Assembly (NCBI GenBank): GCA_017545225.1
Contig: JAFWPR010000004.1
Coordinates: 6,115 to 70,114 of the forward strand
Source of the DNA: Clostridia bacterium
GTDB taxonomy: Bacteria; Bacillota; Clostridia; Oscillospirales; CAG-272
Direction of reading: 5' to 3'
Length of the DNA stretch: 64,000 bases
In this document: positions 1 through 64,000 of the stretch, piece after piece
How positions within the stretch are numbered: position 1 is the stretch's first letter
Layout: each line of letters opens with the position of its first letter
Made by a program: the position numbers and the translations under genes
Notes under the pieces: model-generated
Database searches by the model: none
Told to the model about the DNA's origin: nothing
Seen by the model: only the letters and a program-made list of their open reading frames with translations

Positions 1-143
1 GAATTCTGTTTGTTCGCAAGTTCCATCGCTTTCGTCTCGATGTATCCCGCGGGCATATTGTACATCAGGACGTATATGATGAACATGACGAAGAATAGGA
101 TCAAAACGCTGTATAACAATCGTTTTATCGTATACTTCAGCAT
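1..143 (-). CDS. ABC transporter permease, N-terminal fragment (continues past window start)
   Basis: Minus-strand translation from ATG at 143 gives MLKYTIKRLLYSVLILFFVMFIIYVLMYNMPAGYIETKAMELANKQN, a typical N-terminus/TM1 of Opp/Dpp-type permeases. It lies directly downstream of the binding-protein gene. Confidence 0.6.
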   Translation of the reverse strand, partial: MLKYTIKRLLYSVLILFFVMFIIYVLMYNMPAGYIETKAMELANKQN

Positions 144-287
144 TGGTTTTTTCTCATCTTTCTGTCAAAATCGGACGCATCCCGGTTGCCCTAAAAAGAC
201 TAATAAGCGGGAGGGGAGATAGACTCCCCTTCCGCATATCAGTTTCAGTTAAGGTTCAGACTGAACCCGGGATCCCGAGAGAATTGA

Positions 288-2519
288 TTATTTGACCTCG
301 AGATTCTCGATCTCAGCGTACCAACCCCAGAACGGAGTCATATCCTTCGGAACGGACTCGATAACGATGCGCTCCGTGGAGAAGGTGGTGCATTCCTTGC
401 GCTGATAGAGCGGCAGTTCGCAGCCCCAGTCAAGGATGATTTCCATAGCTTCTTTGTAAACGGACTTACGGTACTCGGTGTCGGCGCTGCTGCGACCGTC
501 TTTGATGAGCTTGTCGAGATCAGCGTCGTCTACCTGGTAGTGGTTGGAGTTCGTGCCGTTGCCGTGAGCGTTGGCACTGGAGTAGACCTGAGTCATATCC
601 GGGTCAACGGAAGCCTGCCAAGCGGCAGCCCACATCATAGCGGTGTTGCCGTTGAGGGAGTTGGACCAAACGGACGTTACGACGTCGTTGACCTGAAGCG
701 TGATGCCGATGGACTCGAGAGCGTTAGCGGTATTGACAGCAACACCGTAAGCGGGGTGGTCCTGCTCGCCCTGGCCGGGGATCATGATCTCATAAGTGGT
801 CTCAACGTCGGTGAACTTGCCGGAAGCTTCGTCAAAGGTGAAGCCTGCAGCCTTGAAGTATCCGATAGCTGCGTCAAGAGCAGCTTCGTACTTCTCTTCG
901 TCGGTCATGCCGTCGGTGTAGATCGGGTTGCCGTCTACGTCGGTGGAGTAAGCGATCCTGTAGCCCTCGTCAGCCGGCTGAGGAGCCGCCCAGGAGGTGT
1001 TGGAGATCGGGTACTGGATGACAGCGGCTCTCTCGCCGTAGTAGGAGTTGATGACGGAGTCGCGGTAAACCGAGAACAAAGTCATGAAGCCTTTACGGAG
1101 AGCCTTGGAAGCGTCGGACGCGGGATCATTGCCGACTTTGACGAGGTCAGCGTTGATGCCGAGGTAACCGTATCCGCGGTAGTCGACGAGATAGGTGGTG
1201 ACGACGTCACCGACGATTTCGTCGTTACCGTTGGCGTCCTTGATCGCCTTCACGGTGTCTTCGTTGATGGAGGGAGAAGCAGCGTCGTACGTGCCGGCTT
1301 CGATACCGGGAACGTAGTCGGAGTCAACGCCTTCCTTGAACTGAAGGGTAGCGATGTGAGGAGTGCCGAGAGCGTAGGTGGTGTTGGCGTTCAGAGTAAC
1401 GACGCCGTTGTTGTAGCCGCCGTAGGTGTAAGCGCCGCATCCGAGAGGATCGGCCGTCTTAGCCTTGATGGGGCTGAGATCGCCCTTGGTGAAACCGAAC
1501 TTGTTGTTCTCGTAATCGTATTCGTCAGCGTTGCCGTAGTGGTGAAGCGGAGCGATCACGAAGCTCATGTCGTAGATAGCGACGGCGTCAAACTCGGTCA
1601 TGTGGACGGTCATGGTGTAGTCACCGGTCTTCTTGATACCGGCGATGTTGGCAGCGGATTCCGCAAAGGAGACGGAGGTCTGCGTGTACTCGTCGATACC
1701 CGGGAAGAGGTCCTCAACGGAGGAACCGGCGTTCTCGGTGTCGATCATGCCGACCACGTCGTTGGCGTATGCTTCTTCAAGAGCCTTGGCGAAGGACTCG
1801 ATGGTGTTCTCTTCAGGCTCAAAGCCCCAAGCGCCTGCAGCGCCCTGAATGTCGCCGTCCTCGGCATAGCCGTTCTCGACGCAGTAAGCGACGATCTCTT
1901 CGGCAAGGCCCTTGGTAGCGGCGTCATACTTTTCCCAGAATGCGGTCTGCTGTTCTTCGGTCACGTTCGTGAAGTCGGTGTTGTCTCTGCCGAGACCGTA
2001 GATGTAGTTGAGCAGAGAATCCATACCGCTTCTGTACTCGTCCATACCTTCGATCGGAAGAGCATAGAGAGTGGAAGAACCGTCATACATCGGGTCGCAC
2101 ATTACGTAGATACCGAAAATGACGTCGTCGATGGTGGCCTTTACGCCGTCGGAGAAGACGACGTCGTCACGCATCTTGAGGTTGTAGTCGACGGTACCGT
2201 CATCGTTCTGGACGACTTCGACGTCACCGAAACCGTGGTAGGTGTAGTCGGTTCCGTTGTACGAACGGGTCTCGCCCTTGATGCCGTTTTCGACTACTGC
2301 GCCGCCGCGGTCAGACGCAAGAAGGTAACCCTGAGTAAGGTTTACGATGTCAGCGTCGTATGCGGTGGTGTAGAAGAAGGGAGTAAACTTCTGGTCAAAC
2401 GTGGAAGTCGCGTAGACCAGAGTTCCTTCGGGCGTTACTGCCGGCTTGCCGCAAGCAGCGAGCGCGACGGTCATGATCACGACCAGAAGGAGCGCGAGCA
2501 GTCTTGTGTGCTTGCTCAT
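288..2519 (-). CDS. ABC transporter substrate-binding lipoprotein (family 5, peptide/nickel type)
   Basis: 743-aa ORF with a lipoprotein signal peptide and lipobox (MSKHTRLLALLLVVIMTVALAACGK). Size and composition are typical of Opp/Dpp-like SBPs. An AGGAGG RBS lies just upstream. Confidence 0.75.
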   Translation of the reverse strand: MSKHTRLLALLLVVIMTVALAACGKPAVTPEGTLVYATSTFDQKFTPFFYTTAYDADIVNLTQGYLLASDRGGAVVENGIKGETRSYNGTDYTYHGFGDVEVVQNDDGTVDYNLKMRDDVVFSDGVKATIDDVIFGIYVMCDPMYDGSSTLYALPIEGMDEYRSGMDSLLNYIYGLGRDNTDFTNVTEEQQTAFWEKYDAATKGLAEEIVAYCVENGYAEDGDIQGAAGAWGFEPEENTIESFAKALEEAYANDVVGMIDTENAGSSVEDLFPGIDEYTQTSVSFAESAANIAGIKKTGDYTMTVHMTEFDAVAIYDMSFVIAPLHHYGNADEYDYENNKFGFTKGDLSPIKAKTADPLGCGAYTYGGYNNGVVTLNANTTYALGTPHIATLQFKEGVDSDYVPGIEAGTYDAASPSINEDTVKAIKDANGNDEIVGDVVTTYLVDYRGYGYLGINADLVKVGNDPASDASKALRKGFMTLFSVYRDSVINSYYGERAAVIQYPISNTSWAAPQPADEGYRIAYSTDVDGNPIYTDGMTDEEKYEAALDAAIGYFKAAGFTFDEASGKFTDVETTYEIMIPGQGEQDHPAYGVAVNTANALESIGITLQVNDVVTSVWSNSLNGNTAMMWAAAWQASVDPDMTQVYSSANAHGNGTNSNHYQVDDADLDKLIKDGRSSADTEYRKSVYKEAMEIILDWGCELPLYQRKECTTFSTERIVIESVPKDMTPFWGWYAEIENLEVK

Positions 2520-2600
2520 TTTTTCTTTTTCCTCCTAAGAAAAAATTTGTATTTTTATTAATTTGCGGTTAGGCAAATAATAAACGGAATAAATGAGGGA

Positions 2601-3179
2601 TCAGTCTTTCTCCTCTTCGGCGTCTTCGGCTTTCGCGGTCTTCGGGATCTCGGCGACGGCGAACGCGTCTTTCATCGAAAAGGCGACGGCTGCGACGCCG
2701 AACAGCAAGACCGCGGACGCTGCGGGAACGGCGTCGATCGCGGAGAATCGGGAACGCTCGACGAACGTGCCGACGATGAATCCGACGGCGGAACCGGCTG
2801 AGAACACCATGAGTATCACAGCCCCGCGTCTGACGCGGTTCGTGAACTTGTCGGCAGTCCTGCGTTTGAAAGGAGATTTCTCGCGGTACAGGGATACTGC
2901 GCAGTCGATGAGAAGATATATCGGTATCGCCGTAAAGATGAACGGCAGAGAGAAATATGCGAGGTGCATCGCTGCCGTGCGGGGGATAAGCGCCGCGACG
3001 TATGCGATCACCGCAACGGCGGCTGCCGCGGCGAGAATCGTTCTTTTTTTGAAGACGGCGGCTTCGTCGCCGGTGAATCTGAAGTACCCTCCCGCGTATC
3101 GGGCGGTGGATTTTATCCTGCCCTTGCCGTCGACTTCTCTTTCGATCTTATAGTCGTTGATGTATTTCTTTCGCGACAT
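2601..3179 (-). CDS. hypothetical membrane protein
   Basis: The track ORF 2601..3230 starts on TTG. An internal ATG at 3179 (MSRKKYINDYKIE...) follows a GGAAGG RBS and is preferred. Several hydrophobic helices are present and I recognise no family. Confidence 0.55.
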   Translation of the reverse strand: MSRKKYINDYKIEREVDGKGRIKSTARYAGGYFRFTGDEAAVFKKRTILAAAAAVAVIAYVAALIPRTAAMHLAYFSLPFIFTAIPIYLLIDCAVSLYREKSPFKRRTADKFTNRVRRGAVILMVFSAGSAVGFIVGTFVERSRFSAIDAVPAASAVLLFGVAAVAFSMKDAFAVAEIPKTAKAEDAEEEKD

Positions 3180-3256
3180 AGGCGTGGCCTTCCGTCCCTC
3201 CGGGGAAGTGAAATCATATAACGGCAGCAAACGATTTGCAAAATGGAGTATTCTTT

Positions 3257-3285
3257 ATTTTAGCGTAAAATTTACGATTTGTCAA
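3257..3285 (-). promoter_or_regulatory. sigma-70-like promoter (TTGACA-17-TAAAAT) for the 2601..3179 gene
   Basis: Minus strand reads TTGACAaatcgtaaattttacgcTAAAAT, a consensus -35 with a 17-nt spacer. Confidence 0.6.
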
Positions 3286-3406
3286 TATTTTTTCCAACGT
3301 TTTGTAAAAGGCTGAGCCTCCCGGACGCCCCGAAAAACCGCGCGGTGGAAAAACCCGTGCCCCGCCGCGTCGGACGCAAGATCGGAAAACGCAATACCTA
3401 ATTCGG

Positions 3407-3435
3407 ATTTTACCATAATTTGTTGCGACTTGCAA
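3407..3435 (-). promoter_or_regulatory. second upstream promoter (TTGCAA-17-TAAAAT)
   Basis: Minus strand reads TTGCAAgtcgcaacaaattatggTAAAAT. It sits about 120 nt upstream of the 3257..3285 promoter. Confidence 0.5.
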
Positions 3436-3513
3436 TAATATCGGCTAAAAAACTTGCCGTATATATATAATTGAAGGAGCGCGTCGGGCCTCATGAGGCT
3501 GTACGCGGACGAA

Positions 3514-3545
3514 ACGAAAAACGCCCCCGATCCGGGGAGCGTTTG
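3514..3545 (-). terminator. intrinsic terminator after the GNAT gene
   Basis: Minus strand reads AAACGCTCCCCGGATCGGGGGCGTTTTTCGTTT, a GC stem followed by a T-run, immediately after the stop at 3560. Confidence 0.7.
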
Positions 3546-3559
3546 CAGAGCCACGAGGA

Positions 3560-4072
3560 TCATTCGGACGAGGCGAGGTATTCTTCCCGCGTCAGCTCAA
3601 GGTGAATGATGCCGTTCTCCTCGCCTGTCTCGCGGAAGCCGATCGCTTTGTGTACGTGATACGCCGCGTCCCGCGCCGTTTCGAAATCGTTGTTGAGACG
3701 GGGGATCCCGTCGATCCTGAAGGCTCGGTCCGCGAGCAGACGGAGCCCCTCTTTTGCGTATCCTTTTCCGCGTTCCGGAGCGTAGATCACGATGCCCATA
3801 TCGTAACGCTTTCCGTCGCGGCTTTTGTGATAATTCACGTCGCCGACGAAAGCGCCGTCCGATACGCGCTGAAGAAAGGCGTAAAAGCGCTCGGGCTCGC
3901 GGCCGATCCAGCCCGAGAGCAGATCTTCCCATTCGGATTCCGGGTCCGGGATGCACCCGTCCGGCGGGAACCACGGCGCGTTGTACGCCATGGTGGCGGG
4001 ATCGGTCATCATTTTCACGTAAAAACGGCCGTCCTCGGGACGGGGGATATAAAGGCGAAGGGATGGGGTCAT
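3560..4072 (-). CDS. GNAT family N-acetyltransferase (RimJ/RimL-like)
   Basis: Acetyl-CoA binding signature ERGKGYAKEGLRLLADRAF. The ATG at 4072 (MTPSLRLYIPRPEDG...) follows a GAAGG RBS, so the track start at 4150 is probably too long. Confidence 0.8.
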   Translation of the reverse strand: MTPSLRLYIPRPEDGRFYVKMMTDPATMAYNAPWFPPDGCIPDPESEWEDLLSGWIGREPERFYAFLQRVSDGAFVGDVNYHKSRDGKRYDMGIVIYAPERGKGYAKEGLRLLADRAFRIDGIPRLNNDFETARDAAYHVHKAIGFRETGEENGIIHLELTREEYLASSE

Positions 4073-4145
4073 GAGGGCCTTCGGGATCAGCGAGAATGAC
4101 TGATTTAAATATAGCAGATTATAAAGGGGATGGCAAGGGGGAGGA

Positions 4146-4372
4146 TTCAAATCTCTCCCGCCAAAGGAAAAGCACGCCGATGGCGTGCTTTAGTTATCTG
4201 ATGAAGTCAGCGTAAACAGTTCGAGAAGGTGCACCCCCTTTGCGGTGCCCTCCGCTTGCTGACGCAAGCGGGATAAAATCCGTCGTGAAATGGGACCCGC
4301 ACCCATTTCACTTTGCTTCGCAAAGACCGCCGGATTTTACGGCGGCCGTCCGTTCGTTTTTCGATATTTGAG
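4146..4372 (-). ncRNA. candidate structured RNA, unit A (unclassified; GNAT-proximal copy)
   Basis: Copy of a ~227-bp tandem unit with three-way junction stems at 4275-4282/4331-4338, 4311-4316/4320-4325 and 4286-4294/4302-4310, plus a hairpin at 4252-4259/4264-4271. The conserved 18-mer is at 4194-4211 and a terminator hairpin at 4171-4189. Confidence 0.4.
4163..4190 (-). terminator. intrinsic terminator closing unit A
   Basis: Minus strand reads AAGCACGCCATCGGCGTGCTTTTCCTTTGG. Confidence 0.6.
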
Positions 4373-4600
4373 TTCAAATCTCTCCCGCCAAAGGAAAAGG
4401 ACGCAAATGCGTCCTTATATTATCTGATGAAGTCAGCAGTAGTTGTTAGAAAAGATACACCCCGGGTTGCGGTGCCCTCTGCTTGCTGACGCAAGCAGGA
4501 TAAAGTTCTCTTGAAATGGGTCCCGACCCATTTCACCCGGCTTTGCCGGGACGAGAACTTTACGGCGGTTCGGCGTTCGACTCTCTGCATTTGGAGCGGC
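4373..4600 (-). ncRNA. candidate structured RNA, unit B (unclassified; tRNA-proximal copy)
   Basis: Second copy with stems at 4502-4510/4553-4561, 4536-4540/4546-4550 and 4512-4520/4527-4535, plus a hairpin at 4479-4486/4491-4498. The conserved 18-mer is at 4420-4437 and a terminator hairpin at 4397-4416. Stems differ in sequence from unit A but still pair. Confidence 0.4.
4390..4416 (-). terminator. intrinsic terminator closing unit B
   Basis: Minus strand reads AAGGACGCATTTGCGTCCTTTTCCTTTGG. Confidence 0.6.
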
Positions 4601-4714
4601 GCCGCGATTTCGACCGCGGCAGCGTTATCGCCTCCCCTCGGTCCGCCCCCGGCGGCGGGGAGGCGATAACACCCGCGCCGGTTAACCGGCGCTCGAGATT
4701 TTTCTTCTCCGTAG

Positions 4715-4742
4715 AAAAGAGGACGCGAATGCGTCCTCTTTT
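4715..4742 (-). terminator. intrinsic terminator directly after tRNA-Ser
   Basis: Minus strand reads AAAAGAGGACGCATTCGCGTCCTCTTTTCTAC and starts 3 nt after the tRNA 3' end. Confidence 0.65.
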
Positions 4743-4744
4743 CA

Positions 4745-4833
4745 CGGAGAAGGAGAGATTTGAACTCTCGCGCCGGTTACCCGACCTACACCCTTAGCAG
4801 GGGCGCCTCTTCGGCCAACTTGAGTACTTCTCC
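4745..4833 (-). tRNA. tRNA-Ser (anticodon GCT)
   Basis: Minus strand reads GGAGAAGTACTCAAGTTGGCCGAAGAGGCGCCCCTGCTAAGGGTGTAGGTCGGGTAACCGGCGCGAGAGTTCAAATCTCTCCTTCTCCG. It has a 7-bp acceptor stem, anticodon loop CTGCTAA, a long variable arm and T-loop TTCAAAT. No CCA is encoded. Confidence 0.9.
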
Positions 4834-4864
4834 GAATTCACAAAATTATTCTTTTGTACACGAT

Positions 4865-4893
4865 AGTATACACCACGGGGACGCGTTTGTCAA
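4865..4893 (-). promoter_or_regulatory. promoter for tRNA-Ser (TTGACA-17-TATACT)
   Basis: Minus strand reads TTGACAaacgcgtccccgtggtgTATACT, about 30 nt upstream of the tRNA 5' end. Confidence 0.65.
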
Positions 4894-4963
4894 GGAAAAA
4901 AACGAAGGAAGCCGCAAAGCGTCCGAAACGGCAGAAAAAAAGGCGCAAAAACGGCTTTTTCTA

Positions 4964-4992
4964 TTGACATTTTCTCACCTTTAAGATACAAT
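4964..4992 (+). promoter_or_regulatory. promoter for the oxidoreductase gene (TTGACA-17-TACAAT)
   Basis: Plus strand reads TTGACAttttctcacctttaagaTACAAT. Confidence 0.6.
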
Positions 4993-5095
4993 GCTATCGG
5001 TAACATTCTTGCTCTTTCGGCAATTGTCTTAATATCTGGCCGAAAGCGCTTTTCCGCCGCCTGCGCGGCGGAAAACGCGGGAAAGGTAGGTTCAA

Positions 5096-6139
5096 ATGAA
5101 AAAGAAAGCGGCCGTAATAGGCTACGGAGGAATGGGCGGCTGGCACGTCGACCACATCCTCAAAAGCGACGTCGTGACTCTCGCCGGAATATACGACATC
5201 AAAGAAGAAAGACGCGCGCTCGCGGAGTCACGCGGTATCAGGGCGTACTCGTCCCGGGAAGAGCTCCTCGCGGATCCCGAGATCGAGCTCGTCACCGTCG
5301 CCACCCCGAACGACGTTCATGAAGAGATAGTGATCGCCTCCCTTGAGGCGGGTAAAAATACTCTTTCCGAAAAACCCGTAACTCTCTCCCTTGAGAGCCT
5401 TGAGAGGATGATCGCCGCCTCGAAAAAGGCAGGCCGCATCTTCTCCGTCCACCAGAACAGACGCTTCGACGTCGACTACCTCGCAATGAAAAAGATCCAC
5501 GACAGCGGCGAGATCGGCGAGATAATCGACCTCGAGTCCCGTATCCACGGCAGCCGCGGCATCCCCTCCGACTGGAGAAGTCAGAAGGAATACGGCGGCG
5601 GAATGCTCTACGACTGGGGCATCCACCTCATCGACCAGGCGCTCATGGTCCTCGGATTCGACGTCGAATCCGTCCGCTGCACCTGCGACCACATCACCAA
5701 CGACGAAGTCGACGACGGCTTCAAACTCTATATCGACCTCAAGTCGGGCAAAAAAGCGTATATCGAAGTCGAGACGTACAACTTTATCGCCATGCCTCGC
5801 TTCTATATGAGAGGGCGCGGAGGCACCGCGATGATCACCGACTGGCGCGAAAAGGCTCATATTGCGAAATGCAAGGCGTGGAACGAGTCCGACGTTCTCC
5901 CCGTCGAGACGGCGGCGGGCATCACCAAGACGATGGCGCCCCGCGACTCCATCACGATGGACGAGTACGACATCGAAAGACCCGTGTCCGACGTTCACGA
6001 CTATTACCGCAACCTCGTCCGCGCCATCGACGGGCTCGAGGAACAGTTCGTCACTCACGATCAGATGAGGACCGATCTGAAGGTTATCCTCAAAGCGTTC
6101 GAGTCCGACGCCAAGGGCGGCGACAGGGTATATTTCTGA
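5096..6139 (+). CDS. Gfo/Idh/MocA family oxidoreductase
   Basis: N-terminal Rossmann motif AAVIGYGGMGGWH and the EKP motif (LSEKPVTL) typical of this family. 347 aa. Confidence 0.8.
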   Translation: MKKKAAVIGYGGMGGWHVDHILKSDVVTLAGIYDIKEERRALAESRGIRAYSSREELLADPEIELVTVATPNDVHEEIVIASLEAGKNTLSEKPVTLSLESLERMIAASKKAGRIFSVHQNRRFDVDYLAMKKIHDSGEIGEIIDLESRIHGSRGIPSDWRSQKEYGGGMLYDWGIHLIDQALMVLGFDVESVRCTCDHITNDEVDDGFKLYIDLKSGKKAYIEVETYNFIAMPRFYMRGRGGTAMITDWREKAHIAKCKAWNESDVLPVETAAGITKTMAPRDSITMDEYDIERPVSDVHDYYRNLVRAIDGLEEQFVTHDQMRTDLKVILKAFESDAKGGDRVYF

Positions 6140-6149
6140 GGGCGCCGCG

Positions 6150-6965
6150 ATGTTGAAGAAGACGAAGCTCTGGGATAACGGGACCCCGTACTACGACCCC
6201 GCGAAAGGGCAGGACGAGCCGTCGCTCGTCCACTACACCGACCTCGGCGGGAATGCTCGCCCCGACCGCGAAAAGACGGGCTGCGTCATCGTGTTTCCGG
6301 GCGGCGGATACGGCTCCCTGACGGATTACGAGGGCGAACCGATCTCCCGTATGTTCAACAGTTTCGGGATCAGATCCTTCGTTCTCAACTACCGCATTAC
6401 GCCTTATCATTATCCCGCGATCCTTATGGATGCGCAGCGCGCGGTACGCTGGGTCAGATACCACGCCGACGAGCTGATGATCGACCCCGACAAGATCGCC
6501 GTTCTCGGTTTCTCCGCGGGCGGTCACCTCGCGTCGTGCGCGTCGACCGTTTACGACGGAGGACTCTCTGACGGGGACGAGATCGACCGTGTTTCCTGCC
6601 GTCCCGACGCGGGCATCCTCTGCTACGCCGTCATTTCGATGTTCGAGCCGTGGACGCACGACGGAACGAGAGACGTCATGATGGGCGACCGTCCCGACAG
6701 GGAAGAGCTGACCCGACGTCTCACCGGATACCTGAACGTGACGGAGGACACGCCTCCGATCTTCATGTTCCACACGACGGAAGACAGCGCGGTCCCGCAG
6801 GAGAATTCCCTTCTCATGGCGCAGGCGCTCGCCGAAAAGAAGATCCCGTACGAGCTTCACATGTTCATGGACGGAGATCACGGTCTCGGTCTCGCTCTTG
6901 GCAGACCCGGCCTTGAAAAGTGGGGAGAACTCGCTTCCATCTGGCTCAAAAAACTCGGATTCTGA
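6150..6965 (+). CDS. alpha/beta hydrolase (esterase/lipase type)
   Basis: Oxyanion-hole region VFPGGGY, nucleophile elbow GFSAGGH and a C-terminal DGDHG. 271 aa. Confidence 0.75.
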   Translation: MLKKTKLWDNGTPYYDPAKGQDEPSLVHYTDLGGNARPDREKTGCVIVFPGGGYGSLTDYEGEPISRMFNSFGIRSFVLNYRITPYHYPAILMDAQRAVRWVRYHADELMIDPDKIAVLGFSAGGHLASCASTVYDGGLSDGDEIDRVSCRPDAGILCYAVISMFEPWTHDGTRDVMMGDRPDREELTRRLTGYLNVTEDTPPIFMFHTTEDSAVPQENSLLMAQALAEKKIPYELHMFMDGDHGLGLALGRPGLEKWGELASIWLKKLGF

Positions 6966-7017
6966 AAGAAATAACGCGGCGCGGATCTTCATCCGCGCCG
7001 TAATTATAGGTGACGAT

Positions 7018-7527
7018 ATGGATGAAAAGATCAAGCCGTGGGGCGACGAAAGAGTCGAAGGACTGCTGTCTGCGCTCCGCGAGAGGAAACTGACCGTCGG
7101 GACGGCGGAGAGCTGTACGGCGGGTATGATATCTGCGCGTATCGCCGATATTCCGGGCTCGTCCGACGTTCTGCTCGGCGGGATCGTTTCTTATTCGAAC
7201 GGAATAAAGATGAAACTGCTCGGCGTGAGCGAAAAAACGCTCCGCGAACACGGGGCGGTGTCCGAGGAGTGCGCCCGCGAGATGGCGGACGGCGCGCGGG
7301 ATGCGCTCGGGTGCGATATAGCGGTCTCCGTAACCGGGATCGCGGGACCGGGCGGCGGCACGCCCGACAAGCCGGTCGGCACCGTCTGTTTCGGGATCTC
7401 GACGGCGGACGGGGCGCGAACGAAAACGGAGCGTTTCGGCGAAGCCGGAGGCAGAAACGCCGTCCGCACGCTGACCGTTGCGGCCGCGCTCGGGATGATA
7501 GAAGACGAAATAAAAAACCGTGGTTGA
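7018..7527 (+). CDS. pncC: CinA C-terminal domain / nicotinamide-nucleotide amidohydrolase PncC-like
   Basis: Internal ATG at 7018 (MDEKIKPWG...). Contains the conserved TVGTAESCTAGMISARI and SVTGIAGPGGGT motifs of the CinA/PncC domain. Confidence 0.8.
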   Translation: MDEKIKPWGDERVEGLLSALRERKLTVGTAESCTAGMISARIADIPGSSDVLLGGIVSYSNGIKMKLLGVSEKTLREHGAVSEECAREMADGARDALGCDIAVSVTGIAGPGGGTPDKPVGTVCFGISTADGARTKTERFGEAGGRNAVRTLTVAAALGMIEDEIKNRG

Positions 7528-7539
7528 TCCACGGTTTTC

Positions 7540-8841
7540 TTATTGCGGTATTTTTTTCGGTTCCGCTTCGACCTGCGCCGCGTCCTCCGTCCCGTCCGCT
7601 TCTCTTTTTGCGGCGGCGAGCATCAGCTTGATGCGGTTCTGCTGGTTTACGACGGACGCCCCGGTATCGTAGTCGATCGCGATTATGTTGATCGACCCGT
7701 TTTTCTTTTTGATCGGTTTCATCATTCCCTTGCCGCAGATGTGGTTCGGCAGACATCCGAACGGCTGAGTGCAGACGACGTTCGTGGCGCCCGACTCGTA
7801 AAGCTCGATCATCTCCGCGGTCAAGAGCCACCCCTCGCCCATCTTGACGCCGTGGCTTATGTATCCCTCGGAGAGGGAGACGGTGCGGTCGAACGGAGTG
7901 TACGGACGGAACGCGCCGTTCTCTTTTATTATCTCAATGACGTCGCGCTGCTTTTTCAAAAGGAATTTGTATGCCAAGCGGTTAAGCCGCCAGCGGAAGG
8001 GACCTCGCCCGTAGAACTCGTGGTCGACGATCCCGTTGTAAACGCAGTACATACAGAAATCGAGCAGTCCCGGAACGACGACCTCCGCCCCCTCGGATAC
8101 GAGGAACGCCTCGAGGTCGTTGTTGCCGAGAGGCGAATACTTTACGAAGATCTCTCCGACGACGCCGACCTTGACCTTCTCGGCCTTCGTCTTCGGGATC
8201 GTGGCGAAATCGCGGACGATCTCGCGGTAGTTCTCCTTGACTTTGCGGTACTTGATCCTGTTGTTCGCCATCTCGTCGGTCAGGCGGAGAGTCCACTCCT
8301 CGGCCTTGCGCTCCGCCGTGCCTTTTTCGTTCTCGTACGGCTTCGTCTGGTTGACGAGCGACATGAGAAGATCGCCGTACGTGACCGCGTAGAGCATCCT
8401 GTGGAGCATCGCGAGCGAGAGCTTGAAGCCGGGGTGACGCTCGATCCCCGCGAGGGAGAACGAGATCACGGGAACGTAACCGTACCCCGCGCGCTCGAGC
8501 GCCTTGCGGAGCAGGGAGATATAGTTCGACGCGCGGCATCCTCCGCCCGTCTGGAAGAGCATCAGGGCGACCTTGTGCGGGTCGTATTTCCCGCTTTCGA
8601 GCGCGTCGATGAACTGCCCGATGACGAGAATCGCCGGGTAGCACGTGTCGTTGTGGACGTATTTCAGCCCCGTTTCGCCGATCTTCGGTCCGGACGTCGT
8701 GAGCACCTGCGCCCTTACCCCGTAGTTGTTCATGACCCGCGCGATGAGCTTGAAATGGATGGGAAGCATGTTCGGAATGAAGACGGTGTAGTCTTTTTTC
8801 ATGTCTTCCGTATATCTGATATATTCTTTTTTCGCCTTCAC
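7540..8841 (-). CDS. acyl-CoA dehydratase activase-related protein (2-hydroxyacyl-CoA dehydratase-like fold)
   Basis: 433 aa with motifs NDTCYPA, QTGGGCRASNY and TQPFGCLPNH, typical of the partner proteins encoded next to BcrAD/BadFG-type activases. Confidence 0.6.
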   Translation of the reverse strand: MKAKKEYIRYTEDMKKDYTVFIPNMLPIHFKLIARVMNNYGVRAQVLTTSGPKIGETGLKYVHNDTCYPAILVIGQFIDALESGKYDPHKVALMLFQTGGGCRASNYISLLRKALERAGYGYVPVISFSLAGIERHPGFKLSLAMLHRMLYAVTYGDLLMSLVNQTKPYENEKGTAERKAEEWTLRLTDEMANNRIKYRKVKENYREIVRDFATIPKTKAEKVKVGVVGEIFVKYSPLGNNDLEAFLVSEGAEVVVPGLLDFCMYCVYNGIVDHEFYGRGPFRWRLNRLAYKFLLKKQRDVIEIIKENGAFRPYTPFDRTVSLSEGYISHGVKMGEGWLLTAEMIELYESGATNVVCTQPFGCLPNHICGKGMMKPIKKKNGSINIIAIDYDTGASVVNQQNRIKLMLAAAKREADGTEDAAQVEAEPKKIPQ

Positions 8842-8874
8842 GGCTTCCCCTCCTTTCGTATCGGCTGCTTAATA

Positions 8875-11800
8875 TTAACCTCGCGCGGCTTCTTTTTCCT
8901 CGATCGCGGCGAGGAGCGAGCGCAGTCTGATCTTTACTGCGCCGAGATTCGTTATCTCGTCGATCTTTATCTGCGTGCAGTATTTGCCGCCGTCCTCGAG
9001 TATCCGTCTGACCTCGTCCGTCGTGATCGCGTCGACTCCGCATCCGAACGAGACGAGCTGAACGAGCTCCGTATCGCCGTGTTCCGCGGCGTACCGCGCG
9101 GCGCGGTACAGTCTTCCGTGGTACGTCCACTGGTTGAGGACTCTTACCGACGGCTGTTCGGCGAGATGCGCGACGCTGTCCTCGCTTACGACGACGAAGC
9201 CGAGCGAGAGCGCGAGGCGGTCGATGCCGTGGCAGATCTCCTCGTCGACGTGGTACGGGCGTCCCGCAAGGATCATGATCCGCGTGTTGTTTTCTCTGGC
9301 GTACGCCAGCGCGGCTTCGCCCTCGCGGCGCACCGCCGCGTAGTATTTTTCCTGCGCGGAGAACCCCGCTCTGACGGCGCGGCGCACCGCCGATCTCGTA
9401 AACCCGGCGTCCTTGCCGCCGAGGCACGCGAAGAGTTCTTTTTCGAGCTGGGCTTTTTTGTTGATGTTAAGATACGGGAAGAAGAATCTGCTCTTTCCCG
9501 TGTCCTCGAGATTGCCCGCGAGCAGTTCGGAATAGTACGCCACGACGGGGCAGTTGAAGTGGTTTTCGGTCACTTTTTCGTCCACGTTGTAGGTGATGCA
9601 CGGATAGAAGATCAGATCGACGCCCCGCTCGACGAGTTCCTCAACGTGACCGTGCATGATCTTCGCGGGATAGCACGCGGTGTCGGACGGGATCGTGAAC
9701 TGCCCTTTTTCGTACGTCGCCCTCGTCGACATCCCGGAGACGGAAACCTCGTACCCGAGCGACGAGAAGATCCCGTGCCAGAGCGGGAGAAGCTCGTACA
9801 TTCCGAGCGAAAGCGGGATGCCGACCGTTCCCCTTGTCCCGGGTTTTGAGGGAAGCGAGGTCAGGTATTTTCTCTTGAAATTGTAGAGATTGTGAAGACC
9901 CGCGTCGCCGGGGTCTCGCCCGAGACCGCGCTCGCAGCGGTTGCCCGAGATGAACCTTCCGCCTCCGGAGAACGTGTTGACGGTGAGATGGCAGTTGTTC
10001 GTACAGCCCCGGCAGATCGTGCTCGTCGATTTGTGGGTGAAGTTTTCGAGCGCCTCCCACGGGATCAGACCCGACGGGCCTTTGTGGTTCATCGCTTTGA
10101 GCGCCGCGCCGTACGCGCCCATGAGGCCCGCGACGGCGGGACGGACGACGTGCCGTCCGAGTTCGCGCTCGAGAGCGCGCAGGACCGCGTCGTTGAGCAG
10201 CGTTCCGCCCTGAACGACGACGTGCTCACCGAGATCGTCGGGGCCGGTCGCCCTTATTACTTTATAAAGCGCGTTCTTGACTACGCTGATCGAGAGACCC
10301 GCCGAGATGTCGTCGGCTCCCGCGCCGTCCTTCTGCGCCTGCTTGACCGAAGAGTTCATGAAGACGGTGCATCTGCTCCCGAGGTTGACCGGGGCGCGGG
10401 CGAAAAGTCCCGCTTTCGCGAACTCCTCCGCCGTGTATCCCATCGAACGGGCGAACGTCTCGATGAACGAGCCGCACCCGGAGGAGCACGCCTCGTTGAG
10501 CATGATGCTGTCGATTGCGCCGTTTCTGATGCGGAAGCACTTTATATCCTGTCCCCCGATATCGAGAATGAAGTCGACGTCGGGCATGAATCTTTTGGCC
10601 GCCGTGTAGTGGGCAGCAGTTTCGACGACGCCGATGTCGACGCCGAACGCGTTTTTGATAAGGTCCTCGCCGTATCCCGTGACGGCGCTCCCAGCGATCT
10701 CGATCGAGTCTCCGGCGAGAGAATAGATACGTCCGAGCTGGTCTTTGATCACCTCGACGGGATTCCCTCTGTTGGAGGAATAGTACGAATACAGGATCTT
10801 TCCGCTCTCGGTGAGCAGAACGAGTTTCGTCGTGGTAGAGCCGCAGTCGATACCGAGATACGCGCGGCCCGAGTATGAGTCGGGATCCTCCGTCTCGACG
10901 GTCGCGCGGGCATGGCGCTCCGCGAATTCTTTATAATCTTCCTCCGACTCGAAAAGCGGGGGCAGAGTCGCCTCGCCGGACGACTTCACGATGCAGTTTT
11001 CGATCCTCTCGCAAAGATCCGATAGCGTAGTTTCGAGTCCGTTGTCCCGCGCGAAAAGAGACGCGCCGAGGGAGACGGAATGGCGGGCGTACGGCGGACA
11101 GACCGCGTCGTCTTCCGACAGACCGAGCGTCTCTCTGAAACGCTTGCGGAGTCCCTCGCAGAAAAAGAGCGGGCCGCCGAAGAAAAGGACTTTTCCGCGT
11201 ATTCTGCGCCCCTGCGCGAGGCCCGCGATCGTCTGGTTGACGACCGCCTGATAGATGCTCGCCGCGACGTCCTCTTTTCTTGCCCCCTGGTTGAGGAGCG
11301 GCTGAATATCGGTCTTGGCGAAAACGCCGCACCGCGACGCTATCGGATATATCTTCCCGCTGTCGAGCGAGAGGGCGTCGAGTTCTCCGACGGTCACGTC
11401 GAGGAGCGTCGCCATCTGGTCGATGAACGCGCCGGTCCCTCCGGCGCAGGTGCCGTTCATTCTCTCGTCGACGCTTCCTCCGAAGAATACGATCTTCGCG
11501 TCTTCGCCGCCGAGTTCGATGACCGCCTCGGTGTCTGGGTGATACGCTCTCACGAGTTCGGTCGTCGCGGCGACCTCCTGAATGAAGGGAATACCGGCGG
11601 CATCGGCGACGCCGAGACCGGCGGAGCCCGAGACCGCCGCACGGACGGTCACGTCGCCGAGTTCCGAGAGCGCCTCGCGAAGCAGTTCCGCCGTCTTCTG
11701 TCTCACGGCGGAGAGGTGGCGTTCGTACCGCTCGAATACTATCTTCCCGTCCCTGACTGCGACGATCTTCGCCGTCGTCGAGCCGACGTCGACGCCGACC

Positions 11801-11898
11801 GTCACGTGTGCGCAGGAAAAAGACCCCGTCCCGCCGTTTCCGGCGGAGCGGAGCGCACCGTCATTCGGTTCGTAGGATATCTTTTTCTTTTCTTCCAT
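8875..11898 (-). CDS. CoA-substrate-specific enzyme activase-like protein (two BadF/BadG/BcrA/BcrD ATPase domains plus a C-terminal dehydratase-like domain)
   Basis: 1007 aa with two actin-fold ATPase repeats (VGVDVGSTTAKIV near the N-terminus, LGIDCGSTTTKLV mid-protein) and a C-terminal region containing SDTACYPAKIMHGHV. Confidence 0.7.
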   Translation of the reverse strand: MEEKKKISYEPNDGALRSAGNGGTGSFSCAHVTVGVDVGSTTAKIVAVRDGKIVFERYERHLSAVRQKTAELLREALSELGDVTVRAAVSGSAGLGVADAAGIPFIQEVAATTELVRAYHPDTEAVIELGGEDAKIVFFGGSVDERMNGTCAGGTGAFIDQMATLLDVTVGELDALSLDSGKIYPIASRCGVFAKTDIQPLLNQGARKEDVAASIYQAVVNQTIAGLAQGRRIRGKVLFFGGPLFFCEGLRKRFRETLGLSEDDAVCPPYARHSVSLGASLFARDNGLETTLSDLCERIENCIVKSSGEATLPPLFESEEDYKEFAERHARATVETEDPDSYSGRAYLGIDCGSTTTKLVLLTESGKILYSYYSSNRGNPVEVIKDQLGRIYSLAGDSIEIAGSAVTGYGEDLIKNAFGVDIGVVETAAHYTAAKRFMPDVDFILDIGGQDIKCFRIRNGAIDSIMLNEACSSGCGSFIETFARSMGYTAEEFAKAGLFARAPVNLGSRCTVFMNSSVKQAQKDGAGADDISAGLSISVVKNALYKVIRATGPDDLGEHVVVQGGTLLNDAVLRALERELGRHVVRPAVAGLMGAYGAALKAMNHKGPSGLIPWEALENFTHKSTSTICRGCTNNCHLTVNTFSGGGRFISGNRCERGLGRDPGDAGLHNLYNFKRKYLTSLPSKPGTRGTVGIPLSLGMYELLPLWHGIFSSLGYEVSVSGMSTRATYEKGQFTIPSDTACYPAKIMHGHVEELVERGVDLIFYPCITYNVDEKVTENHFNCPVVAYYSELLAGNLEDTGKSRFFFPYLNINKKAQLEKELFACLGGKDAGFTRSAVRRAVRAGFSAQEKYYAAVRREGEAALAYARENNTRIMILAGRPYHVDEEICHGIDRLALSLGFVVVSEDSVAHLAEQPSVRVLNQWTYHGRLYRAARYAAEHGDTELVQLVSFGCGVDAITTDEVRRILEDGGKYCTQIKIDEITNLGAVKIRLRSLLAAIEEKEAARG

Positions 11899-11928
11899 AA
11901 CGGGGTCTCCGGGTCAGAAATTAAACGG

Positions 11929-12258
11929 TCAGATCTCTCCCGCCGTGAGGGCGATGAGAAGGTCGACGTCGTCCGGCTGGTCGCAGCCGCCGACCGCGGC
12001 GCGGTTTTTTCTCACCGCGCCGCATTTTCTGCATTTATGATAGATCACGAATCCTTTTTTCGGATCGGGTTCCGTCTTCACGGCGTCCATTATCCCGCCG
12101 CACTCCGCGGCGCGGTCGCCGGGATTGACGTCGAGGTGAACGGAGCTGAGGCAGAACGGACAGTGGTTGCGCGACGTGAACCGCAGGGGCTTCACGTCCC
12201 TGCCGCAGACGGCGCATACGAATCCGTCGTCGTTTTTGCGAAAGCGTTTTTCTTCCAC
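11929..12258 (-). CDS. RNHCP domain protein (zinc-ribbon)
   Basis: Contains the SRNHCPFC signature plus CAVCG and CRKCG cysteine pairs. A GTG at 12258 sits 7 nt after AAGGAGGT, so the track ATG at 12321 is probably upstream of the real start. Confidence 0.65.
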   Translation of the reverse strand: MEEKRFRKNDDGFVCAVCGRDVKPLRFTSRNHCPFCLSSVHLDVNPGDRAAECGGIMDAVKTEPDPKKGFVIYHKCRKCGAVRKNRAAVGGCDQPDDVDLLIALTAGEI

Positions 12259-12306
12259 GCGCGCACCTCCTTTTTTCGGTTCATAAAAAAATTTCACCGC
12301 GAATTG

Positions 12307-12334
12307 TTGCAAAACGTACATTTTATGGTATACT
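12307..12334 (+). promoter_or_regulatory. promoter (TTGCAA-16-TGgTATACT, extended -10)
   Basis: Plus strand reads TTGCAAaacgtacattttatggTATACT, upstream of the 12381 gene. Confidence 0.5.
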
Positions 12335-12380
12335 TATTATGTGGAATGAGAACGATATCTCTGAAAGGCGGTTAATATTG

Positions 12381-12665
12381 ATGAAGATCAAAAACGGTGA
12401 AAAGAAAACATCCGACGGTCTGAAGGCGTTATTCGTGGTCGTCGGAGCCATAGTCACGGTCGGAACGATCGCGGTCGTGCTTTACAACGTTTTCAAAAAG
12501 TTTTTCAAGATTACCGTTGAGTGCGAAGACGACGGCGAGGATTACTTCGACGACTTCGACGAATACGATCCCGTCTCTGCTCCCGAGGCTTGCGCTTCCT
12601 GCGACAATGCCGAGGAAGAAGACGATGAGGATGAAGAAGACGAGGACGAGGAAGACGACGAATAA
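12381..12665 (+). CDS. small single-pass membrane protein with a poly-acidic C-terminal tail
   Basis: MKIKNGEKKTSDGLKALFVVVGAIVTVGTIAVVLYNVF... followed by a tail ending AEEEDDEDEEDEDEEDDE. No family recognised. Confidence 0.5.
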   Translation: MKIKNGEKKTSDGLKALFVVVGAIVTVGTIAVVLYNVFKKFFKITVECEDDGEDYFDDFDEYDPVSAPEACASCDNAEEEDDEDEEDEDEEDDE

Positions 12666-12710
12666 GATATACTGATCGATACCACGGCGGAAATCCGCCG
12701 TGGTATTTTT

Positions 12711-13367
12711 TTATTTCGACTTCACGGACGCGAAGTAGATCGTTCCGTCTTCGCGCTTGACGAGCGTGGACGAATATCTCATCGTCCGCTTGCCGTTGGA
12801 GCACTCGAACGACACGCGGTATGTGTTGCGCGTTTCCTCGATCTCCGTCAGCGTGACGTCGTACGCGTCGCTGATCGGATGGCCGATCGGGATATACGCC
12901 TCGACTCGGGGAAGATACTTGAAAGCGCGGGTGTCTCCGTGGGAGATCTTGACCGTTCCGCCGAAACAGCGGTACATCATCGACTCGAACTCCGACGCGG
13001 GGATTATCTGCGACACGGCGAGATCGGGGTATTCCTCATCCACGTCCGCGAGCAGATCGGGGTTTCCGGCGTACTTCGCGTAATCGGTGTAGAGCATATA
13101 GTTCAGAAGACTGTCGTGACAAAGCGTGATCGCGTCCTTCGTGCTCGAGAACTCGGGCAGTTTGACCGAGTCGATCGAGAGCATCTTGATCATCGAGACG
13201 ATCTCCGCGGCGATATCTCCGTCAAGCGGGACTTTTCTGATCACCGTTTCGTCCGAATAGTCGGGATCGCCGAATCCGATCGCGCGCGACACTTCGCCGA
13301 GCACGCGGCAGGACGAGAGGGAGAAGAGCAGAGCGATGAGCAAAAGCGCGCATGCGATCCTTTTCAT
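12711..13367 (-). CDS. lipoprotein of unknown function
   Basis: Internal ATG at 13367 gives MKRIACALLLIALLFSLSSCRVL (signal peptide plus lipobox). The start overlaps the folC stop in an ATGA junction. Confidence 0.6.
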   Translation of the reverse strand: MKRIACALLLIALLFSLSSCRVLGEVSRAIGFGDPDYSDETVIRKVPLDGDIAAEIVSMIKMLSIDSVKLPEFSSTKDAITLCHDSLLNYMLYTDYAKYAGNPDLLADVDEEYPDLAVSQIIPASEFESMMYRCFGGTVKISHGDTRAFKYLPRVEAYIPIGHPISDAYDVTLTEIEETRNTYRVSFECSNGKRTMRYSSTLVKREDGTIYFASVKSK

Positions 13368-14644
13368 AGAGTTTCCCTTTCCCGGAGAACGGCTGACGCC
13401 GCTTCCGCGTACATATAGAGCGTTCCCATGATAAGAACGGGAAGACCCTTTTCCCTCGCAGCGTCGAATGCTTTGCGGACGCCCTCCGCGACCGCGCCGC
13501 ATTCTTCGGCGGGCACTCCGTTCTCGCGGAACAGAGCGGCGGCCTTTTCGGGATCGAGCGACCTCGGATTGTCCGGCTTTACGGTGAAGACGCGCTCCGC
13601 GACGGGCGCGACCGTGCCGATCATCTCACGGTAATCCTTGTCCGCCATAACGCCGAAAACGAGGATCGCGCGCCCCCCGAGGAGAACTTTCACGTTCTCC
13701 GTCAGAGCGCGGATGCCGTCCGGGTTGTGCGCGCCGTCGTAGACGGTGAGCGGATCGCTCAGGAGCGGCTCGAACCGCGCGCTCCATCGCGCGGCGGCGA
13801 GTCCTTTTTCAATATCTTCGTTCTTTATCCTGAACCCGCGTCCGTTCAGGACTTCCGCGGCGGTCAGGACGACCGATACGTTGTCGAGCTGATGGACGCC
13901 GGCGAGGTTCACCGACAGTTCTCCGTACGGCTCCGCGTAAAACGACGATCCGAACGGTGAAAGACGCGGCGAGCAGATCCTACCTCCGTCCGCTCTGACG
14001 AGCGGGCATCCGGTTTCCCTTGCGCGGGATAATATCGGGGCGAACGCTTCGTCCGACAAGGGTCCGACGACGACTGCCGATCCCGCCTTTATGATCCCCG
14101 CTTTTTCCGCGGCGATCTTCTCCTCGGTGTCGCCGAGCAGCGCCGTGTGGTCGAGACCGATCCCCGTGATGACCGCGAGGATCGGCGGGTCGATCACGTT
14201 CGTTGAATCGAGCCGTCCGCCGAGTCCCGTCTCCAGAACGACGGCGTCGCAGCCCGCTTCTTTGAAATATTCGAATCCGACGGCGGTGAGGAGTTCAAAT
14301 TCCGTCGGCGGGTCGCTCATCTTTTCGGCTGCCGACTTCACGCGCTCCGTCACGCGCCCGAGCGCGTCGCCCGGTATCGGCTCGCCGTCGATCTTTATAC
14401 GCTCCTCAAAGAAACTGACGAAGGGAGACGTGAAGAGACCTGTCCTGTATCCCGCCGACGCCAGAACGGAGGAAAGCATCGAGCAGACGGAGCCCTTGCC
14501 GTTCGTTCCCGCCACGTGGATGAAGCGGAGTTTTTTCTGCGGGTCGCCGAGCGCGCGGGACAGCTCGCGGATCCGCTCCAGACCCGGGCGGCTCCCGCGC
14601 CAGCTGACTGAATGGATATACTTTATCGCCTCGTCACGCGTCAT
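13364..14644 (-). CDS. folC: bifunctional folylpolyglutamate synthase / dihydrofolate synthase
   Basis: 426 aa with the Mur-ligase P-loop HVAGTNGKGS and conserved FTSPFV and LETGLGGRLD motifs. Confidence 0.9.
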   Translation of the reverse strand: MTRDEAIKYIHSVSWRGSRPGLERIRELSRALGDPQKKLRFIHVAGTNGKGSVCSMLSSVLASAGYRTGLFTSPFVSFFEERIKIDGEPIPGDALGRVTERVKSAAEKMSDPPTEFELLTAVGFEYFKEAGCDAVVLETGLGGRLDSTNVIDPPILAVITGIGLDHTALLGDTEEKIAAEKAGIIKAGSAVVVGPLSDEAFAPILSRARETGCPLVRADGGRICSPRLSPFGSSFYAEPYGELSVNLAGVHQLDNVSVVLTAAEVLNGRGFRIKNEDIEKGLAAARWSARFEPLLSDPLTVYDGAHNPDGIRALTENVKVLLGGRAILVFGVMADKDYREMIGTVAPVAERVFTVKPDNPRSLDPEKAAALFRENGVPAEECGAVAEGVRKAFDAAREKGLPVLIMGTLYMYAEAASAVLRERETL

Positions 14645-15239
14645 TCTGCTTTTTCACCTCCGCGATGCGAAGCCTCTTTTTGAGAGTGCCGGCGAGCTTC
14701 AGAAGGACCGGTATCAGGATCATCTCGACAGGAACGAGGATCGCGTACTCGCCGAGCCGATAGACGAACCAGCCCCACCAGGTACGGCTCCCGTAGAGTT
14801 GACTTATCCAGACGGTATTGACCGTCAGCCCGAGGACAAGACAGTTGAAAAGAACGGCGACTACAACGTTCGGGAATATCCGCACGCGGTTCCTGATCGG
14901 AGGGACGGGACCGCCTTTCTTCTTTTTCAGCAGTTTGGCTGCGAAGTCGGGGTTGAGCAGAAATCCCGAGATCACGCCCATCAGCGCCGCGCAGACGGTG
15001 AATCCGGGGTGGTACGGTCCCATCGGGAACAGGATCGCCCCGAGCAGGTCGGAGAGCCCCCATACGGCGGCGCTCATCCCCGGGCCGAACATTATCGCCG
15101 CGAGCGTCGGCGGGATAAACGCGAAGCCTATCTTGAGCCCCATCGTGTTGATCGACGCGAAGCGGTTGAGCACCACTTCCGCCGCTATAAGAAGCGCGGC
15201 GGTCGTGACGTATATCAAAGGCTTACGTTTGCTTTTCAA
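14634..15239 (-). CDS. folT: folate-family ECF transporter S component
   Basis: Multi-TM protein (LNRFASINTMGLKIGFAFIPPTLAAIMFGP...) preceded by a THF riboswitch. The start is uncertain: a TTG at 15239 follows GGGAGGTG, while the track ORF extends to ATG 15287. Confidence 0.75.
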   Translation of the reverse strand: MKSKRKPLIYVTTAALLIAAEVVLNRFASINTMGLKIGFAFIPPTLAAIMFGPGMSAAVWGLSDLLGAILFPMGPYHPGFTVCAALMGVISGFLLNPDFAAKLLKKKKGGPVPPIRNRVRIFPNVVVAVLFNCLVLGLTVNTVWISQLYGSRTWWGWFVYRLGEYAILVPVEMILIPVLLKLAGTLKKRLRIAEVKKQNDA

Positions 15240-15307
15240 AAAAACACCTCCCATGGAAACAGAATGATATTCCGCCTGAACATCCATGAGAGCGTCTCAG
15301 ATGTATG

Positions 15308-15412
15308 TTACAGCGGGATGCGGCAGATGCACCGCAACGGTCGGCCGACCGTTTTCGTCTCCCGGACAACTCCCCGTCCCGGGAGCACTTGACGCGCAAA
15401 TGCCTACTCTGT
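15308..15412 (-). ncRNA. THF (tetrahydrofolate) riboswitch
   Basis: Minus strand reads AGAGTAGGCATTTGCGCGTCAAGTGCTCCCGGGACGGGGAGTTGTCCGGGAGACGAAAACGG...GCGGTGCATCTGCCGCATCCCGCTGT. This matches the conserved THF-I blocks I recall from the Eubacterium siraeum folT riboswitch (AGAGUAG, GCGUUAAGUG, GGGAUG, ACGAA, GCGGUG, GCAUCCGCU). Confidence 0.8.
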
Positions 15413-15438
15413 CATCGCCGTCTTCCGACGGCGTATAT

Positions 15439-15467
15439 ATAATAGCACAAATCGGGGGACGTTTCAA
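15439..15467 (-). promoter_or_regulatory. promoter of the riboswitch-folT-folC operon (TTGAAA-17-TATTAT)
   Basis: Minus strand reads TTGAAAcgtcccccgatttgtgcTATTAT. Confidence 0.6.
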
Positions 15468-15485
15468 TATTTTTTGATTCTTCTT

Positions 15486-15535
15486 TTCTTTAATTCTTTA
15501 ATTCTTTATTTCTTTATTCTTTATTTCTTGTTGAT
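15486..15535. repeat. short tandem repeat, about six copies of TCTTTAWT
   Basis: Plus strand reads ttctttaattctttaattctttatttctttattctttatttctt, in the divergent folT/hprK intergenic region just upstream of the folT -35. Confidence 0.7.
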
Positions 15536-15631
15536 GATTTCACGCCGGCGGAAAAACCGCCGGCGTAATTACCGCCGGCGTAAAAACATCCGACGGTGGG
15601 ACCGCGATCGGGTCTGCTCCGAACCGCGCAC

Positions 15632-15661
15632 TTGAATTCGGGCAGTCCTTTATGGTACAAT
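15632..15661 (+). promoter_or_regulatory. promoter for hprK (TTGAAT-18-TGgTACAAT)
   Basis: Plus strand reads TTGAATtcgggcagtcctttatggTACAAT. Confidence 0.5.
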
Positions 15662-15699
15662 ATAGAAAACAGATATCTTTTGCGAAAGGAACCCGAAAA

Positions 15700-16632
15700 A
15701 TGGAAGATATCACCGCGAGAGTAACGCTCCGAAAGATAATAGACGAGATGAAACTGACGGAAGTCGTCATGCCGGATTCGCCGGACGAGTTGACCGTCGG
15801 AACGAAGGAGATACAGAGGCCCGGACTCGCGCTCACCGGATTTTACGAGCATTTCGATCCCAAGAGGATCCAGATCATCGGGAGCGCGGAATCGTGCTAT
15901 CTCGACTCGCTCGATCCCGACGAAAAGAGAGAAAAACTTCTCGCTTTTCTGAAACGCTCTCCCGTCGCCATTATTTTCACTCACGCGAGAAGGCCCGACG
16001 ACGTCATGCTCGATCTCGCGGAGTATTTCAGCGTGCCGATCCTCACGACGGACGAGAACACGAGCACGTTCATGGCGGCGCTCATCGCGTTTCTCAACGT
16101 GCGCCTCGCGCCGCAGATCACCCGTCACGGCGTTCTGGTCGAGGTCTACGGCGAGGGCATCCTGATCCTCGGCGACAGCGGCGTCGGCAAGAGCGAAACG
16201 GCGATAGAACTCATCAAGCGCGGGCACCGCTTCATAGCGGACGACGCGGTCGAACTCAAAAAGGTCTCCGCCAAGACGATAATCGGCGAGGCGCCCGAAC
16301 TCATCAAATACTACATCGAACTCCGCGGCATAGGCATCGTCGACGTCAGGCGTCTGTTCGGTATGGGCTCCGTCAAGGAGACGGAGAAGATAGACCTCAT
16401 CATCAAGCTCGAGCCGTGGGAAAAAGGCAAGGAATACGACCGTTTCGGTCTCGTCACCGAGTATACGAACATACTGGGGATCGACATCCCTTCGACCGTT
16501 ATCCCGGTGCAGCCGGGACGCAACCTCGCCGTCGTCATAGAGATCGCGGCGATGAACAACAGACAGAAAAAGATGGGATACAATACCGCGGAGGAATTCG
16601 ACAAGAAGCTCTCCGCTCTCGGCGGGGAATGA
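15700..16632 (+). CDS. hprK: HPr kinase/phosphorylase
   Basis: Walker A GDSGVGKSE, the following ELIKRGHRFIADD, and the conserved IELRGIGI motif. The ATG at 15700 (MEDITARV...) is preferred over the track start at 15652. Confidence 0.9.
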   Translation: MEDITARVTLRKIIDEMKLTEVVMPDSPDELTVGTKEIQRPGLALTGFYEHFDPKRIQIIGSAESCYLDSLDPDEKREKLLAFLKRSPVAIIFTHARRPDDVMLDLAEYFSVPILTTDENTSTFMAALIAFLNVRLAPQITRHGVLVEVYGEGILILGDSGVGKSETAIELIKRGHRFIADDAVELKKVSAKTIIGEAPELIKYYIELRGIGIVDVRRLFGMGSVKETEKIDLIIKLEPWEKGKEYDRFGLVTEYTNILGIDIPSTVIPVQPGRNLAVVIEIAAMNNRQKKMGYNTAEEFDKKLSALGGE

Positions 16633-16636
16633 TCGC

Positions 16637-17467
16637 GTGAAATATTCGGTCAGTACGTACAGCTTCGGCAGGTACGCCTCGCGAGGCGTACCGTTCATGA
16701 TAGACGAGGCGGCCCGGCTCGGATTTGACGGTATAGAATACTGTCTTGACGGCGAGTTTTCCGACGGCGAACTCAGATTGTTCGCGAAACGCGCGAGGGA
16801 CGCGGGGATCGTTCCCGTCTGTTCGTGCGTCGGAGCCGAATTCCTGAGGTGTGAGGACTTCGACGGTGAATGTCTCGGCGTGGAGCGGGAGGTCCGCCGC
16901 GCCGCGCTTCTCGGGGCGCCGCTTCTGCGGCACGACGTCTCGAACGGGTATCCGGGGAAGCTGACCGACGGCGACTATGAAGACGCGATTCCTGTCCTTG
17001 CCGCCGCGTGCCGCAGGATAACGGAATACGCGCGAGGATTCGGCATCGCGACGTGCACGGAGAATCACGGATATTTTTCCCAGGATGCGAAACGGGTCTT
17101 GAAGCTTTACGAAACGGTCGGCGACGGCAACTTCGGCGTCCTGTGCGATATCGGCAACTTCATGTGCGCCGACGCGGATCCCGTTGAGTCCACCGCCCTC
17201 GTCGCGCCGTACGCCGTCCACGTCCACGCGAAGGATTTTTACTTCTCCCGCGGGAAAGAACCGGCTGGGGAAGGATGGTTCCCGACGAGGAACGGCGGCA
17301 GCCTGCTCGGAGCCGTGATAGGGGAAGGCGACGCCCGCGCCGCCGAATCGATGATCGTTCTTCGTTCGGCGGGATACGGCGGATTCGTCTCGGTCGAGTT
17401 TGAGGGCAGAGAAGACAACCTCGTCGGGATCGCGCGGGGACTTGAATTTTTGACAAATGTAAAATAA
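16637..17467 (+). CDS. sugar phosphate isomerase/epimerase (xylose isomerase-like TIM barrel)
   Basis: 276 aa with a GTG start. Pattern GFDGIEY ... ENH ... DIGNF ... HVHAKD ... SVEFEG is typical of the AP endonuclease 2/TIM-barrel family. Confidence 0.7.
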   Translation: MKYSVSTYSFGRYASRGVPFMIDEAARLGFDGIEYCLDGEFSDGELRLFAKRARDAGIVPVCSCVGAEFLRCEDFDGECLGVEREVRRAALLGAPLLRHDVSNGYPGKLTDGDYEDAIPVLAAACRRITEYARGFGIATCTENHGYFSQDAKRVLKLYETVGDGNFGVLCDIGNFMCADADPVESTALVAPYAVHVHAKDFYFSRGKEPAGEGWFPTRNGGSLLGAVIGEGDARAAESMIVLRSAGYGGFVSVEFEGREDNLVGIARGLEFLTNVK

Positions 17468-17497
17468 GCCGTGACAGGCTCGGAAAGGATAGAAAAA

Positions 17498-19018
17498 ATG
17501 GGAATTCTTTACAGACCCGGCGACGGGATCACCTACGGCGTACCGGACAGATATTACGAGGAGAACGTTTTCCGCACGATGGAGCGCGAGAGCAAACCTC
17601 TTCCGACGTGGGAGGAGTCGCGTGATCTATTGCCTCGCCCGTTCTGGGACGGGCACGACGACGCGATCGCGTGCTACGACAAGGCGTGGGAGATCGCCTT
17701 CTCAAACCTCAGACAGCCGACGGAGATCTCGGGGTTCAAATCGAACTTCATCGATACCGCGTTCAACGGCTTCCTGTTTATGTGGGATTCGTCCTTCATC
17801 CTCATGTTCGGCAAATACGGGACGCGGGTCTTCAATTTCCAGAATACGCTGAACAATATGTACGCGCGTCAGCACTCGGACGGATTCATCTGCCGCGAGA
17901 TATGCGAAACGGGGGACGGAGAACAGTTCTTCCGTCACGATCCGGCGTCCACCGGTCCGAACGTGATGGCGTGGAGCGAATGGGTATATTTTGAGAATTT
18001 CGGAGATCTTGACAGGATCGCGAAAATATTCGCCCCTCTGATGGGGTATTACAGATGGCTGAAACTGTTCCGCACTTGGCGCGACGGTACGTACTGGTCG
18101 AGCGGTTACGGATGCGGCATGGACAATTCGCCCCGCATAGAGACCAAGTATTACGACAATCTCGAAGTCTCTAACGGTCACATGGTATGGATCGACGCCT
18201 GCTGTCAGCAGATACTGTCGGGGAACATCCTCGTCAAGATGGCGAAGCTTCTCGGCAGGGAAGAGGAAACGAAGGAGATAGAGGAAGAGGTCGCGATGCT
18301 CGCCTCGTTCGTCAACGAAAAGATGTGGGACGAAAAAGACGGCTTTTACTACGATCTCTGGTCCGGCGACCGCCTGTCCGGCTCGAAGACGCTCGCGTCC
18401 TACTGGGCGCTCCTCGCCGGGATAGTACCGGAGGACAGGATCGACCGTTTCGTCTCTCACCTCTTCGATCCGAACGAGTTTTACCGCGTTCACGTTCTGG
18501 CGTCTCTCTCCGCGGATCACCCGGAATTCCAGCCGAAGGGCGACTACTGGCGCGGATCGGTGTGGGCGCCTACCGCGTATATGACGCTGAAGGGTCTCGA
18601 CGCCGTCGGAAAATTCGATCTGGCTCACAAGCTCGCGATGAACCACCACGGAAACGTGGTAAAAGTTTTCAACGATACCGGAACGGTGTGGGAGAATTAC
18701 GCTCCCGACTTCGTCGAGCGCGGGAGCGCGTCGAAAGCCGATTTCGTCGGTTGGACGGGCCTTCCGCCCATCGCCGTTCTTCTCGAGTACGTCATGGGGA
18801 TCATACCGGACGGGATGAACAATACGGTAACGTGGCACGTCAACCTGACGGAGCGCCACGGAGTCAAAAAATACCCGCTCGGAACGGAGGCCGAACTCGA
18901 CCTGATCTGCGAGGCGAGAAAGAGCGAGGACGAGCGCCCCGTCGTAACGGTCAGCTCGAATATTCCCGTCACCGTCAAGGTGGTCTGGAGCGGCGGAGAA
19001 TACGAGATCAGAACGTAA
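17498..19018 (+). CDS. six-hairpin glycoside hydrolase (GH63/GH37-like, MGH1/trehalase-type)
   Basis: Motifs FMWDSSF, GMDNSPR, YWRGSVWAPT and VWENYAP resemble (alpha/alpha)6 glucosidase/trehalase-like enzymes. The ATG at 17498 follows GGAAAGGA. Confidence 0.6.
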   Translation: MGILYRPGDGITYGVPDRYYEENVFRTMERESKPLPTWEESRDLLPRPFWDGHDDAIACYDKAWEIAFSNLRQPTEISGFKSNFIDTAFNGFLFMWDSSFILMFGKYGTRVFNFQNTLNNMYARQHSDGFICREICETGDGEQFFRHDPASTGPNVMAWSEWVYFENFGDLDRIAKIFAPLMGYYRWLKLFRTWRDGTYWSSGYGCGMDNSPRIETKYYDNLEVSNGHMVWIDACCQQILSGNILVKMAKLLGREEETKEIEEEVAMLASFVNEKMWDEKDGFYYDLWSGDRLSGSKTLASYWALLAGIVPEDRIDRFVSHLFDPNEFYRVHVLASLSADHPEFQPKGDYWRGSVWAPTAYMTLKGLDAVGKFDLAHKLAMNHHGNVVKVFNDTGTVWENYAPDFVERGSASKADFVGWTGLPPIAVLLEYVMGIIPDGMNNTVTWHVNLTERHGVKKYPLGTEAELDLICEARKSEDERPVVTVSSNIPVTVKVVWSGGEYEIRT

Positions 19019-19062
19019 TTATTCAGGGACCGCAGCAGCGGTCCCGGTCATTTTGGAGAACT

Positions 19063-19752
19063 ATGAAATTTTCACTCGAGCATCTGATAAAAACTCAGGA
19101 AGATATGGAGCGGATCGTCCGCGAGGTCGGCGTCCTGCCGATGTTTGAAAATTCGATCAGGGGCTTCTCGGTCGAGGAACACGTCGATCCGTCCGTCTGG
19201 TTTTCCGAACTGCCGGGACCGTGGGAGTGGAAGGGCCCGGTGATCGCCGCTGTTGGCTGCGCTTACGGCAAGTTTTTCGAGGGCAAAGCGGCGTTCGTCA
19301 GACGGGACGTTTACGCGCGGCTCGCCAATTTCCGCCGCGACGGGTACGACTTCGACGCGCGTTTCGACGACGGACTCGCATCGTTCAGGGAAAAGGATCT
19401 GTACGACCTGATCGCGCTCCGCGCGCCCGCGCTCTCGCGCGATCTCAAGGCGGAAGGCGGATACGGGAAGGGCGGCAAAAAGGGCTTTGAAACGCTCCTT
19501 ACCGGACTGATGATGAAAGGGTACGTTCTGACCGAGGATTTCGTATACGACAGGGACAGAAACGGCAAGCCGTACGGATGGGGCGTCGCCGTGATCTCGA
19601 CGCCGGAACGGGTCTTCGGCGAGGAGATAAGAGCGGAGATGTACAAGGAGACGCCGGAGGAATCGCACGAGGCGCTTGTTCGGCTGATATCCGCGGCGAT
19701 GGACGACCCCGACCGCGACGGGATCGAGAGATTTCTCAAAAAACGGGCGTAA
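19063..19752 (+). CDS. hypothetical protein (possibly AlkZ/YcaQ-related winged-helix protein; weak call)
   Basis: 229-aa ORF starting MKFSLEHLIKTQEDMERIV, embedded in the track ORF 18187..19752. Codon usage is coding-like. The family assignment is from memory only. Confidence 0.45.
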   Translation: MKFSLEHLIKTQEDMERIVREVGVLPMFENSIRGFSVEEHVDPSVWFSELPGPWEWKGPVIAAVGCAYGKFFEGKAAFVRRDVYARLANFRRDGYDFDARFDDGLASFREKDLYDLIALRAPALSRDLKAEGGYGKGGKKGFETLLTGLMMKGYVLTEDFVYDRDRNGKPYGWGVAVISTPERVFGEEIRAEMYKETPEESHEALVRLISAAMDDPDRDGIERFLKKRA

Positions 19753-19757
19753 AGATG

Positions 19758-19786
19758 TTGACAAACGGGGTTGAGTGTGATATCAT
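19758..19786 (+). promoter_or_regulatory. promoter for tRNA-Arg (TTGACA-17-TATCAT)
   Basis: Plus strand reads TTGACAaacggggttgagtgtgaTATCAT. Confidence 0.6.
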
Positions 19787-19833
19787 ATCTTTCGCTGACA
19801 CGAAGGACCGTCCGATCGGTGTTTCGTGTTCAC

Positions 19834-19906
19834 GCGCCTTTAGCTCAGTGGATAGAGTGCCCGGCTACGAACCGGTAGGTCGTGGGTTCGAATCCCCCAA
19901 GGCGCG
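19834..19906 (+). tRNA. tRNA-Arg (anticodon ACG)
   Basis: GCGCCTTTAGCTCAGTGGATAGAGTGCCCGGCTACGAACCGGTAGGTCGTGGGTTCGAATCCCCCAAGGCGCG, with anticodon loop CTACGAA. Acceptor and D arms pair well. There is one apparent mismatch each in the anticodon stem and T stem as I read it. No CCA is encoded. Confidence 0.85.
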
Positions 19907-19907
19907 A

Positions 19908-19945
19908 AAAAGAAAAGGACCGTGGAACGGCCCTTTTCTTTTTCG
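19908..19945 (+). terminator. intrinsic terminator after tRNA-Arg
   Basis: AAAAGGACCGTGGAACGGCCCTTTTCTTTTTC. Confidence 0.65.
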
Positions 19946-19963
19946 CCCATTTGAAGGGGGATT

Positions 19964-20010
19964 CGAAGGCGCCCGGTAGTGAATGACAGCCCGGGGGGCT
20001 GTCAGAGCCG
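19964..20010 (+). repeat. GTAG-headed hairpin element, left copy (inverted partner at 21732..21782)
   Basis: cgaaggcgcccGGTAGTGAATGACAGcccggggggCTGTCagagccg. The 19-nt core at 19971-19989 is the exact reverse complement of 21753-21771. Confidence 0.8.
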
Positions 20011-20166
20011 GGCGTGCCCGAAGGAGCGGTCAGTCTTCGTATTTTGCGAAGACTGACTCCGCCGCTCCTGAGACGAATCCCCCTGCTCCGCAGGAGCAGC
20101 ATGTTTGAAAGGCAGAAACTTCGTCGAAAGCGTTTCAATATCCAGTTTGGTGAGAATTATGGTCTA

Positions 20167-21456
20167 TTATTTATCATCTTTGTTTTCTAAGATTTTGCAC
20201 ATTGTTCGAGAATAATCTAAATACTTACCAAAATGATTCATAAGACCATTAGCAATTATCATTGTTTCTGAAAGTCCACGCAAAGTTAAAGGCCAATATG
20301 TAGTGTAATATGTATCATAATCCTCTACACATTGTGGACCAGATAATATATCTCCAAATAGATAATAACAGGCCTTAAAACTGTTAGTTGTTCGTTCTGA
20401 TTGGAACATCCATAACCCTTTTGCTTGCCTGGGGTTAATAAAAATATGGCGATAGGTATATTTGCGAATGAGTATTTGTTCTGTCGAACAGATTTTTATT
20501 TCTTTGATTGCTTTTTCATATATCTCTTTTGTAAAATCAGGATAATTGACTGATAATAATCCGGCTAAATTATCTGCCGTTGAATATAGCAGAATTGCTA
20601 CCTCAGCACTGATGATTTCTTCATTTAGTGAAAGAGGAAGCGGGGTTAATGCCTTGACAAAATAGTCCAAATATTTAGAAAACACATCATACGGCGTGAT
20701 TGTTACTCGAGGATTGTTGTCTTCTTGGGTTTTCAGTAGTGAAAAAAAGCCATGTCGATTATTCTCTTTTTTCTGGTTTTTACGCTCGTTGTTTATTTTT
20801 TGCTGACATACATCAATCTTTTCGTTTGTATCGCGCCAACCAGCAAGTTGAGAGAATGCTTTTATGGCTTTTTCATACCCTTCAATGGTTTTCTTTTGCA
20901 TCTCAAGAATACCACAGTTATATATTTCAACCTTGCGACATATTTCAGCGTTTTGCTGACATTTATTTGCTAGTTTTGCCGAGTTTTTAAAGTCTTTAAT
21001 ACTATTAAATACTTCTGCCAATTCTAAAAATGCTTTTTCTGATCTGGCGGTATCCATAGCTTGTAATGCTTGATTATACTTTTCAGCATTTTTGGCATCT
21101 TCGATCCTTTTATGTATTTGAGACAAATATCCATTGAGTTCTTGAATTATTTCATCATTACCGAAACGTATTGCTTTTAGGTAGTTTTTGTTTTGATCAA
21201 AAGGAAAATCAATTTTTGCAAGATCTTCCTTGCTTCTTACGTGCAATTCCGCCATTAGTTTCCCTATGTATGCGGTCGCATTTTTAGGGTCACAATCAAG
21301 GACTCTTTCACAATATTCATTTGCGTGTTCCCACTCACTGTCTTCAAGGAATATAAAAACTCTTTCAAGCAATGGGTTTTTTTCAATACTTTTTTCTAGA
21401 GCGGAATATACATTCTCACTATTTTTTTCAAGTTCAAAACTTTCTCTGACTGACAT
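20167..21456 (-). CDS. TPR-like repeat protein with an uncharacterised C-terminal domain (AT-rich, probably horizontally acquired)
   Basis: The ATG at 21456 (MSVRESFELEK...) follows GGAGG. The N-terminal half is helical and TPR-like (EWEHANEYCERVLDCDPKNATAYIGKLMAEL). I do not recognise the C-terminal ~190 aa. The gene is visibly AT-rich compared with its flanks. Confidence 0.6.
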   Translation of the reverse strand: MSVRESFELEKNSENVYSALEKSIEKNPLLERVFIFLEDSEWEHANEYCERVLDCDPKNATAYIGKLMAELHVRSKEDLAKIDFPFDQNKNYLKAIRFGNDEIIQELNGYLSQIHKRIEDAKNAEKYNQALQAMDTARSEKAFLELAEVFNSIKDFKNSAKLANKCQQNAEICRKVEIYNCGILEMQKKTIEGYEKAIKAFSQLAGWRDTNEKIDVCQQKINNERKNQKKENNRHGFFSLLKTQEDNNPRVTITPYDVFSKYLDYFVKALTPLPLSLNEEIISAEVAILLYSTADNLAGLLSVNYPDFTKEIYEKAIKEIKICSTEQILIRKYTYRHIFINPRQAKGLWMFQSERTTNSFKACYYLFGDILSGPQCVEDYDTYYTTYWPLTLRGLSETMIIANGLMNHFGKYLDYSRTMCKILENKDDK

Positions 21457-21731
21457 AAAACCTCCAGATAATATATACCAGATTTTATTGTAATTGTAGC
21501 ATACGTGAATTCTATTTTCAAGTAATAGCAATCCGCTGCTTTGTCCATCTACCTAATCATAATTCTTAATGGTGTTTTCTTCTCCTTCCGTCACGGCTTC
21601 GCCGTGCCACTCTCGCCCGCGGGGCTCTGTGCAGACAGAATAAAGAAAAAATGTACTTCATTGCTACCGTCTGTCTGCCGAAGATTGACGCTCTGCGTCA
21701 ATCTTTCCGCGGTCTCTGCCTATTGCATAAG

Positions 21732-21782
21732 CGGCTCTGACAGTCCACCGGACTGTCATTCACTACCGGGCCGTGCGCTTCG
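21732..21782 (-). repeat. GTAG-headed hairpin element, right copy (inverted)
   Basis: cggctctGACAGtccaccggaCTGTCATTCACTACCgggccgtgcgcttcg, which is the reverse complement of the left copy apart from the hairpin loop and a few flank positions. Confidence 0.8.
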
Positions 21783-21858
21783 CTACCCTCAAGGGGAAGC
21801 CTTATTTTGCTCCGCAGGAGCAGCTTGTTTGACGTGCGGTAAACTGAATAATAAAGCC

Positions 21859-21884
21859 GGAGGCATCAGGGGATGCCTCCCTAC
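21859..21884 (+). repeat. REP-like hairpin GGAGGCATC-AGGG-GATGCCTCC-CTAC
   Basis: 9-bp GC stem followed by CTAC (GTAG on the other strand). Near-identical copy at 56300..56325. Confidence 0.75.
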
Positions 21885-21900
21885 TATACCGCCCCCGTTC

Positions 21901-21929
21901 TTGACAACCCTCGCCCCTTTCTGTATAAT
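21901..21929 (+). promoter_or_regulatory. consensus promoter (TTGACA-17-TATAAT) for the GNAT gene at 21959
   Basis: Plus strand reads TTGACAaccctcgcccctttctgTATAAT. Confidence 0.7.
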
Positions 21930-21958
21930 CTTCCTAACGACGCTCGAAAGGATCAGCC

Positions 21959-22486
21959 ATGCCTCTCAAACTCATCAAACTCACCCCCGAATACAAAACC
22001 GCCCTCATCGAGATGATCGACGAGTGGCGGGCCGATATTGAGAACAATCACACGAACGACTCCCCGTGGACGATATTCAGGAACGATCCGCGGGATTTCG
22101 ACTGTTACCTCGAACACCTGGAATTCAAGAAACCGGAAGGCGGCCGCGTTCCCGATTCCGTTTTCTTCCTTCTGGACGAAGACCGGGACCGTCTTCTCGG
22201 CGCGGTGAATATACGCCATTACCTCAGCGATGAGCTCTTGAAAGAGGGCGGTCATATCGGCGACGGCATACGCCCGACAGAGAGGGGAAAAGGATACGGG
22301 ACGGAGCTCGTCCGCCTCGCTCTTATCGAGTGTCGGAAGCTCGGCATCGACAAGGTCCTTATGACCTGCGACAAAATCAATACCGCCTCCGCGAAGACGA
22401 TAATCAAAAACGGCGGCGTTCTCGAAAACGAATTCGTAAACTCCGACGGCGAGGTCGAACAGAGATACTGGATAACGCTCTGCTGA
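21959..22486 (+). CDS. GNAT family N-acetyltransferase
   Basis: 175 aa with the acetyl-CoA motif RGKGYGTELVRLALIECRKLG. Confidence 0.8.
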   Translation: MPLKLIKLTPEYKTALIEMIDEWRADIENNHTNDSPWTIFRNDPRDFDCYLEHLEFKKPEGGRVPDSVFFLLDEDRDRLLGAVNIRHYLSDELLKEGGHIGDGIRPTERGKGYGTELVRLALIECRKLGIDKVLMTCDKINTASAKTIIKNGGVLENEFVNSDGEVEQRYWITLC

Positions 22487-22529
22487 GGTATCATCAGGCT
22501 GACATTTATTATGCAGGGAGGCAGCGGGA

Positions 22530-23099
22530 ATGAAGAGACTTTCCGAGTCGGAAATTAGGAAAAGGAATTCGTTTTTTCTGGTTTCCGCTATCGTGATATT
22601 CGCTTTGTCTGTTACAGCGATCGCTTCTTTGCTTACAAATTATATCGACCCGCCTTATGAGAAGTTACCCGAAACGGCGACGACTGTTGAAAAAACAGTT
22701 TACGAACACGGGGTAATCGTTCCCTTCTTCGGCCATTTGGGAGAGAAGACGTATTTGACCGCTTCCGACGGAAACGCGTACGCGATCCCGAAATCCTTAC
22801 ATACGTCAGGCGCGCTCTCCGAGGGAGAGGAGGTCGTGATAAAATACCGCAAAACTTGGGTCGGAAGTCTCTTCGGAGTTATCTACGCCCGCGAAATACG
22901 CTCAGGAGACGGCGTCGTCATGCCGTATTCTCCGCCGAATTCGCGAGACGTGATCATAGTGTGCGTCATATGTTCCGTCGGCATTCTGCTGTCGTTTTTA
23001 TTGTTCCTTTTGTACCGTTGGCTCGTCAGGATGGGGCTGGAGCGCGAAGAAAAACGCGATAAGAGAATTATAAAAAAATACGGACAACTCAACAAATAA
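22530..23099 (+). CDS. hypothetical membrane protein
   Basis: 189 aa with an N-terminal TM helix (FFLVSAIVIFALSVTAIASLL) and a C-terminal TM helix (IIVCVICSVGILLSFLLFLLY). No family recognised. Confidence 0.5.
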   Translation: MKRLSESEIRKRNSFFLVSAIVIFALSVTAIASLLTNYIDPPYEKLPETATTVEKTVYEHGVIVPFFGHLGEKTYLTASDGNAYAIPKSLHTSGALSEGEEVVIKYRKTWVGSLFGVIYAREIRSGDGVVMPYSPPNSRDVIIVCVICSVGILLSFLLFLLYRWLVRMGLEREEKRDKRIIKKYGQLNK

Positions 23100-23132
23100 A
23101 ACGTAATTAATGTTTGGAAACAGATAATTGAT

Positions 23133-23525
23133 ATGTTTGAAAGAATAAAAGCAAAATTTCGAAAAAAGCCTACACAGATCCCGCCCAAACCGTCATGGAA
23201 AGAAACGGTTGCCTTAATGTATGACGAATCTCCGTCCGGCTTTACGGATGCGGACGAGGTGCTGAAAGTATTCTATAATAGGGAAAAAGACCGCAGGATG
23301 ATCTTTTTTAAAAGTCAGAGCGGATATTTCTACTATAGAACGGAGCGCCTTATTCCATTCGACGACGAAGAGTGGTCGTATATCGCGTACGAAAAGGACG
23401 CTTTGCCCGCTTTTTGGTCGCCGTCGGAAGATACCGCCCGCTCCTTCTTCGGTTCGGAACAGGATCTACTGAAAGAAGTAAAATCCGCGGCTGATTACAA
23501 TATATTTTTTACGGATGAAATATGA
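23133..23525 (+). CDS. hypothetical protein
   Basis: 130-aa ORF. Its stop overlaps the start of the next gene (ATGA). No family recognised. Confidence 0.45.
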   Translation: MFERIKAKFRKKPTQIPPKPSWKETVALMYDESPSGFTDADEVLKVFYNREKDRRMIFFKSQSGYFYYRTERLIPFDDEEWSYIAYEKDALPAFWSPSEDTARSFFGSEQDLLKEVKSAADYNIFFTDEI

Positions 23526-23962
23526 TTGTTGCAGTAGATAAAACGAACGTTTACGCCGCGGCGGAGGTCCATTCGGCCTCATGGCGGGAGTCCCACCGCT
23601 CCTTTTGCGCTCCCGATTTCATCGCACGGCACACACCGGAGCATCAGCGGGAATACATCGGGAAGAAAATGAGATCGGGAAGCCGTTTTTATATGCTCGT
23701 CGACGGCGGACCGGTCGGCATCGTGTCGGTGACGGGCGATTTGATCGAGGACCTCTACGTTTTGCCTGAGAAGCAGGGGATGGGATACGGAACGGAGCTT
23801 TTGCGGTTCGCCGTCGAAAAATGTCGCGGGATTCCGACTCTGTGGATACTTGAAAACAACGAAAGGGCGGCGCGGTTTTACCGCCGGAAGGGATTTGTTG
23901 AGACCGGAAGGATCAAAGCGGTTGCGGACGGGATAAACGAGATCGAATTCAAACTCGAATAA
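23522..23962 (+). CDS. GNAT family N-acetyltransferase
   Basis: 146 aa with the motif QGMGYGTELLRFAVEKCRG and a C-terminal ARFYRRKGF. Confidence 0.8.
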   Translation: MIVAVDKTNVYAAAEVHSASWRESHRSFCAPDFIARHTPEHQREYIGKKMRSGSRFYMLVDGGPVGIVSVTGDLIEDLYVLPEKQGMGYGTELLRFAVEKCRGIPTLWILENNERAARFYRRKGFVETGRIKAVADGINEIEFKLE

Positions 23963-23989
23963 AAAAAGCAGGCGCGAACCTGCTTTTTT
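23961..23989. terminator. bidirectional intrinsic terminator
   Basis: AAAAAAAGCAGGcgcgaaCCTGCTTTTTT, between convergent genes. Confidence 0.7.
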
Positions 23990-24005
23990 CGTTTTGCTTA
24001 TCCTC

Positions 24006-24650
24006 TTACAGCCCGTAGAAGGTGCCGCACAGGCCGTCAATATCCGCCTTATCCAGAACGGCGAACGTGACGCACGCCATGTAACTGCCTTTTTTGATGC
24101 AGACGATACGCTCGAATACGGTCACTCCGTTGTAAGTCGCCGTCATGGCGATGGCCGTATGCTGAGCGCCGGCGAAAGTCACCGTCGAGATCGCCGTGTC
24201 GGTGACGTCGAATCCGGCGGACGCCATCATCTGGGGCGTCTGTTCCATACTCAATCTGGCGAAATCCTCTTCACTGTAGATCAGATTGAACGCTGATCCC
24301 ATATTGGTTATATTGACGTTGAACGAATTTCCGTTTCCGTCAGAGGCGACCATATCGTAGACGATATCCGTTTTTTCCACCATTTTCTTGTAATCGTCGC
24401 CCAGAACCTTTTGGGCGTTGCCGTTGAGTTCGGCGATCTGCTCGTCGGTGCTGAAAGTCCAGCCGTCTTTCAGGGTACATCCGATGCCGAGAAACCGGTT
24501 CGTATACGTTTTGCCCGAGGCGGAGCCCGGTTCGAGCTGCGCTTCCTCTTCATCGTTCCCGATCGTGCCGCGCACGTCCTTCGCGCAGGCGCACAGGCCG
24601 AAGACTGTGACGACGGCAAGCAGGAGAGCCAGAATTTTAGTCGTTTTCAT
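24006..24650 (-). CDS. lipoprotein of unknown function
   Basis: MKTTKILALLLAVVTVFGLCACAKD (signal peptide plus lipobox). 214 aa. Confidence 0.6.
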   Translation of the reverse strand: MKTTKILALLLAVVTVFGLCACAKDVRGTIGNDEEEAQLEPGSASGKTYTNRFLGIGCTLKDGWTFSTDEQIAELNGNAQKVLGDDYKKMVEKTDIVYDMVASDGNGNSFNVNITNMGSAFNLIYSEEDFARLSMEQTPQMMASAGFDVTDTAISTVTFAGAQHTAIAMTATYNGVTVFERIVCIKKGSYMACVTFAVLDKADIDGLCGTFYGL

Positions 24651-24686
24651 GTTTTTTCTCCCTGTCGTATTTATTGTTTCTTCAAA

Positions 24687-26180
24687 TCACTGTGCGTCGT
24701 AGACGTTCTCGACGAAGCGTTTAAGCATCGCGGCGACCTGCGCGCGCGTTGCGGACGCGCCGGGTTCGAGTTTCGCGTGCGCTCCGGAGCCCGAGCCGAA
24801 GATTATCCCTTCGGCTACGGCCCACGAGAAGGCGTCGGTCGACCAGTACGACAGCGACAGCACGTCGGAGAACGACGAAAGGTCCGCTCTGTTGTAGTAG
24901 TCGTAACCCTTGCCCTCGGTGAATCTCTGCAGGAAAGTGACCGCTTCCTCGCGCGTCACTTCGACGTACGGGTCGAAGTGAGTATCGTCGACTCCGTTCG
25001 TAACGCCTGCCGACGCTGCCCACGTCACGGCCGGTTCGTACCAGCTTCCCGGCTCGACGTCGGCGAATCTGCCGTATCCGCCGTCGGCCTCGGGCGATCC
25101 CTCGAGCCGCCAGATGACCGTGACGAGCATCGCTCGCGTCATCGACGCATCCGGCTCGAAAGTCGTCGCGGAAGTGCCGAGGAAGAGCCCGCGCGACAGC
25201 ACGTAGTCGATCCCGTCGTGCGCCCAGTCGCCCGCGGGCGGCATATCGGTGAATTTCGCGCCGGGACAGTACGGACCGAATCCGCACAGCACGGACCCGT
25301 CCGTGATCCGCGGATATTTGCCTGAAGTCGTTCCGTCTCCGACCGTGAATTCGTGTTCTTCCACGATATACGCTCCGTCGGAGTTGGAAGCGGATATTCT
25401 GTAAACGTAAACGCCCGGCGCCAGAGATCCGAAAACGACGTAGCGGTCGATTTTTGTGATATCGTAAACGTACTCCGACGGATACGCCGTAGATCCCGTC
25501 AGCATCTTGCCGTTCGCGTCGTAGACCCCTGCGGAGAGTTCGGTGAGCGGGGAAGTGAACGATACGACCGCGCCCTTGAGGGTGTACGAGTCGCCCGTCT
25601 TGACGGTCACGGGGTAATTGCAGTAGACCCCGTAGATACCGCGTTTTTCGGACGGCGCGCACGTGCCGTACGACGGCCAGAACGTGTTTACCGCGTAATA
25701 AACGCGAAGCCCGTACGAAAATGAGGCGCACCGCTCGAACAGTTCGGCGAAAAGGACGGTCGCGTCGACGCACCCCTCGAACGTGTCGGGTATCGCGCGC
25801 ATGGCGGCGAGCGTCTCGCACTCCGACCCCTCGAGCTCGTGTCTGAGATAATTCATCTGCCCGTTGACCGTCGTGTAATCGAGCTTGTTTTCCCCGCACC
25901 ACTTTTTGAGCCGCTCGTATCTCGGCCCGTTCCACATGAAGAGGCCGTACGAGTACAGACCGTTGGTATCCCAGTCGCCTGCGTTCGGATTGAACGAGCA
26001 TTCGCACATGATATTAGCCATGATCCCAGCCGCGGCGGCGGAGGTCAGACCCAGTTCATCCGTCAGAAACGAAAACACCTCTTCCTCGACCGTCGCCGCC
26101 GACACGGGAGTTGACATGACGACAGCCGCAGTAAAGACTGCGGCAAGAAGAAGAGATATCAGTTTGATCTTAAGTTTCAA
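24687..26180 (-). CDS. SLH-domain surface protein with an N-terminal phage-tail-lysozyme-like (peptidoglycan hydrolase) domain
   Basis: A probable TTG start at 26180 gives MKLKIKLISLLLAAVFTAAVVMSTPVSAA (signal peptide). The lysozyme-like region reads GIMANIMCECSFNPNA...GLFMWNGPR. Three C-terminal SLH repeats are present (FTDMP..., FADVEPGSWY..., FSDVLSLSYW...). The track ORF extends to 26549 but overlaps tadA. Confidence 0.65.
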   Translation of the reverse strand: MKLKIKLISLLLAAVFTAAVVMSTPVSAATVEEEVFSFLTDELGLTSAAAAGIMANIMCECSFNPNAGDWDTNGLYSYGLFMWNGPRYERLKKWCGENKLDYTTVNGQMNYLRHELEGSECETLAAMRAIPDTFEGCVDATVLFAELFERCASFSYGLRVYYAVNTFWPSYGTCAPSEKRGIYGVYCNYPVTVKTGDSYTLKGAVVSFTSPLTELSAGVYDANGKMLTGSTAYPSEYVYDITKIDRYVVFGSLAPGVYVYRISASNSDGAYIVEEHEFTVGDGTTSGKYPRITDGSVLCGFGPYCPGAKFTDMPPAGDWAHDGIDYVLSRGLFLGTSATTFEPDASMTRAMLVTVIWRLEGSPEADGGYGRFADVEPGSWYEPAVTWAASAGVTNGVDDTHFDPYVEVTREEAVTFLQRFTEGKGYDYYNRADLSSFSDVLSLSYWSTDAFSWAVAEGIIFGSGSGAHAKLEPGASATRAQVAAMLKRFVENVYDAQ

Positions 26181-26275
26181 GAGACGACCTTCTTTCGGGG
26201 ATCCCGCGAGGGGGGTGCGTCCTATAATTCTACCATATTCCCGCCTGTTTGTCCACCGTACGGGCAAAGATGGAA

Positions 26276-26797
26276 TTATTTGCCGTTTTCCCTTTTTCCC
26301 GCGAAGAACTTTTTCAGCAGGGCGGCGGACTCGTCGGCGAGCACGCCCTCTTTGATCTTCGTTCTGTGACCGACGGGGAGCGAACCGAGGTCCGAGACGC
26401 TGCCGAACGCCCCGTATTTCGGGTCTCTCGCTCCGAAGACCGTCCGCGGGACTCTGGCGTTCAGGATCGCGCCTGCGCACATGGGACACGGCTCGAGAGT
26501 GACGTATATATCGCACCCGATCAGGCGCCAGCCGTGAAGAGCTCCGCACGCGCGGTGAACGGCGGCGGTCTCCGCGTGGTAAAGCGCGTCTTTTTTGTTC
26601 TCGCGCCCGTTGTAATCCGCTCCGACGATCACGCCGTCCCTTACGACGACGGCGCCGACGGGGACCTCGTCTTCTTCCGCCGCGGCGGAGGCGAGCTCGA
26701 GTGCGCAGCGCATGAAATATTCGTCGCGTTCATCCTCGCCCTCGGGCGGGGAGACGTATTTTTCCGTAATTTTTCTTATTATTTCTTCTCTTTCCAT
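26276..26797 (-). CDS. tadA: tRNA adenosine(34) deaminase
   Basis: CDA zinc motifs HAE (YHAETAAV) and PCPMCAGA. 173 aa. Confidence 0.9.
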   Translation of the reverse strand: MEREEIIRKITEKYVSPPEGEDERDEYFMRCALELASAAAEEDEVPVGAVVVRDGVIVGADYNGRENKKDALYHAETAAVHRACGALHGWRLIGCDIYVTLEPCPMCAGAILNARVPRTVFGARDPKYGAFGSVSDLGSLPVGHRTKIKEGVLADESAALLKKFFAGKRENGK

Positions 26798-27591
26798 CGG
26801 CTTTTTCCTCCGGTGAGCAACATTATTCCCGCCGTGACCGCGGCGATCCCGGCAATAGCCGAAAGCGGGACGATGGGTTCGGCCCCCGCCTTCGTCAATG
26901 CGAGCGAAACGTAAAGCGAAAGATTGTACAGGGCGTGCGCGGCGATCGCGCCGACCGGGATCACCGACCGCCTGCCTTCAGACGTTCCGTACGGAGCGAT
27001 CGCGGCGAGAATGACTCCTGCGATGAACGTGAAGACGAACCCTCCGTCCGGGTGAACTGCGGCGAACGCCGCGGCAGTCGCCGCTACGGCGGCGAGACGC
27101 AAAAGAAACGGATCGTCCCGCTCGCGCAGCGCGCCGAGAAGAACGCCTCTGAAAAACGTTTCCTCAAGGATCGGATAAACGGTACAGCCGAGTATCGCGC
27201 GGATAATGAATTCCCGCGTCGAATACGACGGGACTTCCGCGCTGCCGAGCCCCGTAAGGGATATCGTGATATTGACGGCGAGGAGCAGGAAGAGCGCGGC
27301 GGGGACGAGATAGACGGCGCCGGCGCGCAGCGGTTTGCGAACCTCTTCGGGAATAACGTTCTCAGCCTCGCGGCGCGGTCGGACGACGGCGAGAGCGAGA
27401 GCGCAGCCGGCTCCGAGCGACACCGCCCAGATCGCGGCGTTCACGCCCGCGGGCAGGTGAGACCCGTCCGTTACGAGAAGTGCGTATGCCGCCGCGCTGA
27501 GAAGACGCGACAGAGCGAAGACGGCGAAAAACGCCGCAGCGGCGGCGATCGCGTTCACGATCCTTCTCTTTTTTTCGTCTTTGTTTCCCAT
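26779..27591 (-). CDS. CPBP family intramembrane glutamic endopeptidase (CAAX protease-like)
   Basis: Polytopic membrane protein with the EETFFRG motif and a downstream FAAVH motif. Confidence 0.75.
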   Translation of the reverse strand: MGNKDEKKRRIVNAIAAAAAFFAVFALSRLLSAAAYALLVTDGSHLPAGVNAAIWAVSLGAGCALALAVVRPRREAENVIPEEVRKPLRAGAVYLVPAALFLLLAVNITISLTGLGSAEVPSYSTREFIIRAILGCTVYPILEETFFRGVLLGALRERDDPFLLRLAAVAATAAAFAAVHPDGGFVFTFIAGVILAAIAPYGTSEGRRSVIPVGAIAAHALYNLSLYVSLALTKAGAEPIVPLSAIAGIAAVTAGIMLLTGGKSRWKEKK

Positions 27592-27743
27592 CTTCGCTCG
27601 CCCTCTGAAACCCTTATTTTCAAAAATCTATTTATTTTAAGAGTATTTTGTATTATAATATACCATTGGAGAATGATGTTTTCATCTTCCCCGAAGACCA
27701 TTATACATAAAAAACTTCCGTTTTTCAACCAAAAAAAGAAGGG

Positions 27744-28220
27744 ATGGAAATCGAAATGGACGAAAAAAGAAGGATCGACATTGAGATCGCGGGTCTCAAA
27801 ATGTCGCTCGTCACCGACGAGACCGAGTCGTTCGTCGAGAGCGTCGTGAGACGAGTCAACGACACCATGAATTCTCTTTTGCAGTCGAGCAAAAACAGGA
27901 CGCGCCTGGACGCGGCTCTGCTCTGCGCGCTCGACTTCTGCTCCGACAAACTGACCGCCGAAAAGAGAGTCAGGAACCTCGAGGCGCAGATCTCCCTTTA
28001 CGACGTCAATCTCAGAAAAGCCAGAGCCGAGAACGCCGAACTCAAGGCTGCGCTCGAAGGAGCGAAGGGCGGAAAGAAGAAGGCGGAGGATCAGATAAAG
28101 ATCGAAGAGACCGCCGCTCCCGCCGAGGAGCCGAAAAAAGAAGAGAAGACCGAGAGCAGAGAGGACAAACTCAAGATGATCGAGTCCATGCTCAAGGGAC
28201 GCGGCGAGAAGAAAGACTGA
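27744..28220 (+). CDS. zapA: cell division protein ZapA
   Basis: N-terminal ZapA domain (IDIEIAGLKMSLVTDETESFVESVVRRVNDTMNSL) followed by a coiled-coil tail. Confidence 0.75.
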   Translation: MEIEMDEKRRIDIEIAGLKMSLVTDETESFVESVVRRVNDTMNSLLQSSKNRTRLDAALLCALDFCSDKLTAEKRVRNLEAQISLYDVNLRKARAENAELKAALEGAKGGKKKAEDQIKIEETAAPAEEPKKEEKTESREDKLKMIESMLKGRGEKKD

Positions 28221-28230
28221 GCTATACCCT

Positions 28231-30324
28231 TTGAATATCACCGACAAGAGAAGGGGGCGCGCGACCCTTCCCGAGCTGCTCGCTCCCGCGGGCTCGCCCG
28301 AGGCGCTCGCCGCAGCCGTTGAGGCGGGAGCGGACGCCGTTTATCTCGGACTGTCCGTCTTTTCAAACAGAATGAGGGCGCGCAACTTCTCGCCCCGGGA
28401 ACTCTCGGACGCTGTCACCCTTTGCAGGATCTACGGAGTGAAGCTTTACGTCACCCTCAACACCCGCGTTTTCGACCGCGAGAGGGAAGAACTCGAGGCG
28501 ATCTGCTCCCTTGACGGGATCAGACGGGCGGACGGTTTCATCGTCGCCGACCCGGGGGTCGCCGCGATGCTCCGCGAGCGGGTTCCGGGCGTTCCGCTCC
28601 ACGCGAGCACGCAGATGACGTGCTCGACCGCGCGCGACGCGGAAGTGCTCAGCAGGATGGGCTTCACGCGCATGGTCGCTCCGAGGGAACTGACGGAAGA
28701 GCAGATAAAAAAACTCGTCCGCTCCTCACCGCTCGATATCGAGATCTTCATCCACGGAGCGCATTGCGTTTCGTTCTCAGGCCAGTGCCTGATGAGCTAC
28801 GCTATGGGAGGCAGATCCCCGAACAGAGGGGAGTGCGCCCAGCCGTGCAGGATGGTCTATACCGTCGAGGGAAGAAACGGCGCGATCGACGCCGACCCCT
28901 GCCGCCATCCGCTGAGCCTGAAGGATATGTCGCTCGCATCCCATATACCGGAGATAATCGGTTCCGGCGTCGCCTCGCTCAAGATCGAGGGAAGACAGAA
29001 GGGAGCCGACTACGTCAGGGGAGTCACGGCGACGTACAGACGCCTTCTCGACGAAAGGCGCGCCGCGACTGCGGAGGAGACGGAGTTTCTCGAAAATCTA
29101 TTCTCCCGTTCCGGCTTCACCGACGGGTACTTCACCGGGAACCGCAGGAAGATGACCGGGGTACGCCCCGAGGGAGAGGGAGACCGCACCGCGCCGCGAA
29201 AAGACGGAGCGGCGCCCGACAGAAAAGTCAGGATCACCGCGCGGGCGGTCATAAAACGCGGTTCGCCGACGGCGCTGACTCTCACCGACGGGGAGATAAC
29301 GGTCACCGTCGCGGGACCCTGCCCGGACGAAGCCGTCACGCTTCCGCTCGACGCGGACGGCGTGAGGTCGTGCCTGTGCAAAACCGGTTCGACTCCGTTT
29401 TTGCTCGAGCCCGACGATATCACGGTCGAACTCGACCCGTCGCTGTGGCTCACCAGAGCGCAGCTGAACGAGCTGAGACGGTCGGGCACGGACGCACTGA
29501 TCGCCGCTCACAAAGCGGCGGCTCCTTCCGCGAACGGACCGGAGTTTCCGAAGAAAGAGATAACGAGGCCCGCCTTCAAAAGGGTTGCCGTTATGCTCCG
29601 CGCGGAGCAGGCGACGGAGGAGGCGGCGCGGTATTTCGATATACTGTATCTGCCCGGGGAAGAACTGTTCGGGGCAAAAGACGAAAAGCGCATCCCGTCC
29701 GAAAAACTCGGGCTTTACCTTCCGCCCGTGTCGCTTTCGGACGAAGAAACGGAAAAGGCGCTCGGATCAGCGCGTGAGGCGGGGATCAAATACGTTTCCG
29801 CAAATACGCTGTCGCAGCTCGACGCGGCGAAATCGTCGGGATTCGACGTCACCGCGACGCAGAGGTTCAACGTCACGTCCTCCGCCGCGGCTGAGCAGAT
29901 CTGCTCCCTCGGCGCGGACAGAGTCACCGCGTCCGTCGAACTGTCGGCGGCGGCGCTCTCTCATCTGACCCGCCCCGTCGGGGCGGTCGTTTACGGCAGA
30001 TTTCCGCTCATGATGACCGAGAGGTGCATCCTCACGGACAGGTGCGGCGGGAAGATGTGCCTGATGAAAGAGACGGCTCCCGTTTTTCTTACCGACAGAA
30101 AGGGTGCGAAGATGCCCGCGGTCCCGATCCCCGGGTGCCGCACGCTGATATTCAACGCGAACCCGACGTGGTGCGCGGACAGACCGGATACGGTGAAAAA
30201 AGCGAACCTTACCCACACGGTATTCCTTTTCACGACGGAAACGCCGCAGCAGGTCGACCGCGTGATCGCCGCTTACGAGAACGGCGAGGCGCCGGCCGAT
30301 CCCGGCGCGATAAGAAGATTTTGA
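28231..30324 (+). CDS. U32 family peptidase
   Basis: 697 aa with a TTG start. N-terminal PELLAPAGSPEALAAAVEAGADAVYLG and conserved PRELT and EIFIHGAHC motifs of peptidase U32. Confidence 0.8.
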   Translation: MNITDKRRGRATLPELLAPAGSPEALAAAVEAGADAVYLGLSVFSNRMRARNFSPRELSDAVTLCRIYGVKLYVTLNTRVFDREREELEAICSLDGIRRADGFIVADPGVAAMLRERVPGVPLHASTQMTCSTARDAEVLSRMGFTRMVAPRELTEEQIKKLVRSSPLDIEIFIHGAHCVSFSGQCLMSYAMGGRSPNRGECAQPCRMVYTVEGRNGAIDADPCRHPLSLKDMSLASHIPEIIGSGVASLKIEGRQKGADYVRGVTATYRRLLDERRAATAEETEFLENLFSRSGFTDGYFTGNRRKMTGVRPEGEGDRTAPRKDGAAPDRKVRITARAVIKRGSPTALTLTDGEITVTVAGPCPDEAVTLPLDADGVRSCLCKTGSTPFLLEPDDITVELDPSLWLTRAQLNELRRSGTDALIAAHKAAAPSANGPEFPKKEITRPAFKRVAVMLRAEQATEEAARYFDILYLPGEELFGAKDEKRIPSEKLGLYLPPVSLSDEETEKALGSAREAGIKYVSANTLSQLDAAKSSGFDVTATQRFNVTSSAAAEQICSLGADRVTASVELSAAALSHLTRPVGAVVYGRFPLMMTERCILTDRCGGKMCLMKETAPVFLTDRKGAKMPAVPIPGCRTLIFNANPTWCADRPDTVKKANLTHTVFLFTTETPQQVDRVIAAYENGEAPADPGAIRRF

Positions 30325-30338
30325 ATTCGGAGAGACCA

Positions 30339-30785
30339 ATGGCTGACAAACTGAAAATAAAGATTTTGAGAGACGGAGCGAGCGTTCCGGCATACGCGAC
30401 GGAAGGCTCGGCGGGACTCGATCTCGCCTGCGCCTCGGCGGAACCCGTCACCGTGCCCGCTCACGGGATCGCGAAGATCCCGACCGGGATCGCCGCGGAG
30501 TGCGAAAGGCGCGACGCCGCGCTTCTGATCTTCGCGCGGTCCGGTCTCGCGACAAAGCACGGCATATCTCTGGCGAACGGAGTCGGCGTCGTCGATCCCG
30601 ATTACCGCGGAGAGCTGATCGTTTCGGTCCTGAACAACTCTGCGGAGGACTACACGATCCCGCCGGGCGAGAGGATCGCCCAGCTCGTCGTCGTCCCGTT
30701 CGTCCGCGCGGAGGTCGCCGTCGTCGACGAACTTTCCGACACCGAAAGGGGTGCGGGCGGATTCGGCTCGACGGGGAAGGTCTGA
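30339..30785 (+). CDS. dut: dUTP diphosphatase
   Basis: 148 aa from the ATG at 30339 with motifs GSAGLDL, ARSGLA, GVVDPDYRGE and ERGAGGFGSTG. Confidence 0.9.
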   Translation: MADKLKIKILRDGASVPAYATEGSAGLDLACASAEPVTVPAHGIAKIPTGIAAECERRDAALLIFARSGLATKHGISLANGVGVVDPDYRGELIVSVLNNSAEDYTIPPGERIAQLVVVPFVRAEVAVVDELSDTERGAGGFGSTGKV

Positions 30786-30786
30786 T

Positions 30787-31395
30787 ATGGAAAAGATCAT
30801 TCTCGCGTCCGCGTCGCCGCGCCGCCGCGAACTGCTCGAGGCGGCGGGAATCCCTCACACGGTCTTCAGAATGGATATCGACGAGACGCCCGACGTATCG
30901 CGTTATTCGGGCGAGTCCGGGTTTCCGTTCCCCGAGTGGTACACGCGCGAGTGCGCGCTCGTCAAACTGAGAGCGGCGGCGGACCTGATATATAAAGAGG
31001 GGAGCCGTCCGGTGATCGTGGCGGCGGACACCGTCGTGTCGCCTGACGGAGAACGCATTTTCGGCAAACCGGCGGACGCCGCGGACGCCGCGCGGATGCT
31101 GCGCGAACTGTCGGGCACCGATCACACCGTCGTCGGCGGGATATGCGCGACGGACGGGGAGCGGACGCTCGTTTCGTCCGTTACGACGCACGTCAGATTC
31201 AAGGAACTCACCGAGCGCGAGATCGCCTCGTACGTTGAGTCGGGCGAGCCGTTCGGCAAAGCGGGGGCGTACGCGATCCAGGGGAAAGCGTCGCTGTTCG
31301 TCGAGTCGGTTAGCGGCGACTACGCCAATATAGTGGGTATTTCCGTGTTCGAACTGCGGCGTATGCTCGCGGGACTCGGCCACGATCCGATATAA
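30787..31395 (+). CDS. maf: Maf-like nucleoside triphosphate pyrophosphatase (septum formation protein)
   Basis: MEKIILASASPRRRELL plus GKAGAYAIQG. Confidence 0.85.
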   Translation: MEKIILASASPRRRELLEAAGIPHTVFRMDIDETPDVSRYSGESGFPFPEWYTRECALVKLRAAADLIYKEGSRPVIVAADTVVSPDGERIFGKPADAADAARMLRELSGTDHTVVGGICATDGERTLVSSVTTHVRFKELTEREIASYVESGEPFGKAGAYAIQGKASLFVESVSGDYANIVGISVFELRRMLAGLGHDPI

Positions 31396-31417
31396 TTCAG
31401 GGAAAGGTTTTTACGGT

Positions 31418-32422
31418 ATGAAGAGTATAGGAATAGATCTCGGCACAGCCAATACGATCGTATATCTGAAGGGGCGCGGTATCGTTCTGCGCGAACCCTC
31501 CGTCGTTGCGATCGACCAGAGAGGACGCCACGTCGTCGCCGTCGGGAGCGAAGCCAAGCTGATGCTCGGAAAAACGCCCGGATCGATCAGCGCGCTCCGC
31601 CCGCTCAAGAACGGGGTCATCGCGGAATTCGACGCGACCGCGGCGATGCACCGCCATTTTTTCAAGAAGGTCTCCGGGAACACGCTCATGAGCCGCCCGA
31701 AGGTCATTATCTGCATCCCTTACGGGGTCACGGAAGTTGAGAAAAGAGCCGTCGAGGACGTGACGCTCGAGGCGGGCGCTCAGTCCGTCGCTCTGATCGA
31801 GGAACCGGTCGCCGCGGCTATCGGGAGCGGTCTGCGCGTCGAGGACGCGAGGGGCTCGATGATCGTCGACATCGGAGGCGGTACGACCGAAGTCGCCGTT
31901 CTCTCTCTCGGCGGTATCGTTCTGTCGACGTCGCTCCGCACGGCGGGCGACGAACTCGACGAAGCGATCTCGTCGTATATCAAAAGAAAGTACAACGTGC
32001 TCATAGGCGACGTGACCGCCGAGGCGCTCAAAAAGAGGATCGGATCGGTCCATCCGTCGTTCGACAAGGGTACGATGGAGGTCAGGGGCAGAAACCTCAT
32101 GAACGGTCTGCCCGCGATCATCAACGTGACGTCGGCGGAGATCAGAGAGTCGATGGCCGACGAAATAAGAAGCATAATCGAGAGTATCAGGGTGACGCTC
32201 GAAAACACTCCGCCCGAACTCTCCTCCGATATTTACGATTCCGGTATCGTTCTGTCCGGCGGCGGCGCGCTGCTTCCGGGCCTCGACCTGCTCGTCAGCA
32301 GGATCACCGGGATACGCACGGTCGTGGCGAAGAACCCGCTCGACTGCGTTGCGATCGGTATCGGCCGCGTGATCGAGAGCGTCGGAGAACTCTCCGGCGT
32401 CGTCAACTTCCGCGGCAGGTAA
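31418..32422 (+). CDS. mreB: rod shape-determining protein MreB
   Basis: Actin-fold motifs IGIDLGTANT, DIGGGTTEVAV and GIVLSGGGALL. 334 aa. Confidence 0.95.
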   Translation: MKSIGIDLGTANTIVYLKGRGIVLREPSVVAIDQRGRHVVAVGSEAKLMLGKTPGSISALRPLKNGVIAEFDATAAMHRHFFKKVSGNTLMSRPKVIICIPYGVTEVEKRAVEDVTLEAGAQSVALIEEPVAAAIGSGLRVEDARGSMIVDIGGGTTEVAVLSLGGIVLSTSLRTAGDELDEAISSYIKRKYNVLIGDVTAEALKKRIGSVHPSFDKGTMEVRGRNLMNGLPAIINVTSAEIRESMADEIRSIIESIRVTLENTPPELSSDIYDSGIVLSGGGALLPGLDLLVSRITGIRTVVAKNPLDCVAIGIGRVIESVGELSGVVNFRGR

Positions 32423-32449
32423 TTTGAGTTCTTATAATTCCGAAAGGAG

Positions 32450-33307
32450 GTGACGCCGCCGATGAGCGGATTCTTCAAATCAAAGTTCTTCTATATCGTC
32501 GCGGTGCTCACGCTCATCGCGGTGATCGTTCCGACCGTTCTGTGCTCGATGGGGCTCACCCCCGTCCTTCGCTCCGCGGTGAATACCGTTCTTATGCCCG
32601 TTCAGAAGCTCTCCGACAAAGCGGCGGGCGCGATCGAGGGCTTTACCTCGTATTTCACTGCGTTCGACCGTCTGAAAGAGGAGAACGTGCGGCTCAAGAA
32701 GGAAATAGCGTCTCTCCGCGAAGAGGTCGCGGGAGCGCGTGAGATAAAGGAAAAATACGACTGGATGTCCGATTTCCTCGAACTCAAGATGCTCCATCAC
32801 GACTATAAGCTTGTTCCTGCGGTCATTTCGGGGCGCGGCAGCGCGAATTACTCGAACGTGTTTATGCTCGACGCCGGAAAACTCAGCGGAATACAGCGCG
32901 GTATGCCCGTCGTCAGCGGCGACGGGATACTCGGATATATCGCCGAGGTAGGGCCGACGTGGTCGAAGGCCGTTTCCGTGATGGAGGCGTCGTCTTCCGT
33001 CGGCGCGTACGTCGAACGCTCCGGCGCGATCGGAGTCGTCGAGGCGGAATACGATCTTTCCCTCGAGGGGATCCTCAAAATGTCTTATCTCGACGAGGAC
33101 GCCGATATCAAGGTCGGCGACCGTATCCTCACGAGCGGATACGGAAGCGTCTACCCTCGCTCTCTCGTCATCGGATACGTCGAGACCGTCAAAACGGACG
33201 ATCTGACCAGGAGCATCACGGCGACGGTACGCCCCGCTTCGACGCTCGATCAGGTTTCCAAGGTCATGGTGGTAACGAAATATGAAGTATACGCGGAAGA
33301 GCCGTAA
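32450..33307 (+). CDS. mreC: rod shape-determining protein MreC
   Basis: N-terminal TM helix, a coiled coil (LKEENVRLKKEIASLREE) and a beta-rich C-terminus (GMPVVSGDGILGYI). Sits between mreB and mreD. Confidence 0.85.
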   Translation: MTPPMSGFFKSKFFYIVAVLTLIAVIVPTVLCSMGLTPVLRSAVNTVLMPVQKLSDKAAGAIEGFTSYFTAFDRLKEENVRLKKEIASLREEVAGAREIKEKYDWMSDFLELKMLHHDYKLVPAVISGRGSANYSNVFMLDAGKLSGIQRGMPVVSGDGILGYIAEVGPTWSKAVSVMEASSSVGAYVERSGAIGVVEAEYDLSLEGILKMSYLDEDADIKVGDRILTSGYGSVYPRSLVIGYVETVKTDDLTRSITATVRPASTLDQVSKVMVVTKYEVYAEEP

Positions 33308-33929
33308 CGCGATCGGCTCCGAGAACGATACTACTTTCGTGTCGCGCCTTCTCGGAAAGTTCAACTCGTGGCGGCTGTCATTTTCGATCGACGGACAGGC
33401 GATCGCCAAAGGCGTTATCATAGCAGTCTTCATCGTCTTATTTTCGATAACGCAGACGACGCTTTTGTCGCGTTTGCGTCCGTTCGGCGCCGTTCCCGAT
33501 CTTCTCCTTCCTCTCGTCGTGGCCGTCGCCATGTCGGAAAAGGAAAAGTGGGGCGCGGTCGTAGGCCTTATCAGCGCGTTCGTGATCGACGCGCTCGGCG
33601 GCGTGACCGTCATGCTTCTGCCGCTTTTGTACGTTCCCGTCGGGATCTTCTGCGGTCTGCTGACTACGTACAGATTTCGCGATTCGATCCCCGTCGCGGC
33701 GCTCTTTACCGCCGTGACGTGCGTTCTGCGCTTTTTCGTATCGTTTCTTCTCGCGCTTTTCACGGTCCACGGAGCGACTCCGCTTCAGGCGCTCCTCGAC
33801 TTCGCCCTTCCGGGCCTGTACGCAAATCTGATCTTTGCCGTTTTCCCGCACCTTTTCGTGCGCCTTGCGATGCGTCCGTTCCACAAGACGAGAGCGGAGC
33901 GCACCGAGGAAAACGATCGGGTATTCTGA
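33282..33929 (+). CDS. mreD: rod shape-determining protein MreD
   Basis: Polytopic membrane protein downstream of mreC (PDLLLPLVVAVA...). The exact start is uncertain. Confidence 0.65.
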   Translation: MKYTRKSRNAIGSENDTTFVSRLLGKFNSWRLSFSIDGQAIAKGVIIAVFIVLFSITQTTLLSRLRPFGAVPDLLLPLVVAVAMSEKEKWGAVVGLISAFVIDALGGVTVMLLPLLYVPVGIFCGLLTTYRFRDSIPVAALFTAVTCVLRFFVSFLLALFTVHGATPLQALLDFALPGLYANLIFAVFPHLFVRLAMRPFHKTRAERTEENDRVF

Positions 33930-33930
33930 T

Positions 33931-35832
33931 ATGACGAATGATTACGACGTAATAGTGGTGGGAGCCGGTCACGCCGGGTGCGAGGCGGCTCTTGCCGCGG
34001 CGCGCACCGGTATGAAGTGCGCCCTTTTCACCCTTTCTCTCGACGCCGTGGCGAATATGCCGTGCAATCCCTCAGTCGGCGGGTCGGGGAAAGGGCACCT
34101 TGTTTTTGAGATAGACGCGCTCGGAGGCGAGATGGGAAGATGCGCCGACCGCGCGACGATCCAGTCGCGGACGCTGAACACGAGCAAGGGGGCCGCCGTG
34201 CGCTCGAAGAGGGTGCAGACGGACAGACGGTATTATTCCTCCCTTATGAAAAAAACGCTCGAGGCAGAGCCGAACCTTCACCTTATTCAGGCGGAGGTCA
34301 CCGCGCTTCTGACCGAGGAGGCGGCGGGAGAAGTTCGGGTCGCCGGCGTCGCCGCGGAACCGGGCGGCGAATATTCCGCGAGGTGCGTTATCATCTCGAC
34401 CGGGACGTATCTCGGCGGGCTGACTCATATAGGAGACGTGCGCCGCGAGCAGGGTCCGGACAACTCGAACGCGGCTCTGAAACTCACTTCGTCTCTGCGT
34501 GACGCCGGACTTCCGATCCTCCGGTTCAAAACTGGGACTCCCCCGAGGATCCACCGCCGTTCGATCGACTTCTCCGCGCTCGACGTGCAGGAGGGCGAAG
34601 AGTATATCACTCCGTTTTCGTATTACACCGACAGCGCGGCGTTGAACGGCATAAAGCAGACCGTCTGCCACATCGCGTACACGAACGAAAACACACACAG
34701 GATAATAAACGAAAACATTGACCGCTCGCCTCTTTTCTCCGGCGCGATCCACGGGACGGGTCCGAGATACTGTCCGTCGATAGAGGACAAGGTGAGACGG
34801 TTCCCCGACAGGATACGTCATCAGCTTTTCGTCGAGCCTATGGGACTCGACACCGACGAGATCTATCTTCAGGGTTTCTCCTCGTCGCTCCCCGCAGACG
34901 TGCAGTATAAAATGCTCCGATCGATCAGGGGATTCGAGGAAGCCGAGATCATGCGCTTCGCGTACGCGATAGAGTACGATCTTTGCGACCCCTCGGCGCT
35001 GCTCCCGACGCTCGAAGTCAAATCGGTGCGCGGCCTTTACGGCGCGGGACAGTTCAACGGTACCTCGGGCTACGAGGAGGCGGCGGCGCAGGGACTTCTC
35101 GCCGGTATCAACGCGTCTCTGTCCGTGAGAGGCGAAGAACAGATAGTTCTTCCCCGCTCTTCGTCGTATATCGGCACGATGATCGACGATATCGTGACGA
35201 AGGGCATAACCGAGCCTTACCGCATCATGACGAGCCGGAGCGAGTTCCGCCTCCTTCTGAGGCAGGACAACGCGCGCGACAGACTCCTTGAGTTCGGCCG
35301 CCGCGGCGGTCTGATCGGCGACGAACGGTATGAGAGAACGCTCGCCGACCGGGAAAAGATCGCGAAAGAGCGGGAAAGACTCCGCCACGTGAACTTCGGT
35401 CCCGGCGCGGTCAATCCGTTCCTCGAGGGGCTCGGGTCGACTCCCGTGTCGTCGGGTGTCAACGCCGAGGAACTCATAAAGAGGCCGGACGTCACGTTCG
35501 AGGACGTCGCGTCGCTCGACCCCGAAAGCGGAAAACTCCCGCGTGAGATGCGCGACCGCATCGAGACGGAGATCAAATACGAGGGATACATAAAAAGGCA
35601 GACCGACGAGGCGAACCGTCAGCGCAAGGCGGAGAATATGAAGCTGCCGGGCGGCGTCGACTATCTCTCCATAAGAGGGCTCAGGATCGAAGCGGCGCAG
35701 AATCTGAACAAGGTCCGCCCTGCGACGGTCGGTCAGGCGTCGCGGATATCGGGGGTCAACCCCGCCGATATCTCCGTTCTCATGATCTGGCTCGCGTCTT
35801 TCAAAAACGGAGGACAAGGCGATGAGGATTGA
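33931..35832 (+). CDS. mnmG: tRNA uridine 5-carboxymethylaminomethyl modification enzyme MnmG (GidA)
   Basis: The ATG at 33931 gives MTNDYDVIVVGAGHAGCEAA. Also CNPSVGG and GQFNGTSGYEEAAAQG. Confidence 0.95.
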   Translation: MTNDYDVIVVGAGHAGCEAALAAARTGMKCALFTLSLDAVANMPCNPSVGGSGKGHLVFEIDALGGEMGRCADRATIQSRTLNTSKGAAVRSKRVQTDRRYYSSLMKKTLEAEPNLHLIQAEVTALLTEEAAGEVRVAGVAAEPGGEYSARCVIISTGTYLGGLTHIGDVRREQGPDNSNAALKLTSSLRDAGLPILRFKTGTPPRIHRRSIDFSALDVQEGEEYITPFSYYTDSAALNGIKQTVCHIAYTNENTHRIINENIDRSPLFSGAIHGTGPRYCPSIEDKVRRFPDRIRHQLFVEPMGLDTDEIYLQGFSSSLPADVQYKMLRSIRGFEEAEIMRFAYAIEYDLCDPSALLPTLEVKSVRGLYGAGQFNGTSGYEEAAAQGLLAGINASLSVRGEEQIVLPRSSSYIGTMIDDIVTKGITEPYRIMTSRSEFRLLLRQDNARDRLLEFGRRGGLIGDERYERTLADREKIAKERERLRHVNFGPGAVNPFLEGLGSTPVSSGVNAEELIKRPDVTFEDVASLDPESGKLPREMRDRIETEIKYEGYIKRQTDEANRQRKAENMKLPGGVDYLSIRGLRIEAAQNLNKVRPATVGQASRISGVNPADISVLMIWLASFKNGGQGDED

Positions 35833-36598
35833 GACGGCGGTCTGTTTTGAAGAGTTTGCGGCGGCGTACCTCACCGCCGTCGGTTCTTCGGAGATCGCAA
35901 AGGACGACGGACGGCTGACCCGTCCCGAATTTCTTGAAACGGTTTACGGTATTTACGAAAAACTCATCGAGGGATCCGAAAAGGCGAATCTTACCGCGAT
36001 ACTCGACCCGCGCGGCGTCGCGGAACGCCATATCCTTGATTCCCTTATACCGTATCTCTTCCTTGAAAAGAGGGGAGCGATAAAAGACGGCGCCCGGATA
36101 GCCGACGTCGGCTGCGGAGCGGGTTTCCCGACTCTGCCTATCGCCGCGTTCGCGGCGTCGTGCGGGGTCGCCCTGTCGGTCACCGCGATCGACTCGACGG
36201 CAAAGAAGATCAGGTTTCTCACGGAGACTGCGGGGTCGCTCGGGATCTCCGGGATCGACGCCGTCTCGGGCCGCGCGGAGGAGCTTGCGCGTCCGGGAGG
36301 CGGTTTCCGTGAAAAGTACGGTCTCACCGTCGCGCGCGCCGTCGCGCCTCTCCCGGTCGTTCTTGAACTGACGGCTCCGTTCGTTAAGACGGGCGGGTAC
36401 GTTACGGCGTACAAGGGGCGCGAGGACGAAGAAGAGAGCGCCGCGTCGATTGCCGGAAAGCTCGGTCTTACGGGGCCGGAAAAGATCGCTTATACTCTCC
36501 CGTCGGGAGACGCGCGGACGTTTTTCATCTACGAAAAAGCCGCGCCGACCCCGGACCGGTATCCGAGAGCGTACGCGAAGATCGTATCAAACAAGTAA
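35822..36598 (+). CDS. rsmG: 16S rRNA (guanine527-N7)-methyltransferase RsmG (GidB)
   Basis: SAM motif ADVGCGAGFPTLPIA and HILDSL. Located downstream of mnmG. Confidence 0.85.
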   Translation: MRIETAVCFEEFAAAYLTAVGSSEIAKDDGRLTRPEFLETVYGIYEKLIEGSEKANLTAILDPRGVAERHILDSLIPYLFLEKRGAIKDGARIADVGCGAGFPTLPIAAFAASCGVALSVTAIDSTAKKIRFLTETAGSLGISGIDAVSGRAEELARPGGGFREKYGLTVARAVAPLPVVLELTAPFVKTGGYVTAYKGREDEEESAASIAGKLGLTGPEKIAYTLPSGDARTFFIYEKAAPTPDRYPRAYAKIVSNK

Positions 36599-36667
36599 AA
36601 TACAAATAAATACTGACGCCGCGGAACGGGCAGATAGAGCAATTTTCAAATTCCGGAGGGAACAAAA

Positions 36668-38953
36668 ATGGCAAAGAAGATAGTATCTGTGCTTTTGGCG
36701 GCGTTTTTTATGCTGTCTGCGGCGCCCGCCGTCCTCGGCGACGGCGCGGCGGCGTCCTTTACCGACGTCGACCCCGACGCTTGGTACGCGGAATACGTCG
36801 AGGCGGTTTGTGAGCGCGGTATAATGACGGGAAAAGGCGGCGGGATATTCGATCCCGAAGGAAACGTGACCCGCGCCGAATTCGTGACCGTTCTGAAGCG
36901 GCTGTCCGGCGACGGCGACGCTGCCGGGACGGCGTCTTTTTCCGACGTCGCCGAAACGGACTGGTTCTATCCGTACGTTATGTGGGCGGCGGACAAAGGG
37001 GTCGTGACGGGTTATCCCGACGGCACGTTTTTGCCTGACGCCCGGATACTCCGCTCCGAAATGGCGGCGATGGCCGCCCGCTATATCCGGATCGAGGGCT
37101 GCCGCGTCACGGATGACCCGGACGCCGCGGGGAGTTTCCCCGACGTGCCCGCAGACGCGTGGTACGCGGAGGACCTCGAGATGATGAGGACCACGGGTCT
37201 CTTGAAAGGCGACGCCTCGGGGCGTTTTCTGCCCGACGATACCGCCACCCGCGCGGAAGCGGCGACCTTCTTCAAGCGTTTTTCCGATATGATCGCGGCG
37301 GAGGATCCGTATGAAGAACTGCTCGGTACGGTTCGCCTTGAAACGGAGACCGGACGCGACGTCGAATCGAAAGAAGTCTATATCAGCGCGTCGTTTTCGC
37401 TGACCGCCCCCGACGGGCGGGATATCTCTTACGACAAGATCTCCATCCGCGGAAGAGGGCAGGCGAGCTGGGGTCTTGAGAAAAAGCCTTACAAGCTGAA
37501 GTTACCCGAAAAGGTCTGCCTGATCGACGAAACGGGGAGCGGGACGAAGGCGAAGGACTGGACGCTCATCCCCTGCCACTCGGACAAGAGCCTTATCAGG
37601 AATTATCTCGGTTTCAAACTGGCGGGGGCGCTCGACGGCATCGAATGGACGCCGTACGGAGAACTCGTTCACGTGTATCTGAACGGCGAATACAGAGGCG
37701 TATATCTTTTGTCGGAACACGTTGAGGTCGGGAAGGGCAGAGTCGACATCAAGGAGGGAACGAAGGCGGATATAGGATTCCTCATCGAGTACGACTCGTG
37801 GGCGACCGGAGACTATAACGTCGATATGTTCTCTTCTTCCGGCATCAAATACTCTGTGCAGAGCGACTTCGGCGATACGGATCAGGTCATAGCGATGAAG
37901 TGCCACCTCGAGACGGTCTACAACGCCGTGCTGGAGGGCGACCGCGAGAAAGTCGAACGGTACGTCGATCTCGCGTCCGCCGTGGATATTTACCTTATCA
38001 ACGAGGTCTACAGGAACAACGACGTCGACTGGTCGTCGTTCTTCATGTATTTCAAGGAGCCTCAGGGCAATCTCTATTTCGGTCCCGTATGGGATCTGAA
38101 CCTCGCGTTCGGAAACTCGTCCGAGCAGACTTCGACGTCGGGGCTCGCCGTCGGTCATATCATTTCGACGTCGGGCAAGTACAAGGGCGTAAGGAATACG
38201 TGGCTCGCGGCGTTTCTGTCGAACGACTGGTTCCGTCAGATGGCCGCGGAAAGATGGGAACAGATAAAGGATACCCTGAAAGATACCGCCGCGTCGGAGA
38301 TCGCCCTCGTCAAATCGAGGATCGGAGATCTTGAGAAAAACTTTGAGGTCTGGGACGTTCTGAACACGGCGCTCGGGCAGGAGCCGGAGGCGACCCTTCG
38401 CTGTAATTCATGTCTTGAAAACGTCGAATACGTCGAGAACTGGCTGAAGGCGAGGATCGACTGGCTCGACGGATACTATTCGTCGTCCGCTTTCGGCTCG
38501 GACTATCCCGCCGACAAAACGAAGATCGCCCCCGGCGCCGTCGGAAATACGGAGATCGTCGACACGCACGACGCATGGGTGATCCCGGACTGGTTCGAGG
38601 GAGACCGACAGGTCCAGCTTTACGTTGACAATATAGAAGAGTACTGCGGTATAACGAGAGGGCGCATCGAAGTGAAACTCGGCGGCTACTCCACGGTGAC
38701 GGAGAAGAACGTGACGAGAGTCGTGATAGGCGAACAAATGCACCTTGACACCGACAGGTACGAGATGTTCTTCGATGAAGACGAATTTGAGGCAGCGAGA
38801 GAAGAGTATCACGGACTCGGCGACGGTCAGTCGATCATTTTCGAACTCAAGACAGGGATCAGAGACCTCGTGACCGGCGATGAATCGACGCTTGTGAAGG
38901 TCAAATACACGTTCGTCAAGGACCTTTCTCTGAACGACAAATTCGGAGAATAA
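36668..38953 (+). CDS. SLH-domain protein fused to a CotH kinase-like domain
   Basis: Signal peptide, then three N-terminal SLH repeats (FTDVDPDAWY, FSDVAETDWFY, FPDVPADAWY). A CotH-like core follows (YKLKL...WTLIPCHSDKSLIRNYLGFKLA...VHVYLNGEYRGVYLLSEHVE...FLIEYD). Confidence 0.7.
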   Translation: MAKKIVSVLLAAFFMLSAAPAVLGDGAAASFTDVDPDAWYAEYVEAVCERGIMTGKGGGIFDPEGNVTRAEFVTVLKRLSGDGDAAGTASFSDVAETDWFYPYVMWAADKGVVTGYPDGTFLPDARILRSEMAAMAARYIRIEGCRVTDDPDAAGSFPDVPADAWYAEDLEMMRTTGLLKGDASGRFLPDDTATRAEAATFFKRFSDMIAAEDPYEELLGTVRLETETGRDVESKEVYISASFSLTAPDGRDISYDKISIRGRGQASWGLEKKPYKLKLPEKVCLIDETGSGTKAKDWTLIPCHSDKSLIRNYLGFKLAGALDGIEWTPYGELVHVYLNGEYRGVYLLSEHVEVGKGRVDIKEGTKADIGFLIEYDSWATGDYNVDMFSSSGIKYSVQSDFGDTDQVIAMKCHLETVYNAVLEGDREKVERYVDLASAVDIYLINEVYRNNDVDWSSFFMYFKEPQGNLYFGPVWDLNLAFGNSSEQTSTSGLAVGHIISTSGKYKGVRNTWLAAFLSNDWFRQMAAERWEQIKDTLKDTAASEIALVKSRIGDLEKNFEVWDVLNTALGQEPEATLRCNSCLENVEYVENWLKARIDWLDGYYSSSAFGSDYPADKTKIAPGAVGNTEIVDTHDAWVIPDWFEGDRQVQLYVDNIEEYCGITRGRIEVKLGGYSTVTEKNVTRVVIGEQMHLDTDRYEMFFDEDEFEAAREEYHGLGDGQSIIFELKTGIRDLVTGDESTLVKVKYTFVKDLSLNDKFGE

Positions 38954-38962
38954 AAAAAGAGA

Positions 38963-38999
38963 CCGTCCCGATCGGTAAACCCGACCGGGACGGATTTTT
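38963..38999 (+). terminator. intrinsic terminator (usable on both strands)
   Basis: CCGTCCCGatcggtaaacccgaCCGGGACGGATTTTTG. Confidence 0.65.
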
Positions 39000-39004
39000 G
39001 TTAT

Positions 39005-39565
39005 TCAACAAATGGGGTTTCCGTCTTTGTCAAAGATCGGAAGCGGTTCGAGATAGATCAGATCGTCGCGCTTCTGCGCGTCGCCCTCGGCGAGGATCGC
39101 CATTTTGCCGACGATATTACCGCCCGCCTCTTTGACGAGATGCTCGAGAGCGGCGAGGCTCTTTCCGGTCGATATGACGTCGTCGACGATCAGGATCCTC
39201 TTGCCCTTCATTTCGTCCGCGTCAGCCTTATCGAGGTAGAGTTTCTGATCGCCGTCGGTCGTTATCGAGCGGACGTCGACCTCGAAGACCTCCTGCATAT
39301 AGAGCTTCGCTTTCTTTCTGGCGATGAAATACTTCTTGTTGCCGAGCAGCCGCGCCATCTCGTGAGCGAGCGGGATGCCCTTCGCATCGGCGGTGATGAT
39401 GTAGTCGTGCTCGGGAGCGCGCTCGATAAGCGCTTTCGCCGCGGCGGTGGTGAGTTCGGGATCGCCGAAGATCACGAACGCGCCTATGTACAGTTCGTCG
39501 TTCAGCGGGCAGAGGGGAAGAGCGCGTTCGCAGCCCGCTATGTTCATCTTATAAGATTTTTTCAT
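39005..39565 (-). CDS. phosphoribosyltransferase family protein (purine PRTase-like)
   Basis: PRPP-binding loop ILIVDDVISTGKS. 186 aa. Confidence 0.7.
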   Translation of the reverse strand: MKKSYKMNIAGCERALPLCPLNDELYIGAFVIFGDPELTTAAAKALIERAPEHDYIITADAKGIPLAHEMARLLGNKKYFIARKKAKLYMQEVFEVDVRSITTDGDQKLYLDKADADEMKGKRILIVDDVISTGKSLAALEHLVKEAGGNIVGKMAILAEGDAQKRDDLIYLEPLPIFDKDGNPIC

Positions 39566-39577
39566 TTTCCCGTCTCC

Positions 39578-42016
39578 TTATTTCGATCTGACCTCTGCGC
39601 CCATCACGTGAGTGATCTTGCGCATCACGGAATCCGCGACGCTCTCGATCTCGGCGCCTGTCAGAGTTTTTTCGTTCGATCCTATGACGAGTCTGACCGT
39701 GACGGACTTCTTTCCGTCCGGTATCTGACGTCCCCTGTATTCGTCGACGAAGAGAACGTCCTTCAGGAGCGATCCCTCCGCCTTCTTGCCGAGGATCGCC
39801 GACTTCATCTCATCCCATTTGACGGAGCCGTCGACGAGGAACGAGATGTCGAAGGTGTTCTCCGGGAATTCGGGGATATGCTCAAACCGATTCGTCCTCG
39901 ATCTGAAGGGGACGAGAGAGCCGAGATCGATCTCCGCGAGAGCCGCGGTCAGCACCTTGATGCCGCATCCCTGCGCCGCTTTTCTCGAGATCAGCCCGAG
40001 GTCGCCGATCTTCTTCCCGCCGAGGCAAATATTCAGCCACGCGGCGTCGTCGGACCAGTACGGCTTCTCGATGCGCTCGAAGGTGAGGGGTTCCTGGTGA
40101 GTGTATCTCGGCATCGAACCGATAATACCCTTCGCCTGTCTGAACAGCTCTTCGGCTTTCTCCGGACTTCCGGCGACGGCGAATCCGAGACGCCTTTCCT
40201 GACGCGGGAGTTCCTCGTTCGGATAGACCGAAGTGTAGTCGCGGTCGATGAAGACCTTCGCCTCCTCGAAGATGCCGAAGGAATCGTAGTTGTGTTCGTT
40301 CTTCACTATGGCGCGGCAGATATTCGGGATCATGGACGAGCGCAGGTACTTTTCCTCCGGAGACGGAGGGGTCGAGAGCGCGAGCACGCCGTCGGTTGAC
40401 GGGAGCGTCGCGTCTACAAACTCTTCGCTCATCCACGGATAGGTGAATATCTCCTGCATATCGCATCTGAAGGCGAGGTATTCCTTGATTTTTCTCACGA
40501 GATCCTCGTCCAGCTGGTTGATCGCTCCCTCGAAGGAAGCGGTGATCGTCGTCGCCTCGAAGTTGTCGTAGCCGTACATACGGGCGACCTCTTCCATGAT
40601 GTCGGCTTTTATGCCGACGTCGCCCGTGGAACGCCAGGTCGGAACGACTACGTGCATCTCGTCGTCAGTGTACGTGACCTCGAAGCCCATAGTCCCGAGC
40701 TTGCGCTCGACGATTTCTTTCGGGATCCTCATGCCGAGACGGCGGTCGAGCCATTCGAGCGGAACGTCTATCTCTTTTCTCTCAAGATGCTCACGATAGC
40801 AGTCCGTGAACGCCGTGACCTTCATGTCGGGGTAAAGCTCTTTGAATATTTTCATCGCGAGGGAAAGCGCCTGATCGCATCTTTCGGGATCTATCGCTTT
40901 CTCGTATCTCGCCGAGGATTCCGTTCTGTTGTCGTATCGGATCGCCGTGCGGCGGACCCCCCTGGCGTCGAAGTTCGCGACCTCGAGGATCACGTCCTTC
41001 GTGTCGGGAAGCACGGAGTCCTTGGCTCCTCCCATGACTCCCGCGAGCGCGACGGCTTCTTCCGCGTCTGCGATGACGAGGTCGTCGGCGGTGAGCTTCA
41101 GTTCCTTATCGTTGAGGAGCCCGAGAGTTTCTCCGTCCTTCGCCCTTCTGACCTCGATGTGACCCTTTATCATATCCGCGTCGAAAACGTGAGTCGGCTG
41201 ACCGACCGCGAGCATTACGTAGTTCGTCACGTCGACGAGGGCGTTGATCGGGCGGAGCCCCACCTTCCAGAGGCGGCTCCTCATCTCGAACGGGGCGTCC
41301 TTGACGCACAGCCCTTCGATCCTGCTACCGATATATCTCGGGCAGCGCTCCGTGTCAAGTATACGGATATCGAAGGGAGTCTCCGTCTCGGGTACGTAGG
41401 CGGGGATCGGCTTCAGGGGCAGATCGTAGAGAGCCGCAAGTTCGCGCGCTATGCCGTAGTGGCCCCAGAGGTCGGGGCGGTTGGTCATCGATTTGTTGTC
41501 TATCTCAAGGATATAGTCGTCAAGTCCGAGAGCCTCCGCGAGAGGAGTGCCCGCGGCAGCGTCAAAGGAGGAGAGATCCATTATCTCGTGCTCCTCCGCC
41601 GCCGGGAACAGTCCGTCCATGCCGACCTCGACCGACGCGCAGATCATGCCGAAGGACTCCACGCCCCGGAGCTTCGCGTTCTTTATCTCGACGGGTTCGC
41701 CTTCCCCGTGCCAGCGCACGAAAGCGCCCGGGGTCGCGACGACGACCTTCATCCCGGCCTCGAGGTTGCTTCCTCCGCAGACGATATCCTTTATTTCGCC
41801 GCCGATATCCACTCGGCAGATACGGAGCTTGTCGGCGTTCGGATGCGGGAGGACTTCTTCTATCACGCCGACGATTATGCCGTCGTAGCGGCGCGCGAGT
41901 TCCTCCATGTCCTCGACCTCGACGGTTGACATGGTGAGATCGTAGGCGAGGCGCTTCAGGTCGAGCTCAGCGGGGAGATCGACGAAATCTTTTATCCAGT
42001 TGAGTGAAAGCTTCAT
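39578..42016 (-). CDS. pheT: phenylalanine--tRNA ligase beta subunit
   Basis: 812 aa with N-terminal MKLSLNWIKDFV, a tRNA-binding domain, B3/4 and B5 domains and a C-terminal FDX-ACB-like end. Located downstream of pheS. Confidence 0.95.
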   Translation of the reverse strand: MKLSLNWIKDFVDLPAELDLKRLAYDLTMSTVEVEDMEELARRYDGIIVGVIEEVLPHPNADKLRICRVDIGGEIKDIVCGGSNLEAGMKVVVATPGAFVRWHGEGEPVEIKNAKLRGVESFGMICASVEVGMDGLFPAAEEHEIMDLSSFDAAAGTPLAEALGLDDYILEIDNKSMTNRPDLWGHYGIARELAALYDLPLKPIPAYVPETETPFDIRILDTERCPRYIGSRIEGLCVKDAPFEMRSRLWKVGLRPINALVDVTNYVMLAVGQPTHVFDADMIKGHIEVRRAKDGETLGLLNDKELKLTADDLVIADAEEAVALAGVMGGAKDSVLPDTKDVILEVANFDARGVRRTAIRYDNRTESSARYEKAIDPERCDQALSLAMKIFKELYPDMKVTAFTDCYREHLERKEIDVPLEWLDRRLGMRIPKEIVERKLGTMGFEVTYTDDEMHVVVPTWRSTGDVGIKADIMEEVARMYGYDNFEATTITASFEGAINQLDEDLVRKIKEYLAFRCDMQEIFTYPWMSEEFVDATLPSTDGVLALSTPPSPEEKYLRSSMIPNICRAIVKNEHNYDSFGIFEEAKVFIDRDYTSVYPNEELPRQERRLGFAVAGSPEKAEELFRQAKGIIGSMPRYTHQEPLTFERIEKPYWSDDAAWLNICLGGKKIGDLGLISRKAAQGCGIKVLTAALAEIDLGSLVPFRSRTNRFEHIPEFPENTFDISFLVDGSVKWDEMKSAILGKKAEGSLLKDVLFVDEYRGRQIPDGKKSVTVRLVIGSNEKTLTGAEIESVADSVMRKITHVMGAEVRSK

Positions 42017-42031
42017 CGTTTCATCCTCCTC

Positions 42032-43063
42032 TCAGCAGAACTGTTTCAGGAATTTGAGGTCGGTGCTGTGGAACAGTCTGACGTCGTCGATGCCGTAGCG
42101 CATCATGACGAGACGGTCGAGACCGACGTTAACGTAAAAACCGGTGTACTCGTCGGGATCGAGCCCCGCCGCGCGTAGCACGTTCGGATGCGGGGTGCCG
42201 CCGGGCATTATCTCGATCCAGCCCACGTGCTTGCAGACGCTGCAGCCCTTTCCGCCGCAGATCTGGCATCCCATGTCTATCTCGAAACCGGGCTCGACGA
42301 AGGGAAAGAAGCCCGCTCTCATTCTGACCGGAACGTCTTTGCCGAACACCTTTGAAAGGATCGACTTTATCATGACCTTTCCGGCGGTGAAAGTGAATTC
42401 TTTATCGACGACCAGCGCCTCATACTGGAAGAATGCGCGCTCGTGGTGGCTATCCGTCGTCTCGTTCCTGTAGACCCTGCCCGGATAGACGAAGCGGTAG
42501 GGCGGTTTGTGGGTCTGCATATAGCGAACGCTGTCGCCCGTCAGGTGAGGACGCAGGCAGAGCTTATCGGAAGCGCTCCCCGTGTCGTGACCCTCGATCC
42601 AGTAGGTATCCATGCTCTCCCTTGCGGGATGGTTCGGAGGGAAGTTGAGGTTGTCGAAAGCGTAGTATTCGCTCGTTATCTCGGGGCCGCCGAATATCTC
42701 GAAGCCCATTGAACGGAAAGCGTCGTTGAGGTCGTAGCACATCTGCGTGATCGGGTGAAGTCCTCCGCTCTTGGGATCGAAACCGGGCAAAGTATAGTCG
42801 AAGTCGGGCGATACGCCGAACGCCGCCGCCTCGGCCTCCTCTTTTTTCTTCTGCAGCATTTGCTCGATCTCGGCTCTTACCTTGTTGGCAAACTGACCGA
42901 TGACCGGCCTTTCCTCGGGAGAGAGGTTTCCCATTCCGCGAAGCACGGCGGTCAGTTCTCCCTTCTTGCCCAGGTACTTGATCCTGAACGCTTCGAGGTC
43001 GACGCTCGCCTGTGAGAGCGCTTCCGCCGCCTCCGCGCGGATCTTTTCAAGAATTTCCTTCAT
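42032..43063 (-). CDS. pheS: phenylalanine--tRNA ligase alpha subunit
   Basis: The ATG at 43063 (MKEILEKIRAEA...). Class II motifs include HPARESMDTYW and FPFVEPGFEID. Confidence 0.95.
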   Translation of the reverse strand: MKEILEKIRAEAAEALSQASVDLEAFRIKYLGKKGELTAVLRGMGNLSPEERPVIGQFANKVRAEIEQMLQKKKEEAEAAAFGVSPDFDYTLPGFDPKSGGLHPITQMCYDLNDAFRSMGFEIFGGPEITSEYYAFDNLNFPPNHPARESMDTYWIEGHDTGSASDKLCLRPHLTGDSVRYMQTHKPPYRFVYPGRVYRNETTDSHHERAFFQYEALVVDKEFTFTAGKVMIKSILSKVFGKDVPVRMRAGFFPFVEPGFEIDMGCQICGGKGCSVCKHVGWIEIMPGGTPHPNVLRAAGLDPDEYTGFYVNVGLDRLVMMRYGIDDVRLFHSTDLKFLKQFC

Positions 43064-43099
43064 CACTGTCTCCTGTATCGTAAAAAAATAATTTCGCAA

Positions 43100-43310
43100 G
43101 GTCAAAAAAACCCCGTCCGCAACGGGACGGGGCTAAATGCTCCGCGGTACCACCCGAGTTCCGACCGACAGGCCGGCTCTCTTTACCGCTGTAACGGGCT
43201 GCCCGCGCCGGACTACTCTTGTTCCCCCGGCGTGCTCGGAAGTGAAATGCCGCGCCGGACCACGAAGCCCCTCCCAGCCGCGGGGGCTCTCTCTTTACGT
43301 GCTTGTTCCG
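43100..43310 (-). ncRNA. T-box leader (Phe) upstream of pheST
   Basis: Minus strand carries the T-box sequence AACTCGGGTGGTACCGCGGAG, followed by the terminator AGCCCCGTCCCGTTGCGGACGGGGTTTTTTT. Stem I begins with an AGAGA motif, and UUC triplets lie in the predicted specifier region (CATTTCACTTCC). Confidence 0.85.
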
Positions 43311-43342
43311 GCGAAGCCGTCTTCGTCTTCGCATCTTCGATT

Positions 43343-43371
43343 ATTTTAGCAGAAGATATTTGTCTTGTCAA
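43343..43371 (-). promoter_or_regulatory. promoter of the T-box-pheST operon (TTGACA-17-TAAAAT)
   Basis: Minus strand reads TTGACAagacaaatatcttctgcTAAAAT. Confidence 0.65.
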
Positions 43372-43519
43372 GAGCGCCGGGCCGATGGTATAATAATTGC
43401 CGGCGCAATTATTGACGGCCAAAAGGCGGGCTCTTCGCCCGCGCGCGGTTATCACCGCTCTCAAATGCTGTCGCATTTGCTTTTGTGGTATAATATCATT
43501 TGAAAAAGGAAGTGAGAAA

Positions 43520-44614
43520 ATGTCGAAAAAGAAAAAAGAGCAGGCGGCGGAAAAACTGACCGTCGTCGGTGAGATAAATAAATATCGGGGCGTGATCATG
43601 GGCGTCGCCGCCCTTATGATCTTTCTGTTCCATCACTGGACGGTAATAACCCCGTCTGTTTTCCCGAACCATCCGACGCTCGGGTCGATCCCGTATTTTC
43701 TGGTGACACACGGTCACACAGGCGTCGATATATTCTTCCTTCTGTCGGGGATCGGTCTCGTCTGGGCCGCGGACAAGGGCTCGGTCGGACGGTTTTACCT
43801 CAGACGGATAAAGAGGGTCTATATTCCGTTTTTCATTTGCTACGCCGTACTTTTCATCGTTACGGGTCAGCCGTTTTTGCAGTGGATCCGGGTCGTGAGC
43901 GGATTCTCGTTCCTTTTTGAGAGTATGTACTCCGTCTTTTGGTTCGTCCCCGCCATTCTGATCCTCTATCTTCTCTTTCCCCTATACAACTTCCTTCTCA
44001 AAAAGCTTCGTTTTCCCGTCATTGTCACGGCGGTCGTGCTCGCGCTCTGGTATCTCGGGTCGCAGTTCCTTCCGATAAATTATTATTACTTCGGATTTTA
44101 TAACAGGATCCCCGTTTTCCTGATCGGCGTTCTGCTCGGAAGGCTTGAAAAGGACGGCAAATTCCCGAAGTCGAAGCTGTTTTACCTCGCGGGACCCGTC
44201 CTGCTCGCGCTCGGACTGTTTACCACTTACCTTGTCGAAAATAAGGGCGTGCCCCTTCTGGTCACTCTTCCGAACTGCTTTATTCCCGCGCTCTGCCTAG
44301 GGACCGGGACCGTTTTCATCCTCGCTTTCGTCCTCGATTTTCTTCACCGCTTCAGGATCGCGGGGAAGGTCGCCGATCTCATATCCGTCCCGTTTTCGTA
44401 TCTCGGGAAAACGTCCCTTGAGTTTTATCTCGTTCAGATGTTTACCGTACGCGGGATCCTGTATTCCGACCGAGGGATCGTATCCGTGTCTACCGGATCG
44501 ACGCTCGGAAACGATCTTCTGATCCTGATCGCCGCCGTCGGTCTCGCATTCGTTCTCTCGACCGTCTCCGGCCTCGTCTGCCGCCTGATCCCCGAGGGGA
44601 GGAAAAAAGGATGA
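43520..44614 (+). CDS. acyltransferase family 3 protein (membrane O-acyltransferase)
   Basis: The ATG at 43520 (MSKKKKEQAAEK...). About 10 TM helices, with the typical NKYRGVIMGVAALMIFLFH and GVDIFFLLSG motifs. Confidence 0.75.
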   Translation: MSKKKKEQAAEKLTVVGEINKYRGVIMGVAALMIFLFHHWTVITPSVFPNHPTLGSIPYFLVTHGHTGVDIFFLLSGIGLVWAADKGSVGRFYLRRIKRVYIPFFICYAVLFIVTGQPFLQWIRVVSGFSFLFESMYSVFWFVPAILILYLLFPLYNFLLKKLRFPVIVTAVVLALWYLGSQFLPINYYYFGFYNRIPVFLIGVLLGRLEKDGKFPKSKLFYLAGPVLLALGLFTTYLVENKGVPLLVTLPNCFIPALCLGTGTVFILAFVLDFLHRFRIAGKVADLISVPFSYLGKTSLEFYLVQMFTVRGILYSDRGIVSVSTGSTLGNDLLILIAAVGLAFVLSTVSGLVCRLIPEGRKKG

Positions 44615-45360
44615 GCGGGACCGAGTACCGCGGCCTTTCCGCGAACGCCGTCAAGATAATAGCGGCGATCTCGATGACGGTCGATCACGTCGGCGTCCTT
44701 TTGTTCCCGAAGGTCTACGTTCTGCGCATCATCGGGCGGCTCGCCATGCCGCTCTTCGCGTGGTTCATCGCCGAGGGTATGATCAGAACGCGCTCGCCGC
44801 TCAGATATTTTCTGCGCGTTTTCACTCTCGCCGTCGTATGCCAGATACCGTATCTCATCGTCGAGGGTGAGTTTTATCTCGGTATCCTGTTCACTTTTTC
44901 GTGCTCCATCGGGATCATGGCGCTCGTCCGTTTCGTCTTTTATTCGCCGGATAAGGAAAAGACCCGGGAAGACCGGGTCCTCGGCGTCCTCGGCATTGCC
45001 GCCGCGTCCGCGTTTGCGTATTTCCTTTGCAGGTACGTGAAGATCGACTACGGATTTTTTGGGATACTGCTTCCCGTGAGCGCGTATCTGTTCCGCGGAA
45101 AGGGAGCGAGGATGGCGTCGTTCGCCGTCTGCCTGCTCGCGCTGTGCGTATGGGCCGTCATAGGCGAGGGCCCCGCGTCTTTCGCCGATATCCCGCGTCT
45201 CGTTATGACGAGGGAGCCGGAGCCTTTTGCGCTGCTCGCTGTCCCGATCATAGCGCTTTACTCCGGTTACCGCGGGAAGCTCCGGATGAAATACTTCTTT
45301 TATATCTTCTATCCCGCGCACATGCTGATCATTTACGCGATCTCTCTCATTCTGAAATAA
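44611..45360 (+). CDS. TraX family membrane protein
   Basis: KIIAAISMTVDHVG and RLAMPLFAWFIAEG motifs typical of TraX. 249 aa. Confidence 0.7.
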   Translation: MSGTEYRGLSANAVKIIAAISMTVDHVGVLLFPKVYVLRIIGRLAMPLFAWFIAEGMIRTRSPLRYFLRVFTLAVVCQIPYLIVEGEFYLGILFTFSCSIGIMALVRFVFYSPDKEKTREDRVLGVLGIAAASAFAYFLCRYVKIDYGFFGILLPVSAYLFRGKGARMASFAVCLLALCVWAVIGEGPASFADIPRLVMTREPEPFALLAVPIIALYSGYRGKLRMKYFFYIFYPAHMLIIYAISLILK

Positions 45361-46051
45361 GATCGAAAAAGACGACCTCCCGCGGGTTGTTGATCCTCGG
45401 GACGGGCGCTCCGTTTCCGGCTCCGCGGCAGACGAAGAGCCGTCCTCCGTCGTAAAAACCGGACGTGTACTTCGGGAAAAGCCCCTGGCCGGGAGCCAGG
45501 ACGCCCCGTCCGAAAAATCTCCACTGGCCGCCGTGCGCGTGGCCCGACAGAGTGAGGTCGACGGGATATCCTTTTACGAATTTGTCGTAATAATGAGGGT
45601 AGTGGCATAGCAGCAGGCGAAATCCCTTTTCCCGCGAGAAGCGGTCGAGAAATGCGGTATCCGGACCGCCTTTTCGCGGGCTGAGCCCGCCGATAAGTAT
45701 TCCTTTGAACCGAACGAAGGCGTCGTCGAGAGGGACGGCGCCCGTTTTTTCAACGTCGGACGCTGAGACGCCCGAGTCAAGGTCGTGATTGCCGAAACCG
45801 ACAAAGGTCGGAAAGAGTTTCGCCGACATGTAAAGAAACTCAAGACCGACCTCTTTCGTTTTTTTGCTGTGAGAAAAGTCGCCGCAGACGAGGACCGCGT
45901 CGGGAGAACCGTTTTTTATCGCTTCGATCACGGGGCGGCTCGGCGCGCAGTGAAGGTCCGAGACGAGGGCAAAGCGGACGCGGGATGATACGGACGCCTT
46001 TATTTCGTAAACAGGAGTTTCAAGTCCGCCCTTGCCGGATCTTTTATTCAT
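45347..46051 (-). CDS. metallophosphoesterase
   Basis: The ATG at 46051 (MNKRSGKG...) overlaps the upstream stop. Motifs SDLH, CGDF, GNHD and SGHAHGGQ are present. Confidence 0.8.
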   Translation of the reverse strand: MNKRSGKGGLETPVYEIKASVSSRVRFALVSDLHCAPSRPVIEAIKNGSPDAVLVCGDFSHSKKTKEVGLEFLYMSAKLFPTFVGFGNHDLDSGVSASDVEKTGAVPLDDAFVRFKGILIGGLSPRKGGPDTAFLDRFSREKGFRLLLCHYPHYYDKFVKGYPVDLTLSGHAHGGQWRFFGRGVLAPGQGLFPKYTSGFYDGGRLFVCRGAGNGAPVPRINNPREVVFFDLISE

Positions 46052-46404
46052 CGCGAAACGTCCTTCGTGGCGACGACGGGGACGCCGGTGCCCGCCGCGT
46101 CGGGGACGATGACGTCGCCGATCTTCACGGGCAGGGAAGGTCTCGCCGCCTTGATATCGCCGACGACGTCGAAGATCGCCGCCTTCGGCACCGATCCCGC
46201 CGTCTTCACGGGGACGGGAACGCCGTCTTCCGAGAGAGCGGTCGAGGTGACCGTCCTCTTCGGCGCGGTGACCTCTTCCTCGGCGTATTTTTTTCCTATC
46301 GGGCACGTATTACCGGTTACCGATACGGGCACGCCGCCCTCGAGTTCGACCGTAAGATCGCATCCCATGGGGCATCCGATGCATATGAGTTTTACCGTTT
46401 CCAT
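46048..46404 (-). CDS. DUF1667 domain protein (small subunit of the clostridial glycerol-3-phosphate dehydrogenase cluster)
   Basis: METVKLICIGCPMGCDLTVE...TGNTCPIG cysteine pattern. 118 aa. Confidence 0.7.
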   Translation of the reverse strand: METVKLICIGCPMGCDLTVELEGGVPVSVTGNTCPIGKKYAEEEVTAPKRTVTSTALSEDGVPVPVKTAGSVPKAAIFDVVGDIKAARPSLPVKIGDVIVPDAAGTGVPVVATKDVSR

Positions 46405-46405
46405 A

Positions 46406-47668
46406 TCACACCCCCGCGATCGAGACCGTGACGGGACCCGTCACGCCCTCAAGGTCTTTTTTCTTCAGGATCACGTCCTCCATCTCGGAGGGAACGGTGA
46501 TCCTCTTCTTTTTGGACAGTATCGTCTCGCCTCCGGCGGCGACGACTATCTCGCATGACTTGTAAACGTCCCTGACACGGAACCGCAGATGGATAAGATC
46601 GTCGCAGTTTGCGGTATCGACGGTCGAGGGTACGGTGTATCTCACGCCTGCGCCCGGCACGATCTCAATGACGCCGTCCGCCGACTTTTCAGCCGCGCGT
46701 GACAGATATCTCGCGGCGGACGCGCCCGCCCTTTCCGCCTCCTCGGAGACGAAGTCGACGAGGTCGTGAACGTGCAGAACGTTTCCGCATGCGAAGACGC
46801 CCGGAACGTTCGTTTCGAGCCTGTCGTCGACGAAAGGTCCGTTTGTAACGGGGTTGAGCTTCACGCCCGCGGTGAGCGAAAGTTCGTTCTCGGGGATCAG
46901 TCCGCACGACAGAAGGAGAGTGTCGCACTCGACGAACTCCTCCGTCCCCGGAACGGGGGCGCCTGTTTCGTCGACCTCGGCGACGGTGACGCCCTCGAGG
47001 CGGCGCTTTCCTTTTATATCGACGACGGTGTGGGAGAGCAGAAGCGGGATCCCGTAATCGTCGAGGCATTGAACGATATTTCTCTTGAGTCCGCCCGAAT
47101 AAGGCATCAGTTCCGCGACGAGTTTCACCTCGGCGCCCTCGAGCGTCATCCTTCTCGCCATTATCAGCCCGATGTCGCCCGAGCCGAGGATGACGACTTT
47201 TTTGCCCGGAACGAACCCGTCGCAGTTGACGAGCTTCTGTGCGGCGCCGGCGGTGTAGATCCCCTGCGGACGGGTCCCGGGGATGTTCAGCGCCCCGCGC
47301 GGCCGCTCGCGGCAGCCCATCGCGAGGATGACGGCGTCCGCTTCGATCACGTGAAGGCCGCGTGCGCGGCTGACCGCCGTGATCTTTTTGTCTTCCGATA
47401 TCGAAAGGACCATCGTTCCCGTTTCGTATCTTATGCCGAGCTCTTTTACCCGCTCGATGTACCGCCCCGCGTACTCGGGACCGGTGAGTTCTTCCTTGAA
47501 CGTGTGAAGACCGAATCCGTTGTGGATACACTGGTTGAGGATGCCGCCGAGCTCCGTATCGCGCTCGAGGATGACCGTATCGCGGACGCCGGCTTCGTAC
47601 GCGCCGACCGCCGCCGCCATTCCGGCGGGACCCCCGCCGATGATCGCAAGAGATACTTTCTCAGCCAT
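46406..47668 (-). CDS. NAD(P)/FAD-dependent oxidoreductase (pyridine nucleotide-disulfide family)
   Basis: Dinucleotide motifs LAIIGGGPAGMAAA and VVILGSGDIGL. 420 aa. Confidence 0.8.
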   Translation of the reverse strand: MAEKVSLAIIGGGPAGMAAAVGAYEAGVRDTVILERDTELGGILNQCIHNGFGLHTFKEELTGPEYAGRYIERVKELGIRYETGTMVLSISEDKKITAVSRARGLHVIEADAVILAMGCRERPRGALNIPGTRPQGIYTAGAAQKLVNCDGFVPGKKVVILGSGDIGLIMARRMTLEGAEVKLVAELMPYSGGLKRNIVQCLDDYGIPLLLSHTVVDIKGKRRLEGVTVAEVDETGAPVPGTEEFVECDTLLLSCGLIPENELSLTAGVKLNPVTNGPFVDDRLETNVPGVFACGNVLHVHDLVDFVSEEAERAGASAARYLSRAAEKSADGVIEIVPGAGVRYTVPSTVDTANCDDLIHLRFRVRDVYKSCEIVVAAGGETILSKKKRITVPSEMEDVILKKKDLEGVTGPVTVSIAGV

Positions 47669-49073
47669 TCTTCTTCACCTCCCCGTACGGGATCCCGAGT
47701 TCCCTCGAGAGGATCGCGATGACGCGCGGCGAGCAGAAACCCGCCTGGCATCTGCCCATCCCCGCACGGACGCGTCTTTTAACGCCGTCAAGCGTCGTCG
47801 CGCCGAGCGGACGCCTGATCGCGTCGAGGATCTCACCCTCGCTGACGCCCTCGCAGCGGCAGATTATCTGACCGTAATCGGGGTTTTTCTTTATATATTC
47901 AGCGCGTTCTTCGTCGCTCATGTGAGACAGGCGCGGCACGCCCCGCCGTACGGGATCGAAGTTTTCGTTCTCGCTGAGCGACAGCGCGTCGCTTACCATT
48001 TCGGCGACGGCAACGCCTATCGCGGGCGCGGAAGAGAGTCCCGGGGACTCGATCGCCGCCGCCTCGAAAAAGCGCTTGACCTTTTCGTCCTCGCGGATGA
48101 TGAAATCGCCCGTGTCGCCCGTAGCGCGCAGACCCGCGAACGAGGTTATGACGAGTTTGTACGGAATGTTTTTCACGTTGAGCGCGCTCATCTCTTTCAG
48201 CTTCGAGACGCCCGCGCCGGTCGTCGCCGTGTCTTCCGGGTCGTCGACCGCCTCCGCGGTCGGGCCGATCATCAGGTTCCCGTGGACGGTCGGCGTGACG
48301 AGAACGCCCTTGCCCTGCTTCGACGGAGTGCCGAAAACGGTGTGCGAGACGGTCCCGCCCGCGTTCTTGTCGAGGAGGAGATATTCTCCTCTTCTCGGCG
48401 TTATCGTATAGTCGGGCTCGGCGATCATCTCTCTGATCTTCGCGGAGAAAACGCCCGCGCAGTTTACGACCGCGCGCGCGGTATACTCCGCGCCGGACGC
48501 GGTGATGATAAACTTTTCATCTGCGCGTCTGATCGCGGTGACCTCGCTGTTCAGTTTGAAGAAGGCGCCGTTTTTCACGGCGTTCTCGGCATATCCGAGC
48601 GTAAGCTCGAACGGGCAGACAACGCCGGACGACGGGCAGAAGAGCGCGGAAGTCACCTCGTCGGTGAGACCCGGTTCGACGGCTCTCGCCTCGTCTCCGG
48701 AGAGGATCTTCAGGTCCTTCACCCCGTTTTTCTCCCCGCGGGCGAGCAGTTCCCTCACCGTTTCGTCTCCCTCGGCTGAACGGCTGACGACGAGCGCGCC
48801 GATCCGCGAGAACGGAACGTCGAGTTCTTCCGAGACGCGGTCCATCATCGCGTTGCCCATAACGTTGTATTTTGCCTTGAGCGTGCCGGGTTTTGCGTCG
48901 AACCCGCCATGTATGATGGCGCTGTTCGCCTTGCTCGTCCCCTCGCCGACGTCGCTTTCGCGGTCGAGCACGAGAATGCGCGCTCTGCGGCGGGTAAGTT
49001 CCCGCGCGACGGCGCATCCGATCACGCCCGCTCCGATCACGGCGACGTCAAAGATGTTCTCTTTATCGGTCAT
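47661..49073 (-). CDS. FAD-dependent glycerol-3-phosphate dehydrogenase/oxidase with a C-terminal BFD-like [2Fe-2S] domain
   Basis: The ATG at 49073 gives MTDKENIFDVAVIGAGVIGCAVAREL. C-terminal motifs are ICRCEGVSEGE and RAGMGRCQAGFC. Confidence 0.8.
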   Translation of the reverse strand: MTDKENIFDVAVIGAGVIGCAVARELTRRRARILVLDRESDVGEGTSKANSAIIHGGFDAKPGTLKAKYNVMGNAMMDRVSEELDVPFSRIGALVVSRSAEGDETVRELLARGEKNGVKDLKILSGDEARAVEPGLTDEVTSALFCPSSGVVCPFELTLGYAENAVKNGAFFKLNSEVTAIRRADEKFIITASGAEYTARAVVNCAGVFSAKIREMIAEPDYTITPRRGEYLLLDKNAGGTVSHTVFGTPSKQGKGVLVTPTVHGNLMIGPTAEAVDDPEDTATTGAGVSKLKEMSALNVKNIPYKLVITSFAGLRATGDTGDFIIREDEKVKRFFEAAAIESPGLSSAPAIGVAVAEMVSDALSLSENENFDPVRRGVPRLSHMSDEERAEYIKKNPDYGQIICRCEGVSEGEILDAIRRPLGATTLDGVKRRVRAGMGRCQAGFCSPRVIAILSRELGIPYGEVKKNG

Positions 49074-49182
49074 AAAACTCTTTCCTCGCATTGAAAAAGT
49101 ACGTTTTTCGCATATTTTATTATACACTATTATCGGTAAGAAAAAAAGAGGAGAAACGGAAAAAACGGCGAGTTTTGCGCGG

Positions 49183-49211
49183 TTGACATCGGCGGGTGTC
49201 TGCTTTATAAT
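49183..49211 (+). promoter_or_regulatory. consensus promoter (TTGACA-17-TATAAT) for the MMPL gene
   Basis: Plus strand reads TTGACAtcggcgggtgtctgcttTATAAT. Confidence 0.7.
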
Positions 49212-49388
49212 TAACGGTGAAAAAAAGGTCGGAAGGAGGCGGGGGGAACGGATAACAAAAACGGGAGAAGAACCGCCGCGGACGCGCTTCGCCGCACCTC
49301 GGCGTTTATAGTAAACGGCCGTTTCGTCATTATCGCCGTCTTCGCTCTTGCGGCCGTTTTTTGCGTTTTTTCGGCGGGATGGGTCAAC

Positions 49389-51500
49389 GTGAACGCCGAA
49401 CTCACCTCGTATCTGCCTCCGTCGTTCGAGACTCGCCGGGGTCTTTCGATAATGGACGCGGAGTTTCCCGCGACGTTTTCAGCCGATTTTATGGTGAAAG
49501 ACGTGACGAAAGAAGAAGCGCAGTCGATCGCCGACGCGATCGCCGGAACGGATCACGTTCTTGCCTCGGGCTTCGACGGGACCGACAAGACTTTCACCGA
49601 CTCGTCCGCTCTCTTTTCCGTCGTTTTCGACGGACCCGAGGCGGACCCGGGCGTCGCCGCCGCCGTCCGCGCGGTCAGAGCCGCCGCGGAGGGCAGGGAC
49701 CTTTACGAATATTCCGGACTGACGTCCGCGTATTCCGACACTCTCGCGCGCGAGATGATCCCGATCTTTGCGATAGCGGTCGCCGTCATCATAGGCGCGA
49801 TCATATTCACTTCGCGCTCGTATTTTGAGATCGCGCTTTTCGCGGTCGTATTCACCGTCGCGGCCGTTCTCAATATGGGAACGAACTTTATTTTCGGAGA
49901 AATCGGCGCGATCACGAACTCCGTCGCCGTGATCCTCCAGCTCGCGCTTGCGATCGACTACGCGATAATACTCTCGCACCGGTATCAGGACGAGGCTGAA
50001 ACCAAGGGATACGGGAAAGAGGCACTGACGGAAGCGCTCTCACACTCGATCGTCGAGATATCCTCGTCGTGCCTGACGACGGTCGCGGGCCTTCTCGCCC
50101 TGACGCTGATGCAGTTCCGCCTCGGATACGATCTCGGCGTCGTTCTCGCGAAGGGTATACTCTGCAGCATGCTCACAGTTTTTCTGCTTATGCCCGCGCT
50201 CATTTCCCTGACTTCCCGCGCGATAGAGAAAACGCGCCATAAGTCGTTTGTCCCCGATGTCGGACGGTTGGCGCGCTTCCTTGCGAAACGCGGGATCGTC
50301 TTCGCCGTCATTTTCGCCGTTCTGCTCCCGCTCGCCGCGTTTTTCGCGTCGAGGGTCGATTATTCGTTCTCTAACGGCACCGTCGACCCGGTCGTCGGGG
50401 CGAAAGCCGACGGAGGCGGCGTCATCGACTCCGTTTTCGGGTACAGAACGCCGGTTGCGATCTTAGTGCCGGGCGGGGATTATGAAAAGGAAAAGGATCT
50501 TCTTGACCTGATCGGAACGACCGACGGAGTCAGGACCGCCGCGGGTCTGCCGAACGTCGGCGCCGACGGGATATATCTCACCGACGCGGTATCCGCGGAC
50601 GAACTCGCCGCGCTCGCGGGCGTCGACCCGGTTCAGGCGCGCGGGCTGTTCTCCGTTTACGGCAGAGCGAAAGGCGTATCGGGCTCGGACTTCGAAGCGC
50701 CGCTCTGCGATCTGCTCGCGTTTTTCTTCGACAATTTTGAGACGAACGGGGGCGGCGGACGGTTCGACGCCTCGCTGATCAAGTCCGCTCTCGCGCAGTT
50801 CCGCGGCGCTGAACACGACAGGATAGTGCTGACCGTATCTCTCCCCGTCGAGGGGGAGGAGAGTCTCGCTCTGATCGATACGCTTCGCGGGTGCGGCGAC
50901 TCCGTTTACGGAGAAGGTAAAACGGTCGTTATAGGCGATATCACGAGTGCGCGCGACCTCGAGGCATCTTTCAGGGGCGACCGCGTTCTGATCGGGGTAC
51001 TCACCGTCCTGTTCGTTCTGGCCGTTTTGCTGTTTACGTTCAGGTCGGTCGCGGGATCGGTCCTTCTCGTCGCCGTGATCCAGGGAAGTATCTGGCTCGG
51101 ATTTGCCGTCTCGTATTTCACGGGGACGCGCGCCGCGTTCGTCACCGAGATGATAACGACGGCGGTACAGATGGGCGCGACGATCGACTACGCTATCGTC
51201 CTGATGAACAGATACCTCGCGAACCGCGAGTCCCTTCCGAAAAAAGACGCGATGGTCGCGGCGCTTCGTCAGAGTTTTCCGACGGTACTGACGTCGGGCA
51301 CGATAATGACCGCAGCCGGACTGCTCATCGCTTTCGGGATCAGCGACGTCTACGTCGGCCACATCGGCCTCGCCGTAGGGCGGGGGGCGGCGTTTTCCGC
51401 TCTGATCGTTCTCACGGTCCTGCCGCCTATGCTCGTTCTGTTCGACCGTGCGATAATAGGGACGATGTTTTCGAAACGCAGAAACAAGTTCGTGAAATAA
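49389..51500 (+). CDS. MMPL/RND-superfamily efflux transporter (5' end unresolved; coding probably begins upstream, after 49220)
   Basis: 703 aa with two 6-TM bundles and the typical NAELTSYLP motif after TM1. The in-frame region 49221-49388 encodes the expected TM1 (FVIIAVFALAAVFCVFSAGW) but has no ATG/GTG/TTG. Confidence 0.75.
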   Translation: MNAELTSYLPPSFETRRGLSIMDAEFPATFSADFMVKDVTKEEAQSIADAIAGTDHVLASGFDGTDKTFTDSSALFSVVFDGPEADPGVAAAVRAVRAAAEGRDLYEYSGLTSAYSDTLAREMIPIFAIAVAVIIGAIIFTSRSYFEIALFAVVFTVAAVLNMGTNFIFGEIGAITNSVAVILQLALAIDYAIILSHRYQDEAETKGYGKEALTEALSHSIVEISSSCLTTVAGLLALTLMQFRLGYDLGVVLAKGILCSMLTVFLLMPALISLTSRAIEKTRHKSFVPDVGRLARFLAKRGIVFAVIFAVLLPLAAFFASRVDYSFSNGTVDPVVGAKADGGGVIDSVFGYRTPVAILVPGGDYEKEKDLLDLIGTTDGVRTAAGLPNVGADGIYLTDAVSADELAALAGVDPVQARGLFSVYGRAKGVSGSDFEAPLCDLLAFFFDNFETNGGGGRFDASLIKSALAQFRGAEHDRIVLTVSLPVEGEESLALIDTLRGCGDSVYGEGKTVVIGDITSARDLEASFRGDRVLIGVLTVLFVLAVLLFTFRSVAGSVLLVAVIQGSIWLGFAVSYFTGTRAAFVTEMITTAVQMGATIDYAIVLMNRYLANRESLPKKDAMVAALRQSFPTVLTSGTIMTAAGLLIAFGISDVYVGHIGLAVGRGAAFSALIVLTVLPPMLVLFDRAIIGTMFSKRRNKFVK

Positions 51501-51504
51501 AAAA

Positions 51505-51530
51505 AAGGACCGGGGACTTCCCCGGTCCTT
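51505..51530. terminator. bidirectional terminator between the MMPL gene and mscL
   Basis: AAGGACCGGGGActtCCCCGGTCCTT, flanked by an A-run and a T-rich tail. Confidence 0.7.
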
Positions 51531-51538
51531 AGGGATAA

Positions 51539-51979
51539 TTACTCGTTATCCTTTTTGATGATGTCTCTGATCTCGGAGAGGATCTCTTCCGCGGTTTCTT
51601 TCTTTTCTTCTTCTTCCTCTTCAGCAGGCTCTTCTTTCTTGAATTTTTCCTTCACTTTGAGGATTATCTTCAGGAAAATGAAGATGCACAGCGCGATGAG
51701 GATGAAGTCGATGATCGTCTGGATGAACGCGCCGTAGGTAAGAGCCGCCTCGGGAGTCACGACCTCGCCCGCCTCGTCGAGAACTGCGGGAGAGAAGACC
51801 CACTTCAGTTCGCTGACGTTGACGCCGCCGAACAGAAGACCGATGAGGGGCATGATGATGTCGTTCACGAAGCTCGTAACGATCTTACCGAACGCGCCGC
51901 CGATAACGACCGCGACGGCCATGTCTATGACGCTGCCTTTGGAGATGAATTCCTTGAATTCGGTTGCAAACTTTTTCAT
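51539..51979 (-). CDS. mscL: large-conductance mechanosensitive channel
   Basis: [37 protein letters not shown] is the canonical MscL N-terminus. 146 aa. Confidence 0.9.
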
Positions 51980-52072
51980 TTTCTGCTCCTTTCATAGATT
52001 ATCCGGGATTTGAGATAATTCTAACATCTGACCCGGTCGTTGTCAATATTAAATTCAGGACGGAGGTACGCC

Positions 52073-52618
52073 ATGATAATCGAACTCGGCGACTTTTTCT
52101 CATCTCAGAAGAGTTCATTTCCGCTCGATCTCTGCTTCTCGCCTGAGGACGGAGCGGACGCGACGGGTATGATCCCCGCGGATCTGATAATTAAAGAGAA
52201 CGGAATCGTTCTCAAAGGCGAGATCAGGAGCGTAGGGGACTATCTGTCCCTCGTCTCTGCCGTCACGGTGAAGTACGGCGCGCTCTGCGATCGGTGTCTG
52301 GAGCCGTTCGACGCGGAGATGACGTTCGAATTCGACCGTCAGATCGTCGCCTCGCAGAAGAGAGGTGACGCGCGTGAGGACGAAGAGGAGGAGCCGCTCG
52401 CGGTCGAGGAGGGAAAGATCGACCTCACGGAGCCGCTTTCCGAGGCGATCGCGCTCGAGGCGCCGACCGTTCATCTTTGCCGCGAGGATTGTCCGGGACT
52501 TTGCCCGACGTGTGGAAAAAAGCGGGACGATCCGACATGCAAATGCTCCGAAAAAAAAGAAATCGATCCGAGATTCGAGATTTTGAAAAAATTACTTGAT
52601 AATTCTTCCGAAGTGTAG
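52073..52618 (+). CDS. YceD family (DUF177) protein
   Basis: C-terminal CREDCPGLCPTCG motif and its position immediately upstream of rpmF. Confidence 0.75.
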   Translation: MIIELGDFFSSQKSSFPLDLCFSPEDGADATGMIPADLIIKENGIVLKGEIRSVGDYLSLVSAVTVKYGALCDRCLEPFDAEMTFEFDRQIVASQKRGDAREDEEEEPLAVEEGKIDLTEPLSEAIALEAPTVHLCREDCPGLCPTCGKKRDDPTCKCSEKKEIDPRFEILKKLLDNSSEV

Positions 52619-52690
52619 TATAATAATCTGTACTCGCGTAAAAATGCGTAAAAAAATGTATTGTGATATATATGGTAGGAGGTGTAGATC

Positions 52691-52876
52691 ATGGCAGTAC
52701 CGAAGGGTAAGGTGTCTAAGGCCCGCAGAGATAAAAGACGTTCAAACGTTTGGAAACTGGGTCTTCCCGGTATGGTAAAATGCTCTCATTGCGGAGAGTA
52801 CAATCTCGCGCACCGCGTTTGCAAGGCTTGCGGATGGTATAACGGAGAGCAGATCATCAACAAGGAAGAGGCGTAA
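52691..52876 (+). CDS. rpmF: 50S ribosomal protein L32
   Basis: MAVPKGKVSKARRDKRRS... with the CxxC...CxxC zinc ribbon. 61 aa. Confidence 0.95.
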   Translation: MAVPKGKVSKARRDKRRSNVWKLGLPGMVKCSHCGEYNLAHRVCKACGWYNGEQIINKEEA

Positions 52877-52891
52877 GACAAGTTATGCCCG

Positions 52892-52931
52892 GACCGTGGC
52901 GTCACTATTTGACGCGGCGGTCTGTTTTTTT
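52892..52931 (+). terminator. intrinsic terminator after rpmF
   Basis: GACCGTGGCGTCActatttGACGCGGCGGTCTGTTTTTTT. Confidence 0.7.
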
Positions 52932-52949
52932 GGGAAAGAAGGCGAGCTG

Positions 52950-53540
52950 ATGAAATATACACCGGAATCGGGCAAAAGCAAGGTGTCGGTCGCTGCGGTG
53001 CTCCTTCTCGTCGCGGCGGCGATAACGTTCATGGTCCCGAATATTCCATCCGTGTCAGCGGCGGTCCCGTCCGGCGTCGTCCAGTTCGTCGCTCTTCTCA
53101 TCGCCGTCGCCGGGATCTTCATCCTCGTGCGGTTCAGATTCGTCACGTTCACTTACGTGCTCGACTTTCGCTCCGACGGGGCGGATCCCGACGCGGTCCG
53201 CGCGTATTCGGCACAGACCGATATATCGCGGATCCCGCGCGATCTGATCGACTTCACCGTTTTCAAGACGCAGGGACAGAGACAACCCGTCGCCGAATGT
53301 ATCCTCGGCGCCGACGAACTCGAGGCTGTGAAGGATTTCCCGGGCCGCCGCGGTATCGTCCGCGAGATGCGGCGCGAATACGGCGCCGTTTCATATTTCG
53401 ACTACACCGCGTCCCCGAGACCGGAGTCCGTCACCGTTCTCGTCTTCTCGGAACCGGACAAAAAGATCGCCGTGGCAATTGAGTGCGACGAAAAAATGAG
53501 GGACGCGCTGATCTCGCTCTCTTCGGGAGGTATTTCTTGA
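52950..53540 (+). CDS. hypothetical membrane protein
   Basis: The ATG at 52950 (MKYTPESGKSKVSVAAVLLLVAAAITFMV...) lies downstream of the rpmF terminator. Two TM helices. No family recognised. Confidence 0.5.
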   Translation: MKYTPESGKSKVSVAAVLLLVAAAITFMVPNIPSVSAAVPSGVVQFVALLIAVAGIFILVRFRFVTFTYVLDFRSDGADPDAVRAYSAQTDISRIPRDLIDFTVFKTQGQRQPVAECILGADELEAVKDFPGRRGIVREMRREYGAVSYFDYTASPRPESVTVLVFSEPDKKIAVAIECDEKMRDALISLSSGGIS

Positions 53541-54112
53541 ACGTTTTCAAAAAGGTCTTAAAATACTTTTTCATATCCGTTATTGCGATATTGAACGCGG
53601 TCATCATTTTCCGCGTCGCCCTGACGCTCAATAAAAACGAACTCAAGGCGATCGAGCCGACCGACGCGCTCCGCGCCGCGTATGCGCAGGACGCGGACCT
53701 CGAGGTCCTCACGAACAAACTCGTGAACGATCTCTCGACTAACAGGGCGTTCACCGCCTACTCGTTCTGTTACGTTCCCGACGCGGGCGAGATACAGATC
53801 ACGGTCAGGATCAACAAGGGCGAGTACAAAAAAGTCTCGCTTCCCGACGGCGGGGAGTTCACTTTCTCCCTGCGCGACTCGGAGACCGACGAGTTGACGG
53901 AGGGCGAGGTTCTCGAGATCAAGGATTGGATGATGTACCGATATTTCAGGGTGTCGTTCCCGTGCGGGGAACTGAAAGAAGGCGTCAGTTACGGTATGCT
54001 GCTCCAAGCGAACGGCGAGGCGGAGGACGAGATGGTCGTCCATCACAAGGATCAGGAATTTTCGACGCGGTCGCTCACGTCGGGCGAGCGAAAAGCGCTT
54101 TCACAGAATTGA
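53537..54112 (+). CDS. hypothetical membrane-anchored protein
   Basis: A TTG at 53537 follows GGGAGG and overlaps the previous stop. N-terminal TM helix (YFFISVIAILNAVIIF). Confidence 0.45.
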   Translation: MNVFKKVLKYFFISVIAILNAVIIFRVALTLNKNELKAIEPTDALRAAYAQDADLEVLTNKLVNDLSTNRAFTAYSFCYVPDAGEIQITVRINKGEYKKVSLPDGGEFTFSLRDSETDELTEGEVLEIKDWMMYRYFRVSFPCGELKEGVSYGMLLQANGEAEDEMVVHHKDQEFSTRSLTSGERKALSQN

Positions 54113-54118
54113 GGAAAT

Positions 54119-54988
54119 ATGAGACAGATAAAAGGCCGTGAGTTTTCGGAGGAACGCGCTTTTTTCGGCGCGAAGGACGTCGTCATATCGGAATGTGTAA
54201 TTAAGACGGGGGAGTCGCCGTTCAAACATTCGGGCGGTATCATTTTTGAAAATTCGACGGTCAGCTCGAAATATCCGTTCTGGTATTCGGAAGACGTCCG
54301 GATAAAAGGATGCGTCTTCGAGCCCGGCGCGCGCGCCGGGATATGGTATTCAAAGGATGTCTTTGTCGGAAACACGAAGATCCTCTCTCCGAAAATGTTC
54401 CGCAGATGCGAAGACGTCGAACTCGACGGCGTCTCGATCCCCGACGCCGGGGAGACCTTCTGGCAGTGCTCCGGTATAAAGCTGCGCGGCTTTGAAGCGG
54501 CGGGGGCCGACTATATTTTTATGAACTCGTCGGGTATAGATATCGACGGGATGACCCTTGACGGAAAATACGCCTTCGACGGCGCCTCGGACGTCGTTGT
54601 AAGGAACGCGAAGATCGATACGAAGGACGCTTTCTGGAATTCGAAAAACGTCACGGTGTACGACTCGACGATATCGAGCGAGTACATCGGATGGAACTCC
54701 GAGAATATCACTTTCGTCCGCTGTACGATAGAGAGTTTGCAGGGTTTCTGTTACATAAACGGGCTGAAGCTCGTCGACTGCCGCCTGCCCGGAACGACGC
54801 TCGCGTTCGAGTATTCTACCGTCGACGCGGAGGTGAATGGCGGGATCGAAAGCGTTCTCGACCCGGCGGGGGGCGTGATAAAGGCGGACTCGATAGGAAC
54901 GCTGACCGTCAGAGACAGATACGTCGATCCGGACGCGACGCGGATAGACGCTCCCGTTGAAAGAATTTCGGAAGAGCCCGAGTTCTGA
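54119..54988 (+). CDS. DUF3737 family protein (right-handed beta-helix repeats)
   Basis: 289 aa with repetitive beta-helix-like segments and the KYPFWYSEDV motif. The family call is from memory. Confidence 0.55.
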   Translation: MRQIKGREFSEERAFFGAKDVVISECVIKTGESPFKHSGGIIFENSTVSSKYPFWYSEDVRIKGCVFEPGARAGIWYSKDVFVGNTKILSPKMFRRCEDVELDGVSIPDAGETFWQCSGIKLRGFEAAGADYIFMNSSGIDIDGMTLDGKYAFDGASDVVVRNAKIDTKDAFWNSKNVTVYDSTISSEYIGWNSENITFVRCTIESLQGFCYINGLKLVDCRLPGTTLAFEYSTVDAEVNGGIESVLDPAGGVIKADSIGTLTVRDRYVDPDATRIDAPVERISEEPEF

Positions 54989-55010
54989 TATAATTAAAGG
55001 AGGAGACGGC

Positions 55011-56174
55011 ATGAGTTACGATTTCGATTCCGTGATCGAGAGAAGAGGGACCGATTCGATAAAGTGGAACGTCGGAGAGGGAGAACTCCCGATGTGGGTC
55101 GCCGATATGGATTTCAAAACGGCTCCCGAGATAACGGAGGCGATCCTCTACCGCGCCGGACACGGCGTTTACGGTTACAACGAAGTTCCCGACATCTGGT
55201 ACGATTCGTATATCGGATGGTGGGCGCGTCGCCACGATCTCACGATGAAGAAGGACTGGCTCGTCTTCTGCACCGGAGTGGTCCCGGCGATCTCCTCGGC
55301 CGTCAGAAAGCTGACGACGCCCGGAGAGAACGTCCTGATACAGACCCCGGTCTACAACGTTTTCTTCAATTCGATCCTCAACAACGGATGCCGCGTCGCC
55401 GAAAACCCGCTGATATACGAGAACGGCGAGTACCGGATGGACCTTGACGATCTCGAAAAGAAACTTTCCGACCCGCAGACGAATCTGATGATCCTCTGCA
55501 ACCCGCACAACCCTGTCGGAAAGATATGGGATAAAAAGACGCTCGCGAGCGTCGGCAAGATAGCGGCTCGGTGCGGAGTCACGGTGATCTCCGACGAGAT
55601 CCACTGCGATCTGACGACGCCCGGGTGCGATTACGTCCCGTTCGCGTCGGCTTCCGACATCTGCCGTGAAAACAGTATCACCTGCATCGCTCCGACGAAG
55701 GCGTTCAACCTTGCGGGTCTGCAGACGGCGGCGGTCTGCGTTCCCGACGACAGACTCCGTCATAAAATCACGCGCGCCCTCAACACCGACGAGGTAGCCG
55801 AGCCCGGTACGTTCGCCGTGACGGCGGCGGTCGCCGCTTTCGAGCGCGGCGAGGCGTGGCTCGACGAGCTGAGAGAGTACCTTTACGGGAACAGAAAAGC
55901 CGCGTGCGATTTCATCCGCGAGAGGATCCCGTCTCTCGTTCCGGTGGACGGGAACGCGACGTATCTGCTCTGGGTGAACGTCGCGGGTACGGGACTCTCC
56001 GGCAAGCAGTTCGCCGCGGGACTCAGAGAGAAGACGGGTCTGTTCGTCACTCCCGGCGCCGCGTACGGCGCTGCGGGCCGCGACTTCTTCCGGCTCAACT
56101 TCGCCTGCCCGCGCTCCGTTCTCGAGGACGGGCTCGGCCGGCTTGAACAATTTGCAAATTCAATAAAAGAGTAA
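55011..56174 (+). CDS. MalY/PatB family PLP-dependent C-S lyase (cystathionine beta-lyase-like aminotransferase)
   Basis: The ATG at 55011 gives MSYDFDSVIERRGTDSIKWN. Also LCNPHNPVG, ISDEIH and PTKAFNLAG (PLP lysine). Confidence 0.8.
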   Translation: MSYDFDSVIERRGTDSIKWNVGEGELPMWVADMDFKTAPEITEAILYRAGHGVYGYNEVPDIWYDSYIGWWARRHDLTMKKDWLVFCTGVVPAISSAVRKLTTPGENVLIQTPVYNVFFNSILNNGCRVAENPLIYENGEYRMDLDDLEKKLSDPQTNLMILCNPHNPVGKIWDKKTLASVGKIAARCGVTVISDEIHCDLTTPGCDYVPFASASDICRENSITCIAPTKAFNLAGLQTAAVCVPDDRLRHKITRALNTDEVAEPGTFAVTAAVAAFERGEAWLDELREYLYGNRKAACDFIRERIPSLVPVDGNATYLLWVNVAGTGLSGKQFAAGLREKTGLFVTPGAAYGAAGRDFFRLNFACPRSVLEDGLGRLEQFANSIKE

Positions 56175-56197
56175 CGCGCGACAAGACGCAATTAACA

Positions 56198-56232
56198 ACT
56201 CCCGTGACAAAACGTCACGGGAGTCGCTTTTC
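56198..56232 (+). terminator. intrinsic terminator after the MalY/PatB-like gene
   Basis: ACTCCCGTGACaaaaCGTCACGGGAGTcgcttttc. Confidence 0.65.
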
Positions 56233-56299
56233 TATAAGGTGCGGGCGCCTGAGAGGCGTCCCTGCGGTCATCGGGATGAAAAATCTGCATTTCTTTTTC

Positions 56300-56382
56300 G
56301 GAGGCATCAAGGGATGCCTCCCTACGGGGCAGCGTCAATAACTACATTGTGAGACCGTAGGGAGCGATCCCCTGATCGCTCC
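56300..56382. repeat. inverted doublet of REP-like GTAG hairpins (REPIN/BIME-like)
   Basis: 56300-56325 reads GGAGGCATCAAGGGATGCCTCCCTAC on the plus strand. 56357-56382 reads GGAGCGATCAGGGGATCGCTCCCTAC on the minus strand. The two copies are about 31 nt apart in head-to-head orientation. Confidence 0.75.
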
Positions 56383-56387
56383 GTGCG

Positions 56388-57500
56388 TTAGATTTTGATT
56401 TGTCTCAGAATATCGAGTATTTCCCGAAACTCCGGCTTCGCTTTGAATTCATCGGACAACGGATAATGCTCTGTCATCAATTCAAACATGCGCTCGCGCA
56501 TGCTCATCTTTTTGAAGCGTTCTTCCCGTTCGTAATAAAGAGCGATTCTTTCGGATTCGGGTAGATTGTCAAATGATACCGATTGCTCGGCTGCAAGTCG
56601 AAGATAATGAATCGCCTTTTCATCATCTCCGATTTCAGCGTACAAATGACCTAAATGACCGTAATTATAAATCAGATGAATTCTGTTCTTCGACGGTTGG
56701 CTTTCGCTGTCGGTCATACGGAAGATACCGTTCATATGATTTATGGCTTCGATCTTATATTCGGGAGTAAAAGCGTTATCATAATAACAATAGCTGATTA
56801 TTGCGTTCTGAAGGTGGTATGAAAACTCTTCAATGGCGCGTTGCCTGTTTTCATACCACTTTGAAAAGTCGTGGTTTTTCGGATCAAAGTCAAGTTCTGG
56901 CAGAACGGATTCTTTTGAATCGCTCATGGAGGGTAAACTGTCAGCGATGGTTTTTGCCTGTTGTAAGTATTCTTTATCGAATCCAAGACGTTGATACTTA
57001 CGCATAAGGTGTTCGATCATTAAACGTTTTGAGCGAATTCGGATCGCGTCGACCGTACAATAGTTTTGTATTTTTTCATAAGTTGAGGCGATCTGAGTTG
57101 AGATCAGTTCGAGATTCGGATTTGTTTCTCTGCTTTCTGCAATCTGCAGCAATTCCATATACCGAACGAGAATAGGGTACTCGTTCGGGAACTCTTTTAC
57201 GGCTTTTCCGTATTCGCTCAGAACAGAACGTGCGTCCTTAAGTTTCATATTGTCAAACATATCGACGTACTTTTTTATTGTTTCTTCGGTATGGGCTTTG
57301 TCGATCCCGAGTAAAACGTCGACGGAAACCGAGAAGAAAGAAGAAATAACGGAAAGCATCGATAAATCCGGATAACTTTCGCCGCGCTCCCATTTACTGA
57401 TTGTCTGAAAAGAGACGCCGAGAGCTTCGGCAAGCGTTTCCTGTGTCAGATCCTTTTCTTTGCGCATACGTTTAACGTTTTCGCTGAAGTAAATATTCAT
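56388..57500 (-). CDS. XRE-family HTH transcriptional regulator with a TPR-like C-terminal domain (AT-rich, probably acquired)
   Basis: N-terminal HTH (KRMRKEKDLTQETLAEALGVSFQTISKWERGESYP) and a helical-repeat C-terminus (...GHLGHLYAEIGDDEKAIHYLRLAAE). A GGAGAAGG RBS is present. The gene is visibly AT-rich. Confidence 0.75.
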   Translation of the reverse strand: MNIYFSENVKRMRKEKDLTQETLAEALGVSFQTISKWERGESYPDLSMLSVISSFFSVSVDVLLGIDKAHTEETIKKYVDMFDNMKLKDARSVLSEYGKAVKEFPNEYPILVRYMELLQIAESRETNPNLELISTQIASTYEKIQNYCTVDAIRIRSKRLMIEHLMRKYQRLGFDKEYLQQAKTIADSLPSMSDSKESVLPELDFDPKNHDFSKWYENRQRAIEEFSYHLQNAIISYCYYDNAFTPEYKIEAINHMNGIFRMTDSESQPSKNRIHLIYNYGHLGHLYAEIGDDEKAIHYLRLAAEQSVSFDNLPESERIALYYEREERFKKMSMRERMFELMTEHYPLSDEFKAKPEFREILDILRQIKI

Positions 57501-57547
57501 ATGACCTTCTCCGTTTTCTAAAAATGGCGGCGATATCGTCTGATCAA

Positions 57548-57576
57548 ATCATACATCAATACCCGATTCAATTCAA
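57548..57576 (-). promoter_or_regulatory. putative promoter of the XRE-TPR gene (TTGAAT-17-TATGAT) overlapping a TTGAATTGA inverted repeat
   Basis: Minus strand reads TTGAATtgaatcgggtattgatgTATGAT. The -35 lies inside the palindrome TCAATTCAA(57568-57576)/TTGAATTGA(57588-57596). Confidence 0.45.
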
Positions 57577-57685
57577 TAACATTTTTGTTGAATTGATTCT
57601 ACGGACAGGAGAATTATTCACCAGATACAAGAATTCAATTTAAAAACCATATGTTTTTTTATTTAGAATTTGGGAGATTGTTGAA

Positions 57686-57806
57686 TGAATTGATTTCCGC
57701 ATCGTTGTGCGGAAATCATGAATTGCGCCCGGCGGGCGCATGAATTGAGCCCCGCGGCTTTCTCTCCGCGGGGCTCGTGAATTGATTTTGCGCACGCGCA
57801 AAATCA
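57686..57806. repeat. array of four different GC-rich palindromes separated by the heptamer TGAATTG
   Basis: TGAATTG occurs at 57686, 57719, 57741 and 57778. The hairpins are at 57692-57717, 57725-57739, 57747-57776 and 57784-57805. The array abuts the lplA stop codon at 57807. Confidence 0.8.
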
Positions 57807-58787
57807 TTATATATCTTTCGTTACTTCCTGTGCGAGGGCGGCGTTGTCGACGCCCCAGATCGAGAGGGAAGAGTTTTTGATCTTTTCGGAGACGGAACCC
57901 TTTTCAAAAGGCGTGCCGACGAGGGCGCGCAGCGCGTCCGTGCCGTCCCCCGAGAAGAAGTCGCCCTCTGCGGCGACGTCTTTTATCACTCCGTTTTTCA
58001 CGGAAAACAGGAGTTTCACCGTTCCGCCGGGGAGATGGCAGACCTTTTCGACGTCGAACGCCGGGGAGTGAAGAAAGACGGAATCGCGGCCGCGGAAATG
58101 CGCGTCGGCGAGCTCTTCGATCCGCTTTCGGTCTTCCGCCGTCAGCTCGTATCTCTCCGGGCTGCCCGTGACCTCGGCGATCCGCCGTACGAGTTCGTCG
58201 GCGAAACGCTCCGCCGTCATATCGAGCCCCGCCGCCTCCTTTATGTTCGTCACGCGGTCGCGGACCGATTTGATGCTTTTGGACGTTATCTTGTATTCCG
58301 GCGGTCTCGACGCGCGCTCCATCATGCAAAGGTCCGTGTCGAAGAGCAGGGAACCGTGGTGGACCGTCTTTCCGCCGAGCTTGAACTGCGCGTTGCCGGA
58401 GATTTTTTTGGAATCGATCAGCATGTCGTTCCGTCCGCTTATCTCCGCCGGGACGCCCATTCTTCTCAGCGCCTCCGCGACGGGTCTCATATATTCCGAA
58501 AAATCGATCAGCTCGCCGCCTTTTTCGATAAAGGTGTACTGAAAACCGCCCTCGTCGGTGTATATCGTCCCGCCGCCAGAGAGGCGGCGCGTTATTTTTA
58601 TCCCCGCCTCGCGAGCAAGCGCGAGATCGACTTCCTCGAAAACGTTCTGGTACTTGCCGATCATCAGCGTCGGCGCCGTCGACCAGAGCATGAAGACGGG
58701 CGCGGGAAGATCGCGCTCCGCGGCGAAATAGTATTCCGCTCCGAAGTTGAAGGCGGCGTCACGCGAGCCGGTGTCAACGAAGATCAT
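57807..58787 (-). CDS. lplA: lipoate--protein ligase (LplA family), paralog 1
   Basis: 326 aa with motifs RRLSGGGTIYTDEGG and KKISGNAQ (catalytic lysine region) plus an LplA C-terminal domain. Confidence 0.85.
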   Translation of the reverse strand: MIFVDTGSRDAAFNFGAEYYFAAERDLPAPVFMLWSTAPTLMIGKYQNVFEEVDLALAREAGIKITRRLSGGGTIYTDEGGFQYTFIEKGGELIDFSEYMRPVAEALRRMGVPAEISGRNDMLIDSKKISGNAQFKLGGKTVHHGSLLFDTDLCMMERASRPPEYKITSKSIKSVRDRVTNIKEAAGLDMTAERFADELVRRIAEVTGSPERYELTAEDRKRIEELADAHFRGRDSVFLHSPAFDVEKVCHLPGGTVKLLFSVKNGVIKDVAAEGDFFSGDGTDALRALVGTPFEKGSVSEKIKNSSLSIWGVDNAALAQEVTKDI

Positions 58788-59659
58788 TTCGCTTCATTCC
58801 TTTTTTGTTCCGCTTCCCTCAGCATATCGCCCGCCATATACGACGAGCGCGCGAGCGGATGCGCAGTCACGGATAAGAACCCGAGCGAGAGGGCGTATTC
58901 TTTGTATTTCTCAAACGTTACCGGAGTAACGTATTCCGCGACCGGAACGTGCTCGTGCGTCGGAGCGAGATACTGACCGAGTGTGAGCAGATCGCATCCG
59001 GTCGCTCTGACGTCGCGGATCAGCTCTTTTACTTCGTCTTCCTTTTCCCCGAGTCCGACCATGAACGCGGTCTTGACAAAGCCGCCCCTCGAGCGATCTT
59101 TCAGATATCTGAGGACGGCGAGCGATCTTTCGTATACCGCCTGAGGCCTTGCGGCGGGGTAGAGCCGCCTCACCGTCTCGACGTTGTGGCCGATGACCTC
59201 GGGGTCAGAGTCGATCACGGTATCGAGCGCCGCCCCGTCTCCCTTGAGATCGGGTATCAGCACTTCGACCGTCGCGCCGGTCGCCCTTTTTATTTCGCGG
59301 ACGCAGTCGGCGAAGACGGACGCTCCGCCGTCCGGAAGATCGTCTCTCGTCACGCTCGTCACGACGGCGTGAGAGAGACCGAGCGTCTTCACCGCCTCGG
59401 CGAGGCGGCGCGGCTCGTCCGGATCGGGCGGGACGGGAACTCCGTGGTCGACCTCGCAGAAGCGGCAGTTGCGCGTGCAGTATTTTCCGAGGATCATAAA
59501 CGTCGCGCTGCCGCACTTTGAGCATTTTCCGATATTCGGGCAGCCGCTCTCGCGGCATACCGTGTTGAGCTCGAGCCGGTCGGCGAGATCGTATACCGAG
59601 CGCACCTCGCTCATGTTATAACTGACTCTGAGCCAGTCGGGTTTCTTCATATCCTTCAT
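58784..59659 (-). CDS. lipA: lipoyl synthase
   Basis: The ATG at 59659 (MKDMKKPDWLRV...) overlaps the upstream stop. Contains CxxxxCxxxxxC (CRESGCPNIGKC) and the radical-SAM motif CTRNCRFC. Confidence 0.9.
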   Translation of the reverse strand: MKDMKKPDWLRVSYNMSEVRSVYDLADRLELNTVCRESGCPNIGKCSKCGSATFMILGKYCTRNCRFCEVDHGVPVPPDPDEPRRLAEAVKTLGLSHAVVTSVTRDDLPDGGASVFADCVREIKRATGATVEVLIPDLKGDGAALDTVIDSDPEVIGHNVETVRRLYPAARPQAVYERSLAVLRYLKDRSRGGFVKTAFMVGLGEKEDEVKELIRDVRATGCDLLTLGQYLAPTHEHVPVAEYVTPVTFEKYKEYALSLGFLSVTAHPLARSSYMAGDMLREAEQKRNEAK

Positions 59660-59898
59660 TCTGCGGTCTCCGCCTCGAAAAGCGGCGCGCCGACGGCGAC
59701 CTCGTCGCCCTCGTCGGCGAGCAGACGAACGACCGTGAGGTCTTCTTCCGCCTCGACCGCGCTGACCGCCTTTTCCGTCTCGGTATCGAACAGTTCGAAG
59801 CCCTTTTTGACTTTCTGTCCCTCTTCCACACACCAGCGGCAGAGGACTGCGGAGGTCATTCCCTTTTTGAGTTCAGGCATCGTGACCGTTATTTTCAT
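59656..59898 (-). CDS. stand-alone lipoyl/biotinyl-attachment domain protein (80 aa)
   Basis: MKITVTMPELKKGMTSAVLCRWCVEEGQKVKKGFELFDTETEKAVSAVEA... is a single E2-type lipoyl domain with the attachment-lysine motif ETEKA. The ATG at 59898 follows GAGG; the track start is 59928. Confidence 0.7.
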   Translation of the reverse strand: MKITVTMPELKKGMTSAVLCRWCVEEGQKVKKGFELFDTETEKAVSAVEAEEDLTVVRLLADEGDEVAVGAPLFEAETAE

Positions 59899-59931
59899 AT
59901 TTTTTACCTCTTGATAGACAATTGTCAAATA

Positions 59932-60882
59932 TTAAACTTTCCCCGTCAGGACGAATCTCTCGAGGAGCTCGGCGTCGGTCTCTCCGACGCCGGCACCGAT
60001 AAGCGCGCCGTACGTCGCGCCCGGAGCGAGGGGCGCTCCGGCGAGTTTGTTTATCAGTTCGGCGAACGCGCCTTCGGCGCGGACCGCGTCGATCGCGCCT
60101 TTTCCCGACTCGTAAGATAGAGTCAGCGCGCCGCGCGCCGTTTCGCACGTTCCGGAAAAAGCGAATTTCGGGTTCTCGCCGTACGTCCGGTCGTCGGACG
60201 TGTACTCTCGGGCGAGGTCAGAGACGGCGAAGAGATCGAAGCCGTCCTCCGTCTGCCATCCGTACGCCCCGCCGAGCGCGGCTTTGACCTCCACGACGAA
60301 CTCATCCGTCGAGGTGCCCGGCAGAAAAGCGGAAATATTCGCGACGGGTGATTTTCGGCTCGCGATCCCGCCTGAGACGAACGCATCGCCCGAAACCGAC
60401 GACGTCAGCGAGCGAAGAGCGTCGAGATCCGTGTCGAACAGAAGAGTCGCGTGGTGGATCTCACGGTCTCCTACCGCGGCTCTCGCGCTTCCGGAGATCT
60501 TATACCCTCCCGCCGTGACGTCCGATCCGCCCCCGACTTCCGCGGGGATCCCGATCCTGCCGAGAGCCGCCGCGAGTTTTTCGGGCAGAAGGAGCGTGTC
60601 GATCCCGTCGGGTCCTTTGCGGGTGATATACGATACGTTTACGTTTCCTTCGTCGTGGTATACCGTCCCGCCCCCGGTGATCCGGCGCAGGACGGGGACG
60701 CCGCGCTCGCGCGCCGCGATAACGTCCGTCTCGCGGAAAACGTTCTGAAATCTCCCGCAGACGACCGCGGGAGAATCGCGCCAGACGATGAGGACTTCGT
60801 CGCTTCCCGTATTGCGGGCCATGTATTCTTCAAAAGCGAGGTTGAACGCGGGATCGCGCCGCGTCGATTCGATCTTTTTCAT
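59932..60882 (-). CDS. lipoate--protein ligase family protein, paralog 2
   Basis: 316 aa with RRITGGGTVYHDEGN and YKISGSAR motifs. Its start codon lies 1 nt after the tgt stop. Confidence 0.8.
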   Translation of the reverse strand: MKKIESTRRDPAFNLAFEEYMARNTGSDEVLIVWRDSPAVVCGRFQNVFRETDVIAARERGVPVLRRITGGGTVYHDEGNVNVSYITRKGPDGIDTLLLPEKLAAALGRIGIPAEVGGGSDVTAGGYKISGSARAAVGDREIHHATLLFDTDLDALRSLTSSVSGDAFVSGGIASRKSPVANISAFLPGTSTDEFVVEVKAALGGAYGWQTEDGFDLFAVSDLAREYTSDDRTYGENPKFAFSGTCETARGALTLSYESGKGAIDAVRAEGAFAELINKLAGAPLAPGATYGALIGAGVGETDAELLERFVLTGKV

Positions 60883-60883
60883 A

Positions 60884-62026
60884 CTAATCCGGATTCCTCT
60901 CGGCGACGAGATCGTGATACTCGTTGTAGAATGACTCGAACCGGTCTTCGTCCATCGCCTCTCTGATCGAGCGGGTGAATTCGTTGTAGAAGTGGATGCT
61001 GTGCGTTACGGCGAGGCGCATCCCGAGCGCTTCCTTCGCCTTGATAAGGTGGCGGATATACGCGCGGCTGTGGTTCCGGCACGCCTCGCACGTGCAGTTC
61101 TCGTCTATCGGACGCGGATCGCGCGCGTATTTTTCGTTCAGAAGGTTCATCTTGCCGTGCCACGTGAACACGTTTCCGTGGCGCGCGTTGCGCGACGGCA
61201 TGACGCAGTCGAAGAAGTCGACCCCGCGGTGAACCGCCTCGATGATGTTCTGCGGCGTTCCGACGCCCATCAGGTATCTCGGCCGATCCTCGGGCATAAA
61301 GGGCTCGACCTGCTCGATCGTTTCGTACATCTCTTCGACCGTCTCGCCGACGGCGAGACCGCCGATCGCGTATCCCTCGCAGGGGATCTCGCGGATCCGT
61401 TTCATATGTTCGATCCGCAGATCCGCGTACGTGCTTCCCTGATTGATGCCGAAAAGATACTGTCCGGGGTTGACCGTCCCCTCTTCGGCGTTCAGCCTGT
61501 CGAGCTCGGCGCGGCATCTCTCGAGCCAGCGCGCGGTGCGTTCGCACGACCTTTTCGTGTAACCATATTCCGCGGGGTTCTCTATGCATTCGTCGAACGC
61601 CATCGCGATCGTCGAGCCGAGGTTCGACTGGATCCGCATGCTTTCCTCGGGTCCCATGAAGATGCGCTTTCCGTCGATATGGGAGGCGAAATAGACGCCC
61701 TCCTCTTTGATCCGGCGGAGCTTCGCGAGTGAGAAGACCTGAAAACCGCCGCTGTCTGTGAGGACGGGGCCGTCCCATCCGGTGAATTTCCGTATGCCTC
61801 CCATGTCGCGGACGAGCTCGTCGCCCGGACGAAGGTGAAGATGATACGTGTTCGAGAGCATCACGCGGCAGTCGTTGTCCTTGAGGTCGAACGCCGAAAG
61901 GCCGCCTTTTATCGCGGCGCACGTGGCGACGTTCATAAAGACGGGCGTTTCGATGTCGCCGTGCGGAGTCTTCAGCACTCCGCGCCGCGCTTTTGATTTT
62001 TCTTCTTTTTTCTTCAGAATGAACAT
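60884..62026 (-). CDS. tgt: tRNA-guanine transglycosylase (queuine tRNA-ribosyltransferase)
   Basis: TPHGDIETPVFMNV, LTDSGGFQV, GYAIGGLAVGE and the zinc motif CTCEAC...H. 380 aa. Confidence 0.95.
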   Translation of the reverse strand: MFILKKKEEKSKARRGVLKTPHGDIETPVFMNVATCAAIKGGLSAFDLKDNDCRVMLSNTYHLHLRPGDELVRDMGGIRKFTGWDGPVLTDSGGFQVFSLAKLRRIKEEGVYFASHIDGKRIFMGPEESMRIQSNLGSTIAMAFDECIENPAEYGYTKRSCERTARWLERCRAELDRLNAEEGTVNPGQYLFGINQGSTYADLRIEHMKRIREIPCEGYAIGGLAVGETVEEMYETIEQVEPFMPEDRPRYLMGVGTPQNIIEAVHRGVDFFDCVMPSRNARHGNVFTWHGKMNLLNEKYARDPRPIDENCTCEACRNHSRAYIRHLIKAKEALGMRLAVTHSIHFYNEFTRSIREAMDEDRFESFYNEYHDLVAERNPD

Positions 62027-62034
62027 AGCGTCAC

Positions 62035-63930
62035 CTACTCAAGTCTGCCGAACTGGCGGTCGATCGACGAGCGCTTTATCTCAAACGCCACCGGTCTGCC
62101 GTGCGGGCACGTACGAATGACCGAGCCGCCCGGGTTCTTGACGAACAGTCTGTCGCAGATCCATTTTATGTGTTCGACGCCGTATTTTCTGCCGCCCTTT
62201 ATCGCCGCCTTGCACGCGGACTGGAAGAGGCGCGACTCGAAGAACTCGGCGTATGCGGAATCGATCGACGTCGTCGTGTCGGAGAGCTTTGCAATCAGCG
62301 TCGAGAACAGCTCCCGCGCTTCCGCGGAGTCGAGCTGCTCGGGGATCGCCGTGACCTTGACGGCCGTGCGGTTGCCCTCGTCCTTCGCCGTGAACTCGAA
62401 GCCGAGCGAGCGGACGTCGTTTTCATACTCGCGGAGCGTCTCGCCCTCCCAGGCGGGTACGTCGAGGATGATCGGCGTCATGAGAAGCTGCGCGTTCTTT
62501 TCCGCTTTCCGCGCGTTGCGGCAAAGCTCGTCGAAGATTATCCGCTCGTGGGCGGCGTGCTTGTCGACGAAAGTGATCCTGTCCTCGAACTGGACGATGA
62601 CGTAACAGTTGTACGCCTCTCCGAGGATGATGTATTCGGGCGGATCGATCGGGCCCGGGTCCGTTATCGCCGAGCGGCCTTCGCCGCCGTCTTCGGTGAC
62701 GGCGGGCGCCGGCGCGGGCGCCTCCTTTTTCGCGGGCGGCGGGGAGTCGTATATCTTTACCTGTTCGGTCTTCGTTCTGTGCGTGTCGGCGGGAACGAAC
62801 GCGTTGAGAAGGCGGCGCGCCTCATCGCCGTCGATCCAGAAATCGTCCTTTTTTTCTTTTTTCGGCTGGAATTCGGCGGGCTCGCTCCCCTCGCAGGGGA
62901 TATCCGCGCCGGTACCCGCGAATTTGAGTTCCGGCCTCACCGTCTCGGACTGAAGCGCGCTCAGTACGGCGTAGTAGACCGAGTCGAAGATGACTTTTTC
63001 GTCGGAGAATTTGACCTCGAGCTTCGCCGGGTGGACGTTCACGTCGACGGCGGCGAGATTGAGATCCACGTTCAGGACGCAGACGGGGAACTTCTCCGCC
63101 GGGATCCGCGAGCGGTACGCCTGCTCGACCGCTGCCATTATCGTGCGGCTCTTGACCAGGCGGCCGTTGACGAAGAAGACCTCCATATTCCTGTTCGATT
63201 TGTAAAGGTCGGGCTCGGAGATGAAACCGGTGACGGTAACGCCTCCGTCCGTTCGGTCGACTCTTATCGAGCGGTTCGCGCACTCCCTGCCGAAGACGGA
63301 ATAGACCGCTTCCTTCAGGTCGCCGCTTCCGGTCGTTACGAATTTGACTTCTCCGTCAGAGATGTATTTGATCTCGACGTCGGGGCGCGAGAGGGCGATC
63401 CTCTCGACGACGGCGCTGACCGCCGCGGCTTCCGTCGCGTCTCTTTTCAGGAATTTGCGCCGCGCGGGGACCGAGTAGAAGAGATCCTCGACGACGACGG
63501 TCGTTCCCGTCGCGCATCCCACCTCGCTGACCGAGGTGACGCGGCCCGCCTCGCATTCGAGGAGCGTTCCCATCTCGTTTGCGGCGGGTTTCGAGAAGAT
63601 CCTCATTTTCGACACGGACGCGATAGCCGCGAGCGCCTCGCCGCGAAAGCCGAGCGTGCCGATCTCGGACAGATCCCTCGCCGTTTTTATCTTGCTCGTC
63701 GCGTGGCGGAGGATCGCCACGGGGAGATCGTCCGGCTCCATACCGCACCCGTTGTCGGTGACGCGGATCAGAGTGACGCCGCCGTTCTGTATTTCGGCTG
63801 TGACGGAGGTCGCCCCCGCGTCGATCGAGTTTTCGAGCAGTTCCTTGACGACGGACGCGGGTCTGTCGACGACCTCGCCCGCGGCTATCAGGTTGGCGAC
63901 GTCAAAACCGAGTACGTTTATCTTTCCCAC
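62035..63930 (-). CDS. mutL: DNA mismatch repair protein MutL
   Basis: GTG start. GHKL ATPase N-terminus (IAAGEVVDRPASVVKELLENSIDAGA, DNGCGM, GFRGEAL) and a C-terminal dimerisation/endonuclease domain (DKHAAHERI). Confidence 0.95.
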   Translation of the reverse strand: MGKINVLGFDVANLIAAGEVVDRPASVVKELLENSIDAGATSVTAEIQNGGVTLIRVTDNGCGMEPDDLPVAILRHATSKIKTARDLSEIGTLGFRGEALAAIASVSKMRIFSKPAANEMGTLLECEAGRVTSVSEVGCATGTTVVVEDLFYSVPARRKFLKRDATEAAAVSAVVERIALSRPDVEIKYISDGEVKFVTTGSGDLKEAVYSVFGRECANRSIRVDRTDGGVTVTGFISEPDLYKSNRNMEVFFVNGRLVKSRTIMAAVEQAYRSRIPAEKFPVCVLNVDLNLAAVDVNVHPAKLEVKFSDEKVIFDSVYYAVLSALQSETVRPELKFAGTGADIPCEGSEPAEFQPKKEKKDDFWIDGDEARRLLNAFVPADTHRTKTEQVKIYDSPPPAKKEAPAPAPAVTEDGGEGRSAITDPGPIDPPEYIILGEAYNCYVIVQFEDRITFVDKHAAHERIIFDELCRNARKAEKNAQLLMTPIILDVPAWEGETLREYENDVRSLGFEFTAKDEGNRTAVKVTAIPEQLDSAEARELFSTLIAKLSDTTTSIDSAYAEFFESRLFQSACKAAIKGGRKYGVEHIKWICDRLFVKNPGGSVIRTCPHGRPVAFEIKRSSIDRQFGRLE

Positions 63931-63962
63931 GGTGGGACCTCCTTTCTTTTTTCGTTATCGGA

Positions 63963-64000
63963 TCAGTCGACGAGCTTTTTCCACTCGAAGATCAGGTTCA
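63963..64000 (-). CDS. 3' end of an upstream gene (possibly mutS), truncated by the window edge
   Basis: Minus-strand reading ...NLIFEWKKLVD* ends 30 nt before the mutL RBS. The mutS assignment is inferred only from the usual mutS-mutL order. Confidence 0.3.
   Translation of the reverse strand, partial: NLIFEWKKLVD

Follow-up and report, generated by a model that had tools for sequence, protein, structure and literature searches.

The stretch of DNA analyzed (the window) comprises 64,000 nucleotides of a Clostridia bacterium contig (JAFWPR010000004.1), on the minus strand of which a tRNA-Ser gene with the anticodon GCU (4744..4834) was identified by ARAGORN and by the Rfam tRNA model (50.2 bits). 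It is preceded by a promoter at 4865-4893 (TTGACA-17-TATACT, minus strand) and followed by a terminator-like hairpin with a 13-bp stem, T1 (4714..4743, minus strand; inverted repeats I7 and I9), whose stem can continue in the consensus fold for ~22 bp, entering the 3' acceptor strand of the tRNA through pairing with an inverted acceptor copy located downstream. A degenerate inverted copy of the 3' half of tRNA-Ser, containing the variable arm, a decayed T-arm and the acceptor strand TTCTCCG, occupies 4676..4712 on the plus strand (repeats I4, I9 and D6, by direct reading), and the proximal trailer contains a long GC-rich imperfect hairpin (4601..4692, core 4624-4670, minus strand; I6). Beyond the trailer lie two units, B (4373..4600) and A (4146..4372), and then a gene encoding a RimJ/RimL-type GNAT acetyltransferase (3560..4072, minus strand; Acetyltransf_3, Pfam PF13302, E = 7.9e-15), which is a neighbor of the units and lies outside the repeat. 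Among the ORFs in 288-4072 and 5096-11898, Pfam matches were obtained, in addition to GNAT, for an Opp-type solute-binding protein, a GFO/IDH/MocA oxidoreductase, an esterase, CinA and a CoA-enzyme activase, and four further ORFs had no Pfam match; no integrase, transposase, reverse transcriptase, TnpB or recombinase domain was detected in these intervals.

Units A and B form a head-to-tail tandem with a period of 226-227 nt and 84% column identity, in agreement with the first-pass annotation, which had described two adjacent, similarly built units of ~227 nt. Read on the minus strand, each of them is composed of a 5' module (M5) and a 3' module (M3). In unit B, M5 (4467-4569) contains a three-way junction (P1-P3) and the hairpin P4, and M3 contains P5, an 18-mer (4420-4437), the terminator T2 (4397-4416) and an inverted copy of the tRNA T-arm (4370-4385); the corresponding elements of unit A are M5 at 4240-4346 and an M3 with P5, the 18-mer (4194-4211), the terminator T3 (4169-4191) and the inverted T-arm (4141-4158). 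Both the 18-mer and the TTGCGGTGCCCTC block occur twice in the whole 64-kb window, and for the 18-mer this count is well above chance. Protein coding was discarded as an explanation of the repeat, as the ORFs that traverse unit A do not share their frame with those of unit B, owing to a 1-nt indel in the P3 loop.

The minus-strand 3' end of each unit consists of a terminator-like hairpin followed by UUUUCCUUUGGCGGGAGAGAUUUGAA, the reverse complement of the tRNA-Ser T-arm, with 16/16 matches in unit B (I3) and 16/18 in unit A (I2). These T-arm copies are absent from the first-pass annotation. T2 was called by the terminator scan and T3 has a 10-bp stem followed by UUUUCCUUU, so that the hairpin plus T-run claimed for the end of each unit was recovered; in T1, T2 and T3 alike the better U-tract is on the minus strand, i.e., in the direction of the tRNA. 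The presence of T-arm copies and terminator hairpins at the unit ends indicates that the units were built from duplicated tRNA-flank material, with the tRNA-Ser gene as the source of the inverted T-arm sequence in every unit. In addition, the M5 leader GAGAGTCGAACGCCGAACCGCCGTAAAG, when read by eye, is similar to GCGGTCGAAATCGCGGCGCCGCTCCAAA of the proximal trailer, a segment that by the same reading resembles in turn the inverted tRNA sequence, and the unit of a related locus (L038) matches the inverted tRNA 3' part at 13/16 positions. Both the M5 leader and the start of M3 thus look like copies of the proximal trailer that have since diverged.

All the stems listed in the first-pass annotation are present at their coordinates, including I21 of unit B (4501-4510 / 4553-4562), I12 of unit A (4274-4285 / 4328-4339), the TGAAATGGG / CCCATTTCA arm (I13 and I18) and the hairpin that differs between the units as CCGCTTGC vs CTGCTTGC (repeat D2). 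Relative to shuffled controls the fold of each unit is much more stable (z about -5), equally so on the plus and minus strands, and in the minimum-free-energy fold of unit A a GC hairpin (GGCCGCCG / CGGCGGUC) is favored over the proposed junction-closing stem. Covariation was evaluated with the helices of the earlier annotation in alignment A2, which comprises 7 copies of the unit taken from different strains: 8 of the 50 pairs had changed on both sides and were still paired, a number reached by none of 500 shuffles, the slid controls gave 0 or 1 double-changed pairs, and 92.9% of the cells were paired. In every copy aligned P1-P4 were 100% paired, all Watson-Crick and with no G-U, confirming that these stems have diverged and still pair; G-U pairs, present in P5 and in the trailer hairpin, occur for the minus strand only. 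Some of the stem differences are multi-base blocks that affect both arms (e.g., CTTTGC/GCAAAG vs CCCGGC/GCCGGG).

The unpaired blocks, which had been described as constant, are so within the window but differ in other strains, where GCTGTCTTCACCAG replaces GCTGACTTCATCAG with no matching change in GUCAGC; one unit copy (L035), in which GCTGTCTTCACCAG is present, has lost the P5 block with GGGCACC. The alternative pairing proposed between the 18-mer and GUCAGC hence lacks covariation across the strain variants, and a long-range closing stem (CCGCC/GGCGG) was rejected on the same basis. Within the three-way-junction/P4 part, A and B differ at ~37% of the unpaired vs ~20% of the paired columns (counted by eye), indicating that loops are not better conserved than stems. 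The maintenance of hairpins across unit copies is real, and compensated pairs with none broken in P1-P4 are also what is expected under selection on RNA structure. However, the exclusively Watson-Crick pairs of P1-P4, changes in blocks, strand-symmetric folding, variable loops and the two pairings without covariation argue against a strand-specific functional RNA, and the pattern of the stems is compatible with DNA palindromes that are kept perfect by template switching and patchwise recombination.

A strong sigma-70-type promoter with an extended TG (TTGCCA-17-TATATT) was predicted for the GNAT gene at 4108..4136 on the minus strand, downstream of unit A. This promoter is the same in L050 and has a counterpart (TTGAGT-17-TATAAT) at the same relative position in L052, two related loci with GNAT homologs of 88 and 78% identity, respectively, that are not accompanied by M5/M3 units. 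As the predicted promoter stands between unit A and the GNAT start, the units would be outside the GNAT 5'UTR, for which we infer a length of only ~30 nt from the promoter position. In a promoter scan for sigma-70-like sites no promoter was found within or between the units on either strand, and the sole predicted minus-strand promoter upstream of them is that of tRNA-Ser, with T1 intervening. A sigma-54 promoter in the TGGCGGG...TTTGA box was also considered and rejected, since other strains have TTCGGGG there.

The exact GNAT protein was found on nine contigs, all of them from rumen samples, which display several alleles of the spacer. Two units are present in the window, L029 and L030, and two units with a variant first unit in L032 and L035; L031, L033 and L036 contain only M3, preceded by an intact hairpin (GGCGCC-GCTCCAA-GGCGCC...GCGATTTCG), and in L034 a B-type M3 is joined directly to the GNAT promoter. 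Alleles with one unit and mosaics were also observed among the strains with the identical GNAT protein, and a longer, 20-nt version of the inverted T-arm (GAGAGATTTGAACTCTCGC) occurs in L035 and L032. The array thus ranges from 0.5 to 2 units in a background of identical GNAT protein, as in VNTR-type loci, and both its copy number and its composition differ between strains. The spacer alleles are mosaics of one another, a relationship that indicates frequent exchange between copies.

Comparison with related species located the break in synteny with the window always exactly at the repeat. L002, a sister species with 89% nucleotide identity in the right flank, contains M3 alone, after which come an internally duplicated M5 and a truncated M3; other genes stand in place of the GNAT gene. 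In L038/L039, whose GFO protein is 91% identical to that of the window, the tRNA is followed by a near-perfect palindrome composed of the tRNA 3' end, a terminator and an inverted T-arm, and then by an array of five or more copies of a related unit of ~110 nt, in which GGTGCCGCGGTCGAAAT...ATTTCGGGCACCGCAAACGGGTGG is shared with the trailer and M3 of the window; a scaffold gap occurs there, and in L038 three array rows and further copies surround the assembly gap. Other relatives have different DNA at this spot: an unrelated AGTTATATT/GC-hairpin array in L044 and, in L042, an AT-rich island with a KilA-N gene where the tRNA 3' end now encodes CCA. In L050, AT-rich DNA abuts the terminator and inverted T-arm upstream of the GNAT gene. 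The order in L052 is tRNA-Ser(UGA), tRNA-Ser(GCU), a 265-nt spacer and the GNAT gene, a layout that is likely ancestral; within this spacer are a T-arm copy in inverted orientation and, next to the GNAT promoter, a direct repeat of the tRNA 3' end with 15/16 matches. The inverted T-arm copy tracks the T-stem of each species, which reads GAGAG in the clade of the window and GGGG/CCCC in L052. Identity of the proximal trailer (4591-4690) amounts to 100% with L002 and 87% with L038, whereas the coding flanks show ~88-93% (per 100-nt bin) and 78% identity, respectively, a difference that suggests constraint or recent exchange on at least the proximal part of the trailer.

Known RNA families do not account for the units. 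Only THF and tRNA passed the gathering thresholds of Rfam in the window, none of them in the units, and a search of 3900-5100 at E <= 10 gave nothing above 15 bits within them, so the Rfam comparison suggested in the first-pass annotation yielded no family. Where Rfam models exist, no match was obtained for T-box, glycine riboswitch, hammerhead (CUGAUGA), C/D-box or k-turn RNAs, nor for group II intron domain V, IscB/TnpB guide RNAs and IS110 bridge RNA, and no tmRNA or permuted tmRNA was found by ARAGORN. Database-wide scans for homologs were based on exact motif patterns, from which diverged relatives could have escaped: among 185,579 species, each represented by one genome, a two-motif scan had its sole match in L002, at one locus; 26 matches in the JGI metagenomes were all due to chance and mostly inside coding sequence; and pattern scans of IMG/VR returned chance matches only (a phage coding region and phage terminator hairpins). 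BLAST against phage and plasmid collections gave no match to the units, a covariance model of the three-way-junction/P4 module recovered only copies already known when run on related loci (193 kb), and neither the rest of the 64-kb window nor the 22 related loci contained a further unit copy. As far as these exact-motif searches reach, the units occur at a single locus, and only in the species of the window and its sister species, essentially the local duplication that the earlier annotation had named as evidence against an RNA family, and covariation is present among paralogs and alleles only. Nor do they behave as MITEs or dispersed repeats, being single-locus in the 64-kb window, the related loci and the L002 genome; a link to REP/RAYT elements was discarded given that no Y1 transposase gene occurs in the window.

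Based on this evidence, the feature is real and ordinary in kind. The explanation that we favor, to which we give an even chance of being correct, is a tandem duplication of material from the tRNA-Ser flank, rich in hairpins and variable between strains, which is situated at a recombination/integration hotspot and acts at most as stacked terminators ahead of the GNAT promoter. It can be hypothesized that the tandem duplication took place within the spacer that ancestrally separated tRNA-Ser(GCU) from the GNAT gene, a region that would be a hotspot of recombination and integration in the clade. The boundary element, R, would be formed by an intrinsic-terminator hairpin and the inverted copy of the tRNA-Ser T-arm, with M5 (the three-way junction and P4) and M3 (the GGGCACCGCAA hairpin and the 18-mer) as hairpin-rich filler. 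Changes in the array would then occur by unequal homologous recombination and gene conversion between copies of R and M3. The perfect stems may derive mainly from processes at the DNA level, namely intrastrand template switching, in which one arm is copied onto the other, and, as a second process, the exchange of patches among copies that have diverged, possibly with some contribution from weak selection for terminator hairpins. At most, three co-oriented terminators would insulate the GNAT promoter from read-through originated at the strong tRNA-Ser promoter, and the units are probably not a ligand-sensing or gene-specific regulatory RNA.

Template switching is a documented source of multi-base compensatory changes (PMC8794818), and the hairpins described in that work share with those of the units the perfect stems, the multi-base compensatory differences and, as regards P1-P4, the lack of G-U pairs; that study concerned RNA genes and not tandem repeats, and for the units the mechanism is proposed from the pattern of the stems. 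In their general organization, the units resemble VNTRs and palindromic intergenic repeats (e.g., of the REP/BIME type), which likewise consist of head-to-tail hairpin units placed just downstream of a gene and vary in copy number and composition between strains. They depart from the REP/BIME type in that they are long (227 nt), composite and restricted to a single locus, and in that the window has no RAYT/Y1 gene.

Among the alternatives, the one that best withstands the data, possible though doubtful, is a clade-specific structured RNA of the minus strand, produced as a 3' trailer of tRNA-Ser by read-through of T1 or from unrecognized promoters and released at T2/T3; the units could act as small RNAs or sponges, or could carry anti-T-arm boxes that modulate the folding or processing of the tRNA-Ser precursor. 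The compensated stems, the G-U pairs that form in P5 and the trailer hairpin on the minus strand only, the orientation shared by the terminators and the tRNA, the conservation of the trailer above that of the coding flanks and the match of the inverted T-arm to the T-stem of each species are all consistent with this explanation. However, no promoter was predicted for the units, the 13-bp hairpin of T1 is strong, half, mosaic or damaged units are found in strains of the same species, the 18-mer/GUCAGC and CCGCC/GGCGG pairings do not covary, unpaired parts are not preferentially conserved, the folding energy shows no strand preference and the units were found at one locus only. The 3'ETS of leuZ in Escherichia coli is a short tRNA 3' external transcribed spacer, located before the terminator, that functions as a sponge of sRNAs. 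The units resemble it in being non-coding, directly downstream of a tRNA and only makeable by co-transcription with it, and they differ from it in being located beyond a strong terminator and known from sequence alone.

The suggestion that the units are two independent sRNAs meets the same difficulties, as no promoter is predicted and the units of some conspecific strains are halved, rearranged or damaged. Small RNA genes that occur as tandem paralogs, such as LhrC1-5, PrrF1/PrrF2 and OmrA/OmrB, each have a promoter and are stable within the species. The units share with them the adjacency of homologous copies and the intrinsic terminator at the 3' end of each one; in contrast, none of the units has a sigma-70-like promoter of its own, and truncated or mosaic forms are found in strains.

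An unlikely alternative is that integration and excision, repeated at tRNA-Ser, left the units behind as scars, i.e., remnants of integrative elements or of small non-autonomous cassettes, each bounded by an attachment-site-like repeat made of the terminator and the T-arm-derived sequence. This possibility agrees with the foreign DNA found at the tRNA-Ser 3' flank of relatives (the KilA-N island of L042 and the AT-rich DNA of L050) and with the direct 15/16 repeat of L052, a direct repeat of the tRNA 3' end being the classic mark of a tRNA-gene island (PMC4383910). Conversely, the T-arm copies of the window, L002, L038 and L050 are only inverted, and integration into a tRNA gene by a tyrosine integrase does not yield such copies; neither an integrase nor a transposase domain is present among the Pfam-scanned ORFs (288-4072, 5096-11898); the M5 leader and the M3 start look locally derived from the trailer and not foreign (as read by eye, with partial support from the L038 match); and there is no second copy in the window or related loci. 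The units resemble the tRNA-fragment repeats collected in Islander (PMC4383910) in that the tRNA 3' flank carries islands in relatives and copies of the tRNA 3' part bound them, and differ in that these copies are inverted in the window and have no acceptor strand, in a unit length of only 227 nt and in that no integrase domain accompanies them among the Pfam-scanned neighbors.

It is rather improbable, in our estimation, that the tRNA-Ser(GCU) trailer of this rumen clade constitutes a functional, modular and structured RNA, whose anti-T-arm boxes, complementary to the T-arm of the same tRNA, would link the folding or processing of the tRNA-Ser precursor, or the titration of a tRNA-binding factor, to an RNA array of variable copy number. 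The occurrence of the inverted T-arm copy after the tRNA in several species, matched in each to its own T-stem, is the most unusual residue of the locus. If this proposal were true, the anti-T-arm trailer array would be a tRNA-linked RNA complementary to its own tRNA, and so a new function for a tRNA trailer.

A folded single-stranded DNA element, be it a single-strand replication origin, a transfer origin or a set of integron-attC-like sites, is very improbable. The perfect palindromic stems, the preservation of structure over sequence and the cassette-like array of strain-variable content would fit such an element, but the Pfam-scanned neighbors have no replication, relaxase or integron-integrase domain and nothing similar is present in plasmid or phage collections. 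Integron attC sites have R''/R' core sites (RYYYAAC ... GTTRRRY) and are recognized by an integron integrase; the boundary GTTCAAA of the units differs from GTTRRRY, and an attC array was accordingly rejected.

The idea of a tandem riboswitch or cis-regulatory leader of the GNAT gene, raised in the first-pass annotation from the position of the units, upstream of GNAT, co-oriented with it and each with a terminal terminator hairpin, deserves hardly any credence: it is contradicted by the predicted promoter at 4108-4136, downstream of unit A, shared by L050 and with a counterpart in L052, by the homologs at 78-88% identity without units and the L002 unit fragments without GNAT, by a unit number that varies while the GNAT protein is identical, and by the lack of an Rfam match. 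Toxin-antitoxin systems, whether with a type III RNA array or with GNAT as the toxin, were also rejected, as this GNAT is a widely conserved single gene of the RimJ/RimL type (PF13302) and has no DUF1778-type partner.

Altogether, compensatory-looking stem differences between two adjacent paralogs are insufficient to call a new class of structured RNA, as palindromic tandem repeats at a tRNA-flank hotspot mimic the covariation signature of structured RNAs. The repeat accounts for the assembly breaks that occur at this locus, which is in turn a handy strain-typing marker for this rumen lineage.

In the window, the trailer of tRNA-Ser(GCU) contains a long imperfect GC-rich hairpin (4601-4692), and the interval 4591-4690 is 100% identical to that of the sister species, whereas the coding flanks reach only about 88-93% identity. 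Comparison of the hairpin with its counterpart in L038, the locus of a relative, revealed two compensated pairs lying side by side, in which AT is changed to GC in both arms. Within 4714-4770, the stem of the tRNA-Ser terminator can be extended to about 22 bp by pairing of CUUCUCCG, the 3' strand of the acceptor stem, with the downstream CGGAGAAG. The extended terminator stem would compete with the acceptor stem in the primary transcript of tRNA-Ser.

In some relatives, tRNA-Ser is followed by an array. In L038, a GC-rich hairpin unit of about 110 nt is repeated in tandem 3' of the tRNA (3945-4640), in at least five copies, with two kinds of alternating central inserts and a scaffold gap evident as a run of N. 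In L039, a MAG encoding the same GFO/IDH/MocA oxidoreductase as L038, only two copies were found compared with the at least five of L038, and the array may thus have collapsed there. The strain of L044 encodes a 91%-identical oxidoreductase, and its array (1-160) is entirely different: after the tRNA-Ser terminator it consists of four copies of AGTTATATT separated by short GC hairpins.

An island, or a possible trace of one, was seen next to tRNA-Ser in two relatives. In L052 (3735-4000), the 3' end of tRNA-Ser(GCU), AAATCCCCGCTTTTCC, recurs as a direct repeat (15/16) located 173 nt 3' of the tRNA and immediately ahead of the GNAT promoter; this repeat looks like an old island scar in the tRNA-to-GNAT interval. 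In L042 (1-1960), an AT-rich island containing a KilA-N domain gene starts directly 3' of tRNA-Ser. The CCA end is encoded in this tRNA, unlike in that of the window, which suggests that its 3' end was provided by the island.

On the other side of the GNAT gene, a 93-aa ORF (3282-3563, minus strand) begins at the stop codon of that gene, the two overlapping by 4 nt; it is annotated as a gene in related contigs and had no Pfam match, and a Pfam search of the next, 192-aa ORF returned no significant domain. Elsewhere in the window, a full-length tetrahydrofolate (THF) riboswitch aptamer was detected at 15309-15413 on the minus strand (85.2 bits, E = 2.5e-18).

In the spacer alignment, the 3' strand of the tRNA-Ser T-stem reads CTCGC rather than CTCTC in L031 and L033, strains with only the half unit, producing an A-G mismatch in the T-stem (columns 9-23 of the consensus fold). 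Several species carry the tRNA-Ser T-arm in inverted copy, either after the tRNA terminator or ahead of the GNAT promoter: in the window (4141-4158, 4370-4385, and 4676-4712) and in the relatives L038 (about 4690-4712), L050 (346-372), and L052 (3789-3808). The inverted copy agrees with the T-stem of the same species, GAGAG/CTCTC in the clade of the window and GGG/CCC in L052. These copies may represent a palindrome under concerted evolution or a functional anti-T-arm box.

Follow-up and report, generated by a model that had tools for sequence, protein, structure and literature searches.

How did a single AT-rich gene come to lie behind a tRNA-Arg gene, between inverted and direct repeats that look like the ends of a mobile cassette? 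The question concerns a short segment of the window (the whole 64-kb stretch of DNA that we analysed), which an earlier reading made without database searches, hereafter the sequence-only reading, had interpreted as a non-autonomous cassette carrying the gene as passenger. Part of this interpretation stands, namely a foreign gene beside a tRNA and with no recombinase of its own; the part that falls is the cassette bounded by repeats. The explanation that we consider probable, taken as a whole, is that the gene was recently acquired by one strain downstream of tRNA-Arg, in a strain-variable hotspot of small structured repeats which extends from the tRNA to the promoter of a GNAT acetyltransferase gene (~19908-21888).

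Layout and Composition of the Locus

The tRNA-Arg and the 429-aa gene are both found where the sequence-only reading had placed them (ARAGORN, Rfam and ORF list; table 1), and the AT-richness that it had judged by eye is borne out by computed values: 33.6% G+C and 26.5% GC3 for the gene, against 54-61% and 71-78%, respectively, for its neighbours and 57% G+C for the window. The distance of 260 nt from the tRNA was also right, even if it leads to the stop codon of the gene and not to its start, since the ORF is on the minus strand. A GGAGG ribosome-binding site belongs to the gene and lies inside the insert. The repeats are real as well: 19971-19989 and 21753-21771 are exact reverse complements, within arms of 40 nt that are 93% identical (two such matches in 64 kb vs. 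0.01 expected), and the 25-nt direct repeat is present at both of its sites with one mismatch, where none would be expected. Neither the ORF list nor the Pfam annotations of the neighbourhood contain an integrase or transposase in or beside the segment, as had been noticed before.

Table 1. Features of the Segment between tRNA-Arg and the GNAT Gene, in Window Coordinates
Feature	Position	Strand	Basis or remark
Promoter-like site of tRNA-Arg	19758-19786		Promoter scan
tRNA-Arg(ACG) gene	19833-19907	+	ARAGORN; Rfam 61 bits
tRNA terminator hairpin	19899-19951	+	Inverted repeat; alignments with L121, L122, L130
Type-A structured element, resident, three-way junction	19955-20084	+	Fold energy, family members, covariation
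Left inverted-repeat arm	19971-20010		Within type-A element; core GTAGTGAATGACAG-N9-CTGTCAGAG
Start of module a: 25-nt hairpin repeat DR1 (20084-20108) and ~30-nt extension	20084-20138	+	
Foreign AT-rich insert, 1,429 bp, 33.3% G+C	20139-21567	-	L130 flank alignment, composition
Possible short terminal inverted repeat	AGAATTATG at 20153-20161, CATAATTCT at 21558-21566		Post hoc
429-aa gene	20167-21456	-	ORF
Promoter-like site TTGAAA-17-TACAAT of the 429-aa gene	21521-21493	-	Promoter scan
Rest of module a, "frame F"	21568-21609 and 21787-21807	-	Alignment to L130 module interior
Type-B copy of the repeat unit, interrupting frame F	21610-21786	-	Comparison with type-B copies in other genomes
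Right inverted-repeat arm	21732-21771		Within type-B copy
Start of module b: DR2 (21808-21832) and extension	21808-21849	+	Module truncated after 21849
Terminator-like hairpin	21859-21880	-	In 39-nt stretch 21850-21888
Conserved right flank: consensus promoter (21901-21929) and GNAT acetyltransferase gene (21959-22486)	21901-22486	+	Promoter scan, Pfam

Empty Sites and the Limits of the Insert

The sequence-only reading had recommended a search for empty sites in related genomes. Three contigs (L121, L122 and L130), from this species or a sister species, do carry this locus without the gene, which is accordingly strain-specific, in keeping with the insertion that had been supposed; the comparison consists of these three contigs only, at 87-97% identity, two of which end within 35-130 nt of the repeat. 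In L121 and L122, tRNA-Arg is followed by a variant type-A element and by a single direct repeat, immediately after which comes what follows DR2 in the window. L130 covers the whole interval from an AlkZ-related gene to the GNAT gene and has two tandem modules of ~125 nt, each led by the direct repeat. Both modules (692-747 and 818-873 of L130) align over 55 nt with the stretch preceding the insert, 20084-20138, which corresponds to the module start, and the stretch following it, 21568-21624, corresponds to the module interior, the two meeting at the adjacent L130 positions 747 and 749. These flanks are only ~63-75% identical to the L130 modules, and the junctions are therefore accurate only to within a few bases. 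The alignments thereby place ~1.43 kb of low-G+C foreign DNA, comprising one gene and its own putative promoter, inside one copy of a resident tandem module of ~125 nt.

Since the two tandem modules of L130 are free of cargo, the 25-nt repeat is resident; and since the segment between the repeats is homologous to the module interior at both ends, duplication of the repeat does not require cargo. The direct repeat that the sequence-only reading had noticed is the first 25 nt of the module, and its duplication preceded the arrival of the gene and did not depend on it. In the promoter and terminator scan, the DR1 hairpin scores as a weak terminator-like site.

The direct repeat could be explained differently by the integration of a circular cassette at the 25-nt hairpin, through site-specific recombination by a recombinase acting in trans or a single Campbell-type crossover, which would duplicate the site, with DR1 as attL and DR2 as attR. 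The repeats do bracket a whole segment of 1,724 bp, and L121 and L122 have a single copy; the core of the repeat, TGCTCC-GCA-GGAGCA, is a palindrome of the kind that recombinases bind; the sequence after DR1 is a diverged likeness of the chromosomal sequence after the repeat, as would apply to an attP related to attB; and a MNT/HepT pair occupies the same place in another contig, L124, likewise between direct repeats, of ~160 nt. Yet the two repeat-led modules of L130 have only module sequence between them, the homology of the inter-repeat segment to the module interior at both ends points the same way, and 25 bp is about as short as a repeat can be for homologous recombination. Integration at the repeat thus appears unlikely.

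The single repeat of L121 and L122 would also be expected if the gene were ancestral here and had been lost from other strains, because recombination between the direct repeats would delete precisely this segment and leave one copy behind. We consider such a loss very unlikely: the G+C and GC3 of the gene are far from those of its host, all homologs found come from low-G+C DNA (31-35%), the protein is on record from one contig only, and the more distant relatives L130 and L124 bear other cargo at this place, an HTH-XRE gene in the former. On the right-hand side, 21808-21849 is identical at 40 of 42 positions to L130 818-859 and at 41 of 42 to L122; the subsequent 39-nt stretch, 21850-21888, stands in place of L130 860-2198, which comprises the rest of module b and the HTH-XRE gene; and the flank beyond it is 93% identical to L130 2199-2789, with a promoter matching 12 of 12 consensus positions in the scan.

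The Arms of the Inverted Repeat and Their Family

The sequence-only reading pointed to a cassette moved by a transposase in trans, with the ~40-nt inverted repeats as its ends. The arms are the only two copies of the repeat unit in the 64 kb and lie on either side of the only AT-rich gene; by a rough estimate, random placement of two copies would bring them as close as 1.8 kb in only ~6% of cases. The insert, however, begins 129 nt beyond the left arm and stops 165 nt short of the right arm, and the empty sites already contradict a cassette reaching from arm to arm. The left arm is within the resident type-A element, which is tied to the tRNA by copies of the tRNA's own T-arm: in its closing stem P1 (19955-19965/20074-20084), the T-loop and T-stem 3' strand of tRNA-Arg are represented twice, by an inverted and a direct copy that pair with each other. 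This element has a fold energy of -93.5 kcal/mol (z = -7.65), its stems are preserved via compensatory changes across family copies, and a variant with the same P1 and P3 occupies the same place in all three gene-less contigs. The right arm is within a separate repeat, the type-B copy, which holds ~102 extra nt (21630-21731) and interrupts a module frame that L122 and L130 have without any repeat unit. We thus classify the left arm, on sequence grounds, under a "tRNA-linked" form of the family and the right arm as a separate insertion in the module upstream of the gene.

Other properties expected of a MITE-like cassette are likewise absent here, for the inverted repeats are not at the ends of the insert, there is no target-site duplication at the arms, the gene is on one contig only and no transposase recurs beside copies of the repeat. 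In particular, the 40-nt arms have no direct repeat adjoining them: the 25-nt one falls on the inner side of the left arm and on the outer side of the right one.

The family to which the arms belong has members in at least 119 Clostridia genome stretches, as retrieved by a search demanding exact matches at 23 core positions, and also in nine viral contigs. Many of the genomic copies are no more than 100 nt from the end of a contig, and one MAG has copies on several contigs. The unit contains GTAG, TGAA and a stem formed by TGACAGNCC and GGNCTGTCA, with a second GTAG at its 5' end. Units inserted within units are seen in L071 and L107, and the paired copies of other genomes are in direct orientation, not inverted. 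Clustering of the genes around ~130 copies returned only ordinary neighbours (MATE and ABC transporters, HTH-XRE proteins); no transposase recurs beside the copies in ~120 genome loci, the sequence-only reading having suggested a search for one that shares the repeat ends, and no RAYT gene is among the recurrent neighbours. That reading had also envisaged, against itself, that the arms might be dispersed repeats with no link to AT-rich genes, and this is largely what we find: an AT-rich stretch lies within 3 kb of about 7 of roughly 130 copies, a weak association. At gathering thresholds and E values up to 1, Rfam 15 has no match to the element in the window and eight loci, returning only tRNA, THF, T-box and S10 leader. 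A literature search with the exact core sequence and keywords found no description of the family, which is widespread and apparently undescribed. Taken together, these results identify the 40-nt inverted repeat as two independent members of a dispersed family that face each other by chance; a cassette with these arms as ends is extremely improbable.

A Variable Region behind tRNA-Arg

Identity to L121 and L122 is 100% through ~19907, the last base of the tRNA, and 48-81% thereafter, indicating that the ~170 nt behind the tRNA are swapped between strains that are identical upstream. The tRNA terminator hairpin has a stem sequence that differs from strain to strain (L121, L122 and L130 alignments) and a constant architecture. 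In L123 the 3' half of the tRNA itself is different, and the displaced half has no match in the window. The hotspot would turn over as its repeats recombine with one another and as recombination takes place at the 3' end of the tRNA, and the gene could have arrived within a divergent haplotype of the locus or by a separate insertion, the insert, of which no second copy was found, being possibly a small mobile element. A weak lead to its own ends, recognised post hoc, is the 9-bp inverted repeat of table 1, outside both copies of which TGGTG is present (20148-20152 and 21570-21574); a repeat reaching 9 nt arose in 18 of 5,000 shuffles and in 37 of 5,000 random window pairs.

Islands reportedly occupy the 3' ends of tRNA and tmRNA genes. 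As in such tRNA-linked islets, the strain-specific, foreign DNA of the window starts exactly at the tRNA 3' end, relatives carry different cargo at the same tRNA, and part of the tRNA 3' end recurs downstream in direct orientation, with the alternative 3' half of L123 as a further likeness. In contrast with them, the locus has no integrase, the gene is inside a tandem repeat module, and the only copy of the tRNA 3' end (CGAATCCCCC, 10 nt, at 20075-20084) lies only ~170 nt downstream, before the gene, which is consequently not delimited by it. An integrase-mediated tRNA island does not fit, given that ORF, Pfam and sequence searches found neither an integrase by the tRNA nor a repeat of its 3' end at the far boundary, near 21850-21890.

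What the Structured Elements May Be

The arrival of the foreign gene is in itself an ordinary event, involving one strain, one gene and a tRNA-proximal hotspot. The repeats that had been misleading, instead, lead to structured elements that make up a large family in gut Clostridia, one form of which copies the 3' end of the neighbouring tRNA in both orientations. Similarity can be seen with the GTAG-tagged REP/REPIN elements that are mobilised by RAYT (HUH Y1) transposases, some families of which insert within other palindromes (Di Nocera et al. 2013, PMC3733652, where the phylum of the present DNA is not covered). Our family shares with them GTAG placed 5' of an imperfect palindrome, a dispersed and intergenic distribution that is multicopy at least across genomes, insertion of copies within other palindromes, and nesting of copies with formation of mosaics. 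It differs in having a larger unit (about 85-130 nt) with two or three helices, a core that is near-invariant across many species (the search having required the exact core matches specified above), and a type-A closing stem tailored to the neighbouring tRNA; nor was a RAYT gene seen among the recurrent neighbours.

A second likeness is with the CTXphi-type folded single-strand attP and with integron attC sites, in which a folded duplex imitates the chromosomal site. By analogy, the two inverted, target-like copies of the type-A element, ~100 nt apart, can fold to a duplex that would imitate the chromosomal site, and the element has no recombinase of its own; the target, however, would be a tRNA T-loop, not dif or attI. 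An integron gene cassette was discarded, as the modules have no RYYYAAC...GTTRRRY boxes, there is no integrase and the gene has its own promoter.

We may then speculate, while holding the proposal doubtful, that type-A is a miniature, protein-less integrative element of ~150-200 bp whose target is the T-loop, in whichever tRNA or tmRNA gene. Carrying the tRNA 3' end together with its inverted copy, the element would imitate the target site by folding as a single strand or by a guide-like pairing. As such elements integrate and are exchanged again and again, together with the related ~85-nt unit that inserts in hairpins, arrays of repeats would accumulate behind tRNA genes and offer landing pads to single genes of defence type, that of the window included. 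If protein-less, target-mimicking integration were true, it would add a new mechanism by which small DNA moves, and would give rise to assembly breaks and variable sites in gut genomes.

Several other readings were considered and dropped: a tmRNA 3' half, a tRNA pseudogene and an insertion into the T-arm itself. In L118, L023 and L078, which have non-palindromic T-loops, the 5' arm proves to be the 3' arm in true reverse complement and not the 5' half of the T-arm. Copying from mature tRNA was rejected too, for the direct copies extend beyond CCA to include trailer sequence, and where a tRNA-Arg gene lacks CCA its copies lack it as well. A hammerhead ribozyme in the tRNA-Ser repeats had no Rfam hit.

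The 429-Residue Protein

The sequence-only reading had recognised a TPR-like N-terminus and a C-terminal domain that it could not place, and domain, homology and structure searches agree on both counts. The protein has no significant match in Pfam, NCBIfam, PADLOC or PHROGs, nor any tblastn match in phages and plasmids. Its homology is limited to residues 28-221 and to proteins having TIR_2, DUF6273 or membrane segments. Residues 28-230 are all helical in the structure model, with pLDDT above 90, and the best fold matches of this N-terminal module are TPR proteins, weak in score (E at least 0.03; Pfam TPR_17 sub-threshold). The predicted module conforms to a helical-hairpin repeat fold of TPR-like kind, and the full model retrieves from the PDB, with Foldseek, only weak generic TPR matches. 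The C-terminal domain has no match to PDB sequence profiles and remains unplaced after the structure search that had been suggested for it, since its model is of low confidence (mean pLDDT 55) and its Foldseek matches are meaningless.

What the protein shares with TIR-TPR proteins, which themselves give weak hits to the PADLOC candidate system PDC-S66, is an N-terminal helical module of ~195 aa, 40-56% identical to the central module of those proteins. It differs from them in having an unrelated C-terminal domain and no DUF6273, membrane segment, PADLOC hit or TIR domain (Pfam, PADLOC). Domain architecture suggests that it is most likely a putative protein of conflict or defence type, with the orphan, presumably helical C-terminal domain as effector. 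That domain (residues ~236-429) has three homologs among 1.84 billion representatives, on contigs too short to show gene context; FGDxLxxPxCxE and KAKGxWM are conserved motifs, and a standalone homolog (P0197) is known. It is this rarity, combined with a module linked to TIR proteins, that makes the cargo protein a candidate new effector.

Limits of the foreign insert

The AT-rich gene beside tRNA-Arg(ACG) is a real and recent foreign acquisition. The tRNA, the 429-aa reading frame, the inverted and direct repeats and the lack of a recombinase (none among the nearby genes) had all been reported by the sequence-only reading and are present in the sequence; the frame had also been placed with its start towards the tRNA, of which only the position holds, the stop codon facing the tRNA. 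Its suspected compositional deviation was borne out by computation, with 33.6% G+C and a GC3 of 26.5% vs 54-61% and 71-78% in the neighbouring genes.

Features of the window
Feature	Position	Strand	Remarks
THF (tetrahydrofolate) riboswitch	15309-15413	-	85 bits; upstream of ECF transporter / folylpolyglutamate synthase-like genes
tRNA-Arg(ACG)	19833-19907	+	
Type-A element	19955-20084		three-way junction fold, -93.5 kcal/mol, z = -7.65
Inverted repeat	19971-20010 / 21732-21771		40 nt, 93% complementarity
25-nt direct repeat	20084-20108 and 21808-21832		
Foreign insert	about 20139-21567		1,429 bp, 33.3% G+C
9-bp inverted repeat at insert ends	20153-20161 / 21558-21566		TGGTG outside each copy
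429-aa ORF	20167-21456	-	

Alignment with contigs of the same or sister species revealed the empty site. In two NCBI MAG contigs, L121 and L122 (96.8% and 93.9% identical to the window), which have an identical flanking AlkZ-related protein, tRNA-Arg is followed by a terminator, a variant of the structured element holding the left inverted-repeat arm (type A) and a single copy of the 25-nt repeat, which passes straight into the sequence found after the second copy in the window. A metagenome contig found via the repeat, L130 (about 87-93% identical), covers the full interval from the AlkZ-related to the GNAT gene and lacks the AT-rich gene, which is consequently not shared with its flanks by all relatives. 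Instead, L130 has two tandem modules of ~125 nt, both headed by the 25-nt repeat, and behind them an HTH-XRE gene; the direct repeat is therefore a resident tandem repeat and not an insertion product. Window positions 20084-20138 match the module start and 21568-21624 its interior (about 75% identity), and since these flanks map to adjacent L130 positions, 747 and 749, the foreign DNA can be delimited as in the table. Within it the gene is accompanied by a good promoter-like site (TTGAAA-17-TACAAT, with an upstream TG) and by a GGAGG ribosome-binding site.

The bracketing inverted repeat, with a 19-nt exact core occurring twice in 64 kb vs 0.01 expected, lies outside these limits. Because its arms are not the ends of the gene, what is present is not a mobile cassette bounded by 45-bp inverted repeats. 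At its ends the insert carries a 9-bp inverted repeat, a length attained in 18 of 5,000 shuffles, which we take only as a lead given that it was found post hoc.

A dispersed, tRNA-linked repeat family

The tRNA-linked repeat family to which the arms belong is a more unusual object than the gene acquisition. An exact-pattern scan of one genome per species for the core GTAGTGAATGACAG-N5-15-CTGTCAGAG found it in at least 119 genome stretches, so that the arms are neither private to the window nor cassette-specific ends; it occurs also in 9 IMG/VR viral contigs. Among the matches listed, nearly all come from gut MAGs of Oscillospiraceae and other Clostridia, many lie <100 nt from a contig end, as expected for multi-copy repeats, which break assemblies, and the genes recurring beside them are only ordinary transporters and HTH-XRE regulators. 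No Rfam family matched the repeat in the window or in 8 family loci at E up to 1, and the exact core is absent from searchable papers. Compensatory changes maintain the stems: at the first pair outside GACAG/CTGTC, 85 copies have T-A, 29 have C-G and 1 has a mismatch; the stem below the core has 536 of 690 cells paired vs 403 ± 8 on shuffling, and RNAalifold of 28 copies gives double changes at 7 of 21 pairs.

Type A, the form of the left copy, follows a same-strand tRNA or tmRNA gene at a distance of 35-80 nt. Among the matches listed whose upstream sequence extends for 150 nt or more, such linkage applies to 32 of 48 type-A vs 2 of 45 type-B copies, and it involves at least 15 tRNA species. 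At its 3' end the element repeats, in direct orientation, 20-30 nt of the linked tRNA, starting at the T-loop and reaching CCA or, often, beyond it; this copy forms the closing stem with a 5' end of 9-13 nt, the reverse complement of the T-loop and the T-stem 3' strand. That this 5' arm might be the T-arm's own 5' half is excluded by the non-palindromic T-loops of three loci (L118, L023, L078), where it is a true reverse complement. In five loci (L027, L036, L039, L088, L106) the type-A element is part of a tRNA operon, flanked by tRNA-Asp and tRNA-Gly; no terminator intervenes, element and tRNAs must share a transcript, and here the duplicated segment extends 7-9 nt beyond CCA. In several species (L023, L061, L105, L130 at 1044-2141, and others) type-A elements are directly followed by genes for homologous HTH-XRE proteins, whose C-terminal regions are long (230-370 aa) and helical, the L130 gene sitting where the window has the AT-rich gene; this may be coincidence, such paralogs being abundant.

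Type B, the form of the right copy on the minus strand, is a ~85-nt unit (GTAGCGAAGCG ... core ... GACCGAGCCGCAGCGAGAC) lying within another hairpin-rich frame. The same frame lacks the unit in L122 and L130, which makes the unit a discrete insertion. Elsewhere one ~85-nt unit is nested in a second copy, within the loop of its core hairpin (L071 ~6600-6750 and L107 ~4300-4640, both minus strand). The closest known kind are the GTAG-tagged REP-like palindromic repeats of other phyla, which likewise insert within small palindromes and have been linked to RAYT transposases (PMC3733652). In another locus (L092, 3700-6000) a type-B copy is immediately followed by AT-rich sequence that encodes the variable C-terminus of an RHS/YD-repeat toxin together with a small membrane protein, its likely immunity partner.

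Two tandem units of ~226 nt lie at window 4130-4520, downstream of tRNA-Ser(GCT) (4744-4834, minus strand), sharing a 55-nt block (75% identical) and a 38-nt block (95%). On the plus strand each includes a partial 3' end resembling that of a tRNA (GTTCAAATCTCTCCCGCCA), with a terminator-like hairpin and then a CTGATGAAGTCAG hairpin behind it. Rfam gave no match at E up to 1, and the units may represent a second repeat family linked to tRNA ends.

Exchange behind tRNA-Arg and route of insertion

The window is 100% identical to L121 and L122 from 19510 through the final tRNA base; identity then drops at once to 48-81% (terminator and type-A interior), returning to about 95% at the 3' arm of the closing stem and the 25-nt repeat. 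The intervening stems differ in sequence while keeping their architecture, which is impossible by point mutation at such divergence, and the unit of ~170 nt behind the tRNA has been swapped between strains. The site is a hotspot, and further contigs vary there too.

At the counterpart of window 19880-19950, an ENA contig (L123, k141_41652) is ~97% identical upstream and then carries another tRNA-Arg 3' half (CCACAGGTTCGAATCCTGTAGGGCGCGCCA) and another terminator, as expected had another element integrated into the tRNA; no displaced 3' copy related to this variant was found in the window. The variant has a perfect T-stem and encodes CCA, whereas tRNA-Arg(ACG) of the window (19880-19900) and of L124 (9975-9995) has a U50-C64 T-stem mismatch (GTGGG/CCCCC) and no encoded CCA. 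L124, from a related species whose AlkZ-related protein is 76% identical, contains type-A variants in tandem that close with complete copies of the tRNA-Arg 3' end, then an MNT/HepT toxin-antitoxin pair between ~160-nt direct repeats (7775-7935 and 9290-9450); each of these repeats has four AGTTATATT motifs, resembling iterons or an array of recombinase binding sites.

How did the gene arrive? Within 1.85 kb the window lineage has three derived states, namely a resident element with the canonical core, a frame occupied by the unit, and the AT-rich gene. A single imported haplotype would be simpler than three separate events, and we rank its import by recombination first, followed by a small insertion bounded by short inverted repeats, and then by integration at the 25-nt repeat.

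The cargo protein

An N-terminal TPR-like region had been proposed, and residues 28-221 are indeed modelled as a helical repeat (pLDDT > 90), with only weak generic TPR fold matches. Only this module is shared (40-56% identity) with a set of homologs in which it is joined to TIR_2 domains, DUF6273 or membrane segments; TIR-bearing homologs weakly match the PADLOC candidate PDC-S66 via their TIR part. The C-terminal domain (residues ~236-429), unplaced from the outset, gave a low-confidence model and no Pfam, PDB or fold match. Its three homologs among 1.84 billion representatives are all standalone proteins of ~200 aa encoded in low-G+C DNA, and its conserved motifs are KAKGxWM, NPFxxC and FGDxLxxPxCxE. 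Judging from domain architecture, the protein is most likely a scaffold-plus-effector protein of a conflict system. In one locus (L143, 8001-17447) four tandem paralogs combine TIR with the TPR-like module, two also with DUF6273, beside a Band_7/SHOCT gene, a run that looks like a diversifying array.

Follow-up and report, generated by a model that had tools for sequence, protein, structure and literature searches.

Hairpins and genes in the window

The stretch of DNA analysed here, called the window throughout, has a length of 64 kb and a GC content of about 58%, and it contains two low-GC genes. The first of these (20167-21456, minus strand, about 37% GC) encodes, if read from the likely ATG, a protein of 429 aa that matches no family in Pfam, NCBIfam or PADLOC. 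Its relatives, similar over about 45% of the length, are mostly proteins with a TIR domain and TPR repeats, and judging by them the product resembles a defence-type protein that lacks the TIR domain. A transposase function was considered for this gene and rejected, as no family matches and the homologs are TIR/TPR proteins. The second low-GC gene (56388-57500, minus strand) encodes a 370 aa protein with an XRE-type HTH_3 domain and TPR-like repeats; below it is called the HTH gene. It is convergent with patB, whose called gene has 387 aa and which has its own classic terminator at 56198-56224.

Three copies of the pattern GGAGssATCnnGGGATssCTCCCTAC are present in the window. Their exact sequences and coordinates, and the location of the third copy on the minus strand in this CTAC-last form, were given correctly in an earlier sequence-only reading of this DNA. 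With up to three mismatches allowed, three matches are found in the window and none in 100 dinucleotide-preserving shuffles. All copies are 26 nt long and fold into a 9-bp stem with a 4-nt loop; as single-stranded DNA they have folding energies of -10.3 to -12.9 kcal/mol (z = -3.7 to -5.7). The reported swap of GC to CG in the stem, with the matching change on the other arm, is indeed seen among them and separates a GC and a CG subtype.

Oriented with the GTAG tag first, the copy at 21859-21884 is a singlet of the GC subtype on the minus strand (GTAGGGAGGCATCCCCTGATGCCTCC), situated between the second copy of the GTAGTGAAT element, described below, and a promoter-like site of a GNAT gene (21901-21929). 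The copy at 56300-56325 (minus strand, GC subtype, GTAGGGAGGCATCCCTTGATGCCTCC) and that at 56357-56382 (plus strand, CG subtype, GTAGGGAGCGATCCCCTGATCGCTCC) are the left and right members of a heterotypic inverted doublet, 56300-56382, which occupies the spacer where patB and the HTH gene converge. The GTAG tags of the doublet point inward, the spacer between its members is 31 nt, and on folding it yields two separate hairpins. The right member is identical to copies that surround a transposase gene in the metagenome-assembled genome (MAG) RGIG3413. Our analysis adds a fourth, decayed copy of another stem class at 56243-56265 (minus strand, GGGCGCCTGAGAGGCGTCCCTGC), where GTAG has become GCAG, so that CTGC is read where CTAC is expected, and the stem has one G-T pair. 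Together with the doublet it makes a cluster of three hairpins at 56243-56382. As there are only three to four copies (three intact and one decayed) in 64 kb, the genome may be poor in these hairpins or may contain relics only.

The neighbourhood of the HTH gene could be compared with two sister species identified via LplA, one represented by MAG RGIG6051 (94% identity) and another with 87% identity. The gene order lplA - HTH gene - patB is the same in all three species, and therefore the HTH gene is an old resident. It is thus not a recent island. Both members of the doublet are common to the window and the 94% species, where one of them has a 26-nt insertion exactly in the loop with intact stems (L253:7290-7345). 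In the 87% species the first position is taken by a different hairpin of the same kind (GGAGGGCAAAGTGCCCTCCCTAC), and the second hairpin is absent. The place orthologous to the decayed copy is intact, as GTAGGGACGCCTCTCAGGCGTCC, in both sister species.

Several other repeated or structured features were observed. The interval from lplA to the promoter side of the HTH gene contains a tandem array of four units (57683-57806, plus strand), each consisting of TGAATTG, a short hairpin with a stem that differs from unit to unit, and CA. Its counterparts are found at L088:4900-4975 (minus strand) and L257:5980-6100; the array is present in the 87% species with hairpin-preserving differences and cleanly absent at this place in the 94% species, and a similar array stands beside a GTAG-hairpin in MAG RGIG6051. 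A THF riboswitch (Rfam RF01831, 85 bits) is located at 15309-15413 on the minus strand. A duplicated unit of about 226 nt with several conserved hairpins (4169-4535) lies upstream of a tRNA-Ser gene (4744-4834); within the unit there is a 55-nt repeat, 4183-4237 and 4409-4463, with 75% identity.

The hairpin family and RAYT-like genes in rumen Clostridia

A pattern scan of species-representative MAGs, one genome per species, revealed many further copies beyond the window: at least 156 copies in at least 117 stretches from at least 24 MAGs, all of them rumen or gut Oscillospiraceae, "Ruminococcaceae" or Clostridia. The largest numbers were observed in RUG12056 (at least 27 copies), RGIG7103 (at least 24) and RGIG3413 (at least 22). 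BLAST comparison of the window with the at least 117 loci listed yields no overlap, and thus the species of the window is absent among them.

Among the matches listed, the conserved part spans only about 30 nt, GC-GGAGssATC-nGGG-GATssCTCC-CTAC-G; beyond it the sequences are unrelated and lack a T-run. About three quarters of these copies have CG..CG at the free stem positions and about one quarter have GC..GC, and the variable pairs are complementary in 154 of 159. The GTAG tag (as CTAC) beside the palindrome, noted in the window from sequence alone, proved to be near-invariant: when hairpins of the listed loci were collected irrespective of the tag, CTAC was found on a fixed side of the asymmetric loop in 153 of about 157. 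A wider set of hairpins in the same loci follows the design GTAG-GG-N7-loop4-N7'-CC, with other stems such as GGGCGACC, GGACGGCT, GGCGCGAT and CGCCGAGC, and more. GTAG is by far the most frequent 4-mer 5' of perfect hairpins in the listed loci (266 of 1483 records), and CTAC follows them in 316. There are 490 GTAG-hairpins in 830 kb of these loci, forming 276 neighbour pairs at distances up to 300 nt, in all relative orientations and with preferred spacings; since the loci were picked by the motif, these densities and this clustering are biased upwards.

The hairpins are predominantly extragenic. With a home-made gene caller based on codon usage, which misses low-GC genes, 16 of the 159 copies listed fall inside called ORFs, mostly at ORF ends, against 80% coding DNA, so that about 90% of the listed copies are extragenic. 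A longest-ORF caller is unsuitable here, as clusters of GC-rich repeats form spurious ORFs and half of the hairpins then appear to be "inside ORFs". The spacers containing listed copies are tandem (51), convergent (29) or divergent (7), that is, there is a deficit of promoter-only, divergent spacers. Taken over the family, the combination of a GTAG tag beside a palindrome with numerous extragenic and clustered copies upholds the initial assignment to the REP type, and the term REP is used for these hairpins below.

Candidate transposase genes were found in the same regions. Three RAYT-like ORFs occur in the listed REP loci, and a search with database proteins confirmed them. Among NCBIfam models they match NF047646 (REP-associated tyrosine transposase) most closely, with E-values of 1e-17 to 1e-22; the IS200 model fits far more poorly, and matches to Pfam Y1_Tnp are weak. 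The NF047646 scores are 63-80 bits against an equivalog cut-off of 80, so most are below it and one, at 80.2, is not. A protein search retrieved 4468 relatives, with names including "transposase [Oscillospiraceae bacterium]" and, in one case, the JGI name "REP element-mobilizing transposase RayT"; for six relatives tested, NF047646 was again the best model (66-74 bits). The only PDB match is 4ER8, TnpA-REP of E. coli, to which both the HUH motif (HvHmi / HMHCI) and the tyrosine motif (YIeeNPaK / YIYINPVK) can be aligned.

RAYT-like Y1 genes adjoin such hairpins in all five species examined. The gene of RGIG2293 has this exact REP and GTAGGGCGCGATGCCCACATCGCGCC on both sides. That of RGIG3413, located between a tRNA-synthetase gene and hfq, has on both sides GGAGCGATCAGGGGATCGCTCCCTAC, exactly the third copy of the window, and GTAGGGCGCCATCCCCTGATGGCGCC. 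The arrangement REP-RAYT-REP is retained in 12 of 12 contigs of these two species. In three more species, REPs of the 26-nt design, or the GTAGCGCGGGC variant, stand beside the RAYT-like gene. The flanking copies of the exact family have the same orientation on both sides, and inverted flanking arises only via the second REP type. Thus the expected RAYT genes flanked by exact hairpins do exist in related genomes, but none was found within the 64-kb window, even by the search with database proteins.

Two RAYT-like loci have unusual structures. In one (L044:3809-3995), two inverted REPs (GTAGGGGCGACCCTTGCGGTCGCCC) lie in frame inside a RAYT-like CDS, and the ORF is open across both. In the other, the 3' part of the RAYT gene occurs a second time, as a fragment with REPs behind it, immediately 5' of the intact gene (L066:3681-3760), which suggests local tandem duplication through the repeats.

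The REP content of homologous regions is variable. Among contigs from different samples that encode an identical RAYT protein, the upstream REPs vary in number and order, and in orthologous spacers whose flanking DNA is about 85% identical between species the sets of REPs differ.

The stem subtypes are not distributed at random among neighbouring copies. Among the matches listed, all 11 inverted pairs at distances up to 150 nt combine GC with CG, and eight of ten direct pairs at such distances are homotypic (Fisher's exact test of orientation against subtype, about 2e-4, with pairs that are partly non-independent). Since inverted pairs are heterotypic and direct pairs mostly homotypic, the stem swap is the mark of two amplified and jointly deployed subtypes systematically paired in inverted doublets, and not of compensatory drift between copies. 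Nine inverted doublets among the matches listed have outward GTAG tags and spacers of 16-42 nt; the tags-inward polarity of the window doublet occurs in only two cases.

The GTAGTGAAT element

The 40-nt inverted repeat around the first low-GC gene (19971-20010 / 21732-21771) is 93% complementary, and each of its arms is a hairpin with a compensatory change. The repeat is present as described in the sequence-only reading, which had joined it to the GTAG-hairpins; however, it is not of the REP family, being larger and differently distributed. Its core GTAGTGAATGACAGnCCnnnGGnCTGTCA is absent from all of the at least 117 REP loci listed. The same core was found in at least 120 metagenome contigs from gut and rumen, including human-gut assemblies, with a contig GC content of 36-63% (loci L133-L252). 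Conservation extends over more than 100 nt and defines a larger element. The two window copies flank the low-GC gene in inverted orientation: the left one (19955-20082, plus strand), of type B, lies 69 nt after a tRNA-Arg(ACG) gene, and the right one (21582-21799, minus strand), of type A, has about 105 nt inserted. This gene and the right element are together enclosed by the two copies of TGCTCCGCAGGAGCAGCwTGTTTGA, a 25-nt direct repeat at 20083-20107 and 21808-21832 (plus strand) that forms a small hairpin with a CGCA loop; it may be a scar of recombination or duplication.

When folded in full length, the element forms a three-way junction (z = -4.7 to -9.5). Its helix P2 encloses G-TAGTGAAT-hairpin-AGAG and covaries: the third pair is GC in 42, AT in 22, CG in eight and TA in six of the matches listed, and at one position purine-purine pairs alternate with Watson-Crick pairs. 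The second hairpin has an invariant CGCA loop and covarying stems of 2-10 bp among the matches listed. The loops C-GAA-G and C-GCA-G, which are unusually stable in DNA, are frequent in the element. The two types differ in the 5' arm, which is CCCCTT..AGGGTAGCGAAG in type A and GGGGATTCGAAGG-like in type B.

A subset of the elements is linked to tRNA genes. Among the matches listed, 18 elements (15 of type B and three untyped) lie 60-91 nt downstream of a tRNA on the same strand, with 14 anticodons represented, and none of the 74 type A copies with enough upstream sequence has this position. In ten of the 11 cases that could be read fully, the 3' end of the tRNA reappears behind the element as a direct copy of 9-40 nt, which begins in the T loop and in some cases extends into the terminator of the tRNA. 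For most of these cases, the 5' arm matches the reverse complement of the same T-loop and T-stem, including bases specific to the particular tRNA. There are two exceptions: the closing helix of L153 is T-loop-like without a match to its tRNA beyond CCC, and that of L194 has no match at all to the upstream tRNA-Cys. A reading of the tRNA-linked form as a tRNA or tmRNA was rejected, as ARAGORN calls the upstream tRNA only and the T-loop-like ends of the element pair together as one helix of 10-11 bp.

No conserved neighbouring gene was found for the element, its neighbours being housekeeping-like by eye, and no RAYT is nearby among the loci listed. It corresponds to no Rfam family, has no match in phage or plasmid records, shows no GC asymmetry across its length, and its sequence appears in no paper of the literature searched. 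From this layout, with a 5' arm complementary to the tRNA and a direct copy of the tRNA 3' end, we tentatively raise the possibility that the element, which folds on one strand and is spread through Firmicutes of gut and rumen, belongs to an undescribed class of non-autonomous mobile elements that bear a guide or copy their target. It may act as single-stranded DNA, in keeping with its wealth of C-GAA-G and C-GCA-G loops, or as a small RNA whose 3' segment matches the target. In any case, the tRNA-linked element is a more unusual object than the REPs.

Interpretation and comparison with known systems

The window hairpins are very probably REP elements of a RAYT-associated family common to a clade of rumen Oscillospiraceae and Clostridia. 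Their role might instead be that of terminators or stabilisers of 3' ends, selected for this function without any link to a transposase. Indeed, the minus strand of 21859-21884 continues with GGCTTTATTA and is detected by a terminator scan, and the preferred tandem and convergent spacers are those that contain 3' ends of genes. However, only this copy in the window has a T-run, which is weak, and upstream of 21884 there is no end of a gene on the minus strand; the family consensus lacks a T-run and its flanks are not conserved. At patB the classic terminator noted above is already present. The copies occur in tandem and in both orientations, the near-invariant tag is polar and not needed for termination, and RAYT genes are embedded among these very repeats, so that we regard selection as terminators as an improbable explanation. 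Intrinsic terminators, that is, GC-rich hairpins with a T-run at the end of a transcription unit, are accordingly not what the window copies resemble. At the same time, a role of the hairpins in RNA is compatible with the REP reading and no rival to it: in the host they may protect the 3' ends of transcripts or act in attenuation.

Another explanation starts from the two low-GC genes, which both REP sites of the window adjoin and the first of which is bracketed by the 40-nt inverted and the 25-nt direct repeats. The hairpins would then be ends of elements or recombination scars left by delivery of these genes, that is, island borders. The association with the edges of low-GC genes, pointed out in the sequence-only reading, is real in the window but does not extend to the family. 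When the lower-GC side of the 90 listed copies with enough flank was compared with random positions, a drop of at least 10 GC points was observed for 5.6% of the REPs and 3.9% of the random positions (Mann-Whitney p = 0.15), and the gene neighbours of REPs elsewhere are ordinary genes. Moreover, in both sister species (94% and 87% LplA identity) the HTH gene and the REP cluster occupy the same place, which shows that neither arrived recently, and the low-GC proteins, HTH_3 with TPR repeats in one case and TPR repeats related to TIR-TPR proteins in the other, do not include a recombinase. Delivery together with these genes is thus quite unlikely. As the low-GC excess is absent and the HTH gene is syntenic, the coincidence in the window is better read as permissive spacers collecting both foreign genes and repeats. 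The proximity of one site to the HTH gene and the palindromic sequence might also be taken for operator-like sites of a palindrome-binding regulator, such as the adjacent XRE-family protein itself. This has hardly any probability, given the at least 156 copies in at least 24 species, mostly 3' of genes and often several in a row, the asymmetry of the tag and loop, and the location of the doublet at the 3' end of the HTH gene, away from its promoter.

As REPs, these hairpins would be short, non-coding palindromes, foldable in single strands, with an unpaired GTAG tag at the 5' side. By analogy with TnpA-REP and REPs of E. coli, a RAYT, that is, a tyrosine transposase of the HUH/Y1 type, would bind the hairpin once it has folded in single-stranded DNA, recognise its GTAG tag, and cut and rejoin the DNA close by. 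Such activity may create, duplicate, invert and delete REP copies, mostly in spacers downstream of genes, and we infer a similar action on the REPs considered here. The stem versions GGAGGCATC and GGAGCGATC would be co-amplified subtypes that normally form an inverted pair, and the two-base difference between them would favour folding of each hairpin alone rather than with its partner.

To our knowledge, REP/RAYT systems have been studied almost only in Proteobacteria, and they are the classic example of how a domesticated transposase sustains a population of miniature repeats. In the literature searched we found no description of REPs or RAYTs specific to Clostridia or Oscillospiraceae, in line with the earlier remark that they are poorly described there; this is not proof of absence. 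Thus the system is of a known kind, and new for Clostridia within the literature searched. The GTAG-REP family and RAYT-like genes of rumen Oscillospiraceae extend it to Clostridia, the regular 26-nt REP offers a substrate for biochemistry, and these repeats would explain many contig breaks and the "hairpin-rich" spacers of rumen MAGs.

The closest known counterparts are the GTAG REPs of Haemophilus, Stenotrophomonas, Xanthomonas and Pseudomonas (Nunvar et al. 2010, PMC2817692) and the GTAG super-family of REPs (Di Nocera et al. 2013, PMC3733652); in the surveys consulted, GTAG REPs are listed only for Proteobacteria, Cyanobacteria, Chloroflexi and the PVC group, with no mention of Firmicutes. 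The present family shares with these REPs a 5' GTAG directly before a palindrome of 20-40 nt, as in GTAGGGTGGGCTTcAGCCCACC of H. influenzae, variants that occur in pairs and differ by complementary changes, extragenic copies that are numerous over the family as a whole and form clusters and inverted doublets, and a REP type common to related species. It differs in the host, rumen Oscillospiraceae of the Clostridia, and in the very regular design of 26 nt with a 9-bp stem and a 4-nt CCCY loop. As with the REP/BIME repeats of E. coli and TnpA-REP (4ER8), a small HUH/Y1 gene is embedded between the copies. However, the present RAYT-like proteins mostly fall just below the NCBI equivalog cut-off for RAYTs, and the arrays around the gene are mixed, with copies of this REP pointing the same way on either side of it.

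Group 1 RAYTs are "also found in the Clostridia" and were reported to have only a weak link to repeated flanking 16-mers, with about 12 occurrences (Bertels et al. 2017, PMC5581495), whereas the flanking hairpins described here reach at least 22-27 copies per MAG. Transposons of the IS200/IS605 type and their miniature derivatives use an enzyme of the same superfamily (Pfam Y1_Tnp, a weak match here) and likewise have sub-terminal hairpins acting on single-stranded DNA. Unlike them, the present proteins are fitted far better by the RAYT model than by the IS200 one, the tnpB partner is absent, the gene keeps a fixed chromosomal position throughout 12 contigs from two species, and the repeats are 26-nt units rather than element ends.

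With respect to the pairing of repeats, two systems are relevant. BIMEs of E. coli pair Y and Z REPs, and the two stem subtypes are deployed together in a similar manner. REPINs are inverted REPs with a short spacer recurring as a unit (Bertels and Rainey 2011, PMC3116915), and inverted doublets do recur in the present family, so that the likeness of 56300-56382 to a REPIN, suggested earlier, holds in this respect but not for its heterotypic arms, their separate folding or the inward tags. Membership in the REPIN class, with near-identical inverted arms forming one long hairpin, was rejected, as all 11 inverted pairs are heterotypic and the window doublet forms separate hairpins. In contrast to REPINs, the arms here are always of different stem subtypes and each folds alone; because the arms are heterotypic, one long hairpin would carry mismatches. 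The strict pairing of subtypes in inverted doublets thus provides a testable rule for the construction of such repeats.
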